Shown here: positions 1 through 64,000 of the stretch, in pieces
Numbering within the stretch: position 1 is the stretch's first letter
Layout of the letters: each line of letters starts with the position of its first letter
Source: Trueperaceae bacterium
GTDB taxonomy: Bacteria; Deinococcota; Deinococci; Deinococcales; Trueperaceae
Length of the DNA stretch: 64,000 nucleotides
Direction of reading: 5' to 3'
NCBI GenBank assembly: GCA_965213925.1
Contig: OZ243927.1
Coordinates: 3,744,001 to 3,808,000 of the forward strand
Notes under the pieces: model-generated
What the model saw: the letters and a program-made list of their open reading frames with translations, nothing else
Databases searched by the model: none
Told to the model about the DNA's origin: nothing
Program-made: the position numbers and the translations under genes

Positions 1-1
1 G

Positions 2-856
2 ATGAAGTGGGGCGCGGCGCAGCGCGAGCAAGCGGCGGCGGGGCAGTTCGGGCTCTTCGGCGCGGAGGAGACGAAGCCGCCTACGCCGACGAAAGTTAAG
101 GAACATTCGAAATTAGAACTGCTCCGCTTCGAGAAAGAGGCGTTAGGGCTCTATATCTCAGATCACCCTATGAACTCCTACCCTGGTCTCACCGACGCCG
201 CGAACTGCACGGTTGCCAAGATTGACGCTTGCTACAAGGAGCTGATGAAACGCGCGAGCGACCCCCGCCAGCGCATTGCCCTAGCGGGCATCTTGCAAAA
301 CGTCGTCAAAAAACCGACTAAAAAGGGCACGATGATGGCGCGCTTCGAAATCGCTGACGAAACAGGCAGCCGCGAAGTGGTCGCCTTTAGCCGCACCTAT
401 GAAGAGATCGCGGACAAACTCCAAGAGGACGCGCCCGTGGTGCTCATCGTGGAGGTTTCGAAAGACCGGGACGGCGAATCGGTGCGTATCGTGGCAGATA
501 GGCTCATTCGCTGGGAGGAGCGCGGCGACTTGCCCGAGGTGGCGATTGCGAGCTTTGACCTCGGCGACGTGGACGAAACGCTCCTCACAGATTTTCGCTC
601 GCACGTGGACGAGTTCGCCGGGAGGACGCCGCTGCGCCTCAAAGTGAGGTCGCCAAGAGGCGTCGCTACGTACGCGACGGAGAATATCCGAGTGGATAAG
701 GAACGCCTCAAAGACCTAGAGCGCACCTGTCCGTGGCTCAAGACCACCGTGACCTTAGACCGAGACGGCTTGCTCCGTGCGCCTGTCAACCGTTACGGAA
801 GGGGTGTCAAGCAAGATGATGGGAACGGTTTCAAGTCGGTAGAGGTGCCGTTTTAA
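2..856 (+). CDS. dnaE: DNA polymerase III alpha subunit, C-terminal part (5'-truncated by the window edge)
   Basis: Motif 'LRFEKEALGLYISDHP' and OB-fold 'TKKGTMMARFEIADETGSREVVAF'. Confidence 0.95.
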   Translation: MKWGAAQREQAAAGQFGLFGAEETKPPTPTKVKEHSKLELLRFEKEALGLYISDHPMNSYPGLTDAANCTVAKIDACYKELMKRASDPRQRIALAGILQNVVKKPTKKGTMMARFEIADETGSREVVAFSRTYEEIADKLQEDAPVVLIVEVSKDRDGESVRIVADRLIRWEERGDLPEVAIASFDLGDVDETLLTDFRSHVDEFAGRTPLRLKVRSPRGVATYATENIRVDKERLKDLERTCPWLKTTVTLDRDGLLRAPVNRYGRGVKQDDGNGFKSVEVPF

Positions 857-880
857 GGTCGGACACGCCGTACTATAAGC

Positions 881-3800
881 TTACGCTTTTGTTGTAGAAG
901 TCTGCGGCAGAGGCGTCGCTTTCCGTCCGCCAGGTACTGGCTTCTGCTCGCCCGCTTTGGCGCGCTCCTCGCCATCTTCACCCCCTTCACCCTCAAAACG
1001 TCCCCGCTCGAACTGGTAGAAGGCAGCGGGCACGACGTAAAAGGTCAGGAGCGCGGAGCAAACCACGCCGCCTAAAATGACTAAACCGATCGGAAAGCGG
1101 AACTCGCTCCCCTCCCCTAAACCTAAGAGGAGCGGGATGCTGATGACTACAACCGTCATCGTCGTCATCATGATGGGGCGAAAGCGCAGGCTCGCCGCTT
1201 CTAAGAGGGCGTCTTGTAAAGGGGTATTGACGCCGGATTCTAAACGCTCCATCAACACTTCCAAAAGCAAAATCGCGTTTTTGACGACTAAGCCCACGAG
1301 CATCATGATGCCCAAAATCGTGATGACGTTAAACGATGTTCCTGTCAAAAAGAACACCCAGAACACGCCGACTAAAGCTAAGGGCACGGTGAGCTGCATG
1401 TAGAGCGGAAACCTAAACGAGTTGAACTGCGAGGCGATGACGAGGAAGTTTAAGAGCAGCGCGAGACCGAAGGCGATGGGCGCGTAGGTCAAGAGGTCGC
1501 CCAAGAGGTCTATGCCGCCACCGTCGTCGATGAAGACTTCGTCATCGACTAAATTCTGCGTTCTAAGTTGCGCCTCGATGTTTTGCTCAACCGTGAGCGT
1601 CGGCGGCGCGTTCGGTGCGGGGTCGGCGCTAAAGGTGACGGAGTAATTCTGGTTGGTGCGCCCGATGTTGGCGGGCGCGTCCTCGGTTTCGAAGGTGCCG
1701 AGCTGCCCGAGCGGGATTTCGGTTTGGAGCGCGGGCGCGTAGATGGGCAAGCTGAGAAGGGCTCCCTCGTCGCTCAGGAGGCTCGGCTCGGCGATGACCA
1801 AGATGTCGTACTCTTCGCCGCCATTACGGAGCGTGCCCGACTCCGCCCCGACGTTGTAGGTGCGCAGAGCGTCGTAGACCAGGCGGGTGTTGAGCCCCGT
1901 GCCGACTAGGGCGCTCTGGTCGATCATGAAGACGCGCTCGGACGTGGTTTCTGCAAAGCTCGAGGTCACGTTGCGCAAGTTGGAGCTGCCCTCTAAGAGC
2001 GTGCGCACCTCCTCTTCGCGCTCCTGTAGAGCGTCTAGGCTGCTCGAGGCGATGGTCAGCGCGAAGCTGTTGTCCGTCGCGCCGCCGCCCCCATTGGTGA
2101 GGTTGCCTGTCGAGACGCGCAGTTCGGCTTCGGGGTAGGGGGCGAGGGCTTCGCTGAGTACCCGTTCGACGTTGGGCAAGAGGTCGAAGCTCGAGCGGCG
2201 CTCGTCGTAGTTGATTAGGTCGAGTGAGAGTTCCGCGCGGGTCGGGTCAGTCTCACCCTGCTGCTCGCCCGAGCCTACCGTGACCCTGAGCGTCTCTAAG
2301 TAGGGTAAGCCGAGGACCGCCTGCTCCGCTCGCGCTGCAATAAAGTCGGTCTGGTCTAAGCTGGTGCCGCTCGGCAGCTCGACTTCGGCGGAGATGGTGC
2401 CGTTGTCCGCGTCCGGCGTGAACTGAAAGCCCAGGTTCGGCGCGACAAAGAACAGGCTCGCGACGAGCCCCACCGCGACGAGCAGCACCAGCCAGGGCGC
2501 TTTGAGTGCCCCTTTAAGCGAGCTGACGTAAGCGCTACGCAACCACTCGTTAAACCTGTCGCCGACTTCGTAAAGACTGCGGAAGATGGCTCCGAAGAAG
2601 TACAGGACGGCGCGCGCGAGGTAGATTAACAGCGGGACGAAGAGCGGCGCGAGCCAGAACGCCGCGCCCACGGCTGCCCAAACCGGACCCTGCGCGAAGA
2701 AGAGAATGCCGCCCGTGATGAGCGCCAAGAGGTAAATCCAGGGCTTTTTGTACCCGGACACGTACCAGCGGAAGTCCTTTTTAATCTTAGGTAGCGTATG
2801 CCCGAACTCCGACCAGGTTGGCGGCAGCGGGTCGCCCATGAGCGCCAGGCGCACCGTTAAGAAGAACATGGCGTCTAAGTACGAGATGATGATGGTTCCG
2901 GTCATCGTCAAGCCGAACTGCGCGAAAAACTGTCCGACGATACCCGGTAAGAACGAAATCGGGATGAAGACGGCGAGGAGTGATAAAGTTCCGGCTAAGA
3001 CCGCCGTCGTGACTTCGCCCGCGCCCTCCACAATCGCCTCGGTCTTCGAATACCCCTCTTTCCTGAGCCGGTCGATGTTCTCCGCGACGACGATGCCGTC
3101 GTCCACCACCAAGCCGATGGCGATGGTGATGGCTAAGAGCGAGATGATGTTGAAGGTGAAGCCCAGAAGCGTGATGGTGATGAACGCGCCCATGATGGCG
3201 ACGGGGATGGAGAAGACGACGGCGAACACCGTCCCTAATCGTCCGACAAACAAGAAGATGACTAAGGCGACGGCGAAGCTCGCGATGAAGACCTCTTGAA
3301 AGGTACTGTTGACCGTCGCTTCGGTGAAGGTGGTAGTGTCGTCAACGACCGTAGCGGTGTAGCCGTCGGGGAGGCGGATGGTCTCTAGCGTGTCCGCCAC
3401 CTCGTTCGCCGCCGCCACCGAGTTACTGCCCGAAGTTTTGCGCACCTCAACCAACACGACAGGTTCGCCGTCCACGCGGTTGTACGTTTCGATGTCGGCG
3501 GCGGTGTCGCGAATCGTGGCGACGTCGCTCACGCGCAGCCCCCGCGCCGTATCGACGAGGATGGCGTCGATTTCGGCAGCGGTGGCGGGCACGTTGCGCC
3601 CCGTTAAGGTGACGCGCTCGCTGTCAAACTCGAGCGTCCCAAACGCCAAGTCGAGCGCCGAGTTGTTGATGGCGTCGGACACGTCGCGCGGGCTCAGGTC
3701 GAAGCGCTCGAGCCTAGCCGGGTCGAGCATGACTTGAAACTCGCGCACCACAGGTCCGACGACGGCGACGTCCGCCACCCCGTCCACGCGCTGTAAAACG

Positions 3801-4291
3801 GGCTGCAAGGTATCTTCGACGTAGTCTTGCACTTCGCGCAGGTCCGCGCCGGGGCTGCCCACGGCGATGTTGACGATGGGCTGGTCCGCCGGGTCGAACT
3901 TGCGGATGTTGGGCGTCGTGGCGTCATCAGGCAGCTCGTTCAAGACCAAGTTGACGCGCTGGTTGACCTCGAAGGCGGCATCATTTTCGTCGATGCCTGC
4001 GCCAAAACTCACGGTGATGAGGCTCAAGCCTTCGAAGCTCTCCGAGGTGATCGAACTGATACCCGCAATCGTGTTGAGTTCGTCCTCGATGGGCTCCGTG
4101 ACCTGCTGCACGACCTCTCGTGAGCCTGCGCCCGGATAAGCGGTCGTCACGGCGATAGTGGCGGTGTCGATTTCGGGGAAGAGGTCGGTACCGACCGCCG
4201 TATACGCGATGACCCCGAAGAGCATCAGAGAGCCGAAGGCGCTTAATGTGAGTACCCAGCGGCGGACGAAAAAGTCGACGAGTCGCTTCAC
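881..4291 (-). CDS. RND efflux permease (AcrB/SwrC-like)
   Basis: 1136 aa with RND motifs 'GLVVDDGIVVAENI', 'GLVVKNAILL' and 'RFRPIMMT'; two periplasmic loops. Confidence 0.95.
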   Translation of the reverse strand: MKRLVDFFVRRWVLTLSAFGSLMLFGVIAYTAVGTDLFPEIDTATIAVTTAYPGAGSREVVQQVTEPIEDELNTIAGISSITSESFEGLSLITVSFGAGIDENDAAFEVNQRVNLVLNELPDDATTPNIRKFDPADQPIVNIAVGSPGADLREVQDYVEDTLQPVLQRVDGVADVAVVGPVVREFQVMLDPARLERFDLSPRDVSDAINNSALDLAFGTLEFDSERVTLTGRNVPATAAEIDAILVDTARGLRVSDVATIRDTAADIETYNRVDGEPVVLVEVRKTSGSNSVAAANEVADTLETIRLPDGYTATVVDDTTTFTEATVNSTFQEVFIASFAVALVIFLFVGRLGTVFAVVFSIPVAIMGAFITITLLGFTFNIISLLAITIAIGLVVDDGIVVAENIDRLRKEGYSKTEAIVEGAGEVTTAVLAGTLSLLAVFIPISFLPGIVGQFFAQFGLTMTGTIIISYLDAMFFLTVRLALMGDPLPPTWSEFGHTLPKIKKDFRWYVSGYKKPWIYLLALITGGILFFAQGPVWAAVGAAFWLAPLFVPLLIYLARAVLYFFGAIFRSLYEVGDRFNEWLRSAYVSSLKGALKAPWLVLLVAVGLVASLFFVAPNLGFQFTPDADNGTISAEVELPSGTSLDQTDFIAARAEQAVLGLPYLETLRVTVGSGEQQGETDPTRAELSLDLINYDERRSSFDLLPNVERVLSEALAPYPEAELRVSTGNLTNGGGGATDNSFALTIASSSLDALQEREEEVRTLLEGSSNLRNVTSSFAETTSERVFMIDQSALVGTGLNTRLVYDALRTYNVGAESGTLRNGGEEYDILVIAEPSLLSDEGALLSLPIYAPALQTEIPLGQLGTFETEDAPANIGRTNQNYSVTFSADPAPNAPPTLTVEQNIEAQLRTQNLVDDEVFIDDGGGIDLLGDLLTYAPIAFGLALLLNFLVIASQFNSFRFPLYMQLTVPLALVGVFWVFFLTGTSFNVITILGIMMLVGLVVKNAILLLEVLMERLESGVNTPLQDALLEAASLRFRPIMMTTMTVVVISIPLLLGLGEGSEFRFPIGLVILGGVVCSALLTFYVVPAAFYQFERGRFEGEGGEDGEERAKAGEQKPVPGGRKATPLPQTSTTKA

Positions 4292-5577
4292 GGGGTGCCT
4301 CCTTGTGTAGCTGCGTTGAGTGCGCTGGCAATTTCGCTGCTCTCAGCCGTCTGACCGACCGCTCGCACGGGCGTGCCCGCTCGCAAATCGGACGGGACGG
4401 GGTAAATCACCCTCGTCCCTGCCTCTAAGCCGCGCACCACGACGCGGTCACCCGACTCGCCGACGAGTTGGACGCTCTGCCGCTTCGCCGCGCCCTCTTC
4501 GATAACGAGGACGTAAGTTTGACCCGAGGCGGTGCGCAGGGCGTTCGACGGCACGGTGATACCTTCGCCCAAGTTGACCTCGTAGCGGAGCTGGGCGGTT
4601 GCGCCCGTCGGAATGCGCGTCTGCGCGTCGTAGAGCTTGGCGGTCATATTGACGAGCCCGGATTGGCTCGCCGTTTTCGAGGCGCGGACAATCTGCGCGG
4701 CGTAGCCCAGCCCCCGGTAGTAGACTTGCACCTCGCCGCGTAAGGCGAGTTCGGCGGCGTCTTCGGGTGTCACGCTAAAGCGGGCGAGTTGCGCGTCGGT
4801 GCTGACCAACCGAAAGGCGGGGTTGCCTGCTTGGGCGAATTCGCCCTCTTCTACTAACACATCGGCGACCTCGCCCGCAAAGGGCGCTTTGATGGTGGCG
4901 TCGGCGAAGCTCTGCTCAGCTTGGGCGAGGCTCGTTTGGGCTTGCTCTAACTGTAGCCGCTGCAGCTCCAAGTCTTCACCCGGCGCACGCTCCAACTGCG
5001 CTAGATTATGCTGCGCCTGCTGGTAGCTGGACTGCGCCCCCTCCAACTGCGCCTGAAATTGCGTAAGCTGCTTCTGCGAGATGCCGCCCGACTGAAAGAG
5101 CTGCTGACCTTCTTCGTAGTCTTGCTGCGCGAGCGTGAGGTTGGTCTCTGCGTTTTGCAGGGCGTTTCGCGCCTGCTTTACACCCTCTTGCGTCGAGTTT
5201 TGAGCGCTCGAGAGGTTCACCCTCGCCGTCTGCACGGCGGAGCGGGCGTTATCTACCTGAAGCTGAAGCTGCGCGGTGTCCAGTTGAATCACCGGGTCGC
5301 CCGCTTTCACCTCCGCGCCTTCACGCTTTAAGATTTTCGCGACCTTACCCGCAGCGTCGGCGGCGACTTGGCTTTCCTGGAAGGGGTCCACCGTCACGGC
5401 GGCGGTGCGGGTCGTGTTCAAGTTGCCCTCTTCCGCCTGGATCGTTCTGACCTGGCGGGCTCTGGGGGCTTGGTTAATTTGCTGGGCTGAACTGCGCTCA
5501 GCCTCGGAGGGACCACACGCTGCGAGCAGCGCCGCGAGCATGAGGAAACTGATGAGGGTTAGGGTTGGCTTATTCAT
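4288..5577 (-). CDS. RND periplasmic adaptor (MFP) lipoprotein
   Basis: Lipobox 'LAACG', lipoyl halves and a long coiled coil, 'IKAPFAGEV'; overlaps the RND start. Confidence 0.92.
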   Translation of the reverse strand: MNKPTLTLISFLMLAALLAACGPSEAERSSAQQINQAPRARQVRTIQAEEGNLNTTRTAAVTVDPFQESQVAADAAGKVAKILKREGAEVKAGDPVIQLDTAQLQLQVDNARSAVQTARVNLSSAQNSTQEGVKQARNALQNAETNLTLAQQDYEEGQQLFQSGGISQKQLTQFQAQLEGAQSSYQQAQHNLAQLERAPGEDLELQRLQLEQAQTSLAQAEQSFADATIKAPFAGEVADVLVEEGEFAQAGNPAFRLVSTDAQLARFSVTPEDAAELALRGEVQVYYRGLGYAAQIVRASKTASQSGLVNMTAKLYDAQTRIPTGATAQLRYEVNLGEGITVPSNALRTASGQTYVLVIEEGAAKRQSVQLVGESGDRVVVRGLEAGTRVIYPVPSDLRAGTPVRAVGQTAESSEIASALNAATQGGTP

Positions 5578-5699
5578 CTCTATCACCTCTTGCGCGGTGT
5601 CGCGCTGACCTTATGGGAATGGGAATATAGGAGGGCTCGAGCCTGCCCTTTATCACGGCTGTGACCTCACTCAGAAACTGCTCTAAAACACGTCTCAAT

Positions 5700-6905
5700 C
5701 TAGTCATTTTGGATGTTCTCCTCGAGGTTGACATTTGGGTTGGCATCGGGCGTATTTGGAGCGGCTCGAGAGGTCGTACCGGCTCGTTCACCAACCGCGT
5801 CCCACGCAACTTGCGCGTTTTCCTGAACGTTAGCGGCGGAACCCACGGACGCCTCTATCCGCGCGGCGGATGGGGCGTCTAAAGTGTCAGGTCCGGCGAG
5901 GTTCACAAAGGTGCCCGCTTGAAGGTTGAGTAAAGAGGTCAGGTAGCCGTAGCGGGCTCCTTGCGCCTCTAACTCGGCTTGCAGGTTAGAAAGCTCGGCT
6001 TGGCTCAGTTCAATCTGCGCAAGGAGCCCGCCTTCGAAGCGCTCCCTCTGAGTTTGCAGTCGCTCATTCGCGTTTTTGAGCGCTTCTTGCTCCACGCGGT
6101 AGGTTTCCTGGGCGCTCTCCGTCCCGTTAAAGAGGTTGCGTGCTTGGATACGGAAGCTGCGCTCTGTTTCTTGCAGTCCTTCCTGGGCGTTCACCACGCC
6201 CGTCTCGGCGCTGTCAATCTGCGAGCGCGAGGCGTAGGAGGGGTCTAAGAGGTCGAGATTGAGCCTCGCTAACTCGAGCCCCTGCTCCGCCTGCAACACG
6301 GTGGGGTGCTGTTCAGCCGCGTTCAAAACCCTCTCTAACTCGGGAATTTGGACGAGGTAATCGTCGGGGATGGGTTCTAAAGCGGACGCTCCAAATTCTT
6401 GATTCAGAATGCTCTCGAGATTGTTCAAAGCGACACCCAAGGTGTCTCTCGAGGCGCGGAAGTTATTTTCTGCTTCGTTAAATGAGGTTCGCGCCTCATC
6501 CAAGTCGAGCTGCGTGCCGCTGCCGTTAGAGAGGCGAATCTGCGCGATGTTGAGGGACGCCTCGCTGACCGACTGACCTTTCTGGGCGACCTCTAAGCCC
6601 TTCCTCGCCTGCAACACGTCGGTATAGGCGGACGCGACCTCTTGCACAGCGCTGTAGTAGGTCTGCTCAAAGGCGGTGCGAGCGAGCGCTAAGCGCTGCT
6701 CGGCTTGTAAGGTCTCGGCGCGCACCGCTAAAGGATCACCCTGGACGCGCTCTAAGTTCACCACCGCGTCGCGCAGCTCGGTGCGGGCGGTCACGACGGC
6801 GGTGCGTTCTGACACGGAGCCTAGCGCCTCCTCCAAGGTGAGCGCGTGCGCGGCGCTCAGTGTGAAGGCGAGAAGGACGAGAAATGTGCGGATAAAGGGC
6901 GTCAT
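5700..6905 (-). CDS. TolC-family outer membrane efflux protein
   Basis: Signal peptide, 'LTLEEAL', OEP repeat 'RFEGGLLAQIEL'; efflux operon context. Confidence 0.85.
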   Translation of the reverse strand: MTPFIRTFLVLLAFTLSAAHALTLEEALGSVSERTAVVTARTELRDAVVNLERVQGDPLAVRAETLQAEQRLALARTAFEQTYYSAVQEVASAYTDVLQARKGLEVAQKGQSVSEASLNIAQIRLSNGSGTQLDLDEARTSFNEAENNFRASRDTLGVALNNLESILNQEFGASALEPIPDDYLVQIPELERVLNAAEQHPTVLQAEQGLELARLNLDLLDPSYASRSQIDSAETGVVNAQEGLQETERSFRIQARNLFNGTESAQETYRVEQEALKNANERLQTQRERFEGGLLAQIELSQAELSNLQAELEAQGARYGYLTSLLNLQAGTFVNLAGPDTLDAPSAARIEASVGSAANVQENAQVAWDAVGERAGTTSRAAPNTPDANPNVNLEENIQND

Positions 6906-8338
6906 TGTAAAACCTCCGAAGGGGGTAGGGCGTAAAACTCATACGTGTCTAAGAGGGCTTGAAGGGCGCTGAAGCGGGCTTGGCTCAGCTCGGTGTCCTC
7001 TTCCAAGAGGTCCACTAAAGATTGCTGCGTCTCCAGAGGTGTGATCAGCCCGACCTCTTGGCGTTGCCTATTCTCCTCGAAGTCTTGTAGAGCGTTGCCA
7101 AACTGGATTTGCTCCAACGCCACCGTCCGCTCCGCTTCGTTAAGGGCGTTGAGGAGCGAGGCGTTTTGCACCTCGGCGTTTTCTCGGGAGGACTCGAGCC
7201 TCGCGCGCGCCGCCTCTCTTTGACGTTCAGCCGCGTCAATTTCATCGAAGACGCCGAACGAGATATTCGCGGAGACGCCGACTTGCAGAGAGCCGTTCAC
7301 CGCCGTCTCTGAACCCGCGCGCGCCGGGTCTCGATAGGTGTAGCCGACGCTCGGCTGTAGGTTGCGCGATTCGGTGGAGATGCTCACCGAACTCCTATCG
7401 TCCAAGTTGTAGCTGTACGACGCTTGCGCGACGGGGTAGAGGTCGCGCCGGGCACTCCCAACACCGATGCCGGCTTGCCCTAAAGAAATCTGCGAGCGCT
7501 GCACGGAGAGAGGTAAGCCCTCCGTCACGCGGGGCAGCGTGATGAGTGTGCTAATGTCCCCATCTGCCTGATTTTCCAAAACCTCGATGAAGTCCGCCAA
7601 GTCGAGATTTTGCAGGCTCAAGCGGGCTAACTCCAAGTTTGCTTGGGCGTTCCGCGAAAAGTTCTGTGCTTGTTGGAGGTTCGCCTGCGCGTCTCTCAGT
7701 TCGCGCTCGTTGGCCGCGCCTCGGTCGAAGCGGGTTTGGGTTGCCTCTAAAGCAGACTGCGCTGCCTCTAAAGTGTTCTCGGCTAACTGAACGGATTGCT
7801 GGGCGAGTTGAAACTGCAAGGCGGTTTCTAGGGCTTGGTTCTCGAGCCCCGTCACCGCCTCGCGAAAGTCCAAAACGGCGCTCTCCAGTGCCAACTCCTG
7901 CTGCCGCACCAGGTCGCGGACGTCGCCAAAGGGAAAGGGGCGAAAGGTCGCGTTGGCGGAGAGCTGGGTCGCGTTGGGTGCGCCCATGGGTTGTCCGCCC
8001 TCGTCCGGCTGCTCCTGCTGCTGAGGCTCGACCTGCGGAGCCGCCGAGGGGTCGGCGTCGGTATCGGTCGTGTTGTAGGTCCCCTGCACCTCTAACGAGG
8101 CGGGGTTATGCGCGGCGCGGAGCTGCGCTTCGGCGGCGTCTACGGCGGCTTGCGCGGCGACGTAGCGCGGGTTCTCACGCAGGATTTGCAGGAGAGACTC
8201 GAGTAATTCCTGTTGGTTTTGTATTTGGACTTGCGCTTCTGGTTCAGTCTCGGACTGCGCGTCTTGCGCGGAAGCGTACGCGAACATAGGCGCGAGCAGC
8301 GCGAAGCATAGGGTGAGTAGAATTTTAGGCGGCGTCAT
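6902..8338 (-). CDS. TolC-family outer membrane efflux protein (second copy)
   Basis: Signal peptide, 'ENPRYVAAQA', 'RFDRGAANERELRDAQ', 'GLITPLE'; ATGA overlap with the marR stop. Confidence 0.85.
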   Translation of the reverse strand: MTPPKILLTLCFALLAPMFAYASAQDAQSETEPEAQVQIQNQQELLESLLQILRENPRYVAAQAAVDAAEAQLRAAHNPASLEVQGTYNTTDTDADPSAAPQVEPQQQEQPDEGGQPMGAPNATQLSANATFRPFPFGDVRDLVRQQELALESAVLDFREAVTGLENQALETALQFQLAQQSVQLAENTLEAAQSALEATQTRFDRGAANERELRDAQANLQQAQNFSRNAQANLELARLSLQNLDLADFIEVLENQADGDISTLITLPRVTEGLPLSVQRSQISLGQAGIGVGSARRDLYPVAQASYSYNLDDRSSVSISTESRNLQPSVGYTYRDPARAGSETAVNGSLQVGVSANISFGVFDEIDAAERQREAARARLESSRENAEVQNASLLNALNEAERTVALEQIQFGNALQDFEENRQRQEVGLITPLETQQSLVDLLEEDTELSQARFSALQALLDTYEFYALPPSEVLQ

Positions 8339-8820
8339 GTGCTCTCCGAATTCGTGCTCAGTAAAACGGTGCAAACGCGGGTCAGGGCGTGTAACTCGTT
8401 TTCGCTCAGTGAGGTGAGCTTCTCTCCGTAGAGCGCGTGCAGCCTGGCGCTGAGTTGTTCTCTTAAAGCGTCGCCTCGCTCGGTTAGCCCCAAGCGGGTG
8501 CGGCGGTGGTCGTCGGGGTCGAGCCGCCTTGTCAAGAGGTCGCGCGCTTCTAGGTTGCGCAGCAGGATTGACACAGCGGGCGCAGACGTGCCGAGCGCGT
8601 CGGCTAGGTTTTTGGGATGCGGGTCTTTAGGATGAGGAGAGCCGCGTGCGAGGTAGTCGAGGGCGAACGCCTCGAGGGGTCTGAGTTCCAACGCCGAGAA
8701 GACCGCCTCAGCCTCGCGCTTAAAGCTCCACAAGAGGCGAAACGAGTGGGTTTGAAGGTGCGTTAGCATGGTCTCGCGTGATTCGGGGCGGACGTGGGGT
8801 CTTTCCAAAGTCTGGTTCAT
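8335..8820 (-). CDS. MarR-family transcriptional regulator
   Basis: wHTH 'LADALGTSAPAVSILLRNLEARDLL' and 'DPDDHRRTRLGLTERG'; first gene of the efflux operon. Confidence 0.92.
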   Translation of the reverse strand: MNQTLERPHVRPESRETMLTHLQTHSFRLLWSFKREAEAVFSALELRPLEAFALDYLARGSPHPKDPHPKNLADALGTSAPAVSILLRNLEARDLLTRRLDPDDHRRTRLGLTERGDALREQLSARLHALYGEKLTSLSENELHALTRVCTVLLSTNSEST

Positions 8821-8907
8821 ACTCTGGAGCATGACGGCGCTCGTTCAAGGGTTCTTTAGTGTTTCTTAAAGATTTTGTGAAGAGGAAATAATTACCTGAA
8901 ATGAAGC

Positions 8908-8941
8908 AAAAAAGAAGGCTGACCTTTCAATAAGGTCAGCC
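8908..8941 (-). terminator. Intrinsic terminator downstream of the 9095-9568 gene
   Basis: GGCTGACCTT/AAGGTCAGCC 10-bp stem, followed on the minus strand by TTCTTTTTT. Confidence 0.85.
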
Positions 8942-8968
8942 CGGAGGAGGGAGGAGCGGGGGTTGGGG

Positions 8969-9097
8969 AGTGCTTTGCAACATATCCTGAGATGAATTGT
9001 CGCAGGTCTCACCGCGTAGCGAGATTTCATCTCTGAATGTGCGTACTCACCGATGTTCTTTTCAGTGAGGTCGTTTGTGACCAGATGATACCTGCTA
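8969..9097 (-). repeat. MITE-like repeat family A, copy 1
   Basis: Minus strand begins TAGCAGGTATCATCTGGTCA and aligns along its length with 41079-41192; its TAG is the stop codon of the upstream gene. Confidence 0.85.
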
Positions 9098-9568
9098 GTT
9101 ACGCTGCGCCAACTGCACCGATACGTCTGGGCTAGTCCGCTCTAACTGCGCTAACATCTCGGGGTTGTCAGCGACCTCTTCTAACATCTCGCCCAAGGTC
9201 ATGGCGTCGTCGCGGTCTACGTCGTCAATATCTAGGTAGATGGAGTTCTTGCTCGAGCCGCCGGAGAACGTTTCGACGGTATAGACCTCGCCGTCAATCT
9301 CTATGGTGACGTACTTGACGGTTTCGTCGTCTTCACCTGTACCGACGAGTCTCTTGGCGACGGCTCCGTCGCCCATCTCCGCTGTGGCGAGCATGTTGCC
9401 GAACTCGGCGGGGTCGCCGTCATAGAGCGTGACGGTGGCGAAGTCGCTGGGGTTGCCGGGCGAGAAGACGAAATTTTGCACAGTGTCTTGTGCAGTGTTT
9501 TGTGCGGTGGCAACGCCTCCTACGAGAACGGCTCCAGCTAAGGTGAGGGCTAGGGTGGCTCTTCTCAT
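9095..9568 (-). CDS. Secreted hypothetical protein with a 'VTLYDGDP' motif
   Basis: Signal peptide MRRATLALTLAGAVLVGGVATAQ, RBS AAGGAAG; shares the motif with 61975-62703. Confidence 0.8.
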   Translation of the reverse strand: MRRATLALTLAGAVLVGGVATAQNTAQDTVQNFVFSPGNPSDFATVTLYDGDPAEFGNMLATAEMGDGAVAKRLVGTGEDDETVKYVTIEIDGEVYTVETFSGGSSKNSIYLDIDDVDRDDAMTLGEMLEEVADNPEMLAQLERTSPDVSVQLAQRN

Positions 9569-9667
9569 GATCTCTTCCTTTCTCAAGCGGCTCTATTTCA
9601 TTTCGTTCTGTACCGCTTGTTATGCTCTACATCATGCTCGCGCCGCAGCAAGAGACCGTTCAGAGAA

Positions 9668-9685
9668 GGTGAACGTTTGGTGAAC
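9668..9685. promoter_or_regulatory. Putative OmpR-family response regulator binding site
   Basis: Direct repeat GGTGAAC-N4-GGTGAAC (11-bp period) between divergent genes. Confidence 0.5.
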
Positions 9686-9866
9686 CTTGTGCTTCGTGCG
9701 AAACTTCGAGCGTTTACACCTCGCACACGGCGAAAGAAGAGGTTCGCGTGGCTGTAAAATCGGTTAAAAAGCCACTGATCTTTGCGAAATCTTGATACTT
9801 ACTGCCTAACTTCGCTCTATGAATGCACTGACGAAACCCCGAACGAAACCGCGTACAATGGGCGCT

Positions 9867-10538
9867 ATGGCGCTCGTACTCGTGGTGGAGGATGAACCGG
9901 AAATCGCCGAACTCTTAGAGGATTATCTGCGCGGCAGCGGCTACCGCACCGAGCGAGCGAGAGACGGCAAGGAGGCGCTGACGCTTTTCCGGGCGGCTCG
10001 CCCCGACCTCATCTTGCTCGACATCGCCTTGCCGGAATTGGACGGCACCGAAGTCTTGAAGCGGGTGCGCCAGGAGAGCACGGTGCCCGTTATTATGCTG
10101 ACCGCGAAAGCTGAGGAGATCGACAAAATCGTCGGTTTAGAACTCGGCGCGGATGACTATGTGACCAAACCCTTTAGACCGAGAGAGGTCATGGCACGGA
10201 TTAAAGCGGCGCTGCGCCGCGCCCACATGGGCGAGCCGGACAGCGCCCCCTTGCGCGTCGGACCTTTAGAGATCGACCCTATGCAAGCCGTTACAACCGC
10301 GCACGGCGAGCCTCTCACGCTCACCGCTACCGAGTTTCGTCTGCTCCACCACCTCGCCCTACACGAGGGACGCATCTTTGACCGCGCCGAACTCTTAGAG
10401 GCGGTGCTGCCCGAAAGCGACGCTTTGGAGCGCGTCATCGACGTGCATGTTGGCAACTTGCGCAAGAAGCTTTACGCGCATGAGGTCAGCCACATGCTCC
10501 AGACGGTGCGCGGGATGGGCTTTCGGCTAGCAGGATGA
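9867..10538 (+). CDS. OmpR/BaeR-family response regulator
   Basis: Receiver 'VVEDE...LLDIALP...GADDYVTKPF' plus wHTH 'IDVHVGNLRKKL...TVRGMGF'; TACAAT 7 nt before the ATG. Confidence 0.96.
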   Translation: MALVLVVEDEPEIAELLEDYLRGSGYRTERARDGKEALTLFRAARPDLILLDIALPELDGTEVLKRVRQESTVPVIMLTAKAEEIDKIVGLELGADDYVTKPFRPREVMARIKAALRRAHMGEPDSAPLRVGPLEIDPMQAVTTAHGEPLTLTATEFRLLHHLALHEGRIFDRAELLEAVLPESDALERVIDVHVGNLRKKLYAHEVSHMLQTVRGMGFRLAG

Positions 10539-10557
10539 GACGCGAGAGGAACGCAAA

Positions 10558-11772
10558 GTGAAGATATCAGGGTCGAGCCTCAGGGTGCGCATTGCTACAC
10601 TCTGCACGTTCTGTATCGTGCTGACAATGGCATTTACGCTCATTGTACAAGGTCTCTACTTCGAGCGCACTTTAGAACAGTTCAACCCTGCCATGCGCGA
10701 GGTGATGGGAGTTATCGCGCGTTCAGACCGCTCGAGCCTGAGTGATGAAGTCAGGTACAGTTTGCTCCTAGACGCTTTAGAGCGGACCGTAGCGAGCGAA
10801 CAGGAGACGAGGCAGTTCGCCGCCAACCTCAGCGCCATCGAGAGCGACCAGAAGCGCATCCCGCGCCTCGCCGCGCTGCTCAGTTTGCCCATCGCCCTGC
10901 TCATCAGCTTCGTCGCGTCGGGCTTCGTCGTTGGACCCATTCGGCGCGTGTCGGCGGCGGCGGCGCAGATTGCCGGAGGTGACCTTAGCGCTAGGGCGGT
11001 GCTCCCCGATTTTCCCCCTAACGCGGGCGAACTCGAGGGGCTCACGAGGAACTTCAACCGGATGGCGGAGGCTTTAGAAAGGCTCGAGCGCGAGCGCCAA
11101 AGCATGATTGCCAACGCCGCGCATGAACTCCGCACGCCCTTAACCATCCTGCAAGGACAGATCGACGCGATGCGCGAAGGGGTGCGCCCCCTCGACGACG
11201 CTTCGCTCGCACGCTTGGATAGGCAGACGCAGCTTTTAGCGCGGCTCGTGCAGGATTTGCGGACGCTCTCGCTCGCAGAAGCGGGCAGACTCTCGCTCGA
11301 CGTGCGGACACTGGACGCGGCTAGGTTCGCCGAGCGCGTCGGCGCGAGCTTTAGTGAACGGGCGGCAGAAAGGTCAATTCACCTCTCGTTCGTGTCGGAA
11401 TTACCCGGACCGTCCGCAGAGGCGGGCGTCACAGCGGACCCAGACAGGCTCGAGCAAATCCTCTCCAACTTGCTTAGCAACGCGCTCCAGCACACGCCCG
11501 CCGGGGGTAAGGTCACGCTCAGCGTTGCACGCTGCCAAGCGCAAATCGCGTTTACCGTCGAGGATACTGGGCCGGGGCTAACGAGTGAGGTCTTAGCGCG
11601 CGTCTTCGACCGCTACTACCGGGCGAGTGGCGGCGTCGCCAGCGGGAGCGGGCTGGGGCTGGCTATCTCGAGCGCTTTAGTCGCGCTTCATGGAGGAAGC
11701 GTCGAGGTGGAGAACGCCGCTGGGGGCGGGGCGGTGTTCCGGGTTCTCTTGCCGAGTGTGCCATCCGCTTAG
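10558..11772 (+). CDS. Sensor histidine kinase (BaeS-like, HAMP)
   Basis: Two TM segments, HAMP, H-box 'AHELRTPL', 'NLLSNALQH', 'DTGPG', 'GSGLGLAI'. Confidence 0.96.
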   Translation: MKISGSSLRVRIATLCTFCIVLTMAFTLIVQGLYFERTLEQFNPAMREVMGVIARSDRSSLSDEVRYSLLLDALERTVASEQETRQFAANLSAIESDQKRIPRLAALLSLPIALLISFVASGFVVGPIRRVSAAAAQIAGGDLSARAVLPDFPPNAGELEGLTRNFNRMAEALERLERERQSMIANAAHELRTPLTILQGQIDAMREGVRPLDDASLARLDRQTQLLARLVQDLRTLSLAEAGRLSLDVRTLDAARFAERVGASFSERAAERSIHLSFVSELPGPSAEAGVTADPDRLEQILSNLLSNALQHTPAGGKVTLSVARCQAQIAFTVEDTGPGLTSEVLARVFDRYYRASGGVASGSGLGLAISSALVALHGGSVEVENAAGGGAVFRVLLPSVPSA

Positions 11773-11787
11773 ACCAGCCTCGGGTCC

Positions 11788-12903
11788 TTAGTCCACGGGC
11801 ACGGAAATCTGCCACACGGGAACGAAGGAGTAGCGGAGGTTGCTCATCTCCGGCACGACGCTATTGTAGTCGTAGAGGACGCTAAAGCCTAGGGTCGGCG
11901 TCCAATCACCGAAATTTGCGCCGCCCAGCCTCAGCGCAGCGCTGAGCCCCACCGTCGCCCTACGCCCGCGCTCAAAGTCGGGCGTGAAGTAGCGGCTATC
12001 GATGCGCTCGGTCACCGCGAACGCTTGCAGGGCGAGGGGAGCGGCGTCGTAGGTCAGACCTTGAAGGAGCCCCGCCGAACGCTCGAGGGTAGTGACCTCC
12101 ATACTCGGTCCGACGAAGTAACTGAGCGACCCTAAGCGACCCTCGAGCAGCGCACTCCCGCCTAAACCGCCGTAGAAGGTCGCCTCGCCGACCGCGTCGA
12201 AGTCGGGCGAGCCGATGACGCCGTGCCACATGTTTTGCAGCGGACCGCCGATCTCTTCCGGCGCGTCGACGCCGGTCTGCACCTGAGCGCTGAGCCGCGC
12301 GCTCAGCCCCGCACCGAGCGGGACGCGGCGCACGAGTTGGTGCTCCAAGTAGAGCGGATAGTGGTACGTCCCCGGCGACTCACAGCAGCGTTCTTCTCCC
12401 TCCGGAGAGAGATAAAACACCTGCTTAGGCGTCACCATCTCGAACTTGATCGCCGTATTGAGCGCGGACGCACCTCCGAGCGGGCGCGTGTAGAGCAGCT
12501 CGAGAAACTGGCTCAGCCCCTTATCTGAGAACATTATGTCATTTTCGGCGAGCGAGATTTTGAAGCGGCGGCGCTTAAAGGGCGTATTCGCCCCTTGCAA
12601 CGCGGCGTTCACGCCCGTCCCTGGCGGCGTCACCTCGGGCTGCACAAGAAGACCGTCAAGAGGCTCGGGAGTAAAGCGAGGCATCTTCTCCGACGCTTCC
12701 AGACTATTTTGCGTTGATGCCACCGACTGAACGTCTTCTTCCGGCGAAGCCGCGCCCCACGACACTACGCATATCAGCACGTACGTTAGCAAGATGCGCG
12801 ACAGGGTGACGCCGCTCAAGGTCGCGCGAGGAAACAGAACGCGCCGCGCCCGTTTCATCTTCTGAACGCGGGGACACTCATCACGTTGCGCCGCAACTTT
12901 CAT
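11788..12903 (-). CDS. Outer-membrane beta-barrel protein, LpxR (lipid A 3'-O-deacylase)/DUF2219-like; start uncertain
   Basis: Hydrophobic signal-like segment; LpxR-type motifs in order: 'ISLAEND', 'EMVTP', 'GVDAPEEIGGPLQNMWHGVIG'. Confidence 0.6.
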   Translation of the reverse strand: MKVAAQRDECPRVQKMKRARRVLFPRATLSGVTLSRILLTYVLICVVSWGAASPEEDVQSVASTQNSLEASEKMPRFTPEPLDGLLVQPEVTPPGTGVNAALQGANTPFKRRRFKISLAENDIMFSDKGLSQFLELLYTRPLGGASALNTAIKFEMVTPKQVFYLSPEGEERCCESPGTYHYPLYLEHQLVRRVPLGAGLSARLSAQVQTGVDAPEEIGGPLQNMWHGVIGSPDFDAVGEATFYGGLGGSALLEGRLGSLSYFVGPSMEVTTLERSAGLLQGLTYDAAPLALQAFAVTERIDSRYFTPDFERGRRATVGLSAALRLGGANFGDWTPTLGFSVLYDYNSVVPEMSNLRYSFVPVWQISVPVD

Positions 12904-13099
12904 GCTTTCAGGATGAGCGCCGACTCTATAGATGCGGCTAAAGGTTCGTCAAGATTCGCACAAGAGGTGTGGCGGCACCGTTCCGGCGAACCTTCGCGGC
13001 GCCTCGAGGCTTGCAAGAAGCGCTTAGAATGTCGCGGCGGGGTTTGAGGCGCAGCGCGCAGCTACACGGCGCAGGGTTTCACGTGCTACAATCATCTCT

Positions 13100-13574
13100 T
13101 GCGGTGAGAGGAACCTGGTCGCGGCCTTGCCGGGCAACTGGCTTGGCTGAGGAAAGTCCGGGCTCCGCAGGGCAGGGTGCCAGGTAACGCCTGGGCGTGT
13201 AAGGCGACGGCAAGTGCAGCAGAAAGGAAACAGCTTGGAGGTATCATCTTCGAACAGACGCAACGGGCGTCATTAGCGTGACAAGCCAGCGTCGTAGTAG
13301 GTGATGATACCTCCAAGCTACGTTGAAACGGTGCGGTAAGAGCGCACCAGTGCCCTTGGCAACAAGGGCAGCTAGGTAAACCCCACCCGGTGCAAGGTCC
13401 GATAGGGAGAAAGAGCTTGCCCGGCTCGCTAACATCTCCGGGTTGACCGCTCGAGGCGCTTGGCGACAAGCGTCCCAGATAGATGACCAGGCAGCTCCGC
13501 GAGGTTCATCTCAGAGCGATGCTCTATAGATGCGACTAGGAGTGAACAGGACCCGGCTTATCACCTCTCCCGCA
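13100..13574 (+). ncRNA. rnpB: RNase P RNA (type A) with enlarged P12 and 3' helix
   Basis: GAGGAAAGTCCGGGCTC, AGTGCAGCAGAAA, GGTAAGAGCGCAC, GGTAAACCCC, AGATAGATG, ACAGGACCCGGCTTA; P1 GCGGTGAGAGG/CCTCTCCCGC; TACAAT -10 at 13087. Confidence 0.97.
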
Positions 13575-13584
13575 CTATCTTTTT

Positions 13585-13618
13585 AGACAGGCGCTACACT
13601 GCGCCTGTCTTTCTTTTT
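13585..13618 (+). terminator. rnpB intrinsic terminator
   Basis: AGACAGGCGC/GCGCCTGTCT stem followed by TTCTTTTT. Confidence 0.9.
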
Positions 13619-13897
13619 GAGGTCCTTCTAAAAGTTGACCGAACAATGTAAAAAATTTTACATCGGCTTAGGTCTTGGTTGTGTGAGTCGGTATTCTCGC
13701 ACCGAGGGGTCGCGGTGGGTGGAACGGGGGGAGCGGGTGGGGAAGAGCCAACTTAGAGCCGACTACGTTCCAGAGAAACCCCGTGCTAGACTATAAAAAG
13801 CTACCTTTTCACGGCGCACTACCCCCTTCCCACTCGCGCTGCCCGAAGCTTCCAAGTGGAGCGCAGGTGGGAGAAAAACTAGAAAACAGGCGCAACA

Positions 13898-13948
13898 GTG
13901 GGTGAGAGGTGGGGACTTGTGGGAATTTGTGGAGAAGTGTGTTACACT
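13898..13948 (+). promoter_or_regulatory. MraZ-binding repeats and dcw promoter
   Basis: GTGGG/GTGGA boxes at 13898, 13909, 13919 and 13929 (10-11 bp period); extended -10 TGnTACACT at 13940-13948. Confidence 0.85.
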
Positions 13949-14038
13949 TCACTCCATAGGCTAAGTCCCTGCGTCACACTCTTTTGACGGTTTGACGCTG
14001 AACCTGGACTCTGCACTTAGGTGGGAGTGTCGTGGAAG

Positions 14039-14467
14039 ATGCCGTTTGGCGAATTTCAATACTCGGTAGACGACAAAGGTCGGGTCATCGTCCCACCTTC
14101 CTTTCGCGACTTCGTCACCGACGGCATGATCGTAACGCGCGGCATGGAAGGTTGCTTGTACGTCTTCCCGCTCACCAAATGGAACGCCATCGAGAGCGAG
14201 CTGAGCAACCTCTCCATCACCGACGCAAAATCAAGAGGCTTCGTGCGCTTTTTCTACTCGGGGGCGTCCAAAGCCAAAATCGACTCGGCGGGGCGCATCA
14301 CGATTCCCGCTACGCTCCGAAGTTTCGCCTCGCTGGAAAACAACGTCCGCATCGCGGGTTTTCCCAACCGCTTAGAGATTTGGGACGAAGCGAAGTGGGA
14401 AGAGAACATCAGCGCCGTGCAGAACCAACCCGACGCCCCAGAAGCGCTGTTGGAACTCGTCGGATGA
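14039..14467 (+). CDS. mraZ: Transcriptional regulator MraZ
   Basis: 'GEFQYSVDDKGRVIVP', 'DSAGRITIP', 'RLEIWD'. Confidence 0.97.
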   Translation: MPFGEFQYSVDDKGRVIVPPSFRDFVTDGMIVTRGMEGCLYVFPLTKWNAIESELSNLSITDAKSRGFVRFFYSGASKAKIDSAGRITIPATLRSFASLENNVRIAGFPNRLEIWDEAKWEENISAVQNQPDAPEALLELVG

Positions 14468-15423
14468 GCGACGCACAACCGAATCAGCCCCACATCCCTG
14501 TCATGTTACGCGAGTGTTTAGAAGGTTTAGATATCCGCAGAGGTCACGTCTATATCGACGGAACCTTCGGCGCGGGCGGGCACAGCCAAGCGATTTTAGA
14601 CGCGGGCGGCTCGGTTTTAGGGATTGATAGAGACGAGAAAGCCCTGACCTTCGCCAATCAACTGAACGTCCCCGAGGCACAAACCTTCACCTTCGCACGC
14701 GGCAATTTTCGCAACCTGGACGAGCACGCAAAAGAGGCCGACCTCTTCCCCGTTTCGGGTATCCTGCTCGACCTAGGCGTGTCCTCGATGCAACTCGACG
14801 AGGCGGAGCGCGGCTTCGCGTTTCGGCAGGCTGGACCGCTTGACATGCGTATGGGCGGTGACGGTGAATCGGCGGCGGACGTGGTGAATACCTATCCGCA
14901 AGACGAGCTAGCTGCCATCATTTTCAAGTACGGCGAAGAGCGGCATAGTCGGCGCATCGCAAGGCGCATCGTTGAGACTAGGGACGCCAACCCCATCCAA
15001 ACGACACAAGCTTTAGCGGACGTCATCCAGCGTGCCTACCCTGGCGGCGGTTACAGACGTGACCACCCGGCGCGGCGCACCTTTCAAGCCTTGCGCATCT
15101 TCGTCAATGACGAACTCGGCGCGTTAGAGGACGCGCTCTTTGCTGCCGAGCGGACGCTCGCCCCAGGTGGGCGGCTGGTGGTGCTCTCCTATCATTCTTT
15201 AGAAGACCGCATCGTCAAACACTTCGTCAGGGGGAGCGGCGTACTCACACCGCTGACCAAACGCCCGTTGACGGCGAGTGACGAGGAGATAGAGGCGAAT
15301 CCCAGGGCTAGGAGTGCCAAACTCCGCGTCGCCGTTCGTAACGAAGATGCAACTAAAGACTTGCGCAGAGATTCAACCGATGAAAGTAAAGACCTCTCCC
15401 CTACCCCTTCGGAGATTTTATGA
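14464..15423 (+). CDS. rsmH: 16S rRNA m4C1402 methyltransferase
   Basis: 'HIPVML', 'DGTFGAGGHS', 'DLGVSSMQLD', 'SYHSLEDRIVK', 'NPRARSAKLR'. Confidence 0.97.
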   Translation: MSDAQPNQPHIPVMLRECLEGLDIRRGHVYIDGTFGAGGHSQAILDAGGSVLGIDRDEKALTFANQLNVPEAQTFTFARGNFRNLDEHAKEADLFPVSGILLDLGVSSMQLDEAERGFAFRQAGPLDMRMGGDGESAADVVNTYPQDELAAIIFKYGEERHSRRIARRIVETRDANPIQTTQALADVIQRAYPGGGYRRDHPARRTFQALRIFVNDELGALEDALFAAERTLAPGGRLVVLSYHSLEDRIVKHFVRGSGVLTPLTKRPLTASDEEIEANPRARSAKLRVAVRNEDATKDLRRDSTDESKDLSPTPSEIL

Positions 15424-15740
15424 CCAAACGGAGCCAAAGCTTACTCACGCTCTACCTCGCGCTCATCCTCGCGCTCGCCGCGCTGGGCGCGTACAACCAG
15501 GACCGCCACCGCTTACACTATTCGCTTTTAGAGACCAAACGCGCCCTTCAGTACGAACTGAGCGACTTGCGCAGCGAAGCCGCGCAGGTGCAAGGACCCT
15601 TGGCAGTGCGCCGCTGGGCGCTCTCACACGGCATGATCTCGTCGCCCGAAGGCGCGGAAGCGACTGAAATTGCGCCCGCGCCCGTTCCCGAACCCGACTC
15701 CCCCGAAGAAGGCTTGGAGGTCCGTACGATATGGCGGTAA
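15420..15740 (+). CDS. FtsL-like cell division protein
   Basis: Single TM plus coiled coil, located between rsmH and ftsI. Confidence 0.65.
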   Translation: MTKRSQSLLTLYLALILALAALGAYNQDRHRLHYSLLETKRALQYELSDLRSEAAQVQGPLAVRRWALSHGMISSPEGAEATEIAPAPVPEPDSPEEGLEVRTIWR

Positions 15741-17230
15741 GAGACACGCGGACGCGGCTGTCGTCAAAAGGTCAAACGCAACCGAAAAACCCTCGTAAGG
15801 ATAAAAAGGTTGCCGCTTACAAGAAGCAGCCGGAAGACCCCGCGCCGCAGCTTCGCCTCCACAAGCGTGCGCTCTTTCTCGTCCTGCTCGCGCTCCCTCT
15901 CCTACTAGCCTTGGGCGGCTTCGTCCGTTTGCAAGCCAAAGCGCCCGATTTGCCCGCCGCGCTCACTGAGGAGCCGAGGCGCGGGCTCATTCAAACGAGA
16001 GACGGGACGATCCTCGCTGAGGGCGCAGTCGAACACCGCCGCTACCCCGAAGGGCGGCTCGCCGCGCACGTCGTCGGCTTTAGCGGCGCGGTGCAGCCCG
16101 ACGGACGTTACGGGTTGGAGGGGCTCGAGTACGCCCTCGACGCCCGCTTGCAAGCGGGCGAAGACGTCACGCTGACCTTGGAGCCGAGCCTTCAAGCCAT
16201 CGCCCAAGCCGAACTCCGCAAAGCGGCGCGGACCTTTGGGGCGGAGAACGGCGCGCTGGTGATGCTCGAGGCGAAGACAGGGCGCGTCCTAGCTGCCGCC
16301 TCCTACCCCGAATTCGATCCTAAAAGACAAGGTCAGGTCGAAGAGCGCGGCATCATCAGCAACCGCGCCTTTTTGCAGCAGGTCGAGCCGGGCTCGACGA
16401 TGAAGCCTTTTATCGTCGCGGCGCTCATGGAAGCGGGACGGCTCGAGGCGGACGAAACGCTGGAGGTCGGACCTTACATGCGCGTCGGCACCCAGGACTT
16501 CCGCGACGTGTCTTCGCACGACCCGGTTTTGAACATCCCCGATATCTTACGAGTCTCAAGTAACGTCGGCATGATCAAACTCGGGGAGCGCTTCTCCTCG
16601 GAGGAGTTGTCCTCCTGGATGTACCACTTCGGCTTTGGGCGCGACGTCGGCTTGAAGACGGCGTACACCCGTGACGGACGCATCAACCCGTGGCAGAACT
16701 GGGTGCCGCAAGACCACGCCTCGGCGACCATCGGGCAGAGCGTCTCGACGACGGCCCTACAACTCGCCGCCGCCTACAGCATCTTCGCAAACGACGGCGT
16801 CTTTGTCCCGCCGCAGCTTTTAGAGGACGAAGTCACCTTCGAAGAGGTCGAAGGCGAACCCGTGCGCACGGGCGCGGTGCGGGTGATTTCCTCGAGCACC
16901 GCGCAAAGCGTCAAAGACATGCTCGTCTACACGGTGGAGAATAGCGGGCTCAGCGTCGCTAAGATTCCCGGCGTTAAAGTGGCGGGCAAGTCGGGCACGG
17001 CGGACGTCTTCGACAACGAAAAAGGCGAGTACATCAAAGCGGGAACGCTCCTCTTCGCGGGGATGTTCCCAGCGGATAACCCTCGCGTGACCACCGTTGT
17101 GTACTTGCAAAAACCCAAAGAAGAGAGTCTCAGCACCTACGTCGCCGCGCCCGTCTTTCGGGCAGTCGGCAGCGAGACCGTCGCCCTTTGGGGGCTGCCG
17201 CCAAAACCCGGTCAGGTCGCGGGGCAATAG
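15731..17230 (+). CDS. ftsI: Class B penicillin-binding protein (FtsI)
   Basis: SxxK 'PGSTMKP', SxN 'SSNVG', KSG 'AGKSGTA'; N-terminal TM. Confidence 0.92.
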   Translation: MAVRDTRTRLSSKGQTQPKNPRKDKKVAAYKKQPEDPAPQLRLHKRALFLVLLALPLLLALGGFVRLQAKAPDLPAALTEEPRRGLIQTRDGTILAEGAVEHRRYPEGRLAAHVVGFSGAVQPDGRYGLEGLEYALDARLQAGEDVTLTLEPSLQAIAQAELRKAARTFGAENGALVMLEAKTGRVLAAASYPEFDPKRQGQVEERGIISNRAFLQQVEPGSTMKPFIVAALMEAGRLEADETLEVGPYMRVGTQDFRDVSSHDPVLNIPDILRVSSNVGMIKLGERFSSEELSSWMYHFGFGRDVGLKTAYTRDGRINPWQNWVPQDHASATIGQSVSTTALQLAAAYSIFANDGVFVPPQLLEDEVTFEEVEGEPVRTGAVRVISSSTAQSVKDMLVYTVENSGLSVAKIPGVKVAGKSGTADVFDNEKGEYIKAGTLLFAGMFPADNPRVTTVVYLQKPKEESLSTYVAAPVFRAVGSETVALWGLPPKPGQVAGQ

Positions 17231-17276
17231 AGGTATAGTGTCCTCTATGGGTCAGAACGTGATACAGCATACGAAC

Positions 17277-17354
17277 AGCAGGTATCATCTGGTCAAATAC
17301 GCTCTTAGTTTAGAAGGGCTTGATCAGAACGCACGTTCGGAGATGATGCTTGCG
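17277..17354 (+). repeat. MITE-like repeat family A, copy 2 (core hairpin only)
   Basis: AGCAGGTATCATCTGGTCA...CGCACGTTCGGAGATGATGCTTGCG. Confidence 0.8.
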
Positions 17355-17392
17355 GAGAAGCACTGCGGTAATAAGGGAGGGAACGCCGCGCT

Positions 17393-18730
17393 GTGACGAC
17401 GTTATCGCCCCAATTCGTCGCGGACCTAGCAGGCGTGTCGCTCTCTAAGTCCCTACAGGACGCGCGCGGCGTGAGCTTTCACTCAGCGCGGGTTCGCCCC
17501 GGCGACGCCTTCTTCGCCCTTCCCGGCGCGGCGGGGCACGGGCTGCACTACGCCGAGCAAGCGTTGGGGGCGGGCGCGGCGTTCATCGTTTCGGACAAAC
17601 CCCACCCGCGCGGTATGCAAGTCGAGAACCCCGCGCAAGTCCTCATAGATTTAGGCAAATACGCGAGAGGTCAGCTTCACGGTGCGGTCGTCGGCGTGAC
17701 GGGTTCGGCAGGCAAGACGAGCACCAAAGCGATGCTCGCGGCGGCACTCCGTGCGGCGGTGAGCCCCGGAAATTTCAATACACCGCTCGCCCTAGCACAA
17801 GTTCTTGTAGACGCCTGGCTAGGGGAGAAAACCTCAGAGGACGACGTTCTCGTGCTCGAGCTAGGCATCGACCATGTCGGCGAGATGGACGAACTCGTCG
17901 CGCTGACCAGACCCACGCACGCGGTTCTCACGCTTATCGCAGAGAGTCATCTGAGCGCTCTAGGCGACGTCGAAACTGTCGCGAGAGAGAAACTCAAGCT
18001 CGTGGGCGCGGCTGAATACGCTTTCGTCAGCGAGCAAGCCGCCCCTTTCATGAACGAGGAGCAAGGCGAGAAAAGCACCGTCTATGGTCTCGGCACCAAT
18101 ACGAATATCTGGGGGGCAGACCTCTCGGGTGTCGTCACGGATATGTCGCCAAGAGGTCAGCGGCTTCAAGTCGGCGGCGTGACCATCACCCTCCCCTATT
18201 TAGGCGACGCGATGGCGCGAAACGCGGTGGCGGCGGTCCATTTAGCACGGCACTTCGGGCTCGACTTGAATGAAGTCGCCGAGAGGTTGAGCGGGGTGAG
18301 GCTCGAGCCCGGACGTTTAGAGGTCAAACAGAGCGGCGACCTGACCATCATCGACGACTCGTACAACAGCAACCCCGCATCGGCGGCGGCGGCTCTGGAG
18401 GTCCTGCGTCAGTTTCCGAGACCGCACACCGCCGTTTTAGGCGACATGCTAGAACTCGGTGAGGTATCTGAAGCGCGTCACCGTGACTTGGGAAAGCGGA
18501 CGTTGGACTTGGGGCGCGTCTTCGCCATCGGAGACGAAGCGCGGTTTATCGCGGCAGAGAACCCGCAAGCGGCTCACCTCGCTTCGGCTGACCTCTTGAA
18601 CGTGACCGAACAGCTTCCCCCTCACGGGACGGTGTTGGTAAAGGGCTCGAGGGGGATGCGGCTCGAGCGGCTCGTTCAGGCGCTCGAAACAAAGAACGAA
18701 GAGGTCCGACAAGAGGTTGCAGCAAAGTGA
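17393..18730 (+). CDS. murF: UDP-MurNAc-tripeptide D-Ala-D-Ala ligase
   Basis: 'VTGSAGKTSTK', 'GNFNT', 'DDSYNSNP', 'GDMLELG', 'KGSRG'. Confidence 0.96.
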   Translation: MTTLSPQFVADLAGVSLSKSLQDARGVSFHSARVRPGDAFFALPGAAGHGLHYAEQALGAGAAFIVSDKPHPRGMQVENPAQVLIDLGKYARGQLHGAVVGVTGSAGKTSTKAMLAAALRAAVSPGNFNTPLALAQVLVDAWLGEKTSEDDVLVLELGIDHVGEMDELVALTRPTHAVLTLIAESHLSALGDVETVAREKLKLVGAAEYAFVSEQAAPFMNEEQGEKSTVYGLGTNTNIWGADLSGVVTDMSPRGQRLQVGGVTITLPYLGDAMARNAVAAVHLARHFGLDLNEVAERLSGVRLEPGRLEVKQSGDLTIIDDSYNSNPASAAAALEVLRQFPRPHTAVLGDMLELGEVSEARHRDLGKRTLDLGRVFAIGDEARFIAAENPQAAHLASADLLNVTEQLPPHGTVLVKGSRGMRLERLVQALETKNEEVRQEVAAK

Positions 18731-19638
18731 CGGTGCTCTGGTCCGCCCTCCTGTCCCTTTTACTCGTGGGTATCTTTATCCAACTCGCGGGGCGCTACGG
18801 TTGGGGCAAAGGGATACGCCGCGACGGACCCCAGAGCCACCTCAAAAAAGCGGGCACGCCGACGATGGGGGGCGCAGCCTTTCTGCTCGCCGCCTTAGCC
18901 GCGTGGCTCCTCTTCGGCGAGCCGAGCTTCGACGGACTCGCCGTAGTTATGCTGACCTTCGCCGCCGCTCTCTTAGGACTCTACGATGACCTCTTGGCGC
19001 TCCGCCGCAAACGCCGCGCCGCCGCTGGCGAAGACGACACGACAGGGCTTTTAGCGCGTTACCGCTTGCTCATGCAGGGCGCACTCGCCTTCGCGTTTTC
19101 CATTTACGCCGTGCGCGGCGGCTACACGCTCTTCGACATCCAAGTCTTCGACCTCTTGGCGTTCACCTTTATCATCATGGGAACCATCAACGCGGTGAAC
19201 TTCAGCGATGGGCTAGACGGGCTCGCGGGCGGCATGGCCGCGCTCATCTTGCTGCCTTTTATCGGCGTGAGCTTCGTGGCGGCGCTTATCGGTTCGCTTT
19301 TGGGGTTTCTCTGGTACAACGGTTCGCCTGCTCGAGTCTTCATGGGCGGCGTCGGCTCGGAAGGGCTCGGCGCGGCGGTGGCGGGCGTCGCGATTCTCTC
19401 CGGCTGGGTCTGGTGGCTGCCGCTGATCGCGCTCATACCCGTTTTAGAAGTTTTATCCGTCATCATCCAAGTCACGTACTTTCGGGTAACGGGCGGCAAA
19501 CGCTTTTTCAAGATGAGCCCGCTGCACCATCACTTCGAGCTTTCGGGCTGGTCGGAGACGCAAGTCGTGACGCGCTTTTGGCTCGTCACGGCGGTGTGTG
19601 TAGCGGTGGCGTGGGGCTTTCACGGAGGATTAGCGTGA
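18727..19638 (+). CDS. mraY: Phospho-MurNAc-pentapeptide translocase
   Basis: 'KAGTPTMGG', 'NAVNFSDGLDGLA', 'PLHHHFE'. Confidence 0.97.
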   Translation: MTVLWSALLSLLLVGIFIQLAGRYGWGKGIRRDGPQSHLKKAGTPTMGGAAFLLAALAAWLLFGEPSFDGLAVVMLTFAAALLGLYDDLLALRRKRRAAAGEDDTTGLLARYRLLMQGALAFAFSIYAVRGGYTLFDIQVFDLLAFTFIIMGTINAVNFSDGLDGLAGGMAALILLPFIGVSFVAALIGSLLGFLWYNGSPARVFMGGVGSEGLGAAVAGVAILSGWVWWLPLIALIPVLEVLSVIIQVTYFRVTGGKRFFKMSPLHHHFELSGWSETQVVTRFWLVTAVCVAVAWGFHGGLA

Positions 19639-21011
19639 GGGTACTCGTGTACGGTTTAGGACGGAGCGGCGTCTCCGCAGGTAAGCTTTTGCGCTCGCAA
19701 GGTCATGAAGTTATCTATTTTGACGAAAAGGTCGAGATGTTACCTGAACTGGACGCGCTCGGCTGTGAACGTATAAATTCACCTCTCGATACGAAGAGGA
19801 TAGACGTGTGTATCGCCGCTCCCGGCGTCCCTTACGACCATCCCGACTTGGTTGCGCTAAGAGGTCGTGAGATCGAAACGATAGGCGAAGTCGAATGGGT
19901 TTATAGAACGGTGAATGCAGACATCGTCGGCATCACGGGCACGGCGGGCAAAGGAACCGTCACGCGCTGGACGAGTGACGCCCTGCAAGCAGCAGGGTTA
20001 GACGCGCCCGCAGGCGGAAATATCGACCCGGCGCTCTCGGAAGTGGCGGAAGAAGGTAAGACGCTCGTGGCGGAGTTGTCGTCGTTCATGTTGGAGCGCA
20101 CGCCCACGCTCAAGCCTCGCATCGCCGCCGCACTTAACCTAGACGTAGACCACTTAGACCGCCACGGTAGCGTGGCGGCTTATCACGAAGCAAAGCGCAA
20201 CCTCATCAAGAATCTGGACGAAGGCTGTACCTTTATCTACAACGCCGACGATACAAAGCTTCACGCTTGGGCGACCGAGGCGGAGGAAAAAGGCGCTAGT
20301 GTTCTCTCTTTCAGCATCACGCAACTTGCTGACGCTTATCTAACTGACGACACTATTTTTTTAGACGGAGAACCTCTATTGCCCCTCCAAGAATTACAGA
20401 TTAGCGGCTCACACCACTACGCCAACGCGCTCGCCGTGGCGCTTATCTGCCGAGCGAAAGGGTTGACTCGAGACCAGATAAAAGACGGTTTAGTTGCGTT
20501 TGTGGGCATTCCCGGACGTTACAGCTTGGTCAAGACATTGGGCGACGTTCGCTTCATCGAGGATTCGGTTGCGACGCGCTCGCTCGCCGTTCGCGCCGCA
20601 TTAGAAGCGACGCCCGCCCCTGTCGTCTGGCTCGCAGGTGGGCAGGACAAGGGCGCGGACTTCACCGCTTTAGAGCCTCTTATCCGCGCTAAGGTCGCGC
20701 TTTTTGTCGGCATCGGCGCGTCGGGTCGAGCCTTTGCTGAGGCTGTTTCGGATTGGACGCAGACGGTTGTGGTTGAGGCTCGAGATGGACAAGTAGCCAT
20801 GGACCGAGCAGTGCAGCAGGCGTCAGCGTTTTTACAAAATGATCCGGAAGGCGGCACGGTTCTACTCGCACCACTCGCGGCGTCGTTTGACCAATTTAAG
20901 GACTACAAGGCAAGGGCTCAAGCTTTTAGAAACGCCGTTCGTGCGCTGGAAAACAACTTAGGCGCGCCCCAGAACACTTTAGAGGAAGAGGTCTCGTGGA
21001 CCCGCTCCTAG
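19635..21011 (+). CDS. murD: UDP-MurNAc-L-Ala-D-Glu ligase
   Basis: 'GLGRSG', 'ITGTAGKGT', 'ELSSF', 'DHLDRH', 'ASFDQFKDY'; GTG start overlaps the mraY stop. Confidence 0.96.
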   Translation: MRVLVYGLGRSGVSAGKLLRSQGHEVIYFDEKVEMLPELDALGCERINSPLDTKRIDVCIAAPGVPYDHPDLVALRGREIETIGEVEWVYRTVNADIVGITGTAGKGTVTRWTSDALQAAGLDAPAGGNIDPALSEVAEEGKTLVAELSSFMLERTPTLKPRIAAALNLDVDHLDRHGSVAAYHEAKRNLIKNLDEGCTFIYNADDTKLHAWATEAEEKGASVLSFSITQLADAYLTDDTIFLDGEPLLPLQELQISGSHHYANALAVALICRAKGLTRDQIKDGLVAFVGIPGRYSLVKTLGDVRFIEDSVATRSLAVRAALEATPAPVVWLAGGQDKGADFTALEPLIRAKVALFVGIGASGRAFAEAVSDWTQTVVVEARDGQVAMDRAVQQASAFLQNDPEGGTVLLAPLAASFDQFKDYKARAQAFRNAVRALENNLGAPQNTLEEEVSWTRS

Positions 21012-22078
21012 TCTTTACGCAGCTCATCCTCGGTACGCTAGGCGTTTTGGGCGTCGCCACAAGCGCACCCGAGCTGTGGCCCGCGCACCTCTTGCGGGTG
21101 CTCGCGGGGTTGGCGCTCACCGCCCTAGTCTCGCGCATCTCGCCCCAGCGGGTCGTGCGCCTCAGCCCTTACGCCTACGTGAGCGTACTCATCCTCTTGG
21201 CGGCGGTTTTAGTCGTCGGCATCTCGCCCGAAGGCAGCGACGCGAAGCGCTGGCTCGACCTAGGCCTCTTCACGCTACAACCCTCCGAGCTGATGAAAGT
21301 CGCAGTCATCGCCTATCTCACGACCTTCTTCCACAACCATCTGGGCGACTGGCAGATTTGGCGGCCCATGTTCGTCATCGGCCTAGCAGCCGGGCTCATC
21401 GTGGCGGAGCCAGACGTAAGCACGGCGGGTTTTATCTTTTTACTCGCGTTTGCCATTATGTTAGCGGCGGGTACGACGGTCGTGCGGCTTTTAAGCATTA
21501 CGGCGGCGGCGGCGGTCGTTGCGGTGCTTATCGCAGGACCGTACCTCAGCGAATATCCCTACATCGGTGAACGCATAAGGGGCTTCGAGGACCTTTGGGG
21601 AGAGCAAGCGCAGGCGCAGACCGAGAGCTATCAGGCGGTGCAGGCGCAGCGCACGCTCGTTCGCGCCGGGCTTTTCGGCGTCGGGCCCGGCGAAATCATC
21701 CGCGTGCCCGAAGCGGATACGGACATGATCGCGGTTTCGGTGGCGCACGCGCTCGGGCTCTTGGGTGTCGTGACGCTCTTTGCGCTCTATATATTCATCG
21801 CGGTGCGGGGGCTGGGGGTCGCCTCGAGCCTCACCGGACCCGGCTCGCTCTTAGCGGCGGGGGCGACGGCGTATATCTGTGGTCAGGCGGCGCTGAATCT
21901 ACTCGTTGCCAGCGGGCTCGTTCCCGTGACGGGGATTCCCCTACCCTTCGTTTCTTACGGACAAAACAGCCTCTTCTCGGTGGCGATTGCGATGGGCTTT
22001 ATCCACAGCGCCTACCGCATTTCGCAGAATCCTGAGCTGGCAGCGCGGGACGCCGCCAGGAGAGAGGAGACTGCGTGA
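20996..22078 (+). CDS. ftsW: SEDS peptidoglycan polymerase FtsW
   Basis: 'KRWL', 'QPSELMK', 'EPD', 'PVTGIPLPFVSYG'. Confidence 0.95.
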   Translation: MDPLLVFTQLILGTLGVLGVATSAPELWPAHLLRVLAGLALTALVSRISPQRVVRLSPYAYVSVLILLAAVLVVGISPEGSDAKRWLDLGLFTLQPSELMKVAVIAYLTTFFHNHLGDWQIWRPMFVIGLAAGLIVAEPDVSTAGFIFLLAFAIMLAAGTTVVRLLSITAAAAVVAVLIAGPYLSEYPYIGERIRGFEDLWGEQAQAQTESYQAVQAQRTLVRAGLFGVGPGEIIRVPEADTDMIAVSVAHALGLLGVVTLFALYIFIAVRGLGVASSLTGPGSLLAAGATAYICGQAALNLLVASGLVPVTGIPLPFVSYGQNSLFSVAIAMGFIHSAYRISQNPELAARDAARREETA

Positions 22079-23217
22079 ACCGGATTCTTCTCGCTACGGG
22101 CGGCACGGGCGGTCACATCTACCCGGCGCTTGCAACGGCCAAGGAACTCCAAGCTCGAGGCTACGAGGTCGCCTTTACCGGGCAGCGCGGCGGCATGGAG
22201 GCGCGGCTCGTGCCGGAAGCAGGGCTTGAATTTCACGGCGTCCGGGCCGGCAAGTGGCATAGGGGTCGCCCGGACCCGCGTCAGGCGGTACAAGCGGGGC
22301 TAGGGCTGTGGGACGCGGTCAAGGTCGTGCGGGCGCTAAAGCCTTCTATGGTGGTTGGCTTCGGCGGCTTCGCGAGCTTTCCGGGGTTGGCAGCCGCCAC
22401 CGCGCTGCGCGTTCCGGTCGCCCTGCACGAACAAAACGCACTTCCTGGTAAGGTCACACGTTGGTTCTCTCACCGCGCTGTATTTATCGCCACGGCGGAC
22501 GAAGAGGTCGCAGCGCATTTGCCTATGTACGGGAGGAAGCTCGTACAGGTCGGCGTCCCCGTGCGAGAGGTGCGCCTGGATAAGCGTGAAGCGCGGCGTC
22601 AACTCGGTTTTTCCGAAGAGGGTGTGCTCACCCTAGTGATGGGCGGAAGCCAAGGGTCTATCGTTTTGAACGAACACGTGCCGAAAGCGTTCACCGACTT
22701 GCAATCCTCGCCCCGAGAGCCTCTGAGCGTCTTGCACAGCAGCGGCGAGCGCCACCTGGAGAGGGTCAACGTTCTAGCCGAAGGGGTACCCAACTACCGC
22801 GTGGACAGCTTCGTGGACGCTGTGGTAGCCTGGTCTGCGGCGGATTTGGCGATCACGAGAGCGGGCAATGGTACGCTCGCGGAGGCAGCCTTTCACGGGG
22901 TTCCTCTCGTGATGATTCCACTCGCCTCGTCAGCCGAAAACCATCAACTCTATAACGCAAAAGCAGCCGAAGCTGCTGGCGCAGGGCGCGCCTTAGAAGA
23001 GCATGACTTAGGGCGGCTTGCGGCAACGTGGCAGTCCCTTTTGAACCCGGAGACGCGTCAAGCTGCGGGGGAGGCGGCGCGCCGGCGTTCGCCCGAAGGG
23101 GCGGCGGCGCGGCTCGCGCAGCTTATTGAGGCGTCGGTTAAGGCGTTGCCAAACCAAGATTTTCGCACGGACGACGCCTCTCGAGGGGCTGCGGACCGTG
23201 TTCAGGAGCGAGGATGA
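22075..23217 (+). CDS. murG: Lipid II GlcNAc transferase
   Basis: 'GGTGGHIYP', 'HEQN', 'GGSQG', 'HQLYNA'. Confidence 0.97.
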   Translation: MNRILLATGGTGGHIYPALATAKELQARGYEVAFTGQRGGMEARLVPEAGLEFHGVRAGKWHRGRPDPRQAVQAGLGLWDAVKVVRALKPSMVVGFGGFASFPGLAAATALRVPVALHEQNALPGKVTRWFSHRAVFIATADEEVAAHLPMYGRKLVQVGVPVREVRLDKREARRQLGFSEEGVLTLVMGGSQGSIVLNEHVPKAFTDLQSSPREPLSVLHSSGERHLERVNVLAEGVPNYRVDSFVDAVVAWSAADLAITRAGNGTLAEAAFHGVPLVMIPLASSAENHQLYNAKAAEAAGAGRALEEHDLGRLAATWQSLLNPETRQAAGEAARRRSPEGAAARLAQLIEASVKALPNQDFRTDDASRGAADRVQERG

Positions 23218-24587
23218 AGTCTCACTTACATTTTATGGGCATCGGCGGGGTCGGCATGAGCGGCTTAGCCAGGTGGTACGCCGCCGACGGGTACAAGGTT
23301 TCGGGGTGCGACACGAGCCTCGGCGAAGAGGTCGAGTCGCTGCAAAACGAGGGGGTAACCGTTGACTTAGAGCATAACCCCACCCACATCGAAGGTATCG
23401 ACACCCTCATCAGCACGATGGCGGTGCCCGCTACCCATCCCGAAATCGGCGCGGCGAAAGCGCAGGGCAAACGCACGGTGCGGCGCATCGAACTCCTAGC
23501 CGAACTCTTAGCGGAGCATAAGAGCGTTACGGTGACGGGCACGCACGGCAAGAGCACCACGACGGGCATGATTGCCACCCTCTTTTTAGAAGCGGGCACC
23601 GACCCCTCGGTCTTGGTAGGCGGGCAGTTAGACGTGATGGGCGGCAACGTCCGCTATGGACAGGGTGAGCGCCTCATCGCCGAGGTAGACGAGTCGGACC
23701 CTGGTTTTGCTTATTTGCCCTCTGATATTGCCGTCATTACGAACTTGGAAGATGACCACATCGCGGGAGCCTTTTCTGAGCGGCGCAATTATCACGCGAG
23801 CTTAGATGAGCTGGAAAGCGCCACTAAGCGCTTCGCCGAACGCGCCAACCACGTTCTGTACTGCGCGGATTGGGCGAGTTTGGAGCCGCTCTTAAAGATG
23901 GATAACGCGCTCACGTATGGACTCAGCGAGGGAGCGACGTACCGCGCTGAGGTGACAGAACTTAGGGCGATGGGCAGCACGTTCACCCTGCATACACCCG
24001 AGAACTCCGTCGAGGTCAACTTACACGTGCCGGGTGAATACAACGTGCAGAACGCGGCGGCGGCGCTTGCGGCGGCGCATTTGGCGGGGCTCGAGCTAGG
24101 GGCCGCCGCAAAGCACCTGAATACCTTCACGGGCATCGGGCGGCGCTGGCAGCGGCGCGGGAGCGTCCAGGGTGCACTCATTATCGACGACTACGCGCAC
24201 CATCCGACCGAGGTCAGCGTGACGTTAGAGGCTGCTAAGCATACCGGGCGGCGCGTCCGCGCGGTTTTACAGCCCCACCGCTGGGTGCGCACCGCGAGGC
24301 ACTGGCCCGCCCTCGCCGACGCTGCGAGTCTCGCGGATGAAATTATCGTACTTGATATTTACGCCGCCGGGGAAAAAGCTATTCCCGGCATCTCTCCTGA
24401 ACTCATCGTCGAGCAACTCCGCGAGAAGGGCAAAGAGGCGAACTACCACAGCGCCGCCTCAGCGGAGCGTTACCTAGCAGAATCTTTGGAAGAGAACGAT
24501 TTAGTGATTACCCTCGGTGCGGGCGACGTGTGGCGCGTCGCCGAAGGGATCGTGAGGGCGCGCGGGGGTGACGATGAATCCGCCTAA
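23214..24587 (+). CDS. murC: UDP-MurNAc-L-Ala ligase
   Basis: 'GIGGVGMSGLA', 'GTHGKSTTT', 'DDYAHHPTE'. Confidence 0.97.
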   Translation: MKSHLHFMGIGGVGMSGLARWYAADGYKVSGCDTSLGEEVESLQNEGVTVDLEHNPTHIEGIDTLISTMAVPATHPEIGAAKAQGKRTVRRIELLAELLAEHKSVTVTGTHGKSTTTGMIATLFLEAGTDPSVLVGGQLDVMGGNVRYGQGERLIAEVDESDPGFAYLPSDIAVITNLEDDHIAGAFSERRNYHASLDELESATKRFAERANHVLYCADWASLEPLLKMDNALTYGLSEGATYRAEVTELRAMGSTFTLHTPENSVEVNLHVPGEYNVQNAAAALAAAHLAGLELGAAAKHLNTFTGIGRRWQRRGSVQGALIIDDYAHHPTEVSVTLEAAKHTGRRVRAVLQPHRWVRTARHWPALADAASLADEIIVLDIYAAGEKAIPGISPELIVEQLREKGKEANYHSAASAERYLAESLEENDLVITLGAGDVWRVAEGIVRARGGDDESA

Positions 24588-25458
24588 CGCACTTATGAAA
24601 CGCACCCGCTTAGGACCGCTCACAACCCTGGGCGTCGGCGGCGAGGCGGAGCTGTGGGACGTTGGGGATGAAAGAGGTCTGCGTGAAGCTACCGCCGAAC
24701 CCTACCGCGTTTTAGGCGCAGGTTCGAATGTGCTCATCAGTGACGCAGGCGTGCCGGAGCGCGTCATCAAGTTGGGGCGTGCGTATAATACCATCCGCGA
24801 TTTCGGTGGCGCGCGTGACCTCTGGTTGGGCGCGGCGACGCCCCTGCCCGGTCTGGTGCGCCGCGCCACCGACGCAGGGCTCTCCGGTTTAGAACCTCTT
24901 CTCGGCATCCCCGCTGTTTTGGGCGGCGCAATCACTATGAACGCGGGCACGCGCTTCGGCGAGATGTCGGATGTGCTCCAAGCGGTCGAGGTGTTTGTGG
25001 ACGGGGGGCTTCAGCGGCTCGAGGCGGATGCGTTGGGTCTCAGCTACCGCCATAGCCAACTCCCCGAAGGAGCCGTTATCACGAGAGCAAGAATTCGTTT
25101 GACGCCTTCTACGCCCGAGCGCGTCGCCGCGAAAGTTGCGCAAGTGGACGCCGCTCGCAGAGGTCAGCCCAAAATTAAGTCGGCGGGCTGCGCCTTCAAA
25201 AATCCCCCCGGAGACAGCGCCGGTCGGCTCATCGACGTTCACGGACTCAAAGGTCTGCGCGTCGGGAACGCCCAAGTCTCATTCGAGCACGGCAACTTTA
25301 TCGTCAATTTAGGAGGAGCGAGCGCATGTGACGTCATAAAACTTTTAGAAGAGATCAAAGCGGAGGTTGACGTTCCCTTAGAGTCCGAATGGCAACTTTG
25401 GGGCTTTGGCACCCACGCAAGCGAACAGGAGGAAGCGTGCGCCGCCCCCTCATGCTAG
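24574..25458 (+). CDS. murB: UDP-GlcNAc-enolpyruvate reductase
   Basis: 'GAGSN', 'MNAG', 'SAGCAFKNP', 'HGNFIVN'. Confidence 0.96.
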   Translation: MNPPNALMKRTRLGPLTTLGVGGEAELWDVGDERGLREATAEPYRVLGAGSNVLISDAGVPERVIKLGRAYNTIRDFGGARDLWLGAATPLPGLVRRATDAGLSGLEPLLGIPAVLGGAITMNAGTRFGEMSDVLQAVEVFVDGGLQRLEADALGLSYRHSQLPEGAVITRARIRLTPSTPERVAAKVAQVDAARRGQPKIKSAGCAFKNPPGDSAGRLIDVHGLKGLRVGNAQVSFEHGNFIVNLGGASACDVIKLLEEIKAEVDVPLESEWQLWGFGTHASEQEEACAAPSC

Positions 25459-26033
25459 CGCTCCTCGTCGCCCTAGTCGCGCTGCTCGTCACGACGCGCT
25501 TTTACCCGCAGGTCACGCGCGTAGAGGTCTTGGGCGCGTCTCACTACAGCAACGAGGAAATTCTTGCGCTCGCCAACCTAGAGCGCGGCGACCCGCTCCT
25601 GTGGGTCACGAAGTGGCGCAGCGCCCCCTTGGTCCAAGACCCCTGGATACGCCGCGCCCGCATCATCCGTCACTGGCCAGGCACGCTCTCTGTTGCGGTC
25701 TGGGAACGCGAGCCCTTTGCCCGCTTCGGCGAAACGGTCTACGCGCTAGATGGTACAGTGCTCCCTAATGTGTCAACTGAGCAAAAGGATGATTTGGTGA
25801 CCCTGCGTGGCTGGGGTCCAGACCGCACCGAGGAGGCGCTGGCACTCCTAAGGCTCGTCGCACCTTACGAGCCCGAGGTGTTAAGCTACTCGCCGAGCGG
25901 TTTCGACATTCGCTTCTCAGACTCGTCACTTTACACCCCGAGTGTGGACCTCTTGAGGACACACTGGTCGGGTTTCGTGGGTCAGAGCGAGGCGCGGGTC
26001 GCCGTCTACCCCTGGGGAGTGAGCGTACAATGA
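25437..26033 (+). CDS. ftsQ: Cell division protein FtsQ/DivIB
   Basis: TM plus POTRA ('PWIRRARIIRHWPGTLSVAVWER'); AGGAGG before GTG 25437; lies upstream of ftsA. Confidence 0.85.
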   Translation: MRRPLMLALLVALVALLVTTRFYPQVTRVEVLGASHYSNEEILALANLERGDPLLWVTKWRSAPLVQDPWIRRARIIRHWPGTLSVAVWEREPFARFGETVYALDGTVLPNVSTEQKDDLVTLRGWGPDRTEEALALLRLVAPYEPEVLSYSPSGFDIRFSDSSLYTPSVDLLRTHWSGFVGQSEARVAVYPWGVSVQ

Positions 26034-27277
26034 TGGACGAACGTATTGTGGTCGGTTTAGATATCGGCACGACAAAAATCTGCACCGTCATAGGTGAAGT
26101 CGCCTCTGACGGGGTCTTGGACATTATCGGCGAGGGGACCGTCCCGAGTGACGGGCTCCGTAAAGGCGTCGTCGTCAACTTAGAGCGCACCATCGCCTCG
26201 GTGCGGCAGTCCATCGCAGCGGCCGAGCGCGTGGCGGGCGTCGAGGTCGGTGACGCCTGGATCGGGGTGGCGGGAACGCACCTCAAGGCGTTTAATAGCC
26301 ACGGCATGGTCGCTATCCGACGCGGTCAAGAGGTGTCTGGCTCGGACGTCGAGCGCACGGTTGAGAATGCTAGAGCTGTGCCCCTAGAGGCCAACATGGA
26401 CGTCATTCACGTGATTCCTCAGGAATACGTCGTAGACGGTCAGGACGGCATCAAAGACCCGGTGGGGATGAGCGGCGTGAGGCTCGAGGTCCACGTTCAC
26501 ATCGTCGCGGGCGCGCAGGGTCCCTTACAGAACCTTTCTCGCTGCGCCAAGGACGCAGGCGTCAGCGTCGAGGGCATCGTCGTCCAGTCGCTCGCCTCGG
26601 GCTTAGCGGTTTTAGACGACAGCGAAAAGGAACTCACCACCGTTTTAATCGACATCGGCGGCGGCACGACGGATGTAGGCGTCTTTCGGCGCGGCACGCT
26701 CGCGGATTCCTCGGTCATCCCTTTGGGCGGCGACCACATCACCCAAGATATCAGCCAGCTTTTACGCATCCCGCCCGACGAAGCCGAGCGGGTCAAGAAG
26801 AAGTACGGCGTGGCGATTCCTGACCTCGCCGACCGTGAGGTGGCGTTAGAGGTGGCGCACCCGAACTACACCGCGTCCTTGTCCACCTTCGAACTCGCGC
26901 AGGTGATTCGCCCTCGGGTCGTCGAAATCTTAGACCTCGTCAAGCGCTCCATCGAGCAGCGTATGGGCGCGTTGGAACTTCTAGCGGGCAACGTCGTCAT
27001 TACAGGGGGCGCGTCCCTGATGCCAGGGCTAGACCAAGTCGCCACGGAGCGCTTTCGCTTGCCCGTGCGCGTGGGCAAACCCATCAATATTTCCGGTTTG
27101 GACGACGTCGTGGCAAGCCCGGCACACGCCACCGCGGTCGGGTTGGTGCGCTACGGCGTAGAGCACTCCGCTCAGCAAGCGGCGGGCTCAGGCGCGCGGC
27201 GGGTTGGTGGGGGCGGCGAAAGCAGTATCTCAAACTTTTTCAGCAACATCCGCAATTTTCTCAAGGATTTTTTCTAG
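26030..27277 (+). CDS. ftsA: Cell division protein FtsA
   Basis: 'GLDIGTTK', 'DIGGGTTD', 'ITGGAS', C-terminal amphipathic helix. Confidence 0.98.
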   Translation: MMDERIVVGLDIGTTKICTVIGEVASDGVLDIIGEGTVPSDGLRKGVVVNLERTIASVRQSIAAAERVAGVEVGDAWIGVAGTHLKAFNSHGMVAIRRGQEVSGSDVERTVENARAVPLEANMDVIHVIPQEYVVDGQDGIKDPVGMSGVRLEVHVHIVAGAQGPLQNLSRCAKDAGVSVEGIVVQSLASGLAVLDDSEKELTTVLIDIGGGTTDVGVFRRGTLADSSVIPLGGDHITQDISQLLRIPPDEAERVKKKYGVAIPDLADREVALEVAHPNYTASLSTFELAQVIRPRVVEILDLVKRSIEQRMGALELLAGNVVITGGASLMPGLDQVATERFRLPVRVGKPINISGLDDVVASPAHATAVGLVRYGVEHSAQQAAGSGARRVGGGGESSISNFFSNIRNFLKDFF

Positions 27278-27352
27278 TGACTTTTTCTAGGTTTCTAGCT
27301 GCGGATTTTTAGGTGATTTACAAGTGATTTCTTTCCAGTTAAGGAGTGGGCT

Positions 27353-28428
27353 ATGACCATCAGCAGCGCAAACATGGATAACGCCGTCATCAGAGTGATT
27401 GGTCTTGGGGGAGGCGGCAACAACGCCGTCAACCGGATGATCGAAGCGGGGTTGGAGGGCGTGCAGTTCGTCGCCGCGAACACCGACGCGCAAGTTTTAA
27501 CGACGAGCTTAGCGGACACCCGCATCCAGATGGGCGACCACCTCACCAAGGGCTTGGGCGCGGGCGCAAACCCCGAAATCGGCGAGAAAGCTGCGAACGA
27601 AGACCGCGACCGCATCGCCGAGCAAGTGCGCAACTCCGACCTCGTCTTTATCACCGCTGGGATGGGCGGCGGCACGGGTACGGGCAGTGCGCCCGTTGTA
27701 GCAGAAATTGCCCGCGAGCAAGGGGCGCTCACCGTCGCGGTCGTCACGACGCCTTTCAGCTTCGAAGGCCCTAAACGGATGCGCCAAGCGGAAGAAGGCT
27801 TGCGGCGCTTAGAGGACAAAGTCGACGCCCTCATCGTCGTAGAAAACCAGCGCCTCTTGTCCGCGTTAGACCGCAAGGTCAAGCTCACCGACGCTTTTAG
27901 AGTCGCCGACCGCGTGCTGTACTACGGCGTCAAAGGCATCAGCGACGTGATCAACATGTCGGGTCTCATCAACGTGGACTTCGCCGACGTGCGGGCGCTC
28001 CTCTCAGGCGCGGGCACCGTCTTGATGGGCATCGGCACGGGGCGCGGCGAGCAACTCGTGGAAGAGGCGGCGAACAGCGCCACGCACAGCCCGCTTTTGG
28101 CAAGAGGTGTCGAGGGCGCGCACCAACTCCTCATCAACATCACGGGCTCGGAAGAGTTGACCCTTTTCGACGCCCACGAAATCGTCGAGAAGATCAGCGA
28201 AGCCACCGAAGTCGAAGACGTCAACGTGCTCTTCGGCGTCACTTACGACGAGGCAGCCGCCGACGAGGTGCGCGTCACCGTCATCGCCGCAGGCTTCGAC
28301 CACAACCCACAGACCAAGATTTTACGCCCCGCGCAACTTCGCGCCGCAGGTAGTGCGCAGGGCGCTCGTACGACCCGAGCAACTACGACATCCCTGCCTT
28401 CTTGCGCTACAACGCGGACGAGAACTAA
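27353..28428 (+). CDS. ftsZ: Cell division protein FtsZ, with a 1-bp frameshift near 28360
   Basis: 'GGGGNNA', 'GMGGGTGTG', 'INVDFAD'; the conserved tail 'YDIPAFLR' lies in the -1 frame and ends TAA at 28426-28428. Confidence 0.97.
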
Positions 28429-28514
28429 AGGTAGGTGTTAGTGACGAGTGAATCGTGGTTAGTTTTTAGCACATCTTAGCTAACCACTTTACCGCTCATC
28501 ACTTATCACTTTTT

Positions 28515-29039
28515 ATGAAACGAGAGGTCATCTACGACGGCAATATCGTGACCGTCGTCAAGCTAGACAACCATTGGGAAGTCGTCGAGCATACGGCGGC
28601 GGTCTGCGTGCTTGCGCTGCGCGAGGGCGAGAGCGGGCAAGAGGTCTTGGGCGTGGTGCAGCCGCGCCCGGCTATCGGTACGGACACGTGGGAACTGCCA
28701 GCAGGGTTAGTTGAAGAGGGCGAGGAGCCTAAGGACGCCGCGCTGCGTGAATTCGCCGAGGAATGTCAACTCACTGGCGACTTGACCCTTCTGACGCAGG
28801 TGCATTCGAGCCCCGGCTTCTGCACCGAAAAGGCTTACGTTTACGAGGCGACGAATTTGCGGCGCGCCGAAGGTACGCCCGACGCGAGCGAAGACCTCAC
28901 CCTCTCCTGGCGCAATTTGGAAGAGGTCTGGCGAGAGGTCTCGAGCGGTCAAACACAAAGCAGCGCCCACGCCCTAATCGCCCTGACTTACGCCCTCGGG
29001 CGTAACGGAAGCCTGGGCGGAAAGTTACCCAGTTCTTGA
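28515..29039 (+). CDS. NUDIX hydrolase (ADP-ribose pyrophosphatase-like)
   Basis: Nudix box 'ELPAGLVEEGEEPKDAALREFAEE' and 'SPGFCTE'. Confidence 0.92.
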   Translation: MKREVIYDGNIVTVVKLDNHWEVVEHTAAVCVLALREGESGQEVLGVVQPRPAIGTDTWELPAGLVEEGEEPKDAALREFAEECQLTGDLTLLTQVHSSPGFCTEKAYVYEATNLRRAEGTPDASEDLTLSWRNLEEVWREVSSGQTQSSAHALIALTYALGRNGSLGGKLPSS

Positions 29040-29055
29040 ACCCCGGAATTTCTCC

Positions 29056-29946
29056 TTGAATATTGTCTCCTCGCTTAACGACTTAAACTTGACGGGCGCG
29101 GTCATCTGCATCGGCAACTTCGACGGCGTTCACTTGGGTCATCAAATGCTTTTAGAAGAGATGCGCGAGGTCAGTGAGCGTCAAAACGCGCCGAGCATCG
29201 TTATCACCTTTTTTCCCCCTGCCAAAGTCGTGTTTGGCAAAGGTAGCTACCTAACGAGCCGTGAAGAGAAAATCCACCTCTTGAGGGCGTTCGAGCCGGA
29301 CGCTGTAGTGATGACGGAGTTTAGCCTCGAGTACGCCCAAACTCCCAAAGAGGTCTTTTTGGACGAGCTGCGCCGCGTGAGTCCGAGCCACATTATCGTC
29401 GGCGAGGATTTTCGCTTCGGGCATAAGCGAAGTGGCGGCTTGGACGATTTGCAGCACGTCACCGAGCGCTTAGAGGTCTTCGGGCTAAAAAAGCTAGGCG
29501 ATGACCCCATCAAATCTTCGCGCATCCGCGAACTTTTACAAGCCGGGAAGGTTGAGGAGGCGAGGCGGTTTTTGGGCTACAGCTATCTCGCTATCGGTGA
29601 GGTCGCCCAAGGCGAAAAGCGCGGGCGCAGCATCGGTTTTCCAACGGCGAATATCAAGCTACCGCCCGAAAAGGCGCTACCCCTTGGCGTGTTTGCCGTC
29701 CGAGTAGAAGCGCCGCAGGGGACTTTTGGCGGCATGGCGAACGTCGGACCGCGCCCGAGTTTTCCCGAGGAGCCGCCCTCCGTAGAGGTCTACCTCTTCG
29801 ACTTTGAGGGCGACCTCTACGGAGAAACGCTCACCGTGTCGTTCGAGCACTTTATACGCGGCCAGGTTAAGTTTTCAGGCTTGGAAGAGGTCAAAGCGCA
29901 GCTCGCTAAAGATGAGGAGCAAGCAAGAGGTCTTTTGCGAAGCTAG
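29056..29946 (+). CDS. ribF: Riboflavin kinase/FAD synthetase
   Basis: 'GNFDGVHLGHQ', 'GFPTAN', 'NVGPRPSF'. Confidence 0.96.
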   Translation: MNIVSSLNDLNLTGAVICIGNFDGVHLGHQMLLEEMREVSERQNAPSIVITFFPPAKVVFGKGSYLTSREEKIHLLRAFEPDAVVMTEFSLEYAQTPKEVFLDELRRVSPSHIIVGEDFRFGHKRSGGLDDLQHVTERLEVFGLKKLGDDPIKSSRIRELLQAGKVEEARRFLGYSYLAIGEVAQGEKRGRSIGFPTANIKLPPEKALPLGVFAVRVEAPQGTFGGMANVGPRPSFPEEPPSVEVYLFDFEGDLYGETLTVSFEHFIRGQVKFSGLEEVKAQLAKDEEQARGLLRS

Positions 29947-30497
29947 CCAAAGATTTCGCCTAGCGGAAGTTCCCAATTGGGGAAAAGCGGTGAGGTCAGC
30001 GTGTCCCCTTTTTTAAGTACGCGGAACATCTCGTTAGGTCTATAGACCGTTAGCGTGCGCTGCTCTGACTCAAGAATCCAAACCTCTTTCGCTCCGAAAA
30101 AGAGCCATTCATAGACCTTCTCAGCAACCTCATTGGGGCGATCATTGGGTGAAACGACCTCTACCGCTAAATCTGGCGTGCCTTTACGGTAGCCCTTAAC
30201 GGACGCCTGTCTCTCTAAATTCGCCTGACTGATAAAGGCGGCGTCAGGGGCGCGAACCGTGTCTGGATTTTCAGTTAATTTGAAACCTGTCTCAGCGGCG
30301 TAAACGTATCCTAAACCGTTCTCTTCGACAAACCGCGCGAGACGCCAGCCTAACTTCATAGCCAACTTCCCGTGTTCTTCTCCTGCTGGGGACACCTGAC
30401 GCAATTCTCCTCGGAAGAGTTCGTAGCGGTAGCCGTCGTCTGAAAGATGCAAAAGCTCCTCAGCCGTGACGGGTTTATCTTTGGGTAGGGTGCTCAT
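29943..30497 (-). CDS. Uma2-family endonuclease-like protein
   Basis: 'YELFRGEL', 'VRAPDAAF', 'PDLAVEVVSP'. Confidence 0.92.
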   Translation of the reverse strand: MSTLPKDKPVTAEELLHLSDDGYRYELFRGELRQVSPAGEEHGKLAMKLGWRLARFVEENGLGYVYAAETGFKLTENPDTVRAPDAAFISQANLERQASVKGYRKGTPDLAVEVVSPNDRPNEVAEKVYEWLFFGAKEVWILESEQRTLTVYRPNEMFRVLKKGDTLTSPLFPNWELPLGEIFG

Positions 30498-30538
30498 AAG
30501 GTTGGTTCGATTTTAGCATGGGCTCGAGCTGCTTCACG

Positions 30539-31312
30539 TCACCGCTTCATCATCTCATCGAAAAAGAGCCCACGCATCCTCAGCCGGTAGTTCTGCGGGG
30601 ACGTATCGATGGTGAGGTAGCAAAACTCCTCCCCGTGACCGTTCGTGTCGAGCAGTATGGCGCGTCCTTGCGACGCTACGTTGACGCCGCCGCGCACAGG
30701 CGTGTGACCGTACACCCCTAAGCGGTAGGGCGTCTCGGCTAAGAAGTCGCGGTTTTCGTAAATCCAGCGGCGGCGGTTTTCCAGATAGAAGCCGCTGTCG
30801 TAGCGGTTGTGCTCCGCCCGAGGCCCAACGTGAGCGAAGTGGATGTTGTCGATGACCACTTGGAAGGGCCAGCTCGTGATCCAGGCGCGCAGTTCGGGCT
30901 CGAGTTCGCTGCCGTAACCTCTCGTCCACTCGAAGTGTGAAACGTCGTCCGTGCGCAGCGGTCCCTGCTCGTCACTCACCGCGTTGAAGTCGTGGTTGCC
31001 CATGAGAATGACCATCCGCTCGCCCACTGCGTCTTGAAACGCTTTGACCTCTCGCAAAAAGCTCACCTGCGCCTTCTCGGCCTTGGCGAGGTGCTGGGGA
31101 TTGTGCTCATCGTAGGCGCGCACGCCCGCCAAGGCGCTGTAGCGCTCGCGGCTCTTGGCGTGAACGAGGTCGCCCAACAAGATGAGCTTGACGTTCGGGT
31201 CGCGCATCCTTTCGGTGGGGCGGCGCTCGGCGTCGGCGAGCCCCGCGCGTTGCAGCATGGTCCAGAGCTTAGCGGCTTGTGTGTGAATGTCTCCGATGAC
31301 GACTAGGTGCAT
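30539..31312 (-). CDS. Calcineurin-like metallophosphoesterase
   Basis: Motifs GDIH, GDLVH, GNHD, AH, GHTP. Confidence 0.9.
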   Translation of the reverse strand: MHLVVIGDIHTQAAKLWTMLQRAGLADAERRPTERMRDPNVKLILLGDLVHAKSRERYSALAGVRAYDEHNPQHLAKAEKAQVSFLREVKAFQDAVGERMVILMGNHDFNAVSDEQGPLRTDDVSHFEWTRGYGSELEPELRAWITSWPFQVVIDNIHFAHVGPRAEHNRYDSGFYLENRRRWIYENRDFLAETPYRLGVYGHTPVRGGVNVASQGRAILLDTNGHGEEFCYLTIDTSPQNYRLRMRGLFFDEMMKR

Positions 31313-33003
31313 AACGGGTTCCCTGCCTGAAGGTGAGGTTGACGTGCGCGGCGCAGCGCTCGGTGGGTTTGGTCGGTGAGACGCACAGTGCCCCAGCGTA
31401 CCTGTAGCCAGCCCCCTTCCACAAGCCACGTGCAAAAGGTCTGCACCTCTTCGGCGTCCCAGTGGGTAAATTGGGGGTGACGCGCCAACACGTCCGTGAG
31501 CCTGCGTCGTGGGATACCCGGTGAGACGGTGCCGAATACAGCGTAAGCGTCTTCGGTGAGCGGCGCACTCGTTGTTGGGTCACAGCGGTCACAGGCGCAC
31601 GCGGCGGGTGTCGCTACGTCACCGAAATAAGCGAGGATGGCGCGGCGGCGGCACGTCGGGCGCTCGGCGTAGCCTGTCATCCCCCTAAGGAGCGCGTAGC
31701 GAGCGCGTTTACGCTGCGACAGTAGCGCGTCCAAAGCACTAAAGTCGGGGAGTTGCGCACCGAAAGGTTGCTCGAGCGCTACGCCCAGCCCTTCACGCTG
31801 ACGCTCCGAACGTATGACCCCTTGCTCAGCGAGAATCTTCAAGCCGGTCGTGAACTTGCCTCTAGGCAACTCGAGTCCCGCCCTCACCTCTTTTGCCGAC
31901 GCACTGCCGTGATGACGCAGGTACAGGTAAATCCGCTTGAGGTCCAAGGCGCTCACGCTGCCTGACTCGACGAGGCTCGCTTGCAGCGCGGCGTCTTGTG
32001 GCACGTAGAGGAGCGTACACGTCGCCGCCGCACCGTCTCGCCCGGCGCGTCCGGCTTCTTGGTAATAGGATTCTAAGGTTCCCGGCATCTGATAGTGCAG
32101 CACGAAGCGCACGTCCGGCTTGTCCACGCCCATCCCGAAAGCGTTCGTCGCGACCATGAGGTCGAGCGTTCCGCTCAAGAAGGCATCTTGGACGTCAGCC
32201 CTGGTGGGTGCGTCGTAGCCGCCGTGGTAGCTTGCGCTCCGCCAACCCCAACGTGCTACCTCTTGACTCAGCACCTCCGTCTCCTTGCGCGTACCCGCGT
32301 AGATAATACCCGGACCCTCCTGTCGCTCCAAAAACGCTTTCAGCAGCGCAGATTTCGCCGTCCGAGTGGGCGCAGCCCATACGCGGTAGGTGAGGTTGGG
32401 GCGGTCGAAGCCCGTGGCGACACGCACCGGCTGCTGCAAGTCGAGAACGCTAATGATGTCTTCTTGAACCCTCGTCGTCGCGGTCGCGGTGAGCGCAGTG
32501 ACGCTCGGGCAGCCCAACGCTTCGCGAAACGCACCTAGCTCGCGGTAGTCGGGGCGAAAGTCGTGCCCCCATTCCGAGATGCAGTGCGCTTCGTCCACGA
32601 CCAACCTGACGACGTTGACACGTTTTAGCGTCGCTACAAAGTCAGGATTCGCCAGTCGTTCCGGCGCGAGATAAAGCAGCGAAAGCTCGCTCAAGTTGCG
32701 CAGCGCGGCGCGCTGCTCGGCTGCCGAGAGCGAACTGTTGAGCGCCGCCGCCGGGATACCCCTAGCGCGGAGCGCGTCCACTTGGTCTTTCATCAGCGCG
32801 ATAAGCGGGCTCACCACGAGCGTCAAGCCGGGCGCGGCGAGCGCGGGAAGCTGGTACGTCAGCGATTTCCCCGCGCCCGTCGGCATAACGGCGAGCACGT
32901 CACGCCCGACCAAGGCAGCGGCAACGACCTCTTCCTGACCGGGGCGAAAGGAGGAAAACCCGAAGTAGCGGCGCAGAAGGGCTTCAGCGGTGCCTAATCT
33001 CAT
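31303..33003 (-). CDS. recQ: RecQ-family ATP-dependent DNA helicase
   Basis: 'PTGAGKS', 'DEAHCISEWGHDFRP', 'QEAGRAGRDG', Zn site 'CRR...CACDRC'; no HRDC domain evident. Confidence 0.92.
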   Translation of the reverse strand: MRLGTAEALLRRYFGFSSFRPGQEEVVAAALVGRDVLAVMPTGAGKSLTYQLPALAAPGLTLVVSPLIALMKDQVDALRARGIPAAALNSSLSAAEQRAALRNLSELSLLYLAPERLANPDFVATLKRVNVVRLVVDEAHCISEWGHDFRPDYRELGAFREALGCPSVTALTATATTRVQEDIISVLDLQQPVRVATGFDRPNLTYRVWAAPTRTAKSALLKAFLERQEGPGIIYAGTRKETEVLSQEVARWGWRSASYHGGYDAPTRADVQDAFLSGTLDLMVATNAFGMGVDKPDVRFVLHYQMPGTLESYYQEAGRAGRDGAAATCTLLYVPQDAALQASLVESGSVSALDLKRIYLYLRHHGSASAKEVRAGLELPRGKFTTGLKILAEQGVIRSERQREGLGVALEQPFGAQLPDFSALDALLSQRKRARYALLRGMTGYAERPTCRRRAILAYFGDVATPAACACDRCDPTTSAPLTEDAYAVFGTVSPGIPRRRLTDVLARHPQFTHWDAEEVQTFCTWLVEGGWLQVRWGTVRLTDQTHRALRRARQPHLQAGNPLCT

Positions 33004-33079
33004 CGGCATCAGTCTAACAGCGCGCCGCGCGGGGAGGTGTGGCGGGTTGGGCATCCGACGCAAAGAAGCGTGGTTCAGT

Positions 33080-34174
33080 TTAGGGAAGCTGCGCGGTACG
33101 CTCTAAAAAGGGCAGCGGGTCCACCGCTTTGCCGTCGATACGCACCTCAAAGTGCAGGTGCGAGCCCGTCGCTGTCCCTGTCGCACCGACCTTTGCGAGA
33201 AGCTGACCCGCGCGGACGGGCGTGCCGACGCTCACGAGCAGCTCCGAAGCGTGCGCGTAGTAGTACTCGATATTACCCGACGTGACGATAACGGTGTTGC
33301 CGTAGCCCGTGCGCCAGCCGCTATAGGTGACGGTGCCCGGCATCGCAGCGACGATAGGGTCGCCCGTCACGCCGTCTACGTCGAGACCGTAGTGATATGT
33401 CTGCCCGAAGAGGTAGCGCGGCCCGAAGCTCGAGGTGATGGGTCCCACGATAGGCCAAACCATGCCCGAGGTTGCACCGGGAAATGCGGTCGCCGTGTCG
33501 GTCGGCACCGAGAGCCGCTGACCGGGGTTGAGAACGTCACTGACGAGGTCGTTCTCCCGCATGAGCGCCTCTACCGTCGTGCCGTTACGCTCGGCGATCT
33601 CCGCGAGCGACTCGCCCGCCGCGACGGTTACAGAAGGCGCAGCGCCGCCCCCTTGGTCCGCTTCGTTGGCGTAGTGACCGGGGATGGTGAGTCTGTCGCC
33701 CGGATTGAGGGAGGCTTGGTCGGGGAGCCCGTTCGCCTCGCTCAGCGCCGTCACGTCCACGCCGAAACGCCCCGCGATAACCCAGAGCGACTCGCCCGGT
33801 TCGACCGTCACCACTAAAGGTGCAGCCGTTCCGCTCAATTTGAGCCGCTGCCCGACCGCGAGGTCCGTGCTCCGCAAACCGTTAAGCGCGACGAGCGCGT
33901 TCACCGTCGTTCCCGCTGAGGCGGCAATCTGACTGAGGGTGTCGCCGGGCTGCACGACGTAGCTCGTATCCAAGCTCGGCATTTGCAAAACTGCGCCGAC
34001 CATGAGGTCGGTGCCCGACAAATTGTTCGTTTCTAAGATGACTTCGGGCGTCGTCCCATAACGTTGCGCGAGACTACTAAGCGTATCACCCTGTTGAACG
34101 ACGACTTCTTGCGCGTGAGAGGCGAGGAAAAGCAAAGCGGACACGAGTATAGGAGCAAGTCGAAGCGCTAACAT
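33080..34174 (-). CDS. LysM x4 / M23 peptidase
   Basis: Signal peptide, four LysM repeats, 'HYGLD' and 'HLHFEV'. Confidence 0.95.
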   Translation of the reverse strand: MLALRLAPILVSALLFLASHAQEVVVQQGDTLSSLAQRYGTTPEVILETNNLSGTDLMVGAVLQMPSLDTSYVVQPGDTLSQIAASAGTTVNALVALNGLRSTDLAVGQRLKLSGTAAPLVVTVEPGESLWVIAGRFGVDVTALSEANGLPDQASLNPGDRLTIPGHYANEADQGGGAAPSVTVAAGESLAEIAERNGTTVEALMRENDLVSDVLNPGQRLSVPTDTATAFPGATSGMVWPIVGPITSSFGPRYLFGQTYHYGLDVDGVTGDPIVAAMPGTVTYSGWRTGYGNTVIVTSGNIEYYYAHASELLVSVGTPVRAGQLLAKVGATGTATGSHLHFEVRIDGKAVDPLPFLERTAQLP

Positions 34175-34264
34175 CGTGAGCAGTGTAACAAATAAATGAT
34201 GAGAAGTGAAGTTTCGTACATTTTCGTCTCATCCGGGAGACTTGAGAATAGTGTAGAAGCGCCC

Positions 34265-35146
34265 TCACTTCAAGCTGCCATCTAACGTGAGCAACCCCTT
34301 GTAAAGCTCCGGTCTGCGGTCCCGAAAAAATCCGAAGCCAGCCCGAAAGGTCTGCGCTTTAGCGAAGTCTAAGTCAGCGTAGACAACCATCTCGGACGAC
34401 TCATCCGCTTCGGCGAGCGTTTCGCCCGTGTAATCGCTGACGAAGGAGCCGCCGTAGAAGGTCGCCTCACCCTCCCTTCCAACGCGGTTCGCCGCCGCCA
34501 CATAGCACGAATTCGAGACCGCGTGCCCCACCATCGCCCGCTGCCACATCGCCTTGGTTTCGAGGGGCGGCGTCTCGAGCCCCCCCGCTTCTTGCGGCTC
34601 CGAGCCTATAGCCGTCGGGTAGAGCAAGAGGTCCGCGCCCTGGAGCGCCATCGCCCGCGCCGCCTCGGGGAACCACTGGTCCCAACAGATCGCCACGCCG
34701 ACCACGCCGAACTTCGTGCGCCACGCTTTGAAGCCCGTGTCGCCCACGTTGAAGTAATACTTCTCCTCATAGCCCGGACCGTCGGGGATATGGCTCTTGC
34801 GGTACACGCCTAAGTTCGTGCCGTCTGCGTCGAATATCATCAGCGAATTGAAATAGGTCTGATTCGCCTTCTCGAAGAAGGAAACGGGGAGGACGACGCC
34901 CAGCTCTTCAGCAAGTGCTCCGAACCTCTCCAGAAAGGGATGTCCTTCAATTGGATGCGCTAAGGCGAAGAGGTCTTCGCGCTCGAGCTGCGGAAAGTAA
35001 AGGCTCTCGAAGAGTTCTTGCAGCAAGACGATGTTCGCGCCCCCCGAAGCCGCTTCGCGCACCATGCGCTCAGCTTTGGCGAGGTTCGTCTCCAAGTCGT
35101 CCGAGCATGACATCTGAACCACGGCGAGTTTCACGTTATCCGCCAT
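34265..35146 (-). CDS. aguB: N-carbamoylputrescine amidase
   Basis: 'RKSHIPDGPGYEEKYYF', 'ICWDQWFPE', 'YPTAIGSEP'. Confidence 0.93.
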   Translation of the reverse strand: MADNVKLAVVQMSCSDDLETNLAKAERMVREAASGGANIVLLQELFESLYFPQLEREDLFALAHPIEGHPFLERFGALAEELGVVLPVSFFEKANQTYFNSLMIFDADGTNLGVYRKSHIPDGPGYEEKYYFNVGDTGFKAWRTKFGVVGVAICWDQWFPEAARAMALQGADLLLYPTAIGSEPQEAGGLETPPLETKAMWQRAMVGHAVSNSCYVAAANRVGREGEATFYGGSFVSDYTGETLAEADESSEMVVYADLDFAKAQTFRAGFGFFRDRRPELYKGLLTLDGSLK

Positions 35147-36209
35147 AGACTTCTCCCTCGGGCTGCTGCTGCGTGACGCAGTGAAACGCGCCGCCGCCCG
35201 TAATCAAACTCGTCGCCTTTAAGCCGATGACCTCTCGGTTGGGAAAAAGAGGTCGTACAATCTCTAGGGCTCGTTCGTCGTTCGCGTCGTCGTAGATAGG
35301 GACGATAACGAAGCCGTTACCAACGTAGAAATTCGCATACGTCAGAGGCAAACGCACGCCGTCAAGCTCCTTGCGCTTTTGTGGCAGTGGCAGTTCGACG
35401 ATCTTGTAGGGATTGCCCTCGCCGTTGCGCAAGGTCTGAAGAAGCGAGAGGTTGTGCTGCATCGCCTTAAAGTTCGCGTCGTCCTCGTCTTCTTCTGCCG
35501 AGCAGAGGATCGTTTGGTCATCCGTAAAACGAATGATGGTGTCGATATGACCGTCCGTGTGGTCGCCCTCGAGCCCCGCCTCCAACCAAATCAGATGCTT
35601 GATTCCTAAGGCGTCACGCAGCACGACCTCAATCTCGCGTTGCGTCATGTTCGGGTTGCGGTGCTGCGATAATAGACACGAGCGCGTGGTGAGACACACC
35701 CCTCGACCGTTGAGTTCTAACGCGCCGCCCTCCATGATCTGCGGCAGCGCGAACCGCTTCATTCTCAGAAACTCGGCTACCTTTTGCGGCGCTCGGTCGT
35801 CGTCATCCCAGGGGCTATACTTCTCGCCCCAAGCGTTGAAGGTCCAGTCAGTCAGCGCCACCTTTCCTTCGGCGTTCTTCACGAAGAGAGGGCCGTTGTC
35901 ACGAAACCACACGTCATTTAAGGGAACGCGGTGAAAGGTGATGTTCTCTAAGCCGTTCTCAGTTCTCCCCAAACGCCTGCGCGCGTCCGCTTCGACCTCT
36001 TCGTCTCGCACGTTGAGTACTACAGGTTCGAAGCGCGCGACCGTCGCGATGAGCTGCGTGAACTCCTCGCGCACCCCTTCTAAATGTCCTTCCCACAAGT
36101 CGTCGTCGAAGGGAAAGCTCGTCCAGGTCGCGGCGTGGGGCGTCCACTCGGCGGGCATAGCGAAGCCCTGAGCGGCGGGTGATTCGGTTTTGTTCTTGCT
36201 TGTAGTCAC
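35136..36209 (-). CDS. aguA: Agmatine deiminase
   Basis: 'MPAEW', 'WFRDNGP', 'EGG', 'TDGHID', 'GGAFHCVTQQQP'. Confidence 0.95.
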   Translation of the reverse strand: MTTSKNKTESPAAQGFAMPAEWTPHAATWTSFPFDDDLWEGHLEGVREEFTQLIATVARFEPVVLNVRDEEVEADARRRLGRTENGLENITFHRVPLNDVWFRDNGPLFVKNAEGKVALTDWTFNAWGEKYSPWDDDDRAPQKVAEFLRMKRFALPQIMEGGALELNGRGVCLTTRSCLLSQHRNPNMTQREIEVVLRDALGIKHLIWLEAGLEGDHTDGHIDTIIRFTDDQTILCSAEEDEDDANFKAMQHNLSLLQTLRNGEGNPYKIVELPLPQKRKELDGVRLPLTYANFYVGNGFVIVPIYDDANDERALEIVRPLFPNREVIGLKATSLITGGGAFHCVTQQQPEGEVYGG

Positions 36210-36371
36210 TAGCGTTCAACTCCCAAAGGCGCAGAATAACGCGGCAGGAGTCGCGGGGCTGAAAGTTGGAACACGAGTCAACCGATTGGTTTTGTAGCGC
36301 AAACCTTTCAAGAACGGATTTGAAACCTGCCCTTACGCCGCTGCCTCGTTCACGCCTTTACACGGCGTTGT

Positions 36372-36399
36372 GTAGGGGTGATTCATGAATCACCCCTAC
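36372..36399. repeat. GTAG-type REP palindrome
   Basis: Perfect 28-bp palindrome GTAGGGGTGATTCATGAATCACCCCTAC. Confidence 0.85.
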
Positions 36400-36502
36400 G
36401 GATGAGCTGTAATCCTGATGCGCTGAGATGCTGACAAGCTGACTGGCCGCCTATGGTAAAACCTAGTGACATTCGCTTTTACTCTACTTGGGAGGCACAG
36501 TT

Positions 36503-37258
36503 GTGACACGCACCGCACTGATTACAGGGGGCTCGAGCGGCATCGGCAAGGCTTGCGCCGAAGCGCTCAGCAAAGATGGTATCAACATCGCTATCGCCGA
36601 CATCAACGAGGAGAAAGGGCAAGAGGTCGCCTCGGACTTAGACGGCGTCTTCATCAGTGCCGACCTGACGAACCGCGAGGGGTGCAAAGAGGCGGTGGAT
36701 AAAACCGTCCAGCATTACGAGGGTCTCGATATTTTGGTCAATAACGCGGGCTTTCAAAACATCGACCCCATCCCCGACTTCCCCGAAGACACTTGGGAGG
36801 ATATGATTGCGCTCATGCTCACCGCGCCCTTCTTGCTCAGCAAATACGCTTGGGCGCACCTCATCAAGTCGGGACACGGGCGCATCGTGAATATCGGCAG
36901 CGCGCATTCGCTGGTGGCGAGCCCCTACAAGGTTGCGTATATAACCGCGAAGCACGGACTCATGGGCTTTACGAAGGTGGCGGCGCTCGAGGGCGGCGAG
37001 CACGGCGTCACCTGTAACACGGTCTGCCCCGCCTACGTGCGCACGCCTTTAGTCGAGAAGCAGATCGAAGATCAAGCGAGAACGAGAGGCATAAGACCTG
37101 AAGAGGTCGAGGAGAAGGTGCTTTTGGAGCACACCGCGATTAAAAAGCTCTTAGAGCCCGAAGATGTCGGCGGTTACGTCTCGTATCTCTGCTCAGAGGG
37201 CGCGTGGGGGATTACGGGGACGGCGCAGACGATGGATTTGGGGTGGACAGCGAGTTAA
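36503..37258 (+). CDS. 3-hydroxybutyrate dehydrogenase (SDR)
   Basis: 'TGGSSGIG', 'NNAGFQ', '[20 protein letters not shown]', '[10 protein letters not shown]'. Confidence 0.9.
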
Positions 37259-37593
37259 AGTTGAGGCAACAAGCGCCGTAAGGTTTCCGTAACACCCTCT
37301 TCATCCTGCGGCGCAAGTTGACCTATCGTGCCATGAATGAGCCGATGGTCGAGCGTGAAGAGCTTCATGCGTACCACTGAAGGCGCAGGGAGTCCTGCTG
37401 CTGCTAAATCTTGTATCGCAACATCGAACGCCCACGGTGCATTTTTCTGACTCGTAATCATCGCCATCACACTGTGCCCTGCTGCGTCACCAAATTCCGC
37501 TGACGAGAGAACGAGTGCAGGGCGACGTTTAGAAACGTTACGGTCTGTGAATGGGAAGGGGACGACGACAGTTTGAAAGGGTTTGTAGCTCAT
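37255..37593 (-). CDS. PemK/MazF-family toxin
   Basis: 'VVPFPFTD...KRRPALVLS...AMITS'. Confidence 0.92.
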
Positions 37594-37596
37594 CTC

Positions 37597-37839
37597 CTAC
37601 AAGTCGCTGTAAGCGTCGTCGTCGTGCTCGCTATTCCATTCGCTCAGCGTCGTTTCTAAATTCTCCAAGTATGCAAGGTCGAGCGGGGTCACTTTGCGCA
37701 AGATGACCTCTTCACCTTCAACGTGAAACGAGATGGTGTCTCCCGCTTTAAGATCTAACTTCTCACGAATCGCGCTCGGGACGGTAGCTTGAAATTTACT
37801 GGTTAGCCTCGAGGTAGGGTCAATTCGTCTGAGCTTCAT
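37597..37839 (-). CDS. AbrB/MazE-family antitoxin
   Basis: 'SRLTSKFQATVPSAIREKLDLKAGD', acidic tail 'EWNSEHDDDAY'. Confidence 0.92.
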   Translation of the reverse strand: MKLRRIDPTSRLTSKFQATVPSAIREKLDLKAGDTISFHVEGEEVILRKVTPLDLAYLENLETTLSEWNSEHDDDAYSDL

Positions 37840-37841
37840 AA

Positions 37842-37875
37842 GTAATACTGTATTACGTATTACACTCAAAAGCAA
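37842..37875 (-). promoter_or_regulatory. Leaderless TA promoter with overlapping operator
   Basis: Minus strand TTGCTT-N17-TACAGT-N7-ATG; palindrome GTAATAC-T-GTATTAC plus an extra GTATTAC half-site. Confidence 0.75.
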
Positions 37876-37958
37876 GAGGAACGCTCGCGCACACGCCTAT
37901 TTCTTCAAACGAGGTATACTGAATCTGCGCTTACCGCGCCCGCTGCTGAGAAGGACTT

Positions 37959-38070
37959 TAGTGGTTTCATATCTTACCGAGCGAAACTGTCGCAAGTATC
38001 ATCCCTGAATGTGGATGTAAAAGCGATGCTTTGTTCAGTGAGTCTGGCTCTGACCAGATGATACCTGCTA
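37959..38070 (-). repeat. MITE-like repeat family A, copy 3
   Basis: 112 bp bounded by TA; minus strand TAGCAGGTATCATCTGGTCA...GATGATACTTGCG...ACCACTA. Confidence 0.85.
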
Positions 38071-38274
38071 TCTCCAGGCGTTGCCCAACCGGCCACCAGC
38101 AGCGGAACGTCAAAACAATGGGAGCCCAACATGTCCACGAAAACTTAGCGGTCATTTTTTCCAGATAGGCTTGTCCTTTGGTCTCTGTGCTGTTGTAGCT
38201 CGAGACCTTCACCCCGTCGTCTGACATTTTTCGGAATGTCTGGGTAGGCGGCACATTCGCTTATGAGGGAAAAG

Positions 38275-39642
38275 ATGACAACACCATCATTACGCCCTGT
38301 AACTACGGTAGATGACGCCATCGAGCGCATCGGTTTAGGACGCTTTCAGTGGCGGCTTTTAGGCATCAATGGGCTAGTCTGGGCGACGGACGCGATGGAA
38401 GTCTTGATTTTAGGCTTCGCCATCCCTTCGCTCATCGTTGGCTTAGGCATTTCGGGCGTCCAAGCGGGCTACGTCGGCTCGGTCTTTTTCGGCGGGATGC
38501 TCGTCGGTGCGTGGGGCTTTGGCGTCTTAGCGGACAAGTTTGGGCGCAGGCGCATCTTTTTAATCACCGTTCTACTCGACGCCGTATTCGGTTTGCTCTC
38601 GGCGTTCTCGCCCAACCTCTTGTTCCTGCTCGTGTTCCGCTTTCTGACAGGCGCGGCGGTAGGGGGCACGCTGCCCGTGGATTACGCGGTGATGGCGGAG
38701 TATCTGCCGAGTAAGGTGCGCGGTCGGTTTTTGGTCTATCTCGAGGCGTTCTGGGCGCTCGGCACGCTCCTCATCGCCCTCATCGCCTGGGGTATCGTCC
38801 CCGCACTGCCCGACACTGGCTGGCGCTGGCTCTTCGCAATATCGGCGCTTCCGGGGCTCTTGGGCTTTTTCTTGCGGCTCTGGGTGCCCGAGTCGCCACG
38901 CTACCTCTTGCTGACAGGTCGCAAAGAGGAGGCGAAAGAGGTCCTTCAGAAGGTCGCAGACATCAATCAGGTCGAGGTCGAAATCGGTGATTTACAAGTA
39001 CAGAAGCGCACGACGACTTCGACCACCGCCGCACTCTTTGGTGGTGTTTTGCGGCGGCGCACCCTGCTCCTTTCAATCATGTGGTTTGGGCTTTCGCTCG
39101 GCTACTACGGCATCTTCGCGTGGTTGCCGCGCATCTTTGTTGAAGAGGGCTTCGCGTTTGTAAGAGGCTACGGCTACTTGGTTCTTCTGGCGCTCGCGCA
39201 GCTACCGGGCTACGCGCTCTCGGCGTACCTCTTGGAGCGCATCGGCAGACGCAGCACGCTCGCGGTGTTTCTCTTCGGCAGCGCCGCCGCCAGCATGATG
39301 TTCGCCCTCGCGACCTCTTCGGCGCTCATCGTGGGCGGCAGTATGCTGCTGAGCTTTTCGCTCTTAGGCGCGTGGGGTGCGCTCTACGCCTACACGCCCG
39401 AAGCGTATCCGACGGAGGTTCGTGCGACAGGCATGGGCTGGGCTGGCGCGATGGCGCGGGCGGCAGGCATCTTCGCCGCACCTTTAGGCGGCTACCTGCT
39501 CACGCTCTCGCTCCCGCTTGCGCTCAGCGTGTACGCGGTGAGTTTGGCAGTGGCGGGTAGCGCGGCTCTCCTTATGAGCCAGAACACGACGGGTAAACCG
39601 CTCAGTGACAGGGTACTAGGGGCGTCCGCAGGAGCGGATTAA
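38275..39642 (+). CDS. MFS transporter (NiaP/SV2-like)
   Basis: 'IGLGRFQ', 'LADKFGRR', 'PESPRYL', 'YTPEAYPTEVRATG'. Confidence 0.92.
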   Translation: MTTPSLRPVTTVDDAIERIGLGRFQWRLLGINGLVWATDAMEVLILGFAIPSLIVGLGISGVQAGYVGSVFFGGMLVGAWGFGVLADKFGRRRIFLITVLLDAVFGLLSAFSPNLLFLLVFRFLTGAAVGGTLPVDYAVMAEYLPSKVRGRFLVYLEAFWALGTLLIALIAWGIVPALPDTGWRWLFAISALPGLLGFFLRLWVPESPRYLLLTGRKEEAKEVLQKVADINQVEVEIGDLQVQKRTTTSTTAALFGGVLRRRTLLLSIMWFGLSLGYYGIFAWLPRIFVEEGFAFVRGYGYLVLLALAQLPGYALSAYLLERIGRRSTLAVFLFGSAAASMMFALATSSALIVGGSMLLSFSLLGAWGALYAYTPEAYPTEVRATGMGWAGAMARAAGIFAAPLGGYLLTLSLPLALSVYAVSLAVAGSAALLMSQNTTGKPLSDRVLGASAGAD

Positions 39643-39779
39643 GTTGGATGAGGTCTCGAGCCTCACTCCTAAACGATCTAGGATAAAGGTGTCCCGTTTT
39701 GTGTGCAGACTGACATGCAACTAAATCGCCTATAGGCGCAGCACAATCTACACAAAACGTGGTACACCGCTCAATAAAA

Positions 39780-39807
39780 AAGAGGTGAGGACAAATCCTC
39801 ACCTCTT
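39780..39807 (-). terminator. Terminator between the convergent MFS and roadblock genes
   Basis: AAGAGGTGAGGA/TCCTCACCTCTT stem with an adjacent A-tract on the plus strand. Confidence 0.8.
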
Positions 39808-39827
39808 GAAATTCAAAATCCGTGCGG

Positions 39828-40196
39828 TTAAGCCGCCACCGCCTCCGCCATCTGCGGCAAGAGCTTGCGGAGCCCGAACCGCGCCCGCCCCATATCGCTC
39901 GCCGAGCCGAGCGTCACGACGGCGACGTAGCCTTCGCCTATCGCGCCGTCTAAAGGCGTAATCAGGACCGGACCCTCATCGAATTCGATCATCGTTTGCG
40001 TGATTTCACCTTCACCTAAAAGTTCAGCTAAAACGCGACTCGACGCCATGCCACTCGTGATCAGCCCGCCTATAAAGCTCAGGTCCTGCCCGGTGCTCGA
40101 GGCTCCCTCGACGAGCTTGCCGTCTTGTCCTACCACCGCCGCGCTCGTGACGCCTTTGATAGCGAGAGCTTCGTTCAACAGTTCAGCTAAGTTCAT
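39828..40196 (-). CDS. Roadblock/LC7 (MglB-like) protein
   Basis: 'IKGVTSAAVVGQDGKLV', 'MGRARFGLRK'. Confidence 0.85.
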   Translation of the reverse strand: MNLAELLNEALAIKGVTSAAVVGQDGKLVEGASSTGQDLSFIGGLITSGMASSRVLAELLGEGEITQTMIEFDEGPVLITPLDGAIGEGYVAVVTLGSASDMGRARFGLRKLLPQMAEAVAA

Positions 40197-40542
40197 ACGC
40201 CGCTCCTAAAGCGCTCTCTAGCTGCGCCTTCGTCTTGCCGATCATCTCAGCAGCAGCCGCGCTATCTTTTTCCTCGAAGACCGCGACGAGTACGTGACTC
40301 TCTAGCGGCACGATAAACGCTTCTAAGTCCTCTAAGGAAACGCATACACGGCTCGCTGCGCCTAGCTCGAGCGACGCAAACCCCCGCCGCGCTACGTTCG
40401 CCACCGTCGCGAGTTCTGCGGCGAAAGCGTCCGAGTTGTCGTAGCCGATGACCTCGACGGGCACGCCGTCGTCCGCCAACACCGCCAGCGTGACGAGACC
40501 GTCCAGCGTCAAAAGAGGCTTGAGCGCTTCTTTGAGGGTCAT
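40183..40542 (-). CDS. Roadblock/LC7 (MglB-like) protein
   Basis: 'LDGLVTLAVLADDGVPVE'; overlaps both neighbours. Confidence 0.8.
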   Translation of the reverse strand: MTLKEALKPLLTLDGLVTLAVLADDGVPVEVIGYDNSDAFAAELATVANVARRGFASLELGAASRVCVSLEDLEAFIVPLESHVLVAVFEEKDSAAAAEMIGKTKAQLESALGAAYELS

Positions 40543-40901
40543 AGCAGCACCTCGCGAATCGCGCCACTCACTTGAGAGCTATAAAGCCGCGCTTTGCCCA
40601 AGTTGCCTGAGGCGCTCAGCACCACGAGGCAAAAGAGGTCATCTCCCAAGAGGCGCGTGTAGCCTACGACTTCGTCAGCGGAGACGATGACCTCTTTAAG
40701 ATCGCCACCCTCTAGCGCCTTCGAATAGGCGGCTTGGCTGAACGAGAGGAGGCTCGTTTGTTCAGCGGCGACGGCGGTGAGGTCGCGTTCATCGGCGGAG
40801 TACTGCTCAATAAGTAGACCGTCCATCCCGCCGACAGCAGCCGAGAGTGCACCGTCTACGTGGTTGACGAGGTAAGCGAGGATTTGGTCGAGGTCTTGCA
40901 C
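40539..40901 (-). CDS. Roadblock/LC7 (MglB-like) protein
   Basis: 'VDGALSAAVGGMDGLLIE', 'GNLGKARLY'; TACACT 6 nt before the GTG. Confidence 0.88.
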   Translation of the reverse strand: MQDLDQILAYLVNHVDGALSAAVGGMDGLLIEQYSADERDLTAVAAEQTSLLSFSQAAYSKALEGGDLKEVIVSADEVVGYTRLLGDDLFCLVVLSASGNLGKARLYSSQVSGAIREVLL

Positions 40902-41008
40902 TTAGAAAGTGTAACAAAGGGTTTCGCGCCCAGGCGTGTATTTTTCATCTTTGGGCTCGAGAAGGGTTATTACGGAAGGAGGATGTTAAGTTCTCTGCTT
41001 GAGGGAAC

Positions 41009-41077
41009 GAGTAGTCAGTAGTCAGGTATCAGAATTCAGCATTTGCCTGCGAGCTGACTACTGAATTCTGATACCTA
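41009..41077. repeat. Heptamer-repeat inverted hairpin
   Basis: AGTAGTC-like units; AGGTATCAGAATTCAG/CTGAATTCTGATACCT stem. Confidence 0.75.
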
Positions 41078-41078
41078 A

Positions 41079-41192
41079 TAGCAGGTATCATCTGGTCAGA
41101 AACACTCTCACTGTAACGAACAGTGTTTAGTACGCACATTATAGAATGATGCCTGCGTCCATTCGTCTCAGTATATTTTGGAAGTGCCACTA
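41079..41192 (+). repeat. MITE-like repeat family A, copy 4
   Basis: 114 bp TAGCAGGTATCATCTGGTCA...AATGATGCCTGCG...GCCACTA. Confidence 0.85.
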
Positions 41193-41307
41193 ACTACTTG
41201 TTCCTACCTAACACATCTCACCCTCTCCCCTACCGGTTTATAGCGGACTACAGATTCAGTGCATCAGCGCACGTCCGGGTGAGCGCAAGGTGTTATGCTC
41301 GGTCCCG

Positions 41308-42033
41308 ATGAGTCAGCTTCACGTACAAGCCGAAAAGGATGACGTTGCCCCTTTCGTCCTCTTACCAGGCGACCCCGACCGCGCGACCTTTATCGCCGAA
41401 ACGTTCTTTGATAAGCCGAAGCTCTACAACGATTACCGCCAGCTTTTGGGCTACACGGGCACGTATAAAGGGATGCCAGTCTCTGTGCAGACAACAGGCA
41501 TGGGCTGCCCGAGCCTCGCTATCGTGGTTGAGGAGTTGGTCAGACTCGGCGCGAAGACGCTCGTGAGAGTCGGCACCTCGGGCATCATCAGCCGAGAGGT
41601 CGAGCCTGGTGACCTCATCGTGGCGACAGCGTCCGTGCCGCAAGACGGCACCACGCGGATGTACTTAGGCGGCGACCCTTACGCGCCCGCTGCCTCTTTC
41701 GGCGTAACGCGGGCTCTAGCCGAAGCTGGCGCAGGAAAGAATGTGCATGTCGGACTCATTCAGACCGAAGACGCCTTTTACGCCACCACACCGGACGATG
41801 TGGAAAGGTTGGAAGCGCGGGGCGTCCTAGGCGTAGAGATGGAAGCGTCGGCGCTCTTTTTGCTCGGCAAATTGCGCAAGGTCGAAACGGGCTGCGCGCT
41901 AGTCGCCTCGAACTACATCGGCGACCCGCAGTTTGTCGAGCCGGACGTGTTAAAAAGAAGTGTGAGCGAGATGGTGGAAGTCGCGTTGGGGGCGGGTCTC
42001 GCCCTCCACCAAAATCAGCAAAAATCCCTATAA
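41308..42033 (+). CDS. Purine nucleoside phosphorylase (DeoD/Udp family)
   Basis: 'LLPGDPDRA', 'GMGCPS', 'RVGT', 'VEMEAS'. Confidence 0.92.
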   Translation: MSQLHVQAEKDDVAPFVLLPGDPDRATFIAETFFDKPKLYNDYRQLLGYTGTYKGMPVSVQTTGMGCPSLAIVVEELVRLGAKTLVRVGTSGIISREVEPGDLIVATASVPQDGTTRMYLGGDPYAPAASFGVTRALAEAGAGKNVHVGLIQTEDAFYATTPDDVERLEARGVLGVEMEASALFLLGKLRKVETGCALVASNYIGDPQFVEPDVLKRSVSEMVEVALGAGLALHQNQQKSL

Positions 42034-42056
42034 ATTCATCTATGTGAAGGAGTTTT

Positions 42057-42902
42057 ATGAAAGTAGCCGTAGTCGGAGCAGGAACGATGGGCGCAGGCAT
42101 CGCGCAAGCGTGCGCGAGCGCAGGACACGACGTTTCGCTGCAAGATGTGAACGAGTCGGCGCGTGAGCGCGGCCTCAAATCGATTGACAGTAGCCTCTCG
42201 CGCTTGGTCAAAAAGGACAAACTTTCCGAGCAGGACAAGGCGGACACGTTAGAGCGCATCGCCTTAGTCGGCGAGGTTGACAAGCTGAGCGACGCGGAAG
42301 TCATCGTCGAGGCAGTCTTCGAGAACATCAACGTCAAGCAAGAGGTCTGGACGAATTTGAGCGACGTGGCTCAGGACGACGCACTGTTGACGACGAACAC
42401 CTCGAGCCTCTCCATCACCGAAATCGCTTCGTTTGTTGACAAGCCCGAGCGCTTCTGCGGAATGCACTTCTTCAACCCCGTCGCCGTGCTCCCGCTCGTC
42501 GAAGTCGTCAACGCGCTGCAAACCAGCAATGAGACCATGCAACGCGCCAAGAGCTTCGCAGAGGGCATCGGCAAAACGCCCATTTTGTGCGAAGACAAAC
42601 CCGGCTTTATCGTCAACCGCCTTTTGATTCCTTACCTCAACGACGCCGTTCACGCGCTGAACGAGGGCGTCGCGAGCGCCGAAGACATTGACGCGGCGAT
42701 GAAGATGGGCGCGAACATGCCCATTGGACCGCTTGCGCTGATTGACTTAGTCGGCTTAGATGTCGCTTTAGCCGCCGCCGAATCGCTCTACGGCGAGTTT
42801 CAAGACCCCAAATTTCGCATCCACCCCCTCATGCGCCAGATGGTGCGAGCCGGGAAGTTGGGGCGGAAGACGGGCGAGGGGTTTTACAAATACGAGGAAT
42901 AA
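42057..42902 (+). CDS. hbd: 3-hydroxybutyryl-CoA dehydrogenase
   Basis: 'GAGTMGAGIA', 'NTSSL', 'GMHFFNP', 'PGFIVNR'. Confidence 0.92.
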   Translation: MKVAVVGAGTMGAGIAQACASAGHDVSLQDVNESARERGLKSIDSSLSRLVKKDKLSEQDKADTLERIALVGEVDKLSDAEVIVEAVFENINVKQEVWTNLSDVAQDDALLTTNTSSLSITEIASFVDKPERFCGMHFFNPVAVLPLVEVVNALQTSNETMQRAKSFAEGIGKTPILCEDKPGFIVNRLLIPYLNDAVHALNEGVASAEDIDAAMKMGANMPIGPLALIDLVGLDVALAAAESLYGEFQDPKFRIHPLMRQMVRAGKLGRKTGEGFYKYEE

Positions 42903-43030
42903 GTTAATAGCAACGAGCAATGAGTCTAAAGCCTTTGGTTTTCACTCATTGCTCATTGCCCGTTGCTACGCACATCAGAAATACGCACCCATTAGCCTCG
43001 AGACCAACCCACATTCAATAAGGAGCCCCC

Positions 43031-43858
43031 ATGTCCGACCAAACTTCCGACCAACCCCAAATCGACATCAGCGAGATCACCTCTGACTTAAAGAACCTCT
43101 CATATGAGGTCAGAGACAATGTCGCGATTATTACCATCGAACGCGAAGAGGCGCTCAACGCGCTCAACGCGGATTTGCTCTTTGAACTCGGCGTCGCCTT
43201 CGAGCTTGCCGAGGCGGACTTAGAGGTCCGCGCCGTGGTAATTACGGGCAGCGGACGCGCCTTTGTCGCGGGCGCGGATATCGCTAGCTTAAAGGCGATT
43301 TCTGATCCCTTTAGCGGGCGCGAAGCCTCTTTAGCCGGGCAAGATGTGATGAACACGCTCGCGGCGTTGCCGGTCCCGACGATTGCCGCGATTAACGGCT
43401 TCGCCTTGGGCGGCGGCTTGGAACTCGCGCTCGCCTGTGACCTCCGCGTCGCCGGGACGAAGGCTCGTTTAGGTTTACCCGAAGTCGGCTTAGGCATCTT
43501 ACCCGGCTACGGCGGCACCCAGCGCTTACCGCGCCTGATTGGACAAGGACGGGCGATGGACCTCATTTTTACCGGAAGGCACGTTCAGGCGGAAGAGGCG
43601 TTGCAGCTTGGGCTCGTGAACCGCGTGGTGGAGGATGCGCTCGAGGGCGCTTTAGAACTCGCCGCCTTGACCCTTAAAAATGCGCCCATCTCCCTCGGCT
43701 TAGCGAAAGAAGCCGTCGTAAGAGGTTACGATGTGACCATTAATCAGGGCTTGGAAATCGAAGCAGACCTCTTCGGGATGGCGGCGTCTACGGAAGACGC
43801 AACGGAAGGGATGTCGGCATTTTTGGAGAAGCGGGCAGCGGAATTCAAAGGAAAATAG
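43031..43858 (+). CDS. crt: Enoyl-CoA hydratase (crotonase)
   Basis: 'AFVAGADI', 'GGGLELALACD', 'PEVGLGILPGYGGTQRL'. Confidence 0.9.
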   Translation: MSDQTSDQPQIDISEITSDLKNLSYEVRDNVAIITIEREEALNALNADLLFELGVAFELAEADLEVRAVVITGSGRAFVAGADIASLKAISDPFSGREASLAGQDVMNTLAALPVPTIAAINGFALGGGLELALACDLRVAGTKARLGLPEVGLGILPGYGGTQRLPRLIGQGRAMDLIFTGRHVQAEEALQLGLVNRVVEDALEGALELAALTLKNAPISLGLAKEAVVRGYDVTINQGLEIEADLFGMAASTEDATEGMSAFLEKRAAEFKGK

Positions 43859-43925
43859 AAGATTGAAAATGAAAAGCTCTCTCGTTGATTGTCTGCTGGG
43901 TAACGGTGGACAGTAACACGAAAAA

Positions 43926-44387
43926 GTGAAACTTATTCGCGATAGAAAACGCACCGTAGACCTCGGTGCGTTTCTCTTGAGACCTCTTCTTGCGCATTTG
44001 ACAACTGCGTCTAAAGATGGACCCAGGGACTCCCCGGTATGGTTTTTGTGGGAAGACGAGGCGCTGTGGATGATCGGTGACAAGCAAGCTGACACCTTCC
44101 CAAAACGCATTCAAGCTGAGCCGCGCTGCGCGGTAGGGATTGTCGATTTCGATGTTTTAACTGGACGAGTGGAACATGTGGGAATGCGCGGACGTGCCGC
44201 AGTTGTTCCCTTCGAGGCGAATCGCGCTCGCAGACTGCTTCGTCGCTATTTGGGAGAGGACGAGGAAGGGTGGGACTCACGGTTTAGAGAGGCTTTAGAA
44301 AATCCCAACACGCTCCTCGTTCGCTTCATGCCGGAAACCGTCGTGGTAAGAGATGTGTCTTTCCAACCGAGTCTACCGCTGAAGTGA
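43926..44387 (+). CDS. Pyridoxamine 5'-phosphate oxidase-like (split-barrel flavin-binding) protein
   Basis: 'AHLTTASKDGPRDSPVWFLWE', 'RIQAEPRCAV'. Confidence 0.82.
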   Translation: MKLIRDRKRTVDLGAFLLRPLLAHLTTASKDGPRDSPVWFLWEDEALWMIGDKQADTFPKRIQAEPRCAVGIVDFDVLTGRVEHVGMRGRAAVVPFEANRARRLLRRYLGEDEEGWDSRFREALENPNTLLVRFMPETVVVRDVSFQPSLPLK

Positions 44388-44393
44388 GCAGAA

Positions 44394-44422
44394 AGGAGGC
44401 TCGAGTCTGACTCGAGCCTCCT
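44394..44422. terminator. Hairpin between convergent genes
   Basis: 14-bp inverted repeat AGGAGGCTCGAGTC/GACTCGAGCCTCCT. Confidence 0.65.
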
Positions 44423-44444
44423 TCACCTGACTGAATTTAACCTT

Positions 44445-44786
44445 TTACGGTTCATCCCTATCATCCACCCGCGCTGGCGGATGCGTCGCTTCAACTGCTG
44501 TAAACGCCTCTAGAATATTGTACGTGTGCGACGCCCCTTGCGGTACGAGCCACGAGTCGCCCTCTTCCAGAAGCACTTTCTGCCCCTCTAAGTGAAGCTC
44601 CGCCCTGCCGCTAATAACAAAGCCGACGGTCTCATACTCACGTTTCGCTTCGGGTTTGGGCTCGCTCGGCTCTTCAGCGTCCCACATGCGCATAGACATG
44701 CCGACACCTGAGACGAGGTAGGTCTGCCCCATGTCACCTTTCGGCGAGGTTTTAGCGTTGACTTTCTTAACGGTTGTATCGCTCAT
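44445..44786 (-). CDS. Cupin domain protein
   Basis: 'YETVGFVISGRAELHLEGQ', 'GDSWLVPQGASHTY'. Confidence 0.88.
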   Translation of the reverse strand: MSDTTVKKVNAKTSPKGDMGQTYLVSGVGMSMRMWDAEEPSEPKPEAKREYETVGFVISGRAELHLEGQKVLLEEGDSWLVPQGASHTYNILEAFTAVEATHPPARVDDRDEP

Positions 44787-44886
44787 CGTGCCTCCTTGAA
44801 TTTATCTGAAAGATGATTCAGCGGCGCTGAATGCCACTTACGGATTATGTCAAGGGTGGCACGAAGAGCAGGAGCTTGAAAGTAAG

Positions 44887-45780
44887 CTAAGGCGTGTATT
44901 TCTCTTCCAAGTAACCGACAACGGCTTGGTCGATGTAACCTGCTTCTACGGTGCGCTCCTCTAAGTTCTCCGTGCCGATAAGGTCACGAAGTGCTCTTTC
45001 AGAAGCATCATCCCAACTGCCGCGCACGTCGGTGAGGTGACCTGAGCGGACGAGGACCTTTTGCAAACGCTCGGCTAGCTCGGCGTCAATCTCTAAAATC
45101 TCATCTTCTTTAGGGCGTTCGAAAAAAAGCCGCTGTAAGCCTAAAAGCCGCTGCAACTCGCCGACAGGTTGTGGGTGGTCGTCCACGCGCAGGTCGATGT
45201 AGCGGTCATTGAAGCCGCCGTAGCCGCCCGCTTCGCGCACGACTAGAAGCGCGGCGGACTGCCGCCCGCGCTTGTCGCCACCCGCGCTGTCGCCTGCAGC
45301 TAAAGCCTTTAAGAGACGCTCGGGCAGCGCGCCTTCGGTCTCCAGGAAGGTTTGCTCGAGCCCCTCCACCACTTCGGGACCAACCAGTAAGTTTCCTTGC
45401 ACCGCGTAGTTCTCGCCGCGCTTACCGCCCGCCCAGGGATGGCACTCGTCGCCCGTAAAGGTGAGGCTGTTGCCGCCCGCGTCCACCAGACCATACTGCC
45501 GCTGCGCGTGCTGCGCGTCGGATTCAGCGAAGGCTTGGTGGATGAGGTCTAAAGAGATACCGCCCCGAATCGCCATCATGGTGCGCGGTCCGAAGGTCGT
45601 ATTGGCGTAGGACTGCGTCGCCACTGCGCCGCGCCCCGCTTCGGCGTAAGGGACGACCGCGCCGACCGCCAAAAACTTAGAGGCGGTGGCGACGCCTAAG
45701 TCACCTGTGTCGGGGTCTCTAGCGACGACGGAAAAGGTGGAAACAGGAGGAGCGGCGGGCGCGCGGGGGGACTTCTTCAT
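44887..45780 (-). CDS. DUF1028 Ntn-hydrolase-like protein with a C-terminal peptidoglycan-binding-like domain
   Basis: 'TFSVVARD...GVATASKFLAVGA', 'GGDKRGRQSAAL', 'DLRVDDH'. Confidence 0.9.
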   Translation of the reverse strand: MKKSPRAPAAPPVSTFSVVARDPDTGDLGVATASKFLAVGAVVPYAEAGRGAVATQSYANTTFGPRTMMAIRGGISLDLIHQAFAESDAQHAQRQYGLVDAGGNSLTFTGDECHPWAGGKRGENYAVQGNLLVGPEVVEGLEQTFLETEGALPERLLKALAAGDSAGGDKRGRQSAALLVVREAGGYGGFNDRYIDLRVDDHPQPVGELQRLLGLQRLFFERPKEDEILEIDAELAERLQKVLVRSGHLTDVRGSWDDASERALRDLIGTENLEERTVEAGYIDQAVVGYLEEKYTP

Positions 45781-45837
45781 GCACTGAGCCTAGCACGCAC
45801 AGCCCGCGGAGGGTGGCTAGAACGGACCGGCGGCGTT

Positions 45838-47058
45838 TTAGGGCGCATCCTCACCTTCGGCGACCCCGCCGCCGTTAGGGTTACCGCTCTTGGGTCCGAC
45901 GCTGACGGTCACGGGCTCGATATTCAGCTCGACGCGGATGACGCTGTAGTTGTCGGCGTCGCTGACGCGCCCCCAGTAGCCCATGCTTTGAGGCGTCTTG
46001 CTGAGCGTGACGCGCACGCCGTCGGCGCTAAAACTCGCCGCCGAGTTGCCGACGAAGCCGAGCCCGCTCGCGCCGTTTTCGGGGCTATCTACGAGTTGCG
46101 TCAAGAGGTCGGTCAAGACGCCCGGACCAAAGGCGTCTACGGCGAAGATATCGCCTGCGCCGTAGTAGTAGCCGACCTCTCGGGTATTGATGCGCTCGAG
46201 CCGCACCGAAAAGGTGTTCGTTTCGGGGTCGAAGCTGTCGCCGCCAGCGAGGAGGCTGATGAGGACGCCCTCGAGCGCCGCCAATTCTGCACCTAGGGGC
46301 ATCTCGATGAGCGCCACGTGCCGCTCGCCTAAAACTTGCCACGGTCCCTCTTCAGGCACGATGAGAGCGGTGTTCTCGCTGATGCCTGCGCCGAGCGGTG
46401 TGTCCGTCTCGATGAGAGCGCCGAGCAGCCGCCCTAGGTGTCCGCGCTCGATGAAATGATGGTCGAAGACGACGCCCTCTACAAACCCGAGCCCCTGCTC
46501 CAAACTCACCGTGTTCTCGCCGACGAGGAGCGTGTCGACGCTCGAGCCGCCCCCTATCATCGCCTCGCTCAGCGCCGCCGCGCCCGCGCTCGTACCCGCG
46601 ACGGGCGCGCCCGCCTCGAAGCGGGCGCGCAAGGTGGCGAGCGCAGGCGTGTCTTCCCCCTCGACCAAAAAGGCGTCGGTGATAAAGCGCTGATCGCGCC
46701 CACCCGTGAAGAAGTAGCCGCCGCAAGCGGCAATCTGATCTAAGACGGCTCCATCCGAGGTGCTTTGCGCCGCGTTGTCCGCGGAGATGTCGACGAAGAC
46801 CGGTTCCGCGCCGAAGCGCGTAAAGTCGCGGATATAAGACTGCGCGACCTCTTCGGGGTCCGCACTCGCCGTTCCGAAGATACATACCGTGTCGTTCTCC
46901 AAGCGCTCGACGAAACTGCCGTAGACCGCCTCGTTGAGAGGACTGAGCGCGCCACCGATCACGATGAGGTCGCCCGCATAGCTAGGCGTGCCAAGGAGGG
47001 CGAACAAAAGTAGTAAACATCGAGCCGTCGGCGGCACGTCGGTATCCTTCCCAGCCAC
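45838..47058 (-). CDS. Secreted cyanophycinase-like S51 peptidase; start uncertain
   Basis: Signal-like 'LLLLFALLGTPSYA', 'IGGAL', nucleophile 'GTSAGA', 'DHHFIERGHLGRL', 'GISENT'. Confidence 0.85.
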   Translation of the reverse strand: MAGKDTDVPPTARCLLLLFALLGTPSYAGDLIVIGGALSPLNEAVYGSFVERLENDTVCIFGTASADPEEVAQSYIRDFTRFGAEPVFVDISADNAAQSTSDGAVLDQIAACGGYFFTGGRDQRFITDAFLVEGEDTPALATLRARFEAGAPVAGTSAGAAALSEAMIGGGSSVDTLLVGENTVSLEQGLGFVEGVVFDHHFIERGHLGRLLGALIETDTPLGAGISENTALIVPEEGPWQVLGERHVALIEMPLGAELAALEGVLISLLAGGDSFDPETNTFSVRLERINTREVGYYYGAGDIFAVDAFGPGVLTDLLTQLVDSPENGASGLGFVGNSAASFSADGVRVTLSKTPQSMGYWGRVSDADNYSVIRVELNIEPVTVSVGPKSGNPNGGGVAEGEDAP

Positions 47059-47136
47059 TGTCTAAAGGCGTCTAAGCGCGGAAGATAGGGCGAATTAGAG
47101 TGAGGCGCGCCCGAACATCGCACCCTAGCGCGCGTT

Positions 47137-47182
47137 CACGTACGTTTATACCCAATTACCCACGTACGTTTATACCCAATTA
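47137..47182. repeat. 22-bp exact direct repeat (24-bp period)
   Basis: CACGTACGTTTATACCCAATTA at 47137 and 47161. Confidence 0.9.
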
Positions 47183-47393
47183 AAGGTAACGTGCCCATCC
47201 TACCACTGTCAATTCATCGCAACCTTAACGAACCTTCATCATAAGCGCGCTACTTACGCGCCGTAAAAGCGCGGCTGAGCGCGTTTCAGAGTCGGGGCGG
47301 TCCGCGGCGACGCCTCAACCGACGCGCCTCAGCCGACGAGACGGGTCGGCGGGCGCGGCTGTCAGCTAAAGCGTAGCCTAAGGGGTTCTTAGG

Positions 47394-48428
47394 ATGATTA
47401 AATCAGGGATGCCTATCCGCCTCAAAGCCACGCTCATCATCCTCGGTCTGGTCACGCTGCTCGCGCTACTCGGTCCTTTCTTTGTCCCTGTGCCCAGCTT
47501 AGAAACCGTGCCTAGCTCGAGCCTAGCCGAGCCGGACAGCCAATTCGTCCAGGTCAACGCGCCCGGCATGACCGGGCTGCAGGTCCACTACAAAGCGCAG
47601 GGAGAGGGCGAGCCGCACCTCCTCTTGCTGCACGGCTTCGGCGGCAGCACCTTCTCTTGGCGCGAAGTTCTAGGCGCGTTACCCGGCACTGCGGTCGCCT
47701 TCGACCGCCCCGGCTTCGGCTTGACCGAACGCCCGCTGCGCGGCGAATGGCAGGGCAGCAATCCGTACAGCCCAGCGGCGCAAGTGGACCTCGTGGTCGC
47801 GCTCATGGATGAGCTTGGTATGGAGGACGCGGTTCTGGTGGGCAACTCGGCGGGCGGCACCCTGGCGCTCAGGGTCGCGCTGGCGCACCCAGGGCGCGTC
47901 TCCGGCCTCGTCTTAGCGGACGCCGCCGTCTACGAGGGCGGCGGCGCGCCCAACTGGATCAGGCCATTCCTCAGTACGCCGCAAGTGAACCGCTTAGGTC
48001 CGCTCGTCGCGCGGCAGTTCGGCGGCGAACCCGGTCTCGACTTCTTGCGGAGCGCCTACGCCGATCCGACGAAACTCACCGAAGCGGACCTAGCGGGCTA
48101 TCAGCGTTGGCTCCAGGCGGACGACTGGGACGCCGCTCTGTGGGAACTCGTCAAGGCGAGCCGCACCGTCAACTTAACGCCGCAGCTCAGCCGTGTTCAG
48201 ACGCCCACGCTCGTCGTGACCGGGCAAGAGGACACGTTCGTCGCGCCCGTGCAGAGCGAACAGCTTGCCGAGACGCTGCCGGATGCCTTGTTCGTACCGT
48301 TACAAGGCTGCGGGCACTTGCCGCAGGAGGAGTGTCCAGGCGCGTTCGTAGAGGCAGTATCCAACTGGCTTACTCAAACGGGGTTAGTTCAGAGTAAGGT
48401 GACACAAGAAGTCGCGCGGCTCAAATGA
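47394..48428 (+). CDS. Alpha/beta hydrolase with N-terminal TM (start may be 47409)
   Basis: 'HGFG', 'GNSAGG', 'GQEDTF', 'GHLPQEE'. Confidence 0.92.
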   Translation: MIKSGMPIRLKATLIILGLVTLLALLGPFFVPVPSLETVPSSSLAEPDSQFVQVNAPGMTGLQVHYKAQGEGEPHLLLLHGFGGSTFSWREVLGALPGTAVAFDRPGFGLTERPLRGEWQGSNPYSPAAQVDLVVALMDELGMEDAVLVGNSAGGTLALRVALAHPGRVSGLVLADAAVYEGGGAPNWIRPFLSTPQVNRLGPLVARQFGGEPGLDFLRSAYADPTKLTEADLAGYQRWLQADDWDAALWELVKASRTVNLTPQLSRVQTPTLVVTGQEDTFVAPVQSEQLAETLPDALFVPLQGCGHLPQEECPGAFVEAVSNWLTQTGLVQSKVTQEVARLK

Positions 48429-48432
48429 ATGC

Positions 48433-49023
48433 CTACTCAAAGACAAGCTCTAACCCTGCCAACAGCCCCCACGCTTCAGGCAGGGACACCTGCGCGCCCG
48501 CCACCTTGTTGCTCAGCACATTGACCGCGTAGTTCTTCGCTCCTCGCAAATCCGCACCGGAGAGGTCACACTCCCTAAAGGTGCTCCCTGCGAAATCCGT
48601 ACCGCCAAAGTCAGTTTCTACAAACGTCATCTCAGTGAGGTAAAGCTCATGCGCCATGCACTCCGTGATGCGCCTCTTGCTCAAGTCCAGCCCGAGAAAG
48701 GTCGCGTAGTTGAGCGTACAAGCGTGAAAGTCCACGCTCACCTCTCGAGTCAAAGGTGTCGCTAGCAAAGACCAGTTGATACCGACTAGCGCGGTGCGCT
48801 CGAAGCGCGTATCTTGAAACTCCGCGTCGGTGACATCGGCTAGGCTCAAGTCGCAGTTTGAGAAAAGGCAGTCTGTGAAGCGGGAACGCTTAAAGCTCGA
48901 GCTGTTAAACTGACAGCCTCTAAACTCACAGTCGTAAAAGGTTATTCCCTCTAGGGGCTGTGAGGGGCAATCTAATTCTGTAAACGTTTCATCCTCGTAC
49001 ACCTTTTGTGTAAACAGCGTCAC
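48433..49023 (-). CDS. Pentapeptide-repeat protein
   Basis: Repeated xxFxx/ADLxx pentads; leaderless GTG after TACGCT. Confidence 0.88.
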   Translation of the reverse strand: MTLFTQKVYEDETFTELDCPSQPLEGITFYDCEFRGCQFNSSSFKRSRFTDCLFSNCDLSLADVTDAEFQDTRFERTALVGINWSLLATPLTREVSVDFHACTLNYATFLGLDLSKRRITECMAHELYLTEMTFVETDFGGTDFAGSTFRECDLSGADLRGAKNYAVNVLSNKVAGAQVSLPEAWGLLAGLELVFE

Positions 49024-49064
49024 AGTTAAGCGTAGCAAATTTCTCCGGGTGTTAGAGTAACTTT

Positions 49065-50096
49065 ATGGACCTACTCAAGCAACTCTCCGAAGTCGGCGGC
49101 GTGCCGGGGCGCGAAGAGCGCGTCCGCGAGCTGCTGCAACGCGAACTAGAAGGCGTCGTCGATTCACTTCACACCGACGCGATGGGCAACCTCATCGCCT
49201 ATAAGAAGGGCGACGGCAAGCGCGTCATGTTGAGCGCGCACATGGACGAAATCGGCTTCTACGTCAAATTTGTGGACGACAAAGGCTTTTTACGCGTACA
49301 GAACGTCGGCGGTTTCGATACGCGCAACCTCTTCGCGCGACCTGTCACCGTGCAGACCAAAAGTGGCGACTTAGTCGGCGTCATGAACCCGGCGACAAAG
49401 CCTATCCACATTTCTACCGCCGAGGAACGTAAAAAAATCCCGCAGATGAACGAGTTCGCCATCGACTTAGGGATGGACACAGACGAGGTCAAGGAAAAGG
49501 TGCGCGTCGGCGACCCCGTGACGCTCATTCAGGAGTTTCGCGACCTAGGCGAGGTCGTGACGGGCAAAGCGCTCGACGACCGGGTGAGCTGCTGGATTTT
49601 AGTCGAAGTGCTCAAAAAGCTCGAGAATCCTACTTACGACGTTTACGCCGTCTTTAGCACCCAAGAAGAGGTCGGCTTGCGGGGCGCGACGACGGGCGCG
49701 TTCGGCGTGGAGCCAGAGATCGGCATCGCCCTCGACACCACGCTCGCGGTGGACACCCCCGGCACGAGCGACGACCAGCGTGTGACGAAGTTGGGCGCGG
49801 GTACGGCGCTCAAGGTGATGGACTCCGCGTCCATCAGCACCCGCTGGCTCCTGGACGAATTCGTACAGGGGTCGCCGAGAAGAACAGCGTTCGCTTATCA
49901 GTTTGAAATTTTGCCCTTAGGCGGCACGGACGCGGGTGCGATCCAAAAGAGTCGCGCGGGCGTTCCTACCCTCACCATTTCGACGCCCTCACGCTACGTG
50001 CACACCGTGACCGAGATGGTTGCCAAATCAGATGTAAACGCGGCGATCGAGCTACTGACTCACTTTCTCATGGAGGAGCGTTCCACGAACGAGTAG
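49065..50096 (+). CDS. M42-family aminopeptidase
   Basis: 'SAHMDEIG', 'KALDDR', 'QEEVGLRGA', 'GGTDAG', 'RYVHT'. Confidence 0.93.
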   Translation: MDLLKQLSEVGGVPGREERVRELLQRELEGVVDSLHTDAMGNLIAYKKGDGKRVMLSAHMDEIGFYVKFVDDKGFLRVQNVGGFDTRNLFARPVTVQTKSGDLVGVMNPATKPIHISTAEERKKIPQMNEFAIDLGMDTDEVKEKVRVGDPVTLIQEFRDLGEVVTGKALDDRVSCWILVEVLKKLENPTYDVYAVFSTQEEVGLRGATTGAFGVEPEIGIALDTTLAVDTPGTSDDQRVTKLGAGTALKVMDSASISTRWLLDEFVQGSPRRTAFAYQFEILPLGGTDAGAIQKSRAGVPTLTISTPSRYVHTVTEMVAKSDVNAAIELLTHFLMEERSTNE

Positions 50097-50240
50097 TTGG
50101 CAACTGATGATGGAGCGAAGGCGGCGCTTTTGTTACCGCAGCGCCGCCTAAACAAGCCTAAATAAGAAGGTTAAATGAGACAGTCTTTGCATTTATAGTT
50201 GGCACAGTGAGAGCGTCTCTTCGTAACACTTCGTGCACTA

Positions 50241-50351
50241 TAGCAGTTCACATAAGCACTGAGCTTGAATCACGCAAGTATCATTTCCAAACGTGCGCGC
50301 TAGACTGCGTTCCCTCTTCTCGGATTGGCTCAAACCAAATGATACTTGCTA
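50241..50351 (-). repeat. MITE-like repeat family A, copy 5
   Basis: 111 bp, ends TATAGCA/TGCTATA; reverse complement differs from 61762-61872 at a single base. Confidence 0.95.
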
Positions 50352-50451
50352 TATTTCTATTCGCGTCCGCTCAGGTCGGTCTTCTATCACAAAGGCTCGA
50401 GCTAGAGGAGATTTGGTCAAGCTCGTTCTTCGGATGCGCTAAACTGAGACT

Positions 50452-50631
50452 ATGAAACCCGAGTACATCTCCTGGCAAAAGGATGACATACGGTCAAGGT
50501 GTTTAGAAGAGTATCCCAACCTCTGGACGCAGGGCGAGAGCGAAGCGGAGCTTAGAGAGAACCTCACCAACATTTGCAAAGACGTAGAAATATTGGAAGT
50601 CAAGTCTGGGGGTGCTTATGGACGCAGTTAG
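50452..50631 (+). pseudogene. Degenerate HicB-like antitoxin copy
   Basis: MKPEYISWQKDDIRSRCLEEYPNLWTQGESEAELRENL..., a diverged duplicate of 51250-51420. Confidence 0.7.
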
Positions 50632-51217
50632 AGAACGCTCTGTCAACTGGCAACCGCTCGTCATGCGCCTCCCGGCATTTGAGCTGAACGCCGACACTTT
50701 CTTCCATATTGCTCAAGCCAATCAGGACCTCCGCATGGAGTTAAGCGCCGAAGGAGACCTTATCGTCATGCCGCCCGCCGGAGGCAACACGAGTAGCCGC
50801 AACGCCGAACTTACTGCTCAATTCGTCTTTTGGAACCGCCAACATAAGCGGGGCAAGGTCTTCGATTCTTCTGGAGGGTTCATCTTAGCAAACGGCGCGG
50901 TTCGTTCACCCGATATATCCTGGGTCAGCGAGGAGAGATTGGCTGAGCTGACAGACGTACAAAGGGAAAAGTTTCTCCCGCTCTGTCCCGAGTTCGTCTT
51001 AGAGCTTCGCTCCCCTTCTGACCGCCTCAGCGTCGTTAAAGAAAAGATGCAAGAGTATATGGAGAACGGCGCAGAATTAGGCTGGCTTATCGACCCGCAG
51101 GAGAGGCGCGTTTACATCTATACGGCTGATGGCGTGGAGGAACTCGAGCAGCCTCAAGAGGTTGTGGGAACGGGTGTGTTAGAGGGATTTAGGCTCGAGT
51201 TGGCGGAGATTTGGTGA
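50618..51217 (+). CDS. Uma2-family endonuclease-like protein
   Basis: 'RMELSAEGDLIVMPP', 'FDSSGGF', 'RSPDISW', 'CPEFVLELRSPSD'. Confidence 0.93.
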   Translation: MDAVRERSVNWQPLVMRLPAFELNADTFFHIAQANQDLRMELSAEGDLIVMPPAGGNTSSRNAELTAQFVFWNRQHKRGKVFDSSGGFILANGAVRSPDISWVSEERLAELTDVQREKFLPLCPEFVLELRSPSDRLSVVKEKMQEYMENGAELGWLIDPQERRVYIYTADGVEELEQPQEVVGTGVLEGFRLELAEIW

Positions 51218-51249
51218 GGTTGGTTCTTCGGATACGCTAAAATGAAGCT

Positions 51250-51420
51250 ATGAAACCTAAGTACGTTTATTGGCAAGAGGACGACATGTGGTTAGGCTAT
51301 TTGGAAGAGTATCCTGACTACTGGACGCAGGGCGAGAGTGAAGCGGAGTTGCGGGAGAATCTCCTCGACATTTATAAAGACGTGAGCAGCGGCGCTATTT
51401 CAAGTATTGGATTCTTGTAA
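51250..51420 (+). CDS. HicB-family antitoxin-like small protein (possibly 3'-altered)
   Basis: MKPKYVYWQEDDMWLGYLEEYPDYWTQGESEAELRENLLDIYKD; TAAAAT 6 nt before the ATG; below the ORF-track size cutoff. Confidence 0.78.
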   Translation: MKPKYVYWQEDDMWLGYLEEYPDYWTQGESEAELRENLLDIYKDVSSGAISSIGFL

Positions 51421-51447
51421 AGCACTGAGGATTGAAGAAAAATAAAC

Positions 51448-52218
51448 GGTAGTGGTCGCGTCTCGAATGCTACAATAAGACATGGTTACGAAGATAGTGA
51501 GTTGTTACCACTGCGGTAGCGAGAACATCGTCAAGAACGGCGTAGCGCCGAATGGCAAGCAGAAGTACCGCTGTAAGGACTGTAAGAAGCAGAGTCGCGA
51601 GGAGCCGAGCCCGAACGGATACACCGAGCCGCGTAAAGAGGAGATTCTAAGTGCCTACGAGGAGCGTTCAAGTTTGAGAGGACTAGAGCGCACCTTCGGT
51701 GTAGCGCGTAGCACGGTGAGTCGCTGGCTCAAAAAAAACGAAGAAAACTCCCAGCCCTAAAAGACACCCTGGTCTCGTTCGACCAGCCTCAACACGTAGA
51801 GCTAGAACTTGATGAGATGCACTCGTTTGTGCAGAAGAAAGCGAAGAAGCGTTGGGTATGGGTGGCGCTATGTAAGCAGACCCGTCAAGTCGTTGCCTGC
51901 GTCATAGGTGGGCGCGGCGCAGCTACCTGTAAGCAACTCTGGAAAGGTATCCCTCAAAGCTACAAGCAAGGTCTCTGTTACAGCGACTTCTGGGACGCCT
52001 ACCAAAGCGTACTACCAGACGAACACCACCAACCCGTCAGTAAAGCCTCTGGCTTAACCGCTCATGTCGAACGTTTTAACAATACCTTGCGCCAACGCCT
52101 CGCTCGCTTCGTCCGCAAGACCCTAGCCTTCTCCAAGTCCGAGCATATGCACCTTACCTGCTTGCACCGTTTCCTCGTTCGCTACAACCTAGAAATCATT
52201 CGGGATTGAACCACTACC
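51448..52218 (+). mobile_element. Complete IS1-family insertion sequence (771 bp)
   Basis: Ends GGTAGTGGT.../...ACCACTACC; 8-bp target duplication AAATAAAC at 51440-51447 and 52219-52226. Confidence 0.96.
51482..52209 (+). CDS. IS1 transposase InsAB' (programmed -1 frameshift)
   Basis: InsA Zn finger CxxC/CxxC plus HTH (51482-51760); A8C slippery site at 51731-51739; InsB 'LDEMHSFV', 'SDFWDAY', 'VERFNNTLRQR'. Confidence 0.93.
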
Positions 52219-52818
52219 AAATAAACGTCTTTGAGATCACTCTTTAACGCAGAAATATATTTGTGAGGCGCAAAAGGGCGGTATTTATTGTCTGACCAGT
52301 TATACCCCTCTTGCAAAATAGCGATGAGAAAAGCGGGTCTACCCGTATCAGCTTCCCATATACCCTCCGAGATAACTGCTCCTGCTGGTAAAAATCCTTT
52401 TTTCTTGTCCCCAGAATGGGGAGTCAAATCTACCGGGTGAGATAGCAGACGGCGAACTATGCGAAACTCATACAAAGCCGTTTCTGGTTCGGTAGGGAAA
52501 GGTTCGCCCAAAATATCCTGAGCAAGTTTTTGTAGCGCTCTCTCCAAAGTGTAAACAACACTAAAAATAGCATAGATGTCGTAAATTCTCTCACCTCGCG
52601 TTTCTCTATCTACTGTTTCATCAAATGCTTCTAGCGCTTCTACCGCGTTACTCAAAGTCTGGATTGTTACGAGTCTTTCTGCAGCATCAGGTGACGATTC
52701 TACACCTACACTTATTTCTGAAAAATAGAGGCTGCGAATTTGCTGGACAAGATCGACCAATTGACCCATAAAAGTATTGTATGAAGTTTTCAGACATGAC
52801 ACAGCAAATAACTTTTTG

Positions 52819-52963
52819 TTGACAAGCTCACCACCAAGCGCTACCATATCCCCAAGATGACTTACTCCTTCACCACCCTACGACTAGGAGGCTCTAAGCA
52901 CGAGTGACCTCTTAGCCGCTCTTGCTTGCCTCCCCGACCTCTTGATGGTTGGGGTTTTTCTTT
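52819..52963 (+). promoter_or_regulatory. leuS promoter, leader peptide and terminator (candidate attenuator)
   Basis: TTGACA-N17-TACCAT; uORF 52857-52907 MTYSFTTLRLGGSKHE; hairpin CCCCGACC/GGTTGGGG followed by TTTTTCTTT. Confidence 0.65.
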
Positions 52964-53054
52964 GGTTTCCAGAACAGATAGCCGTTAGCTGATACCATAT
53001 AAAAGCTAATGGCTAACCGCTAATACCTAAAAGCTTTCTTCAAGGAGTCTAAAC

Positions 53055-55562
53055 ATGGCTGACACCGTAGCCGACTACAAAAGCGAAAAATACAACCCGC
53101 ACGAAATCGAACCCAAGTGGCAGCAGCGTTGGGAAGAGGCGGGCACGTACGAAGTTGACTTGCACGCGGACCAGGATAGGTTTTACTACCTCACCATGTA
53201 CCCCTATCCCTCGGGCGACTTGCACGTGGGTCACTGGTACGCCTTCGCTGTGCCGGACGCCTACGCGCGGTTTCAGCGGATGCGCGGCAAGAATGTGCTG
53301 TTCCCGATGGGCTTCGATGCGTTTGGGCTTCCAGCGGAGAACGCGGCGATCAAGGCGGCGCGCGAGGGCAAAGAGGTCCATCCGGCGCGTTTGACGTATG
53401 AGCGCATCGACTTCATGGAAAAACAGTTCAAGCAGATGGGCGCGATTTTCGACTGGTCTAAAAAAGTCGTTACCTCCGACCCGGAGTATTATAAGTGGAA
53501 CCAGTGGTTCTTTATTCAAATGTTTAAGCGTGGTTTGGCGTACCGCAAGGAGTCGTTCGTCAACTGGGACCCGGTGGACAAGACGGTCTTGGCGAATGAG
53601 CAGGTGATTGACGGGCGCGGGGACCGCTCGGGCGCGCTTATCGAGCGGCGCTTGATGCCTCAGTGGCACTTCAAGATCACAGACTACGCGGACGAGTTGT
53701 TGGACTTCTCGAGCGTAGACTGGCCAGAGCGCGTCCGGCTCATGCAAACCAACTGGATAGGGCGCTCCGAGGGCGCGAACGTGACCTTTAAGAGTGAAGA
53801 GGGCGACGACATCACCGTATTCACGACTCGACCGGACACGCTCTGGGGCGCGACCTTCATGGTGTTAGCGCCGGAGCATCCGCTGGTGGAGAAGTTGACG
53901 ACTGACGAGCATAAAGACGCAGTAAAGGCGTATGTGGAACGCGCCTCGAGGATGAGCGAAATCGACCGCCAAGCCGAGGGCAAGGAGAAGACGGGCGAGT
54001 TTATCGGCGCGTACGCTGTCAATCCGGTGAACGACGAGCGCATCCCTATCTGGATTGCGGATTACGTGATGATGGGCTACGGCACGGGCGCGATCATGGC
54101 GGTTCCCTTTGGCGACCAACGCGACTTCGAGTTTGCGCGGAAGTTTGGCTTGGATATCGTTCCCGTCGTGCAGCCCGAAGGTGAGGAGCCCTTTGACGCC
54201 GACACGATGAGCGAAGCCTACGCGGGTCCGGGCGTGCTCGTGAACAGCGGACCCATCGACGGCAAAATGAATAACGGCGAGAAGGGGCGCAACAATCCGG
54301 CGGTTGCGGCGGCGATTGACTATCTCGAGGCGCACACCATAGGTGAGGGCAAAATCACCTACCGCTTGCGCGACTGGCTCATCTCGCGTCAGCGCTACTG
54401 GGGCACACCTATTCCTATGCTCTACTGCGACGAGTGCGGCATCGTCGCGGAGAAAGAGGAGAACTTACCCGTCCGCTTGCCCGAAGATGTTGCGTTTATG
54501 CCGACGGGCGAGTCGCCCTTGAAGCACCACGAAGATTTTTTGAACGCGACCTGCCCCGAGTGCGGCGGACCGGCGAAGCGCGAGACCGACACGATGGACA
54601 CCTTTATGGACTCGTCGTGGTACTGGTTCCGCTACCTCTCGCCGCACAAAGAGGACGCGCCTTTGGATAAGGAACTCGTCAGAGCGTGGACGCCCGTCGA
54701 CCTCTACACGGGCGGCATCGAGCACGCGATTTTGCACCTCCTCTACGCCCGCTTTTTCACCAAGGTGTTGCGCGATTTGGATTTAACCCAGTCGAGCGAA
54801 CCCTTCAAGAAACTCCGCAACCAGGGCATCATCTTGGGCGAGGACAGCGAGAAGATGTCGAAGTCGCGGGGCAACACCGTCAACCCTGACGCCTTGGTGG
54901 ACGAATACGGCGCGGACGCAGTGCGGGCGTACTTGATGTTCATCGGTCCCTGGGAGCAGGGCGGACCGTGGAATTCGTCGGGCATCGAGGGTGTGGCGCG
55001 GTTTCTGAACCGCGTGTGGGCGCTCATCTCGGATGAGGCGACAGGTGAAGGTGCGGCGGATGAGGCGGCGCGTCAAGAGGTGCGCCGCGCGGCGCACACT
55101 GCTATCAAAGAGGTCACGGAAGACTTGGAGAACTTCCAGTTCAACACGGCGATTGCTGAACTGATGACCTTGGTCAACGCGATGAGCAAGGCGAAAAAGA
55201 GCGCGGTGGTCGAGACCGACGAGTGGCAAGAAGGGCGTGAAATGCTCTTACGCTTGACTGCGCCCTTCACACCGCACATCGCTGAGGAGTTGTGGGATAG
55301 AGTGGGCTTTGAAGGCTCCGTTCACGCGCAAGCCTGGCCCGAGTACGACGAGAGCGCCTTGGAGCAAAACACCCTCACCCTCGCGGTGCAGGTCAATGGC
55401 AAGCGGCGCGGCGAGGTAGAAGTGCCGAAAGATGCGGACAAAAACGCCATCCTGAACGCGGCGAAAGCGGAGCCGAACGTGGCGCGGTATATGGAAGGTG
55501 TCAACATCGTGCGAGAGATTGTTGTGCCGGGACGGTTAGTTAATATTGTGGTGAAAGGTTAA
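53055..55562 (+). CDS. leuS: Leucine--tRNA ligase
   Basis: 'MYPYPSGDLHVGH', 'DWLISRQRYWG', 'GGIEHAILHL', 'KMSKS'. Confidence 0.98.
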   Translation: MADTVADYKSEKYNPHEIEPKWQQRWEEAGTYEVDLHADQDRFYYLTMYPYPSGDLHVGHWYAFAVPDAYARFQRMRGKNVLFPMGFDAFGLPAENAAIKAAREGKEVHPARLTYERIDFMEKQFKQMGAIFDWSKKVVTSDPEYYKWNQWFFIQMFKRGLAYRKESFVNWDPVDKTVLANEQVIDGRGDRSGALIERRLMPQWHFKITDYADELLDFSSVDWPERVRLMQTNWIGRSEGANVTFKSEEGDDITVFTTRPDTLWGATFMVLAPEHPLVEKLTTDEHKDAVKAYVERASRMSEIDRQAEGKEKTGEFIGAYAVNPVNDERIPIWIADYVMMGYGTGAIMAVPFGDQRDFEFARKFGLDIVPVVQPEGEEPFDADTMSEAYAGPGVLVNSGPIDGKMNNGEKGRNNPAVAAAIDYLEAHTIGEGKITYRLRDWLISRQRYWGTPIPMLYCDECGIVAEKEENLPVRLPEDVAFMPTGESPLKHHEDFLNATCPECGGPAKRETDTMDTFMDSSWYWFRYLSPHKEDAPLDKELVRAWTPVDLYTGGIEHAILHLLYARFFTKVLRDLDLTQSSEPFKKLRNQGIILGEDSEKMSKSRGNTVNPDALVDEYGADAVRAYLMFIGPWEQGGPWNSSGIEGVARFLNRVWALISDEATGEGAADEAARQEVRRAAHTAIKEVTEDLENFQFNTAIAELMTLVNAMSKAKKSAVVETDEWQEGREMLLRLTAPFTPHIAEELWDRVGFEGSVHAQAWPEYDESALEQNTLTLAVQVNGKRRGEVEVPKDADKNAILNAAKAEPNVARYMEGVNIVREIVVPGRLVNIVVKG

Positions 55563-55565
55563 AGA

Positions 55566-55622
55566 CAGTAGTCAGCATTCAGTAGTCAGCATAAAAACTT
55601 GACTACTGAATGCTGACTACTG
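55566..55622. repeat. Heptamer-repeat inverted hairpin after leuS
   Basis: Perfect 23-bp inverted repeat CAGTAGTCAGCATTCAGTAGTCA. Confidence 0.85.
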
Positions 55623-56184
55623 ATTCCTCGAACAACGGTAAGCTCTCTGCGTAGACGACTTTCTTGCTCCCTTTGAGACGCCGCAGCTTAGGTTCTCCAA
55701 ACGTCAGCTCTTTCATTCGGTAAGGTGGGTAGACCCGGCACCACTTACGCGCCTCGTCAAATTGAACGAAACAGACCCACGCCTCGCTTTGACCCAAGAT
55801 CGGGTCTTTGCGGTATTGTCCCGCCTGAAACGTCCACGATAAGCCGTAACGCACTGCATTTTTCGTCGTTTGTGTTTTCACGGCGAGCCCAACCCCGTTC
55901 ACAAAGAGGTCGGCGTCCCACGACTTCTGTTTGCCCTCATAAATTCGGTAGTCAGGTCCGCGAACGGTTTGCCCAGACGATTCAAAAACCTCTTTGACCG
56001 CCTCTTCCCCGACTTTGCTGACAAAATGGTCGTGGCGGATTTTCTGTAGGTTATATTGGCTCGAGTCCCTATACCCCTTACCAAGCGTACCCACCGTCGG
56101 CGTCACCTGCGCCGCAAACTGGGCGGCTTTCGCTATAAGGTTAGGTCGAACCGAAACAGCTGTAATCTGCTCAAAATAGCGCAT
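55603..56184 (-). CDS. Hypothetical protein, possible PD-(D/E)XK nuclease fold
   Basis: 'SKVGEEAV...PDY...WDADLFVNGVGLAVKTQ'. Confidence 0.6.
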   Translation of the reverse strand: MRYFEQITAVSVRPNLIAKAAQFAAQVTPTVGTLGKGYRDSSQYNLQKIRHDHFVSKVGEEAVKEVFESSGQTVRGPDYRIYEGKQKSWDADLFVNGVGLAVKTQTTKNAVRYGLSWTFQAGQYRKDPILGQSEAWVCFVQFDEARKWCRVYPPYRMKELTFGEPKLRRLKGSKKVVYAESLPLFEESVVSIQ

Positions 56185-56370
56185 CCCTAACGCTAGCGCG
56201 TACCGCGGCTCGGACAAAAGCGACTATCTCACGCAGGTAGATGTAGCGGCGCGACCTCGGATAAGCGCTGCACCCGCTTCGTTCACTCGAGCACGTTCAC
56301 TGCGCTGAGCCTCGCCGGTGAAGGTTCATCTACCCCGAACGAAACGCCGCGAAAAAGTTTACAGTAAAGA

Positions 56371-57525
56371 ATGAACCAAACCCCTAAAGTCGTCATCGTC
56401 GGCGCAGGGATCGTGGGCGCAAGCTGCGCTTACCACCTAGCAAAAGGGGGCGCAGAAGTGCACGTCTTAGAACGTGCCGCCGCGCCAGCGGCAGGGGCGA
56501 CAGGCAGATCGGCGGCGGGTATTCGCCATCAGTTTAGCCACCGCGTCAACGTCGAGATGTCGCTCTATAGCACGCGTGTCTTCGCCCACTTCGAAAGAGA
56601 GCTAGGCGTGGACGCGGGCTACCGCAAGGTGGGCTACCTCTTTCTGGTGGAGAGCGGACAGTGGGCAGCGTGGAGGGCGCAAACACAGATGCAGCGGGAG
56701 GCGGGGGCGAGGGTCGAAACGCTCAGCGTGAACGAATTAGAGCGCCGCTTTCCCGACCTCAACACGCAAGGATTGGCAGGCGCGACTTTAGGGTTAGACG
56801 ACGGCGTGGTGGACCCACACGCGGTGACGATGGGCTACCTGCGAGGGGCGAAGGCGCACGGTTCCTGCCTCCACCTGCAAACCGAGGTGCAGGGTCTTTC
56901 CTTTGCGCGTGGACAGTGGCGCGTTGAAACGAACGTAGAAACCTTCCGTGCAGACGCCGTTATCAACGCGGCGGGCGCTTATGCAAGAGACGTTGGAAAA
57001 CTTGCAGGTTTGGACGTTCCGGTTTCTCCCTACCGACGCAACGTCTACGCGACGGGACCGTCTGACTACCCGCACCCGAGCCCTCTAATGATCGACCAAA
57101 CGACGGGCGTATGGCTGCGCAGCGAGGGGGCGCGCTTTATCATGGGGCTCGCCAACGAAAACGAGCCGCCGAGCGAGAACCAGTCGGTAGACTGGGTGTG
57201 GCTTGACTATCTTTTAGAGCTTGCTTTGCCGCGCTTCCCATTTTTAGAGCGCGCGGGCTTAGACGCGAAGGCGTGTTGGGCGGGGCTCTACGCGATGACG
57301 TCCGACCACCTGCCGATTTTAGGGGAAGCGCACACGTCTCCAGGCTTTTTCAATGCGTGCGGCTTTTCAGGTCACGGCGTGCAGCATAGCCCGGCGACGG
57401 GGCATATTTTAGCGGCGGAAGTTTTAGAACGCGCACACAAGTTCGATCTTGAAGACTTTCGTTTAGAGCGTTTTGTAAGAAGCACAGAAGACACTAAGGT
57501 GAACGCGGAACAAAACGTCGTCTGA
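56371..57525 (+). CDS. FAD-dependent oxidoreductase (DAO/sarcosine oxidase beta family)
   Basis: 'GAGIVG', 'ATGRSAAG', 'WAGLY...DHLPILG', 'GFSGHG'. Confidence 0.92.
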   Translation: MNQTPKVVIVGAGIVGASCAYHLAKGGAEVHVLERAAAPAAGATGRSAAGIRHQFSHRVNVEMSLYSTRVFAHFERELGVDAGYRKVGYLFLVESGQWAAWRAQTQMQREAGARVETLSVNELERRFPDLNTQGLAGATLGLDDGVVDPHAVTMGYLRGAKAHGSCLHLQTEVQGLSFARGQWRVETNVETFRADAVINAAGAYARDVGKLAGLDVPVSPYRRNVYATGPSDYPHPSPLMIDQTTGVWLRSEGARFIMGLANENEPPSENQSVDWVWLDYLLELALPRFPFLERAGLDAKACWAGLYAMTSDHLPILGEAHTSPGFFNACGFSGHGVQHSPATGHILAAEVLERAHKFDLEDFRLERFVRSTEDTKVNAEQNVV

Positions 57526-57896
57526 ACTGTGCACAAATGTTCATGAACGGCTGACTAAGGGTTTACAGCTCTGCTTGTGGTGTGATACAACATACAGTGA
57601 ACTTTGAGGGTTGCACTTCCGCACCCCGCTGCCCCCCCGGCGGAGGTCCTCTCAAGGTTCTTTTTTATTTTCGACACCTCTGTTTTTTGACGATTGACGG
57701 CGGCTTATCGGAGCTGTTAGATAAGACCTTGTTGCACTGGGTTGGCCTACACAACTTCGCATATGTACGTGCATAATCCTTAGTACCGTCAGAGTGTTGT
57801 TAGAATAGCCCCACATCAGTGCAGCCTACGCTGCTATTTTACCCTGTTGATACTATGTCGACTGAGTGCCAAGAGAGGTTGGCCTGGGAGCAAACA

Positions 57897-58799
57897 ATGA
57901 CCTTAGAACGCTGGTTTCGCCGCAAGCGCCCGACGCGCAGCGATGACGACAACAGCCCCGCTGGGCTTTGGCTCAAGTGTGAGAGCTGCAACGCGCAGAT
58001 TTACCGCAAGGATTTGCTAGAAAACCTCGCGCTCTGCACCGAGTGCGGGCATCACTACCGGATGCCCGCCGACACCCGCGTGGCGATGCTCGCCGACGAA
58101 GACACCTTCGAGCCCTGGTCGGGGCGGGTGGGACCGCAAGACTCCCTTGAATTTATCGACACCGAGCCCTATCCGGAGCGTTTAGAGCGGTTTAAGGCGC
58201 GGCAAGGCAGACCCGACGCGATTATCACGGGGGCGGCGAGATTAGAAGGTGAGCCCGTCGCTTTAGCCGTGATGGACTTTTTCTTCGCGGGCGGCTCGAT
58301 GGGCTCGGTTGTCGGTGAAGAGATCGCGAGGGCCGCCGAACGCGCCGCCGACGAAGGTCGCAGCTTCATCTCCATAACGGCCTCGGGCGGCGCGCGGATG
58401 CAAGAGGGCGCGCTCTCGCTCATGCAGATGGCGAAGACGACCGTGGTGCTCGAAAACCTCGCCAGAAAGCGCCTGCCCTTCATCAGCGTGTTGACCGACC
58501 CGACCACGGGCGGCGTCACCGCGAGCTTTTCGACGCTGGGCGACATCATCATCGCGGAGCCGGGGGCGCTCATCTGCTTTGCGGGACCGCGCGTGATTCA
58601 GCAGACCATCAAGCAGGAGTTGCCGAGCGGCTTTCAGCGCGCCGAGTTTCTGCTGCAAAAGGGGATGTTAGACGACGTAGTGCCGCGGGGCGAACTCAAA
58701 GCGAAGCTGGCGAATTACGTCCGCTTACTCAGAAACAGCCCCCCGAAACCGCACCTCGACCAGAACCCAGAGGAGACGCCGCGTGCCCTTGGCGTTTGA
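57897..58799 (+). CDS. accD: Acetyl-CoA carboxylase carboxyltransferase beta
   Basis: Zn finger 'LWLKCESC...CTEC', '[10 protein letters not shown]', 'SGGARMQE', 'PTTGGV'. Confidence 0.97.
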
Positions 58800-59736
58800 A
58801 AAACCGATTGACGACCTTGCGGCGCGTATCGGCGACATGCGCGCCTACGCCGAGGAGCAAAACATCGACCTCAGCGAAGAGATCAGTCTTTTAGAAAACC
58901 GCTTGGAGCGGCTTAAAGAGGAGATTTTTGCTGACTTAACCCGTTGGCAGCGTGTCCAGGTGGCGCGGGCGGCAGGGCGTCCTACGGGGCTCGACTACGT
59001 GCAGCACCTCTTCACGGACTTCACCGAGTTACATGGGGATAGGACGCTGGGCGACGACGCGGCGCTCGTGACGGGGCTCGCGCAGTTAGAAGGGCGCAGC
59101 GTCGTCGTGCTCGCACAGCAAAAAGGGCGCGACACGAAAGAGAACATCCAGCGCAACTTCGGCATGGCGCATCCGTCGGGTTACAGAAAAGCGATACGGA
59201 TGTTTGACCTGGCGGATAAGTTCAGGCTGCCCGTTGTGACCTTTATCGACACGCCAGGCGCGTATCCGGGCATCGCCGCCGAGGAGCAGGGGCAAGCTTG
59301 GGTCATTGCGGAGAGCATTCAGCGGATGAGCCAGCTTAAAGTTCCGGCTGTGACTGTCGTGATCGGCGAGGGCGGCTCGGGCGGCGCCCTCGCCATCGGC
59401 GTGGCAAACCGCGTGCTGATGTTGGAGAACGCCATCTACTCCGTGATCAGCCCTGAGTCGTGCGCCGCCATCTTGTGGCGTGACGCGGGCGAGGCGGAGA
59501 AGGCGGCGGAGGCTTTGCGGCTCACGGCGAAGGATTTACTGGAGCTAAACGTTATCGATAGCGTGATTAAAGAGCCGACGGGCGGGGCGCACCGCGACCC
59601 TAAGACGGCGCTCGAGTGCGTCAAAGAGCGTGTGCGTAGCGAGTTAGACGTGCTCTCCCAGATGTCAGAAGAGCAACTTTTACAACAGCGTTACCAGAGA
59701 TTCAGGGCGCTAGGGCGCTTCGAGACCTTGTCCTAG
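58783..59736 (+). CDS. accA: Acetyl-CoA carboxylase carboxyltransferase alpha
   Basis: 'ELHGDR', '[13 protein letters not shown]', 'DTPGAYPG', 'GEGGSGGA'. Confidence 0.97.
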
Positions 59737-59964
59737 AGGTAGTGTCGGCGGGTTGAGAACGCCTCGCTCGGGATAATTCTTACGAGAATTATCCGGAAAC
59801 AGTGCCACTAGTGAGCTTTGAATTTTAGAGGGTCCGTGCGAATTCTGTGCCGACTCGAGGATTTCCGGTGAACAAGCGCTCCTCAGGTACAAGAGCTTGC
59901 GCGCCCTTCCCTGACCCACATTTTGAGGTATCCTGGCTGCAAACGAGACAGCCCAGGAGGTCTT

Positions 59965-61533
59965 ATGGCAGATATCAAGACGAAAGAAGACTACGGCATC
60001 GAGTTTAGCAACGTCCACTGGAACTACTTTCCGCCAAAATTGTATGAAGAGGCGATTAAACGCGGCGAGGGCTTAGCCGCCGCGAACGGTCCGCTCCTGG
60101 TCGACACAGGCAAATTTACCGGGCGCAGCCCTAAGGATAAGTTCATCCTGCGCGACGAGAACACCGAAAACAAGGTGGATTGGGGCGATATCAACCAGCC
60201 TATGGAGCGCGAGCCGTTTGAAAACCTGCGGGCGGGGATGCGCGCGTTTATGCAAGACCGCGACCTCTTCGTACAAGACCTCTACGTCGGCACGGACGAA
60301 GGCTATCAGATTCCGGTGCGCATCATCACGCAGTACGCCTGGCACAGCATGTTCTCGCGCAACATGCTGATTCGTCAAGCGCCGCCCGACAGCCCAGACA
60401 TGTACACGGTCATCGACCTGCCCGGCTTCCGCGCCAACCCCGAGCGGCACGGCTCGAAGGGCAGCACCGTCATCGCCATGAACCTCTCCGAAAGACTGGT
60501 GCTCGTTGGCGGCACGGAGTACGCGGGCGAGATCAAAAAGTCCTTATTTTCCATCATGAATTACGAGCTGCCGCAAAAGGGCGTCCTGCCGATGCACTGC
60601 TCCGCGAACCACGACCGGGACGGCAACGTCGCCATCTTCTTTGGGCTCTCCGGCACGGGCAAGACGACGCTCTCCGCCGACCAGTCTCGGGTCCTCATCG
60701 GCGACGACGAGCACGGCTGGTCCAACGCTGGGGTCTTCAACTTCGAAGGCGGCTGCTACGCGAAGATCATCAACATCACACCCGAGAGTGAACCGGAAAT
60801 TTACGCCACGACAAAGCAGTTCGGCACGATTTTGGAGAACGTCGGCTTCGATGAAGAGACGAGAGAAGTAGACTTTACCGACACGAGCAAGACGGAGAAC
60901 ACCCGCGCCGCCTACCCAATTCATCACATTCCGAACGCGAGCAAGACAGGCAAGGGCGGACACCCGAAAGACATCCTCTTTTTAACCGCTGACGCTTTCG
61001 GCGTGCTGCCGCCTATCTCTAAACTGACCAAGGAACAAGCGATGTACCACTTTTTGAGCGGCTACACCGCCAAGATTGCGGGCACGGAGCGCGGCGTGAC
61101 CGAGCCCACCGCGACCTTTAGCGCCTGCTTCGGCGCACCCTTCTTGCCGCTGCCGCCGAGCACCTACGCCGAGCTGCTGGGTAAAAAGATCGAGCAGCAT
61201 AACGTCAACGTCTGGCTCGTCAATACGGGCTGGACAGGCGGCGCGTACGGCGAAGGGCAGCGGATGAAACTCTCTTACACCCGCGCGATGGTGGACGCCG
61301 CCTTGGACCGCGAGCTTGATGACGTGCCGATGACCACAAATGAGGTCTTTGGCTTGAACATTCCGAGCCACTGCCCCGGCGTGCCGAGCAGCGTCTTGGA
61401 GCCGCGCAATACCTGGGCGGACGGCGAAGCGTATGACAAACAGGCGAAAGAGTTGGCGCAGATGTTCAAGGATAACTTTCAGAAGTTTGAAAATAACGTC
61501 TCACAAGAGGTCGTGGCAGCGGGACCTAAGTAG
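59965..61533 (+). CDS. pckA: Phosphoenolpyruvate carboxykinase (ATP)
   Basis: 'TGRSPKDK', 'YAGEIKK', '[11 protein letters not shown]', 'IGDDEHGW'; AGGAGG RBS. Confidence 0.98.
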
Positions 61534-61638
61534 TCAAAATCAGTGTAAAGAGGTCGGCGTAAAAGTTTTTAGTGTGGTTGCGCCTCGCTGAGCAGGCGCA
61601 ACCACATGGTTGCTGTTAAACCTTTTGGATGGTTGGGT

Positions 61639-61755
61639 TCAAGCTCGAGCCTCCCCCAAGTCTGCCGCGTGACGCACGCTGTGACCCTGCGCCTCGAGCG
61701 CTTGCACCACAGGCTTAGCGATGTTGGGTTCGTCTTCGACTAAGAGAAGTCGCAT
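61639..61755 (-). pseudogene. Truncated response regulator (receiver N-terminus only)
   Basis: MRLLLVEDEPNIAKPVVQALEAQGHSVRHAADLGEARA*. Confidence 0.82.
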
Positions 61756-61761
61756 TCATTA

Positions 61762-61872
61762 TAGCAAGTATCATTTGGTTTGAGCCAATCCGAGAAGAGG
61801 GAACGCAGTCTAGCGCGCACGTTTGGAAATGATACTTGCGTGATTCAAGCTCAGTGTTTATGTGAACTGCTA
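61762..61872 (+). repeat. MITE-like repeat family A, copy 6
   Basis: Near-identical inverted copy of 50241-50351. Confidence 0.95.
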
Positions 61873-61904
61873 TAAATCTTCCCATTTGCCAGCAACACCG
61901 TTTC

Positions 61905-61932
61905 GTAGGGACGATTCATGAATCGTCCCTAC
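61905..61932. repeat. GTAG-type REP palindrome
   Basis: Perfect 28-bp palindrome GTAGGGACGATTCATGAATCGTCCCTAC. Confidence 0.85.
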
Positions 61933-61974
61933 ACCGCGCTGCTTACGGTTACAGCTTACCGCTCGAGGACAAGT

Positions 61975-62703
61975 TTACCGCCTATTCCCGCCGCCGAAGT
62001 CGCGAGGACCTCGTTCCGCCCTTGCCGAAAGGTCTACCGTGTAACTCTGTGGGCTCGTCGTCACAGAGACGAAAGAGGCGTCTTGCGCGGCGTCGGTAAA
62101 GCTGTCCGCAAAACCTGCCGCGCTGTCTTGCCCGTAGGTAAAGGTGAGCGTTTCCTGTTCACCCCCACCCGCTTCGGGGTCGCCGTCATAAAAGGTCGCG
62201 CTGAGCGTGTCGCCCTCTTCTAAGCCGCGCCCGGAGGCGAGTTCACGGGGTAAGAGCCCGCGTCCCTCCACAAAATCCTCGACTTGCGAGAGGTTGAGCG
62301 TGCGCGTCTGCTCGCCCACCTCGACTTGGATGTATTGAGCATTCTCTCGCGCCTCGGCAAGCTGCTCGGCGAACGCCGCCTCGCTGTCCTCGCCGTAGGT
62401 CAAGTTCAACGTATCTAAAACGTTCCCGTTCTCCTCCGGGTTGCCGTCATAAAGCGTGACCTCAACGGTTGTGCCGAGCGCTAAACGCCCGAGGGAAAGC
62501 CCGCCCCCGAATTTACCGAAACCGCGCTGTCCTCTATGACCTCTGCCCGCGAAAGCTCGGTCGGTGTTTGGCGTGTCATCTGACACGCTGCTATTCTGCG
62601 CTCCGCTCGCCGCGCCGCCCGTCTGCGCCCCGACTAAACCGCCGCCCACCAGAAGACCCGTCACGGTCAGTGCCATCATCCCTTGCTTGAGTTTCTTATT
62701 CAT
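61975..62703 (-). CDS. Secreted hypothetical protein with two 'YDG[DN]P' repeats
   Basis: Signal peptide; repeats 'VTLYDGNPEENG...LTYGEDSEAAFAEQL' and 'ATFYDGDPEAGG...FTYGQDSAAGFADSF'. Confidence 0.85.
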   Translation of the reverse strand: MNKKLKQGMMALTVTGLLVGGGLVGAQTGGAASGAQNSSVSDDTPNTDRAFAGRGHRGQRGFGKFGGGLSLGRLALGTTVEVTLYDGNPEENGNVLDTLNLTYGEDSEAAFAEQLAEARENAQYIQVEVGEQTRTLNLSQVEDFVEGRGLLPRELASGRGLEEGDTLSATFYDGDPEAGGGEQETLTFTYGQDSAAGFADSFTDAAQDASFVSVTTSPQSYTVDLSARAERGPRDFGGGNRR

Positions 62704-62758
62704 GTCTAGCTCCTTTCGAGCAGGTTTGTCCTTGCTCAACCAAAGGGTAGCCTCCTCT

Positions 62759-62776
62759 GGTTACGACGTGGTTACG
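62759..62776. promoter_or_regulatory. Putative OmpR-family binding site
   Basis: GGTTACG-N4-GGTTACG, just upstream of a minus-strand TACCCT -10-like hexamer. Confidence 0.5.
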
Positions 62777-62871
62777 GCAGCTCTAACCTGCCGGTAACTC
62801 AAAATGTCGAATGTGTCACACCCGAGCCACCACGAAAACCTCTTTCTTGGTGCAAAAGCGTACAATACCCC

Positions 62872-63537
62872 ATGCCGCTCAAAGACGACTTTTTAACCCG
62901 TATGACCGAACGCTTAGAGCAAACGCTCGCCGAGGTCGAGCACTTGACCGCGCACGGACGTTCAGACGAAGCGCTAACCCTCATCAACACCGCCTACCGC
63001 GAGAACACCGGCTCAGACGCGCAGATGGTCCACCGCTTGTCCACCGCCGACCTCTTGAATTTACTGAGCACGACGGGCGTTTTAGAGGTCGAAAAAAGCC
63101 TGCTGATGGGCGAACTCCTCTACGCCGAAGCGAACGTTAAAGCGTCGCAAGGCGCGGACGTGAGCGCGCAGGATTATCTCAAGATGTTGGAGCTGTACCT
63201 TCACGCTCTGACTACCGAAGCCGGACTCATCCCCTTTTACGACGTGAAAGTAGCGCGGCTAGTGGATATGTTTGGTGCGTTGCCACTCATCACCGAGCGC
63301 CTCGTGTTCGAGTACGAGGCGCTCAAGGGAGACTTCGCCGCCGCGGAGGATAGGCTCTTTGAGATGTTGGAAGCTTATCCCGGAAACTTCGAGCTGATCG
63401 ACTGGGGCTTCGGGCACTACAAACGCTGGCTCGAGCTGCCCGACGAGAGGCTCGAGGCGGGCAACTTGCCCAAGGACGAAGTGCGGGAGAGCTTAGCGAG
63501 CTTGCGCGCCATGCGCGGGGAGGCGCTGAAAGTATGA
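62872..63537 (+). CDS. Conserved hypothetical helical protein (DUF6483-like)
   Basis: 'DDFLTRMTE', '[11 protein letters not shown]', '[11 protein letters not shown]'; TACAAT-N5-ATG. Confidence 0.75.
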
Positions 63538-64000
63538 ACACGAACCGCTGGGCGTCCAAGCGTGTCAAAGCGATGCCCGCGAGCGTCTTCGACACGATGG
63601 ACCGCGCCAAGAGCCGCGCTAAAGCGAAGGGATTAGAACTCATCGACCTCTCGATCGGCTCGTCAGACTTAGCGCCGCCGCAAGCCGCCCTTCAAGCGCT
63701 TAGAGACGCGACCTACCTGAGTGAAACGTACGGCTATTGCCTCTTTTCTGGAACGCAACCCTTACGTCACGCGGTTGCGGACTGGTCCCTACGGCGCTAC
63801 GACCTCTCCATCGACCCGGACGAGCACGTCCTCCCGCTCATCGGTTCGCAAGAGGGCTTCGCCAATCTTCTGCTGGCGACCACCGACCCCGGCGACCTCA
63901 TCCTCGCGCCCGACCCCGGCTACCCGTCGTACTACGGCGCGATTGCGCTAGCGGGTCTGGAGATGGCGACGATGCCGCTCTCTGAGGAGAATGATTACCT
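63534..64000 (+). CDS. Class I/II PLP aminotransferase (LL-DAP aminotransferase-like), 3'-truncated by the window edge
   Basis: Own translation: 'IDLSIGSSD', 'LPLIGSQEG', 'PDPGYPSY'. Confidence 0.9.

Follow-up and report, generated by a model that had tools for sequence, protein, structure and literature searches.

A hairpin in helix P12 of a Trueperaceae RNase P RNA shares its termini with a dispersed palindromic repeat: a plausible insertion

Introduction

Variable helices of 23S rRNA may contain intervening sequences, and Rickettsia palindromic elements (RPEs) are known from genes for both RNA and protein. The RNase P RNA gene (rnpB) of the Trueperaceae bacterium analysed here resembles these systems, as a variable helix of an essential structural RNA appears to have received an extra hairpin. 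For the 23S rRNA intervening sequences and the RPEs, unlike the hairpin described here, empty and filled sites have been documented, as has excision for the rRNA sequences. A second related case concerns cyanobacteria: Vioque reportedly described in 1997 short tandemly repeated repetitive (STRR) sequences in helix P12 of rnpB from heterocyst-forming species. The likeness lies in a genomic repeat sequence being tolerated in the variable P12 of an essential ribozyme. Yet the cyanobacterial STRR sequences are tandem heptamer arrays, whereas our case is a single long palindromic hairpin that has only its termini in common with a dispersed repeat, and it comes from another phylum, Deinococcota.

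In the part of PMC2858038 that deals with P12, the helix is described as having no universally conserved nucleotides and as sometimes dispensable, with cyanobacteria being cited. For the dispersed repeat, comparable systems are small dispersed repeats or MITEs that form hairpins and are transcribed as part of operons. Two of them are named in titles cited in PMC2775950: the nemis/Correia repeats of Neisseria, on which RNase III acts, and Chunjie, a MITE of Geobacter. The family of about 80 nt described below is similar in that it has terminal inverted repeats, is intergenic (copy B lies within the dcw gene row) and can form a hairpin as RNA. It differs from them by having no clear target-site duplication, no parent transposase with matching ends in the DNA analysed, and an asymmetric 3' tail. 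In the open-access literature searched, 'RNase P RNA' and 'miniature inverted-repeat' occur together in PMC2775950, and there in the reference list only; nothing was found on Truepera together with RNase P. A sequence-only reading of the same DNA had cited RPEs within rnpB as a precedent, which was not found in that literature either.

Results

The rnpB gene and its surroundings

In the 64-kb stretch of DNA that was analysed as a whole (64,000 nucleotides, referred to as the window), rnpB was recognised as a class A RNase P RNA gene with 259.9 bits against RF00010 (E 1.4e-83; gathering score 100), and the alignment spans the complete model, positions 1-367 of 367. The conserved P4 strands and the junctions J11/12 and J12/13 were recognised, with GAGGAAAGTCCGGGC and ACAGGACCCGGCTTA aligned at high posterior, and all core elements of the class A ribozyme are kept in the RNA. 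Relative to RF00010 the gene carries two insertions: P12 is longer by 64 nt, and a further 38 nt are inserted at 13507-13544.

13102..13576, plus strand: rnpB, bacterial RNase P RNA class A (RF00010)
13507..13544, plus strand: P19-like hairpin, a 38-nt insertion between P2' and P4' of rnpB (RF00010 alignment, folding)
13585..13610, plus strand: terminator-like hairpin followed by a T run, 3' of rnpB (folding)

Immediately 5' of the gene a TGnTACAAT-like -10 can be read from the sequence, and mraZ and the dcw genes follow directly 3'. A direct repeat some 26 nt long (GAGCG..G.CTCTATAGATGCG.CTA, with an exact 13-mer within) has one copy in the P19-like insertion and the other 5' of rnpB. The two copies, at 12914-12940 and 13513-13538, align locally with a score of 16.5, which was attained in 0 of 3000 shuffles, and the 5' copy overlaps a minus-strand promoter-like site. 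A relation of the P19-like insertion to the tail of the repeat family, through the common TTCATCTCAG, was rejected as lacking significance, since 205 of 1500 segments drawn at random from the window score equally, and an nhmmer match in the P19 region (E 3.9) was taken as noise.

A search with a core rnpB pattern, which was not specific to the lineage, yielded at least 117 loci from many phyla, with two Trueperaceae among the matches listed. The latter have the closest rnpB genes among these matches: L013, from an uncultured Truepera sp., and L055, from a Trueperaceae bacterium. Their contigs are short (6.3 and 8.5 kb), and their proteins are about 45-70% identical to those of the window in tblastx stretches. 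The position of rnpB immediately 5' of mraZ and the dcw cluster is the same in the window (13102-14467), in L013 and in L055. L013 also forms a strong hairpin in the P19 region (z = -5.07), and the sequences of this region and of the window's P19-like insertion are unrelated.

Helix P12 is extended by a perfect hairpin

The sequence-only reading had assigned a perfect 16-bp stem to the P12 position. Coordinates and stem hold: GCTTGGAGGTATCATC (13233-13248) pairs perfectly with GATGATACCTCCAAGC (13303-13318), and the additional pair A13232-T13319 extends the stem to 17 bp, with strands at 13232-13248 and 13303-13319 and without any G-U pair.

13232..13319, plus strand: extended P12 hairpin, 17 perfect Watson-Crick pairs and a 54-nt interior (pairing, folding)
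13239..13248, plus strand: core of the P12 5' arm, AGGTATCATC, the sequence found also at the core of the terminal inverted repeat in the family
13303..13312, plus strand: core of the P12 3' arm, GATGATACCT
13249..13302, plus strand: interior of P12, folded in part; neither the family interiors nor P12 of L013 are detectably similar to it

The hairpin folds at -47 kcal/mol (z = -7.19; 0 of 200 shuffles reach it), and its stem is the second longest among the window's 34 perfect hairpins (stem of at least 10, loop 3-120). With its perfect pairing, the stem looks more like a DNA palindrome than like an evolved RNA helix.

For a comparison of lengths, P12 was delimited by anchors in J11/12 and J12/13 in 101 of 118 sequences, 17 without an anchor being left out. 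The window's P12 measures 97 nt between these anchors, about three times the median of 34 nt in the 101 rnpB genes. In 100 well-anchored genes the segment ranges from 21 to 108 nt; a value of 300 nt for L011 is due to mis-anchoring. The two longest well-anchored segments among the 101 anchored sequences are those of L013 (108 nt) and the window, and for L055 the distance is about 37 nt. In L013, P12 (5598-5699) has a branched fold, is not a perfect palindrome (z = -0.93) and shows no similarity to P12 of the window (p 0.77). An internal direct repeat is present in it as well (GATAAACCCCGA twice). In the lineage of the window and L013, P12 and P19 are both hypervariable. Comparison of rnpB with relatives had been put forward as a check on an insertion into P12. 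Neither L013 nor L055, the closest genes among the matches listed, has this hairpin, but both are too distant to show an empty P12 site.

The base of P12 (CAGCTTGG/CCAAGC) and J12/13 are unlike the ACCGCC...GGTAAGG of nearly all other rnpB genes examined. Because both elements differ from those of the relatives, the hairpin does not represent a clean insertion into an ancestral loop; it is the whole helix that was remodelled, not the tip alone. The sequence flanks beside the P12 arms contain no target-site duplication, and Tandem Repeats Finder detected no arrays in or near P12 (13000-13700).

A family of palindromic repeats in the window

The window holds six copies (A-F) of a hairpin repeat of about 80 nt, with covariance model (CM) scores of 80-91 bits; five had been counted before.

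9019-9098, minus strand: repeat copy A (CM 80.1 bits)
17275-17354, plus strand: repeat copy B, the 'copy 2' of the earlier reading, between ftsI-like and murE-like genes (CM 83.1 bits; Pfam)
37991-38071, minus strand: repeat copy C, upstream of mazE/mazF (CM 83.7 bits)
41078-41157, plus strand: repeat copy D (CM 90.8 bits)
50273-50352, minus strand: repeat copy E, of a subfamily with the compensated termini GCAAGTATCATTT (CM 90.8 bits)
61761-61840, plus strand: repeat copy F (CM 90.8 bits)

A 13-bp terminal stem, GCAGGTATCATCT / AGATGATACCTGC, is common to all six copies, its doubly compensated variant being found in E and F. The interiors remain recognisable (nhmmer E 1e-9 to 1e-24), with TGGTCA... 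and ...ACGCACATTC conserved, whereas the arms have drifted. In copies A-D drift is confined to the 3' arm, the 5' arm being invariant. In copy A about 18 nt break the 3' arm (9019-9040); the diverged arm nonetheless pairs with the 5' arm. The alignment of A-F also revealed that the 3' arm is followed by a tail of about 25 nt with moderate conservation, which makes the element asymmetric and extends it beyond the hairpin.

Copies E and F, which are inverted relative to each other and lie 11.4 kb apart in different contexts, show 99% identity over 115 nt; their identity stops at TA on either side. At the sequence level this identity suggests recent copying of the element class, and the inverted pair could be the outcome of an inversion or of recent transposition. 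TA precedes GCAGG in five of the six copies, but 3' ends are TA in only three of the six. The 11.4 kb enclosed by the pair (50239-50353, 61760-61874) include the IS1-like transposase, a Uma2-family gene and the core genes leuS, accD/accA and pckA.

On one strand, the non-Watson-Crick cells of the family stem amount to seven G-U versus one A-C (eight cells, which may not be independent). The G-U-rich strand folds better (z -2.5 to -4.9, compared with -1.4 to -3.0), and this asymmetry hints at a constraint at the RNA level. Four of the six copies share their orientation with the next gene downstream. No Rfam family matched the repeats; at a permissive threshold copy B again gave no match, and the region of copy D only sub-threshold miRNA-hairpin noise. 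A blast search returned no plasmid match for copy D or P12. The ftsI-murE spacer of L055 does not align with the site of copy B.

The family had been called a MITE. This is appropriate insofar as terminal inverted repeats and several dispersed copies are present (13-bp stem, six copies in 64 kb), but no parent transposase with matching ends was found in the window. Its sole transposase is IS1-like (51482-52209) with unrelated ends (GGTAGTGGTCGC...), and since the ends differ, this element was rejected as the parent of the repeats. The label MITE is unproven.

Further repeats were observed in the window. The IS1-family element itself extends over 51448-52218, with an InsA-like ORF (51482-51760), a DDE_Tnp_IS1 ORF (51817-52209) and imperfect 22-nt inverted ends starting GGTAGTGGT. 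A 193-nt direct repeat, 79% identical, is located at 50393-50585 and 51191-51383, on either side of the Uma2-family gene (50612-51217). Another palindromic repeat type, based on CAGTAGTCAG, occurs at 41008-41064 and 55566-55622, the latter copy having the longest perfect stem of the window (23 bp). Finally, two related short palindromes (GTAGGG..GATTCATGAATC..CCCTAC) at 36365-36400 and 61904-61939 are 83% complementary to each other and may be terminator-like or REP-like repeats.

P12 and the repeat family share their arms

The inner 10 bp of the P12 stem (AGGTATCATC / GATGATACCT) are identical to the core of the family's terminal inverted repeat. Compared with that repeat, 10 to 11 of 13 positions match contiguously in P12, and the outer GC/GC is replaced by GG/CC. 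Exact AGGTATCATC sites number six in the window, four at the ends of copies A-D and two in the P12 arms, so that all are located in hairpin arms; when up to one mismatch is allowed, there are 10 matches, compared with 1.23 expected. The 8-mer AGGTATCA occurs nine times in the window (0.53 expected), and eight of these occurrences fall into the arms of three hairpin types: the repeat family, P12 and a separate hairpin next to copy D.

41024..41076, plus strand: separate hairpin with a 16-bp stem, a 21-nt loop and the outer ends AGGTATCA / TGATACCT, abutting copy D

The 8-nt ends of this hairpin recur in the family and in P12, but its interior and length differ from both, which indicates that common termini combined with differing interiors occur locally. 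Among the 34 perfect hairpins, E and F aside, the longest contiguous stretch in common with the family terminus is 11 bases in P12, 8 in the hairpin at 41024 and at most 6 in the rest. Over all perfect hairpin stems of the window, 3.7e-4 chance 10-mer matches are expected. The distance from arm to arm is similar as well: it is 74 nt in P12 (13239-13312), 73 nt in B and C, and 72 nt in A, D, E and F, which agrees over all copies with the 74 nt against 72-73 nt reported previously. Judging from these sequence comparisons, the likeness between the arms of P12 and of the repeat family is unlikely to be due to chance.

P12 is not clearly a member of the repeat family

Scoring P12 with models of the family, which had been proposed as a check, gave results that fail or are borderline. 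With nhmmer, a profile from copies A-D matched P12 in the window only in the arms (E = 2.5 and 4.1), and a six-copy HMM gave no P12 match at E up to 1. The covariance model with filters off assigned 18.7 bits (E about 0.014) to the plus strand and 18.1 bits (E 0.02) to the minus strand. These scores derive from the stem only, the interior being passed over as a local end on both strands. Similar values were obtained for the wrong strand of E and F (20.4 bits) and for an unrelated hairpin at 55565-55621 (18.3 bits). It thus becomes clear that what the model rewards here is a long hairpin with a partly matching stem.

The interior tells a similar story. Similarity to copy B in reverse orientation had been noted to continue inward from the arm, and this holds for the adjoining nucleotides: ATCATC-TTCGAACAGACG in P12 and ATCATC-TCCGAACGTGCG in copy B agree at 8 of 12 positions, or at 8 of 13 over 13 nt, and next to this one arm 8 of 13 nt match both B and E. 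It does not hold for the whole 54-nt interior, which in global alignment scores no higher against the family interiors than shuffled sequences (p 0.64 and 0.89). The family's 3' tail of about 25 nt is likewise absent from P12, where the 3' flank is rnpB core. The pattern is therefore the reverse of that of a decayed copy: in P12 the arms are perfect and the interior is unrelated, whereas in the true copies the arms drift and the interiors are conserved. No second element with a P12-like interior was found in the window. Among the loci listed (at least 117), there was no match to the AGGTATCATC 10-mer or to the family by nhmmer; L013 and L055 contribute only 14.8 kb to this sample. P12 is, in sum, not clearly a member of the 80-nt family.

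Discussion

The sequence-only reading held that a repeat of this family had been inserted into P12. In favour of such an origin are the arms, the span, the length of the helix and the absence of the hairpin from the two closest rnpB genes; the interior, the missing tail and the model scores speak against it. We consider insertion plausible as the origin of the hairpin, but not proven. The reading that we prefer is a modified one, for which the chances seem about even: P12 would have gained a hairpin module that shares the termini of the family, and the module would be tolerated since P12 is peripheral. Specifically, the distal part of P12 may be an acquired module belonging to a local class of palindromes with AGGTATCA(TC) termini. 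It would have the termini and the arm-to-arm length in common with the 80-nt family, without being a recognisable copy of it. Most likely, a sister element with the same termini and another interior inserted or recombined at or near the P12 loop, and the basal stem was probably remodelled afterwards. The added hairpin would extend P12 coaxially, and as P12 is a peripheral helix whose length varies greatly, the addition would be tolerated. We infer the insertion event, its direction and its neutrality from these comparisons.

Other origins have to be weighed against this scenario. It is conceivable, if rather unlikely, that P12 grew in place by slippage, duplication or drift, the 10-bp identity with the repeat termini being a coincidence. 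The wide variation of P12 in length and sequence (21-108 nt in the 100 well-anchored genes) would accommodate such growth, and the equally long but unrelated P12 of L013 implies that long P12 helices arise in this lineage without the motif; the interior without family similarity and the borderline nhmmer and covariance-model scores also fit. A coincidence is difficult to reconcile, however, with a chance expectation of only 3.7e-4 10-mer matches, with a loop length within 2 nt of that of the family, and with a perfect stem free of G-U, and no tandem repeats were found in or near P12. Insertion of a full copy of the 80-nt family, the interior of which later diverged beyond recognition, would account for the arms, the span and the 8 of 13 nt that match B and E beside one arm. 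Yet copies A-F keep their interiors and drift in their arms, P12 does the opposite, and the conserved tail is absent from it; this makes a decayed copy very improbable.

A different kind of explanation invokes function instead of transposition. The AGGUAUCAUC/GAUGAUACCU duplex could be a module that functions as RNA or binds a protein, such as a site for a double-strand RNase or binding protein, and that selection keeps both in intergenic hairpin transcripts and in the RNase P RNA. Several features of the repeats point in this direction, namely the seven G-U against one A-C on one strand, which folds better, the orientation of four of the six copies like the next downstream gene, the invariant 5' arm of A-D opposite a drifting 3' arm, and a third hairpin type with the same ends. 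Nevertheless, the repeats match no known Rfam family, no candidate protein was identified, the G-U asymmetry amounts to eight cells that may not be independent, and the near-identity of E and F with its sharp boundaries suggests copying at the DNA level. A shared functional duplex is thus an explanation that we hold to be improbable. In its boldest form, which we regard as a long shot, the duplex would be a working RNA module and not selfish DNA: a site recognised by a double-strand-specific RNase or binding protein, present roughly once per 10 kb in an intergenic hairpin and added to RNase P RNA as well. Cleavage in P12 might then leave a ribozyme that acts in two pieces, like rRNAs with intervening sequences, or the ribozyme would be recruited or regulated together with those transcripts.

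If P12 did acquire a hairpin module by insertion, this would be a further case in which the most variable helix of RNase P RNA harbours repeat sequence from the genome, and one in a new phylum. It would add a palindromic element where the known case is tandem, the presence of a repeat in P12 itself being known already. For practical purposes, inserts of this kind reduce the quality of covariance-model alignments and may mislead the annotation of rnpB boundaries, and the synteny of rnpB and mraZ provides a conserved anchor for gathering rnpB across the Trueperaceae group. The gene is also a natural construct with which to ask whether a P12 longer by about 75 nt alters folding or substrate recognition. 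Should the insertion be true, the peripheral helices of essential ribozymes would once again be seen to absorb extra sequence.
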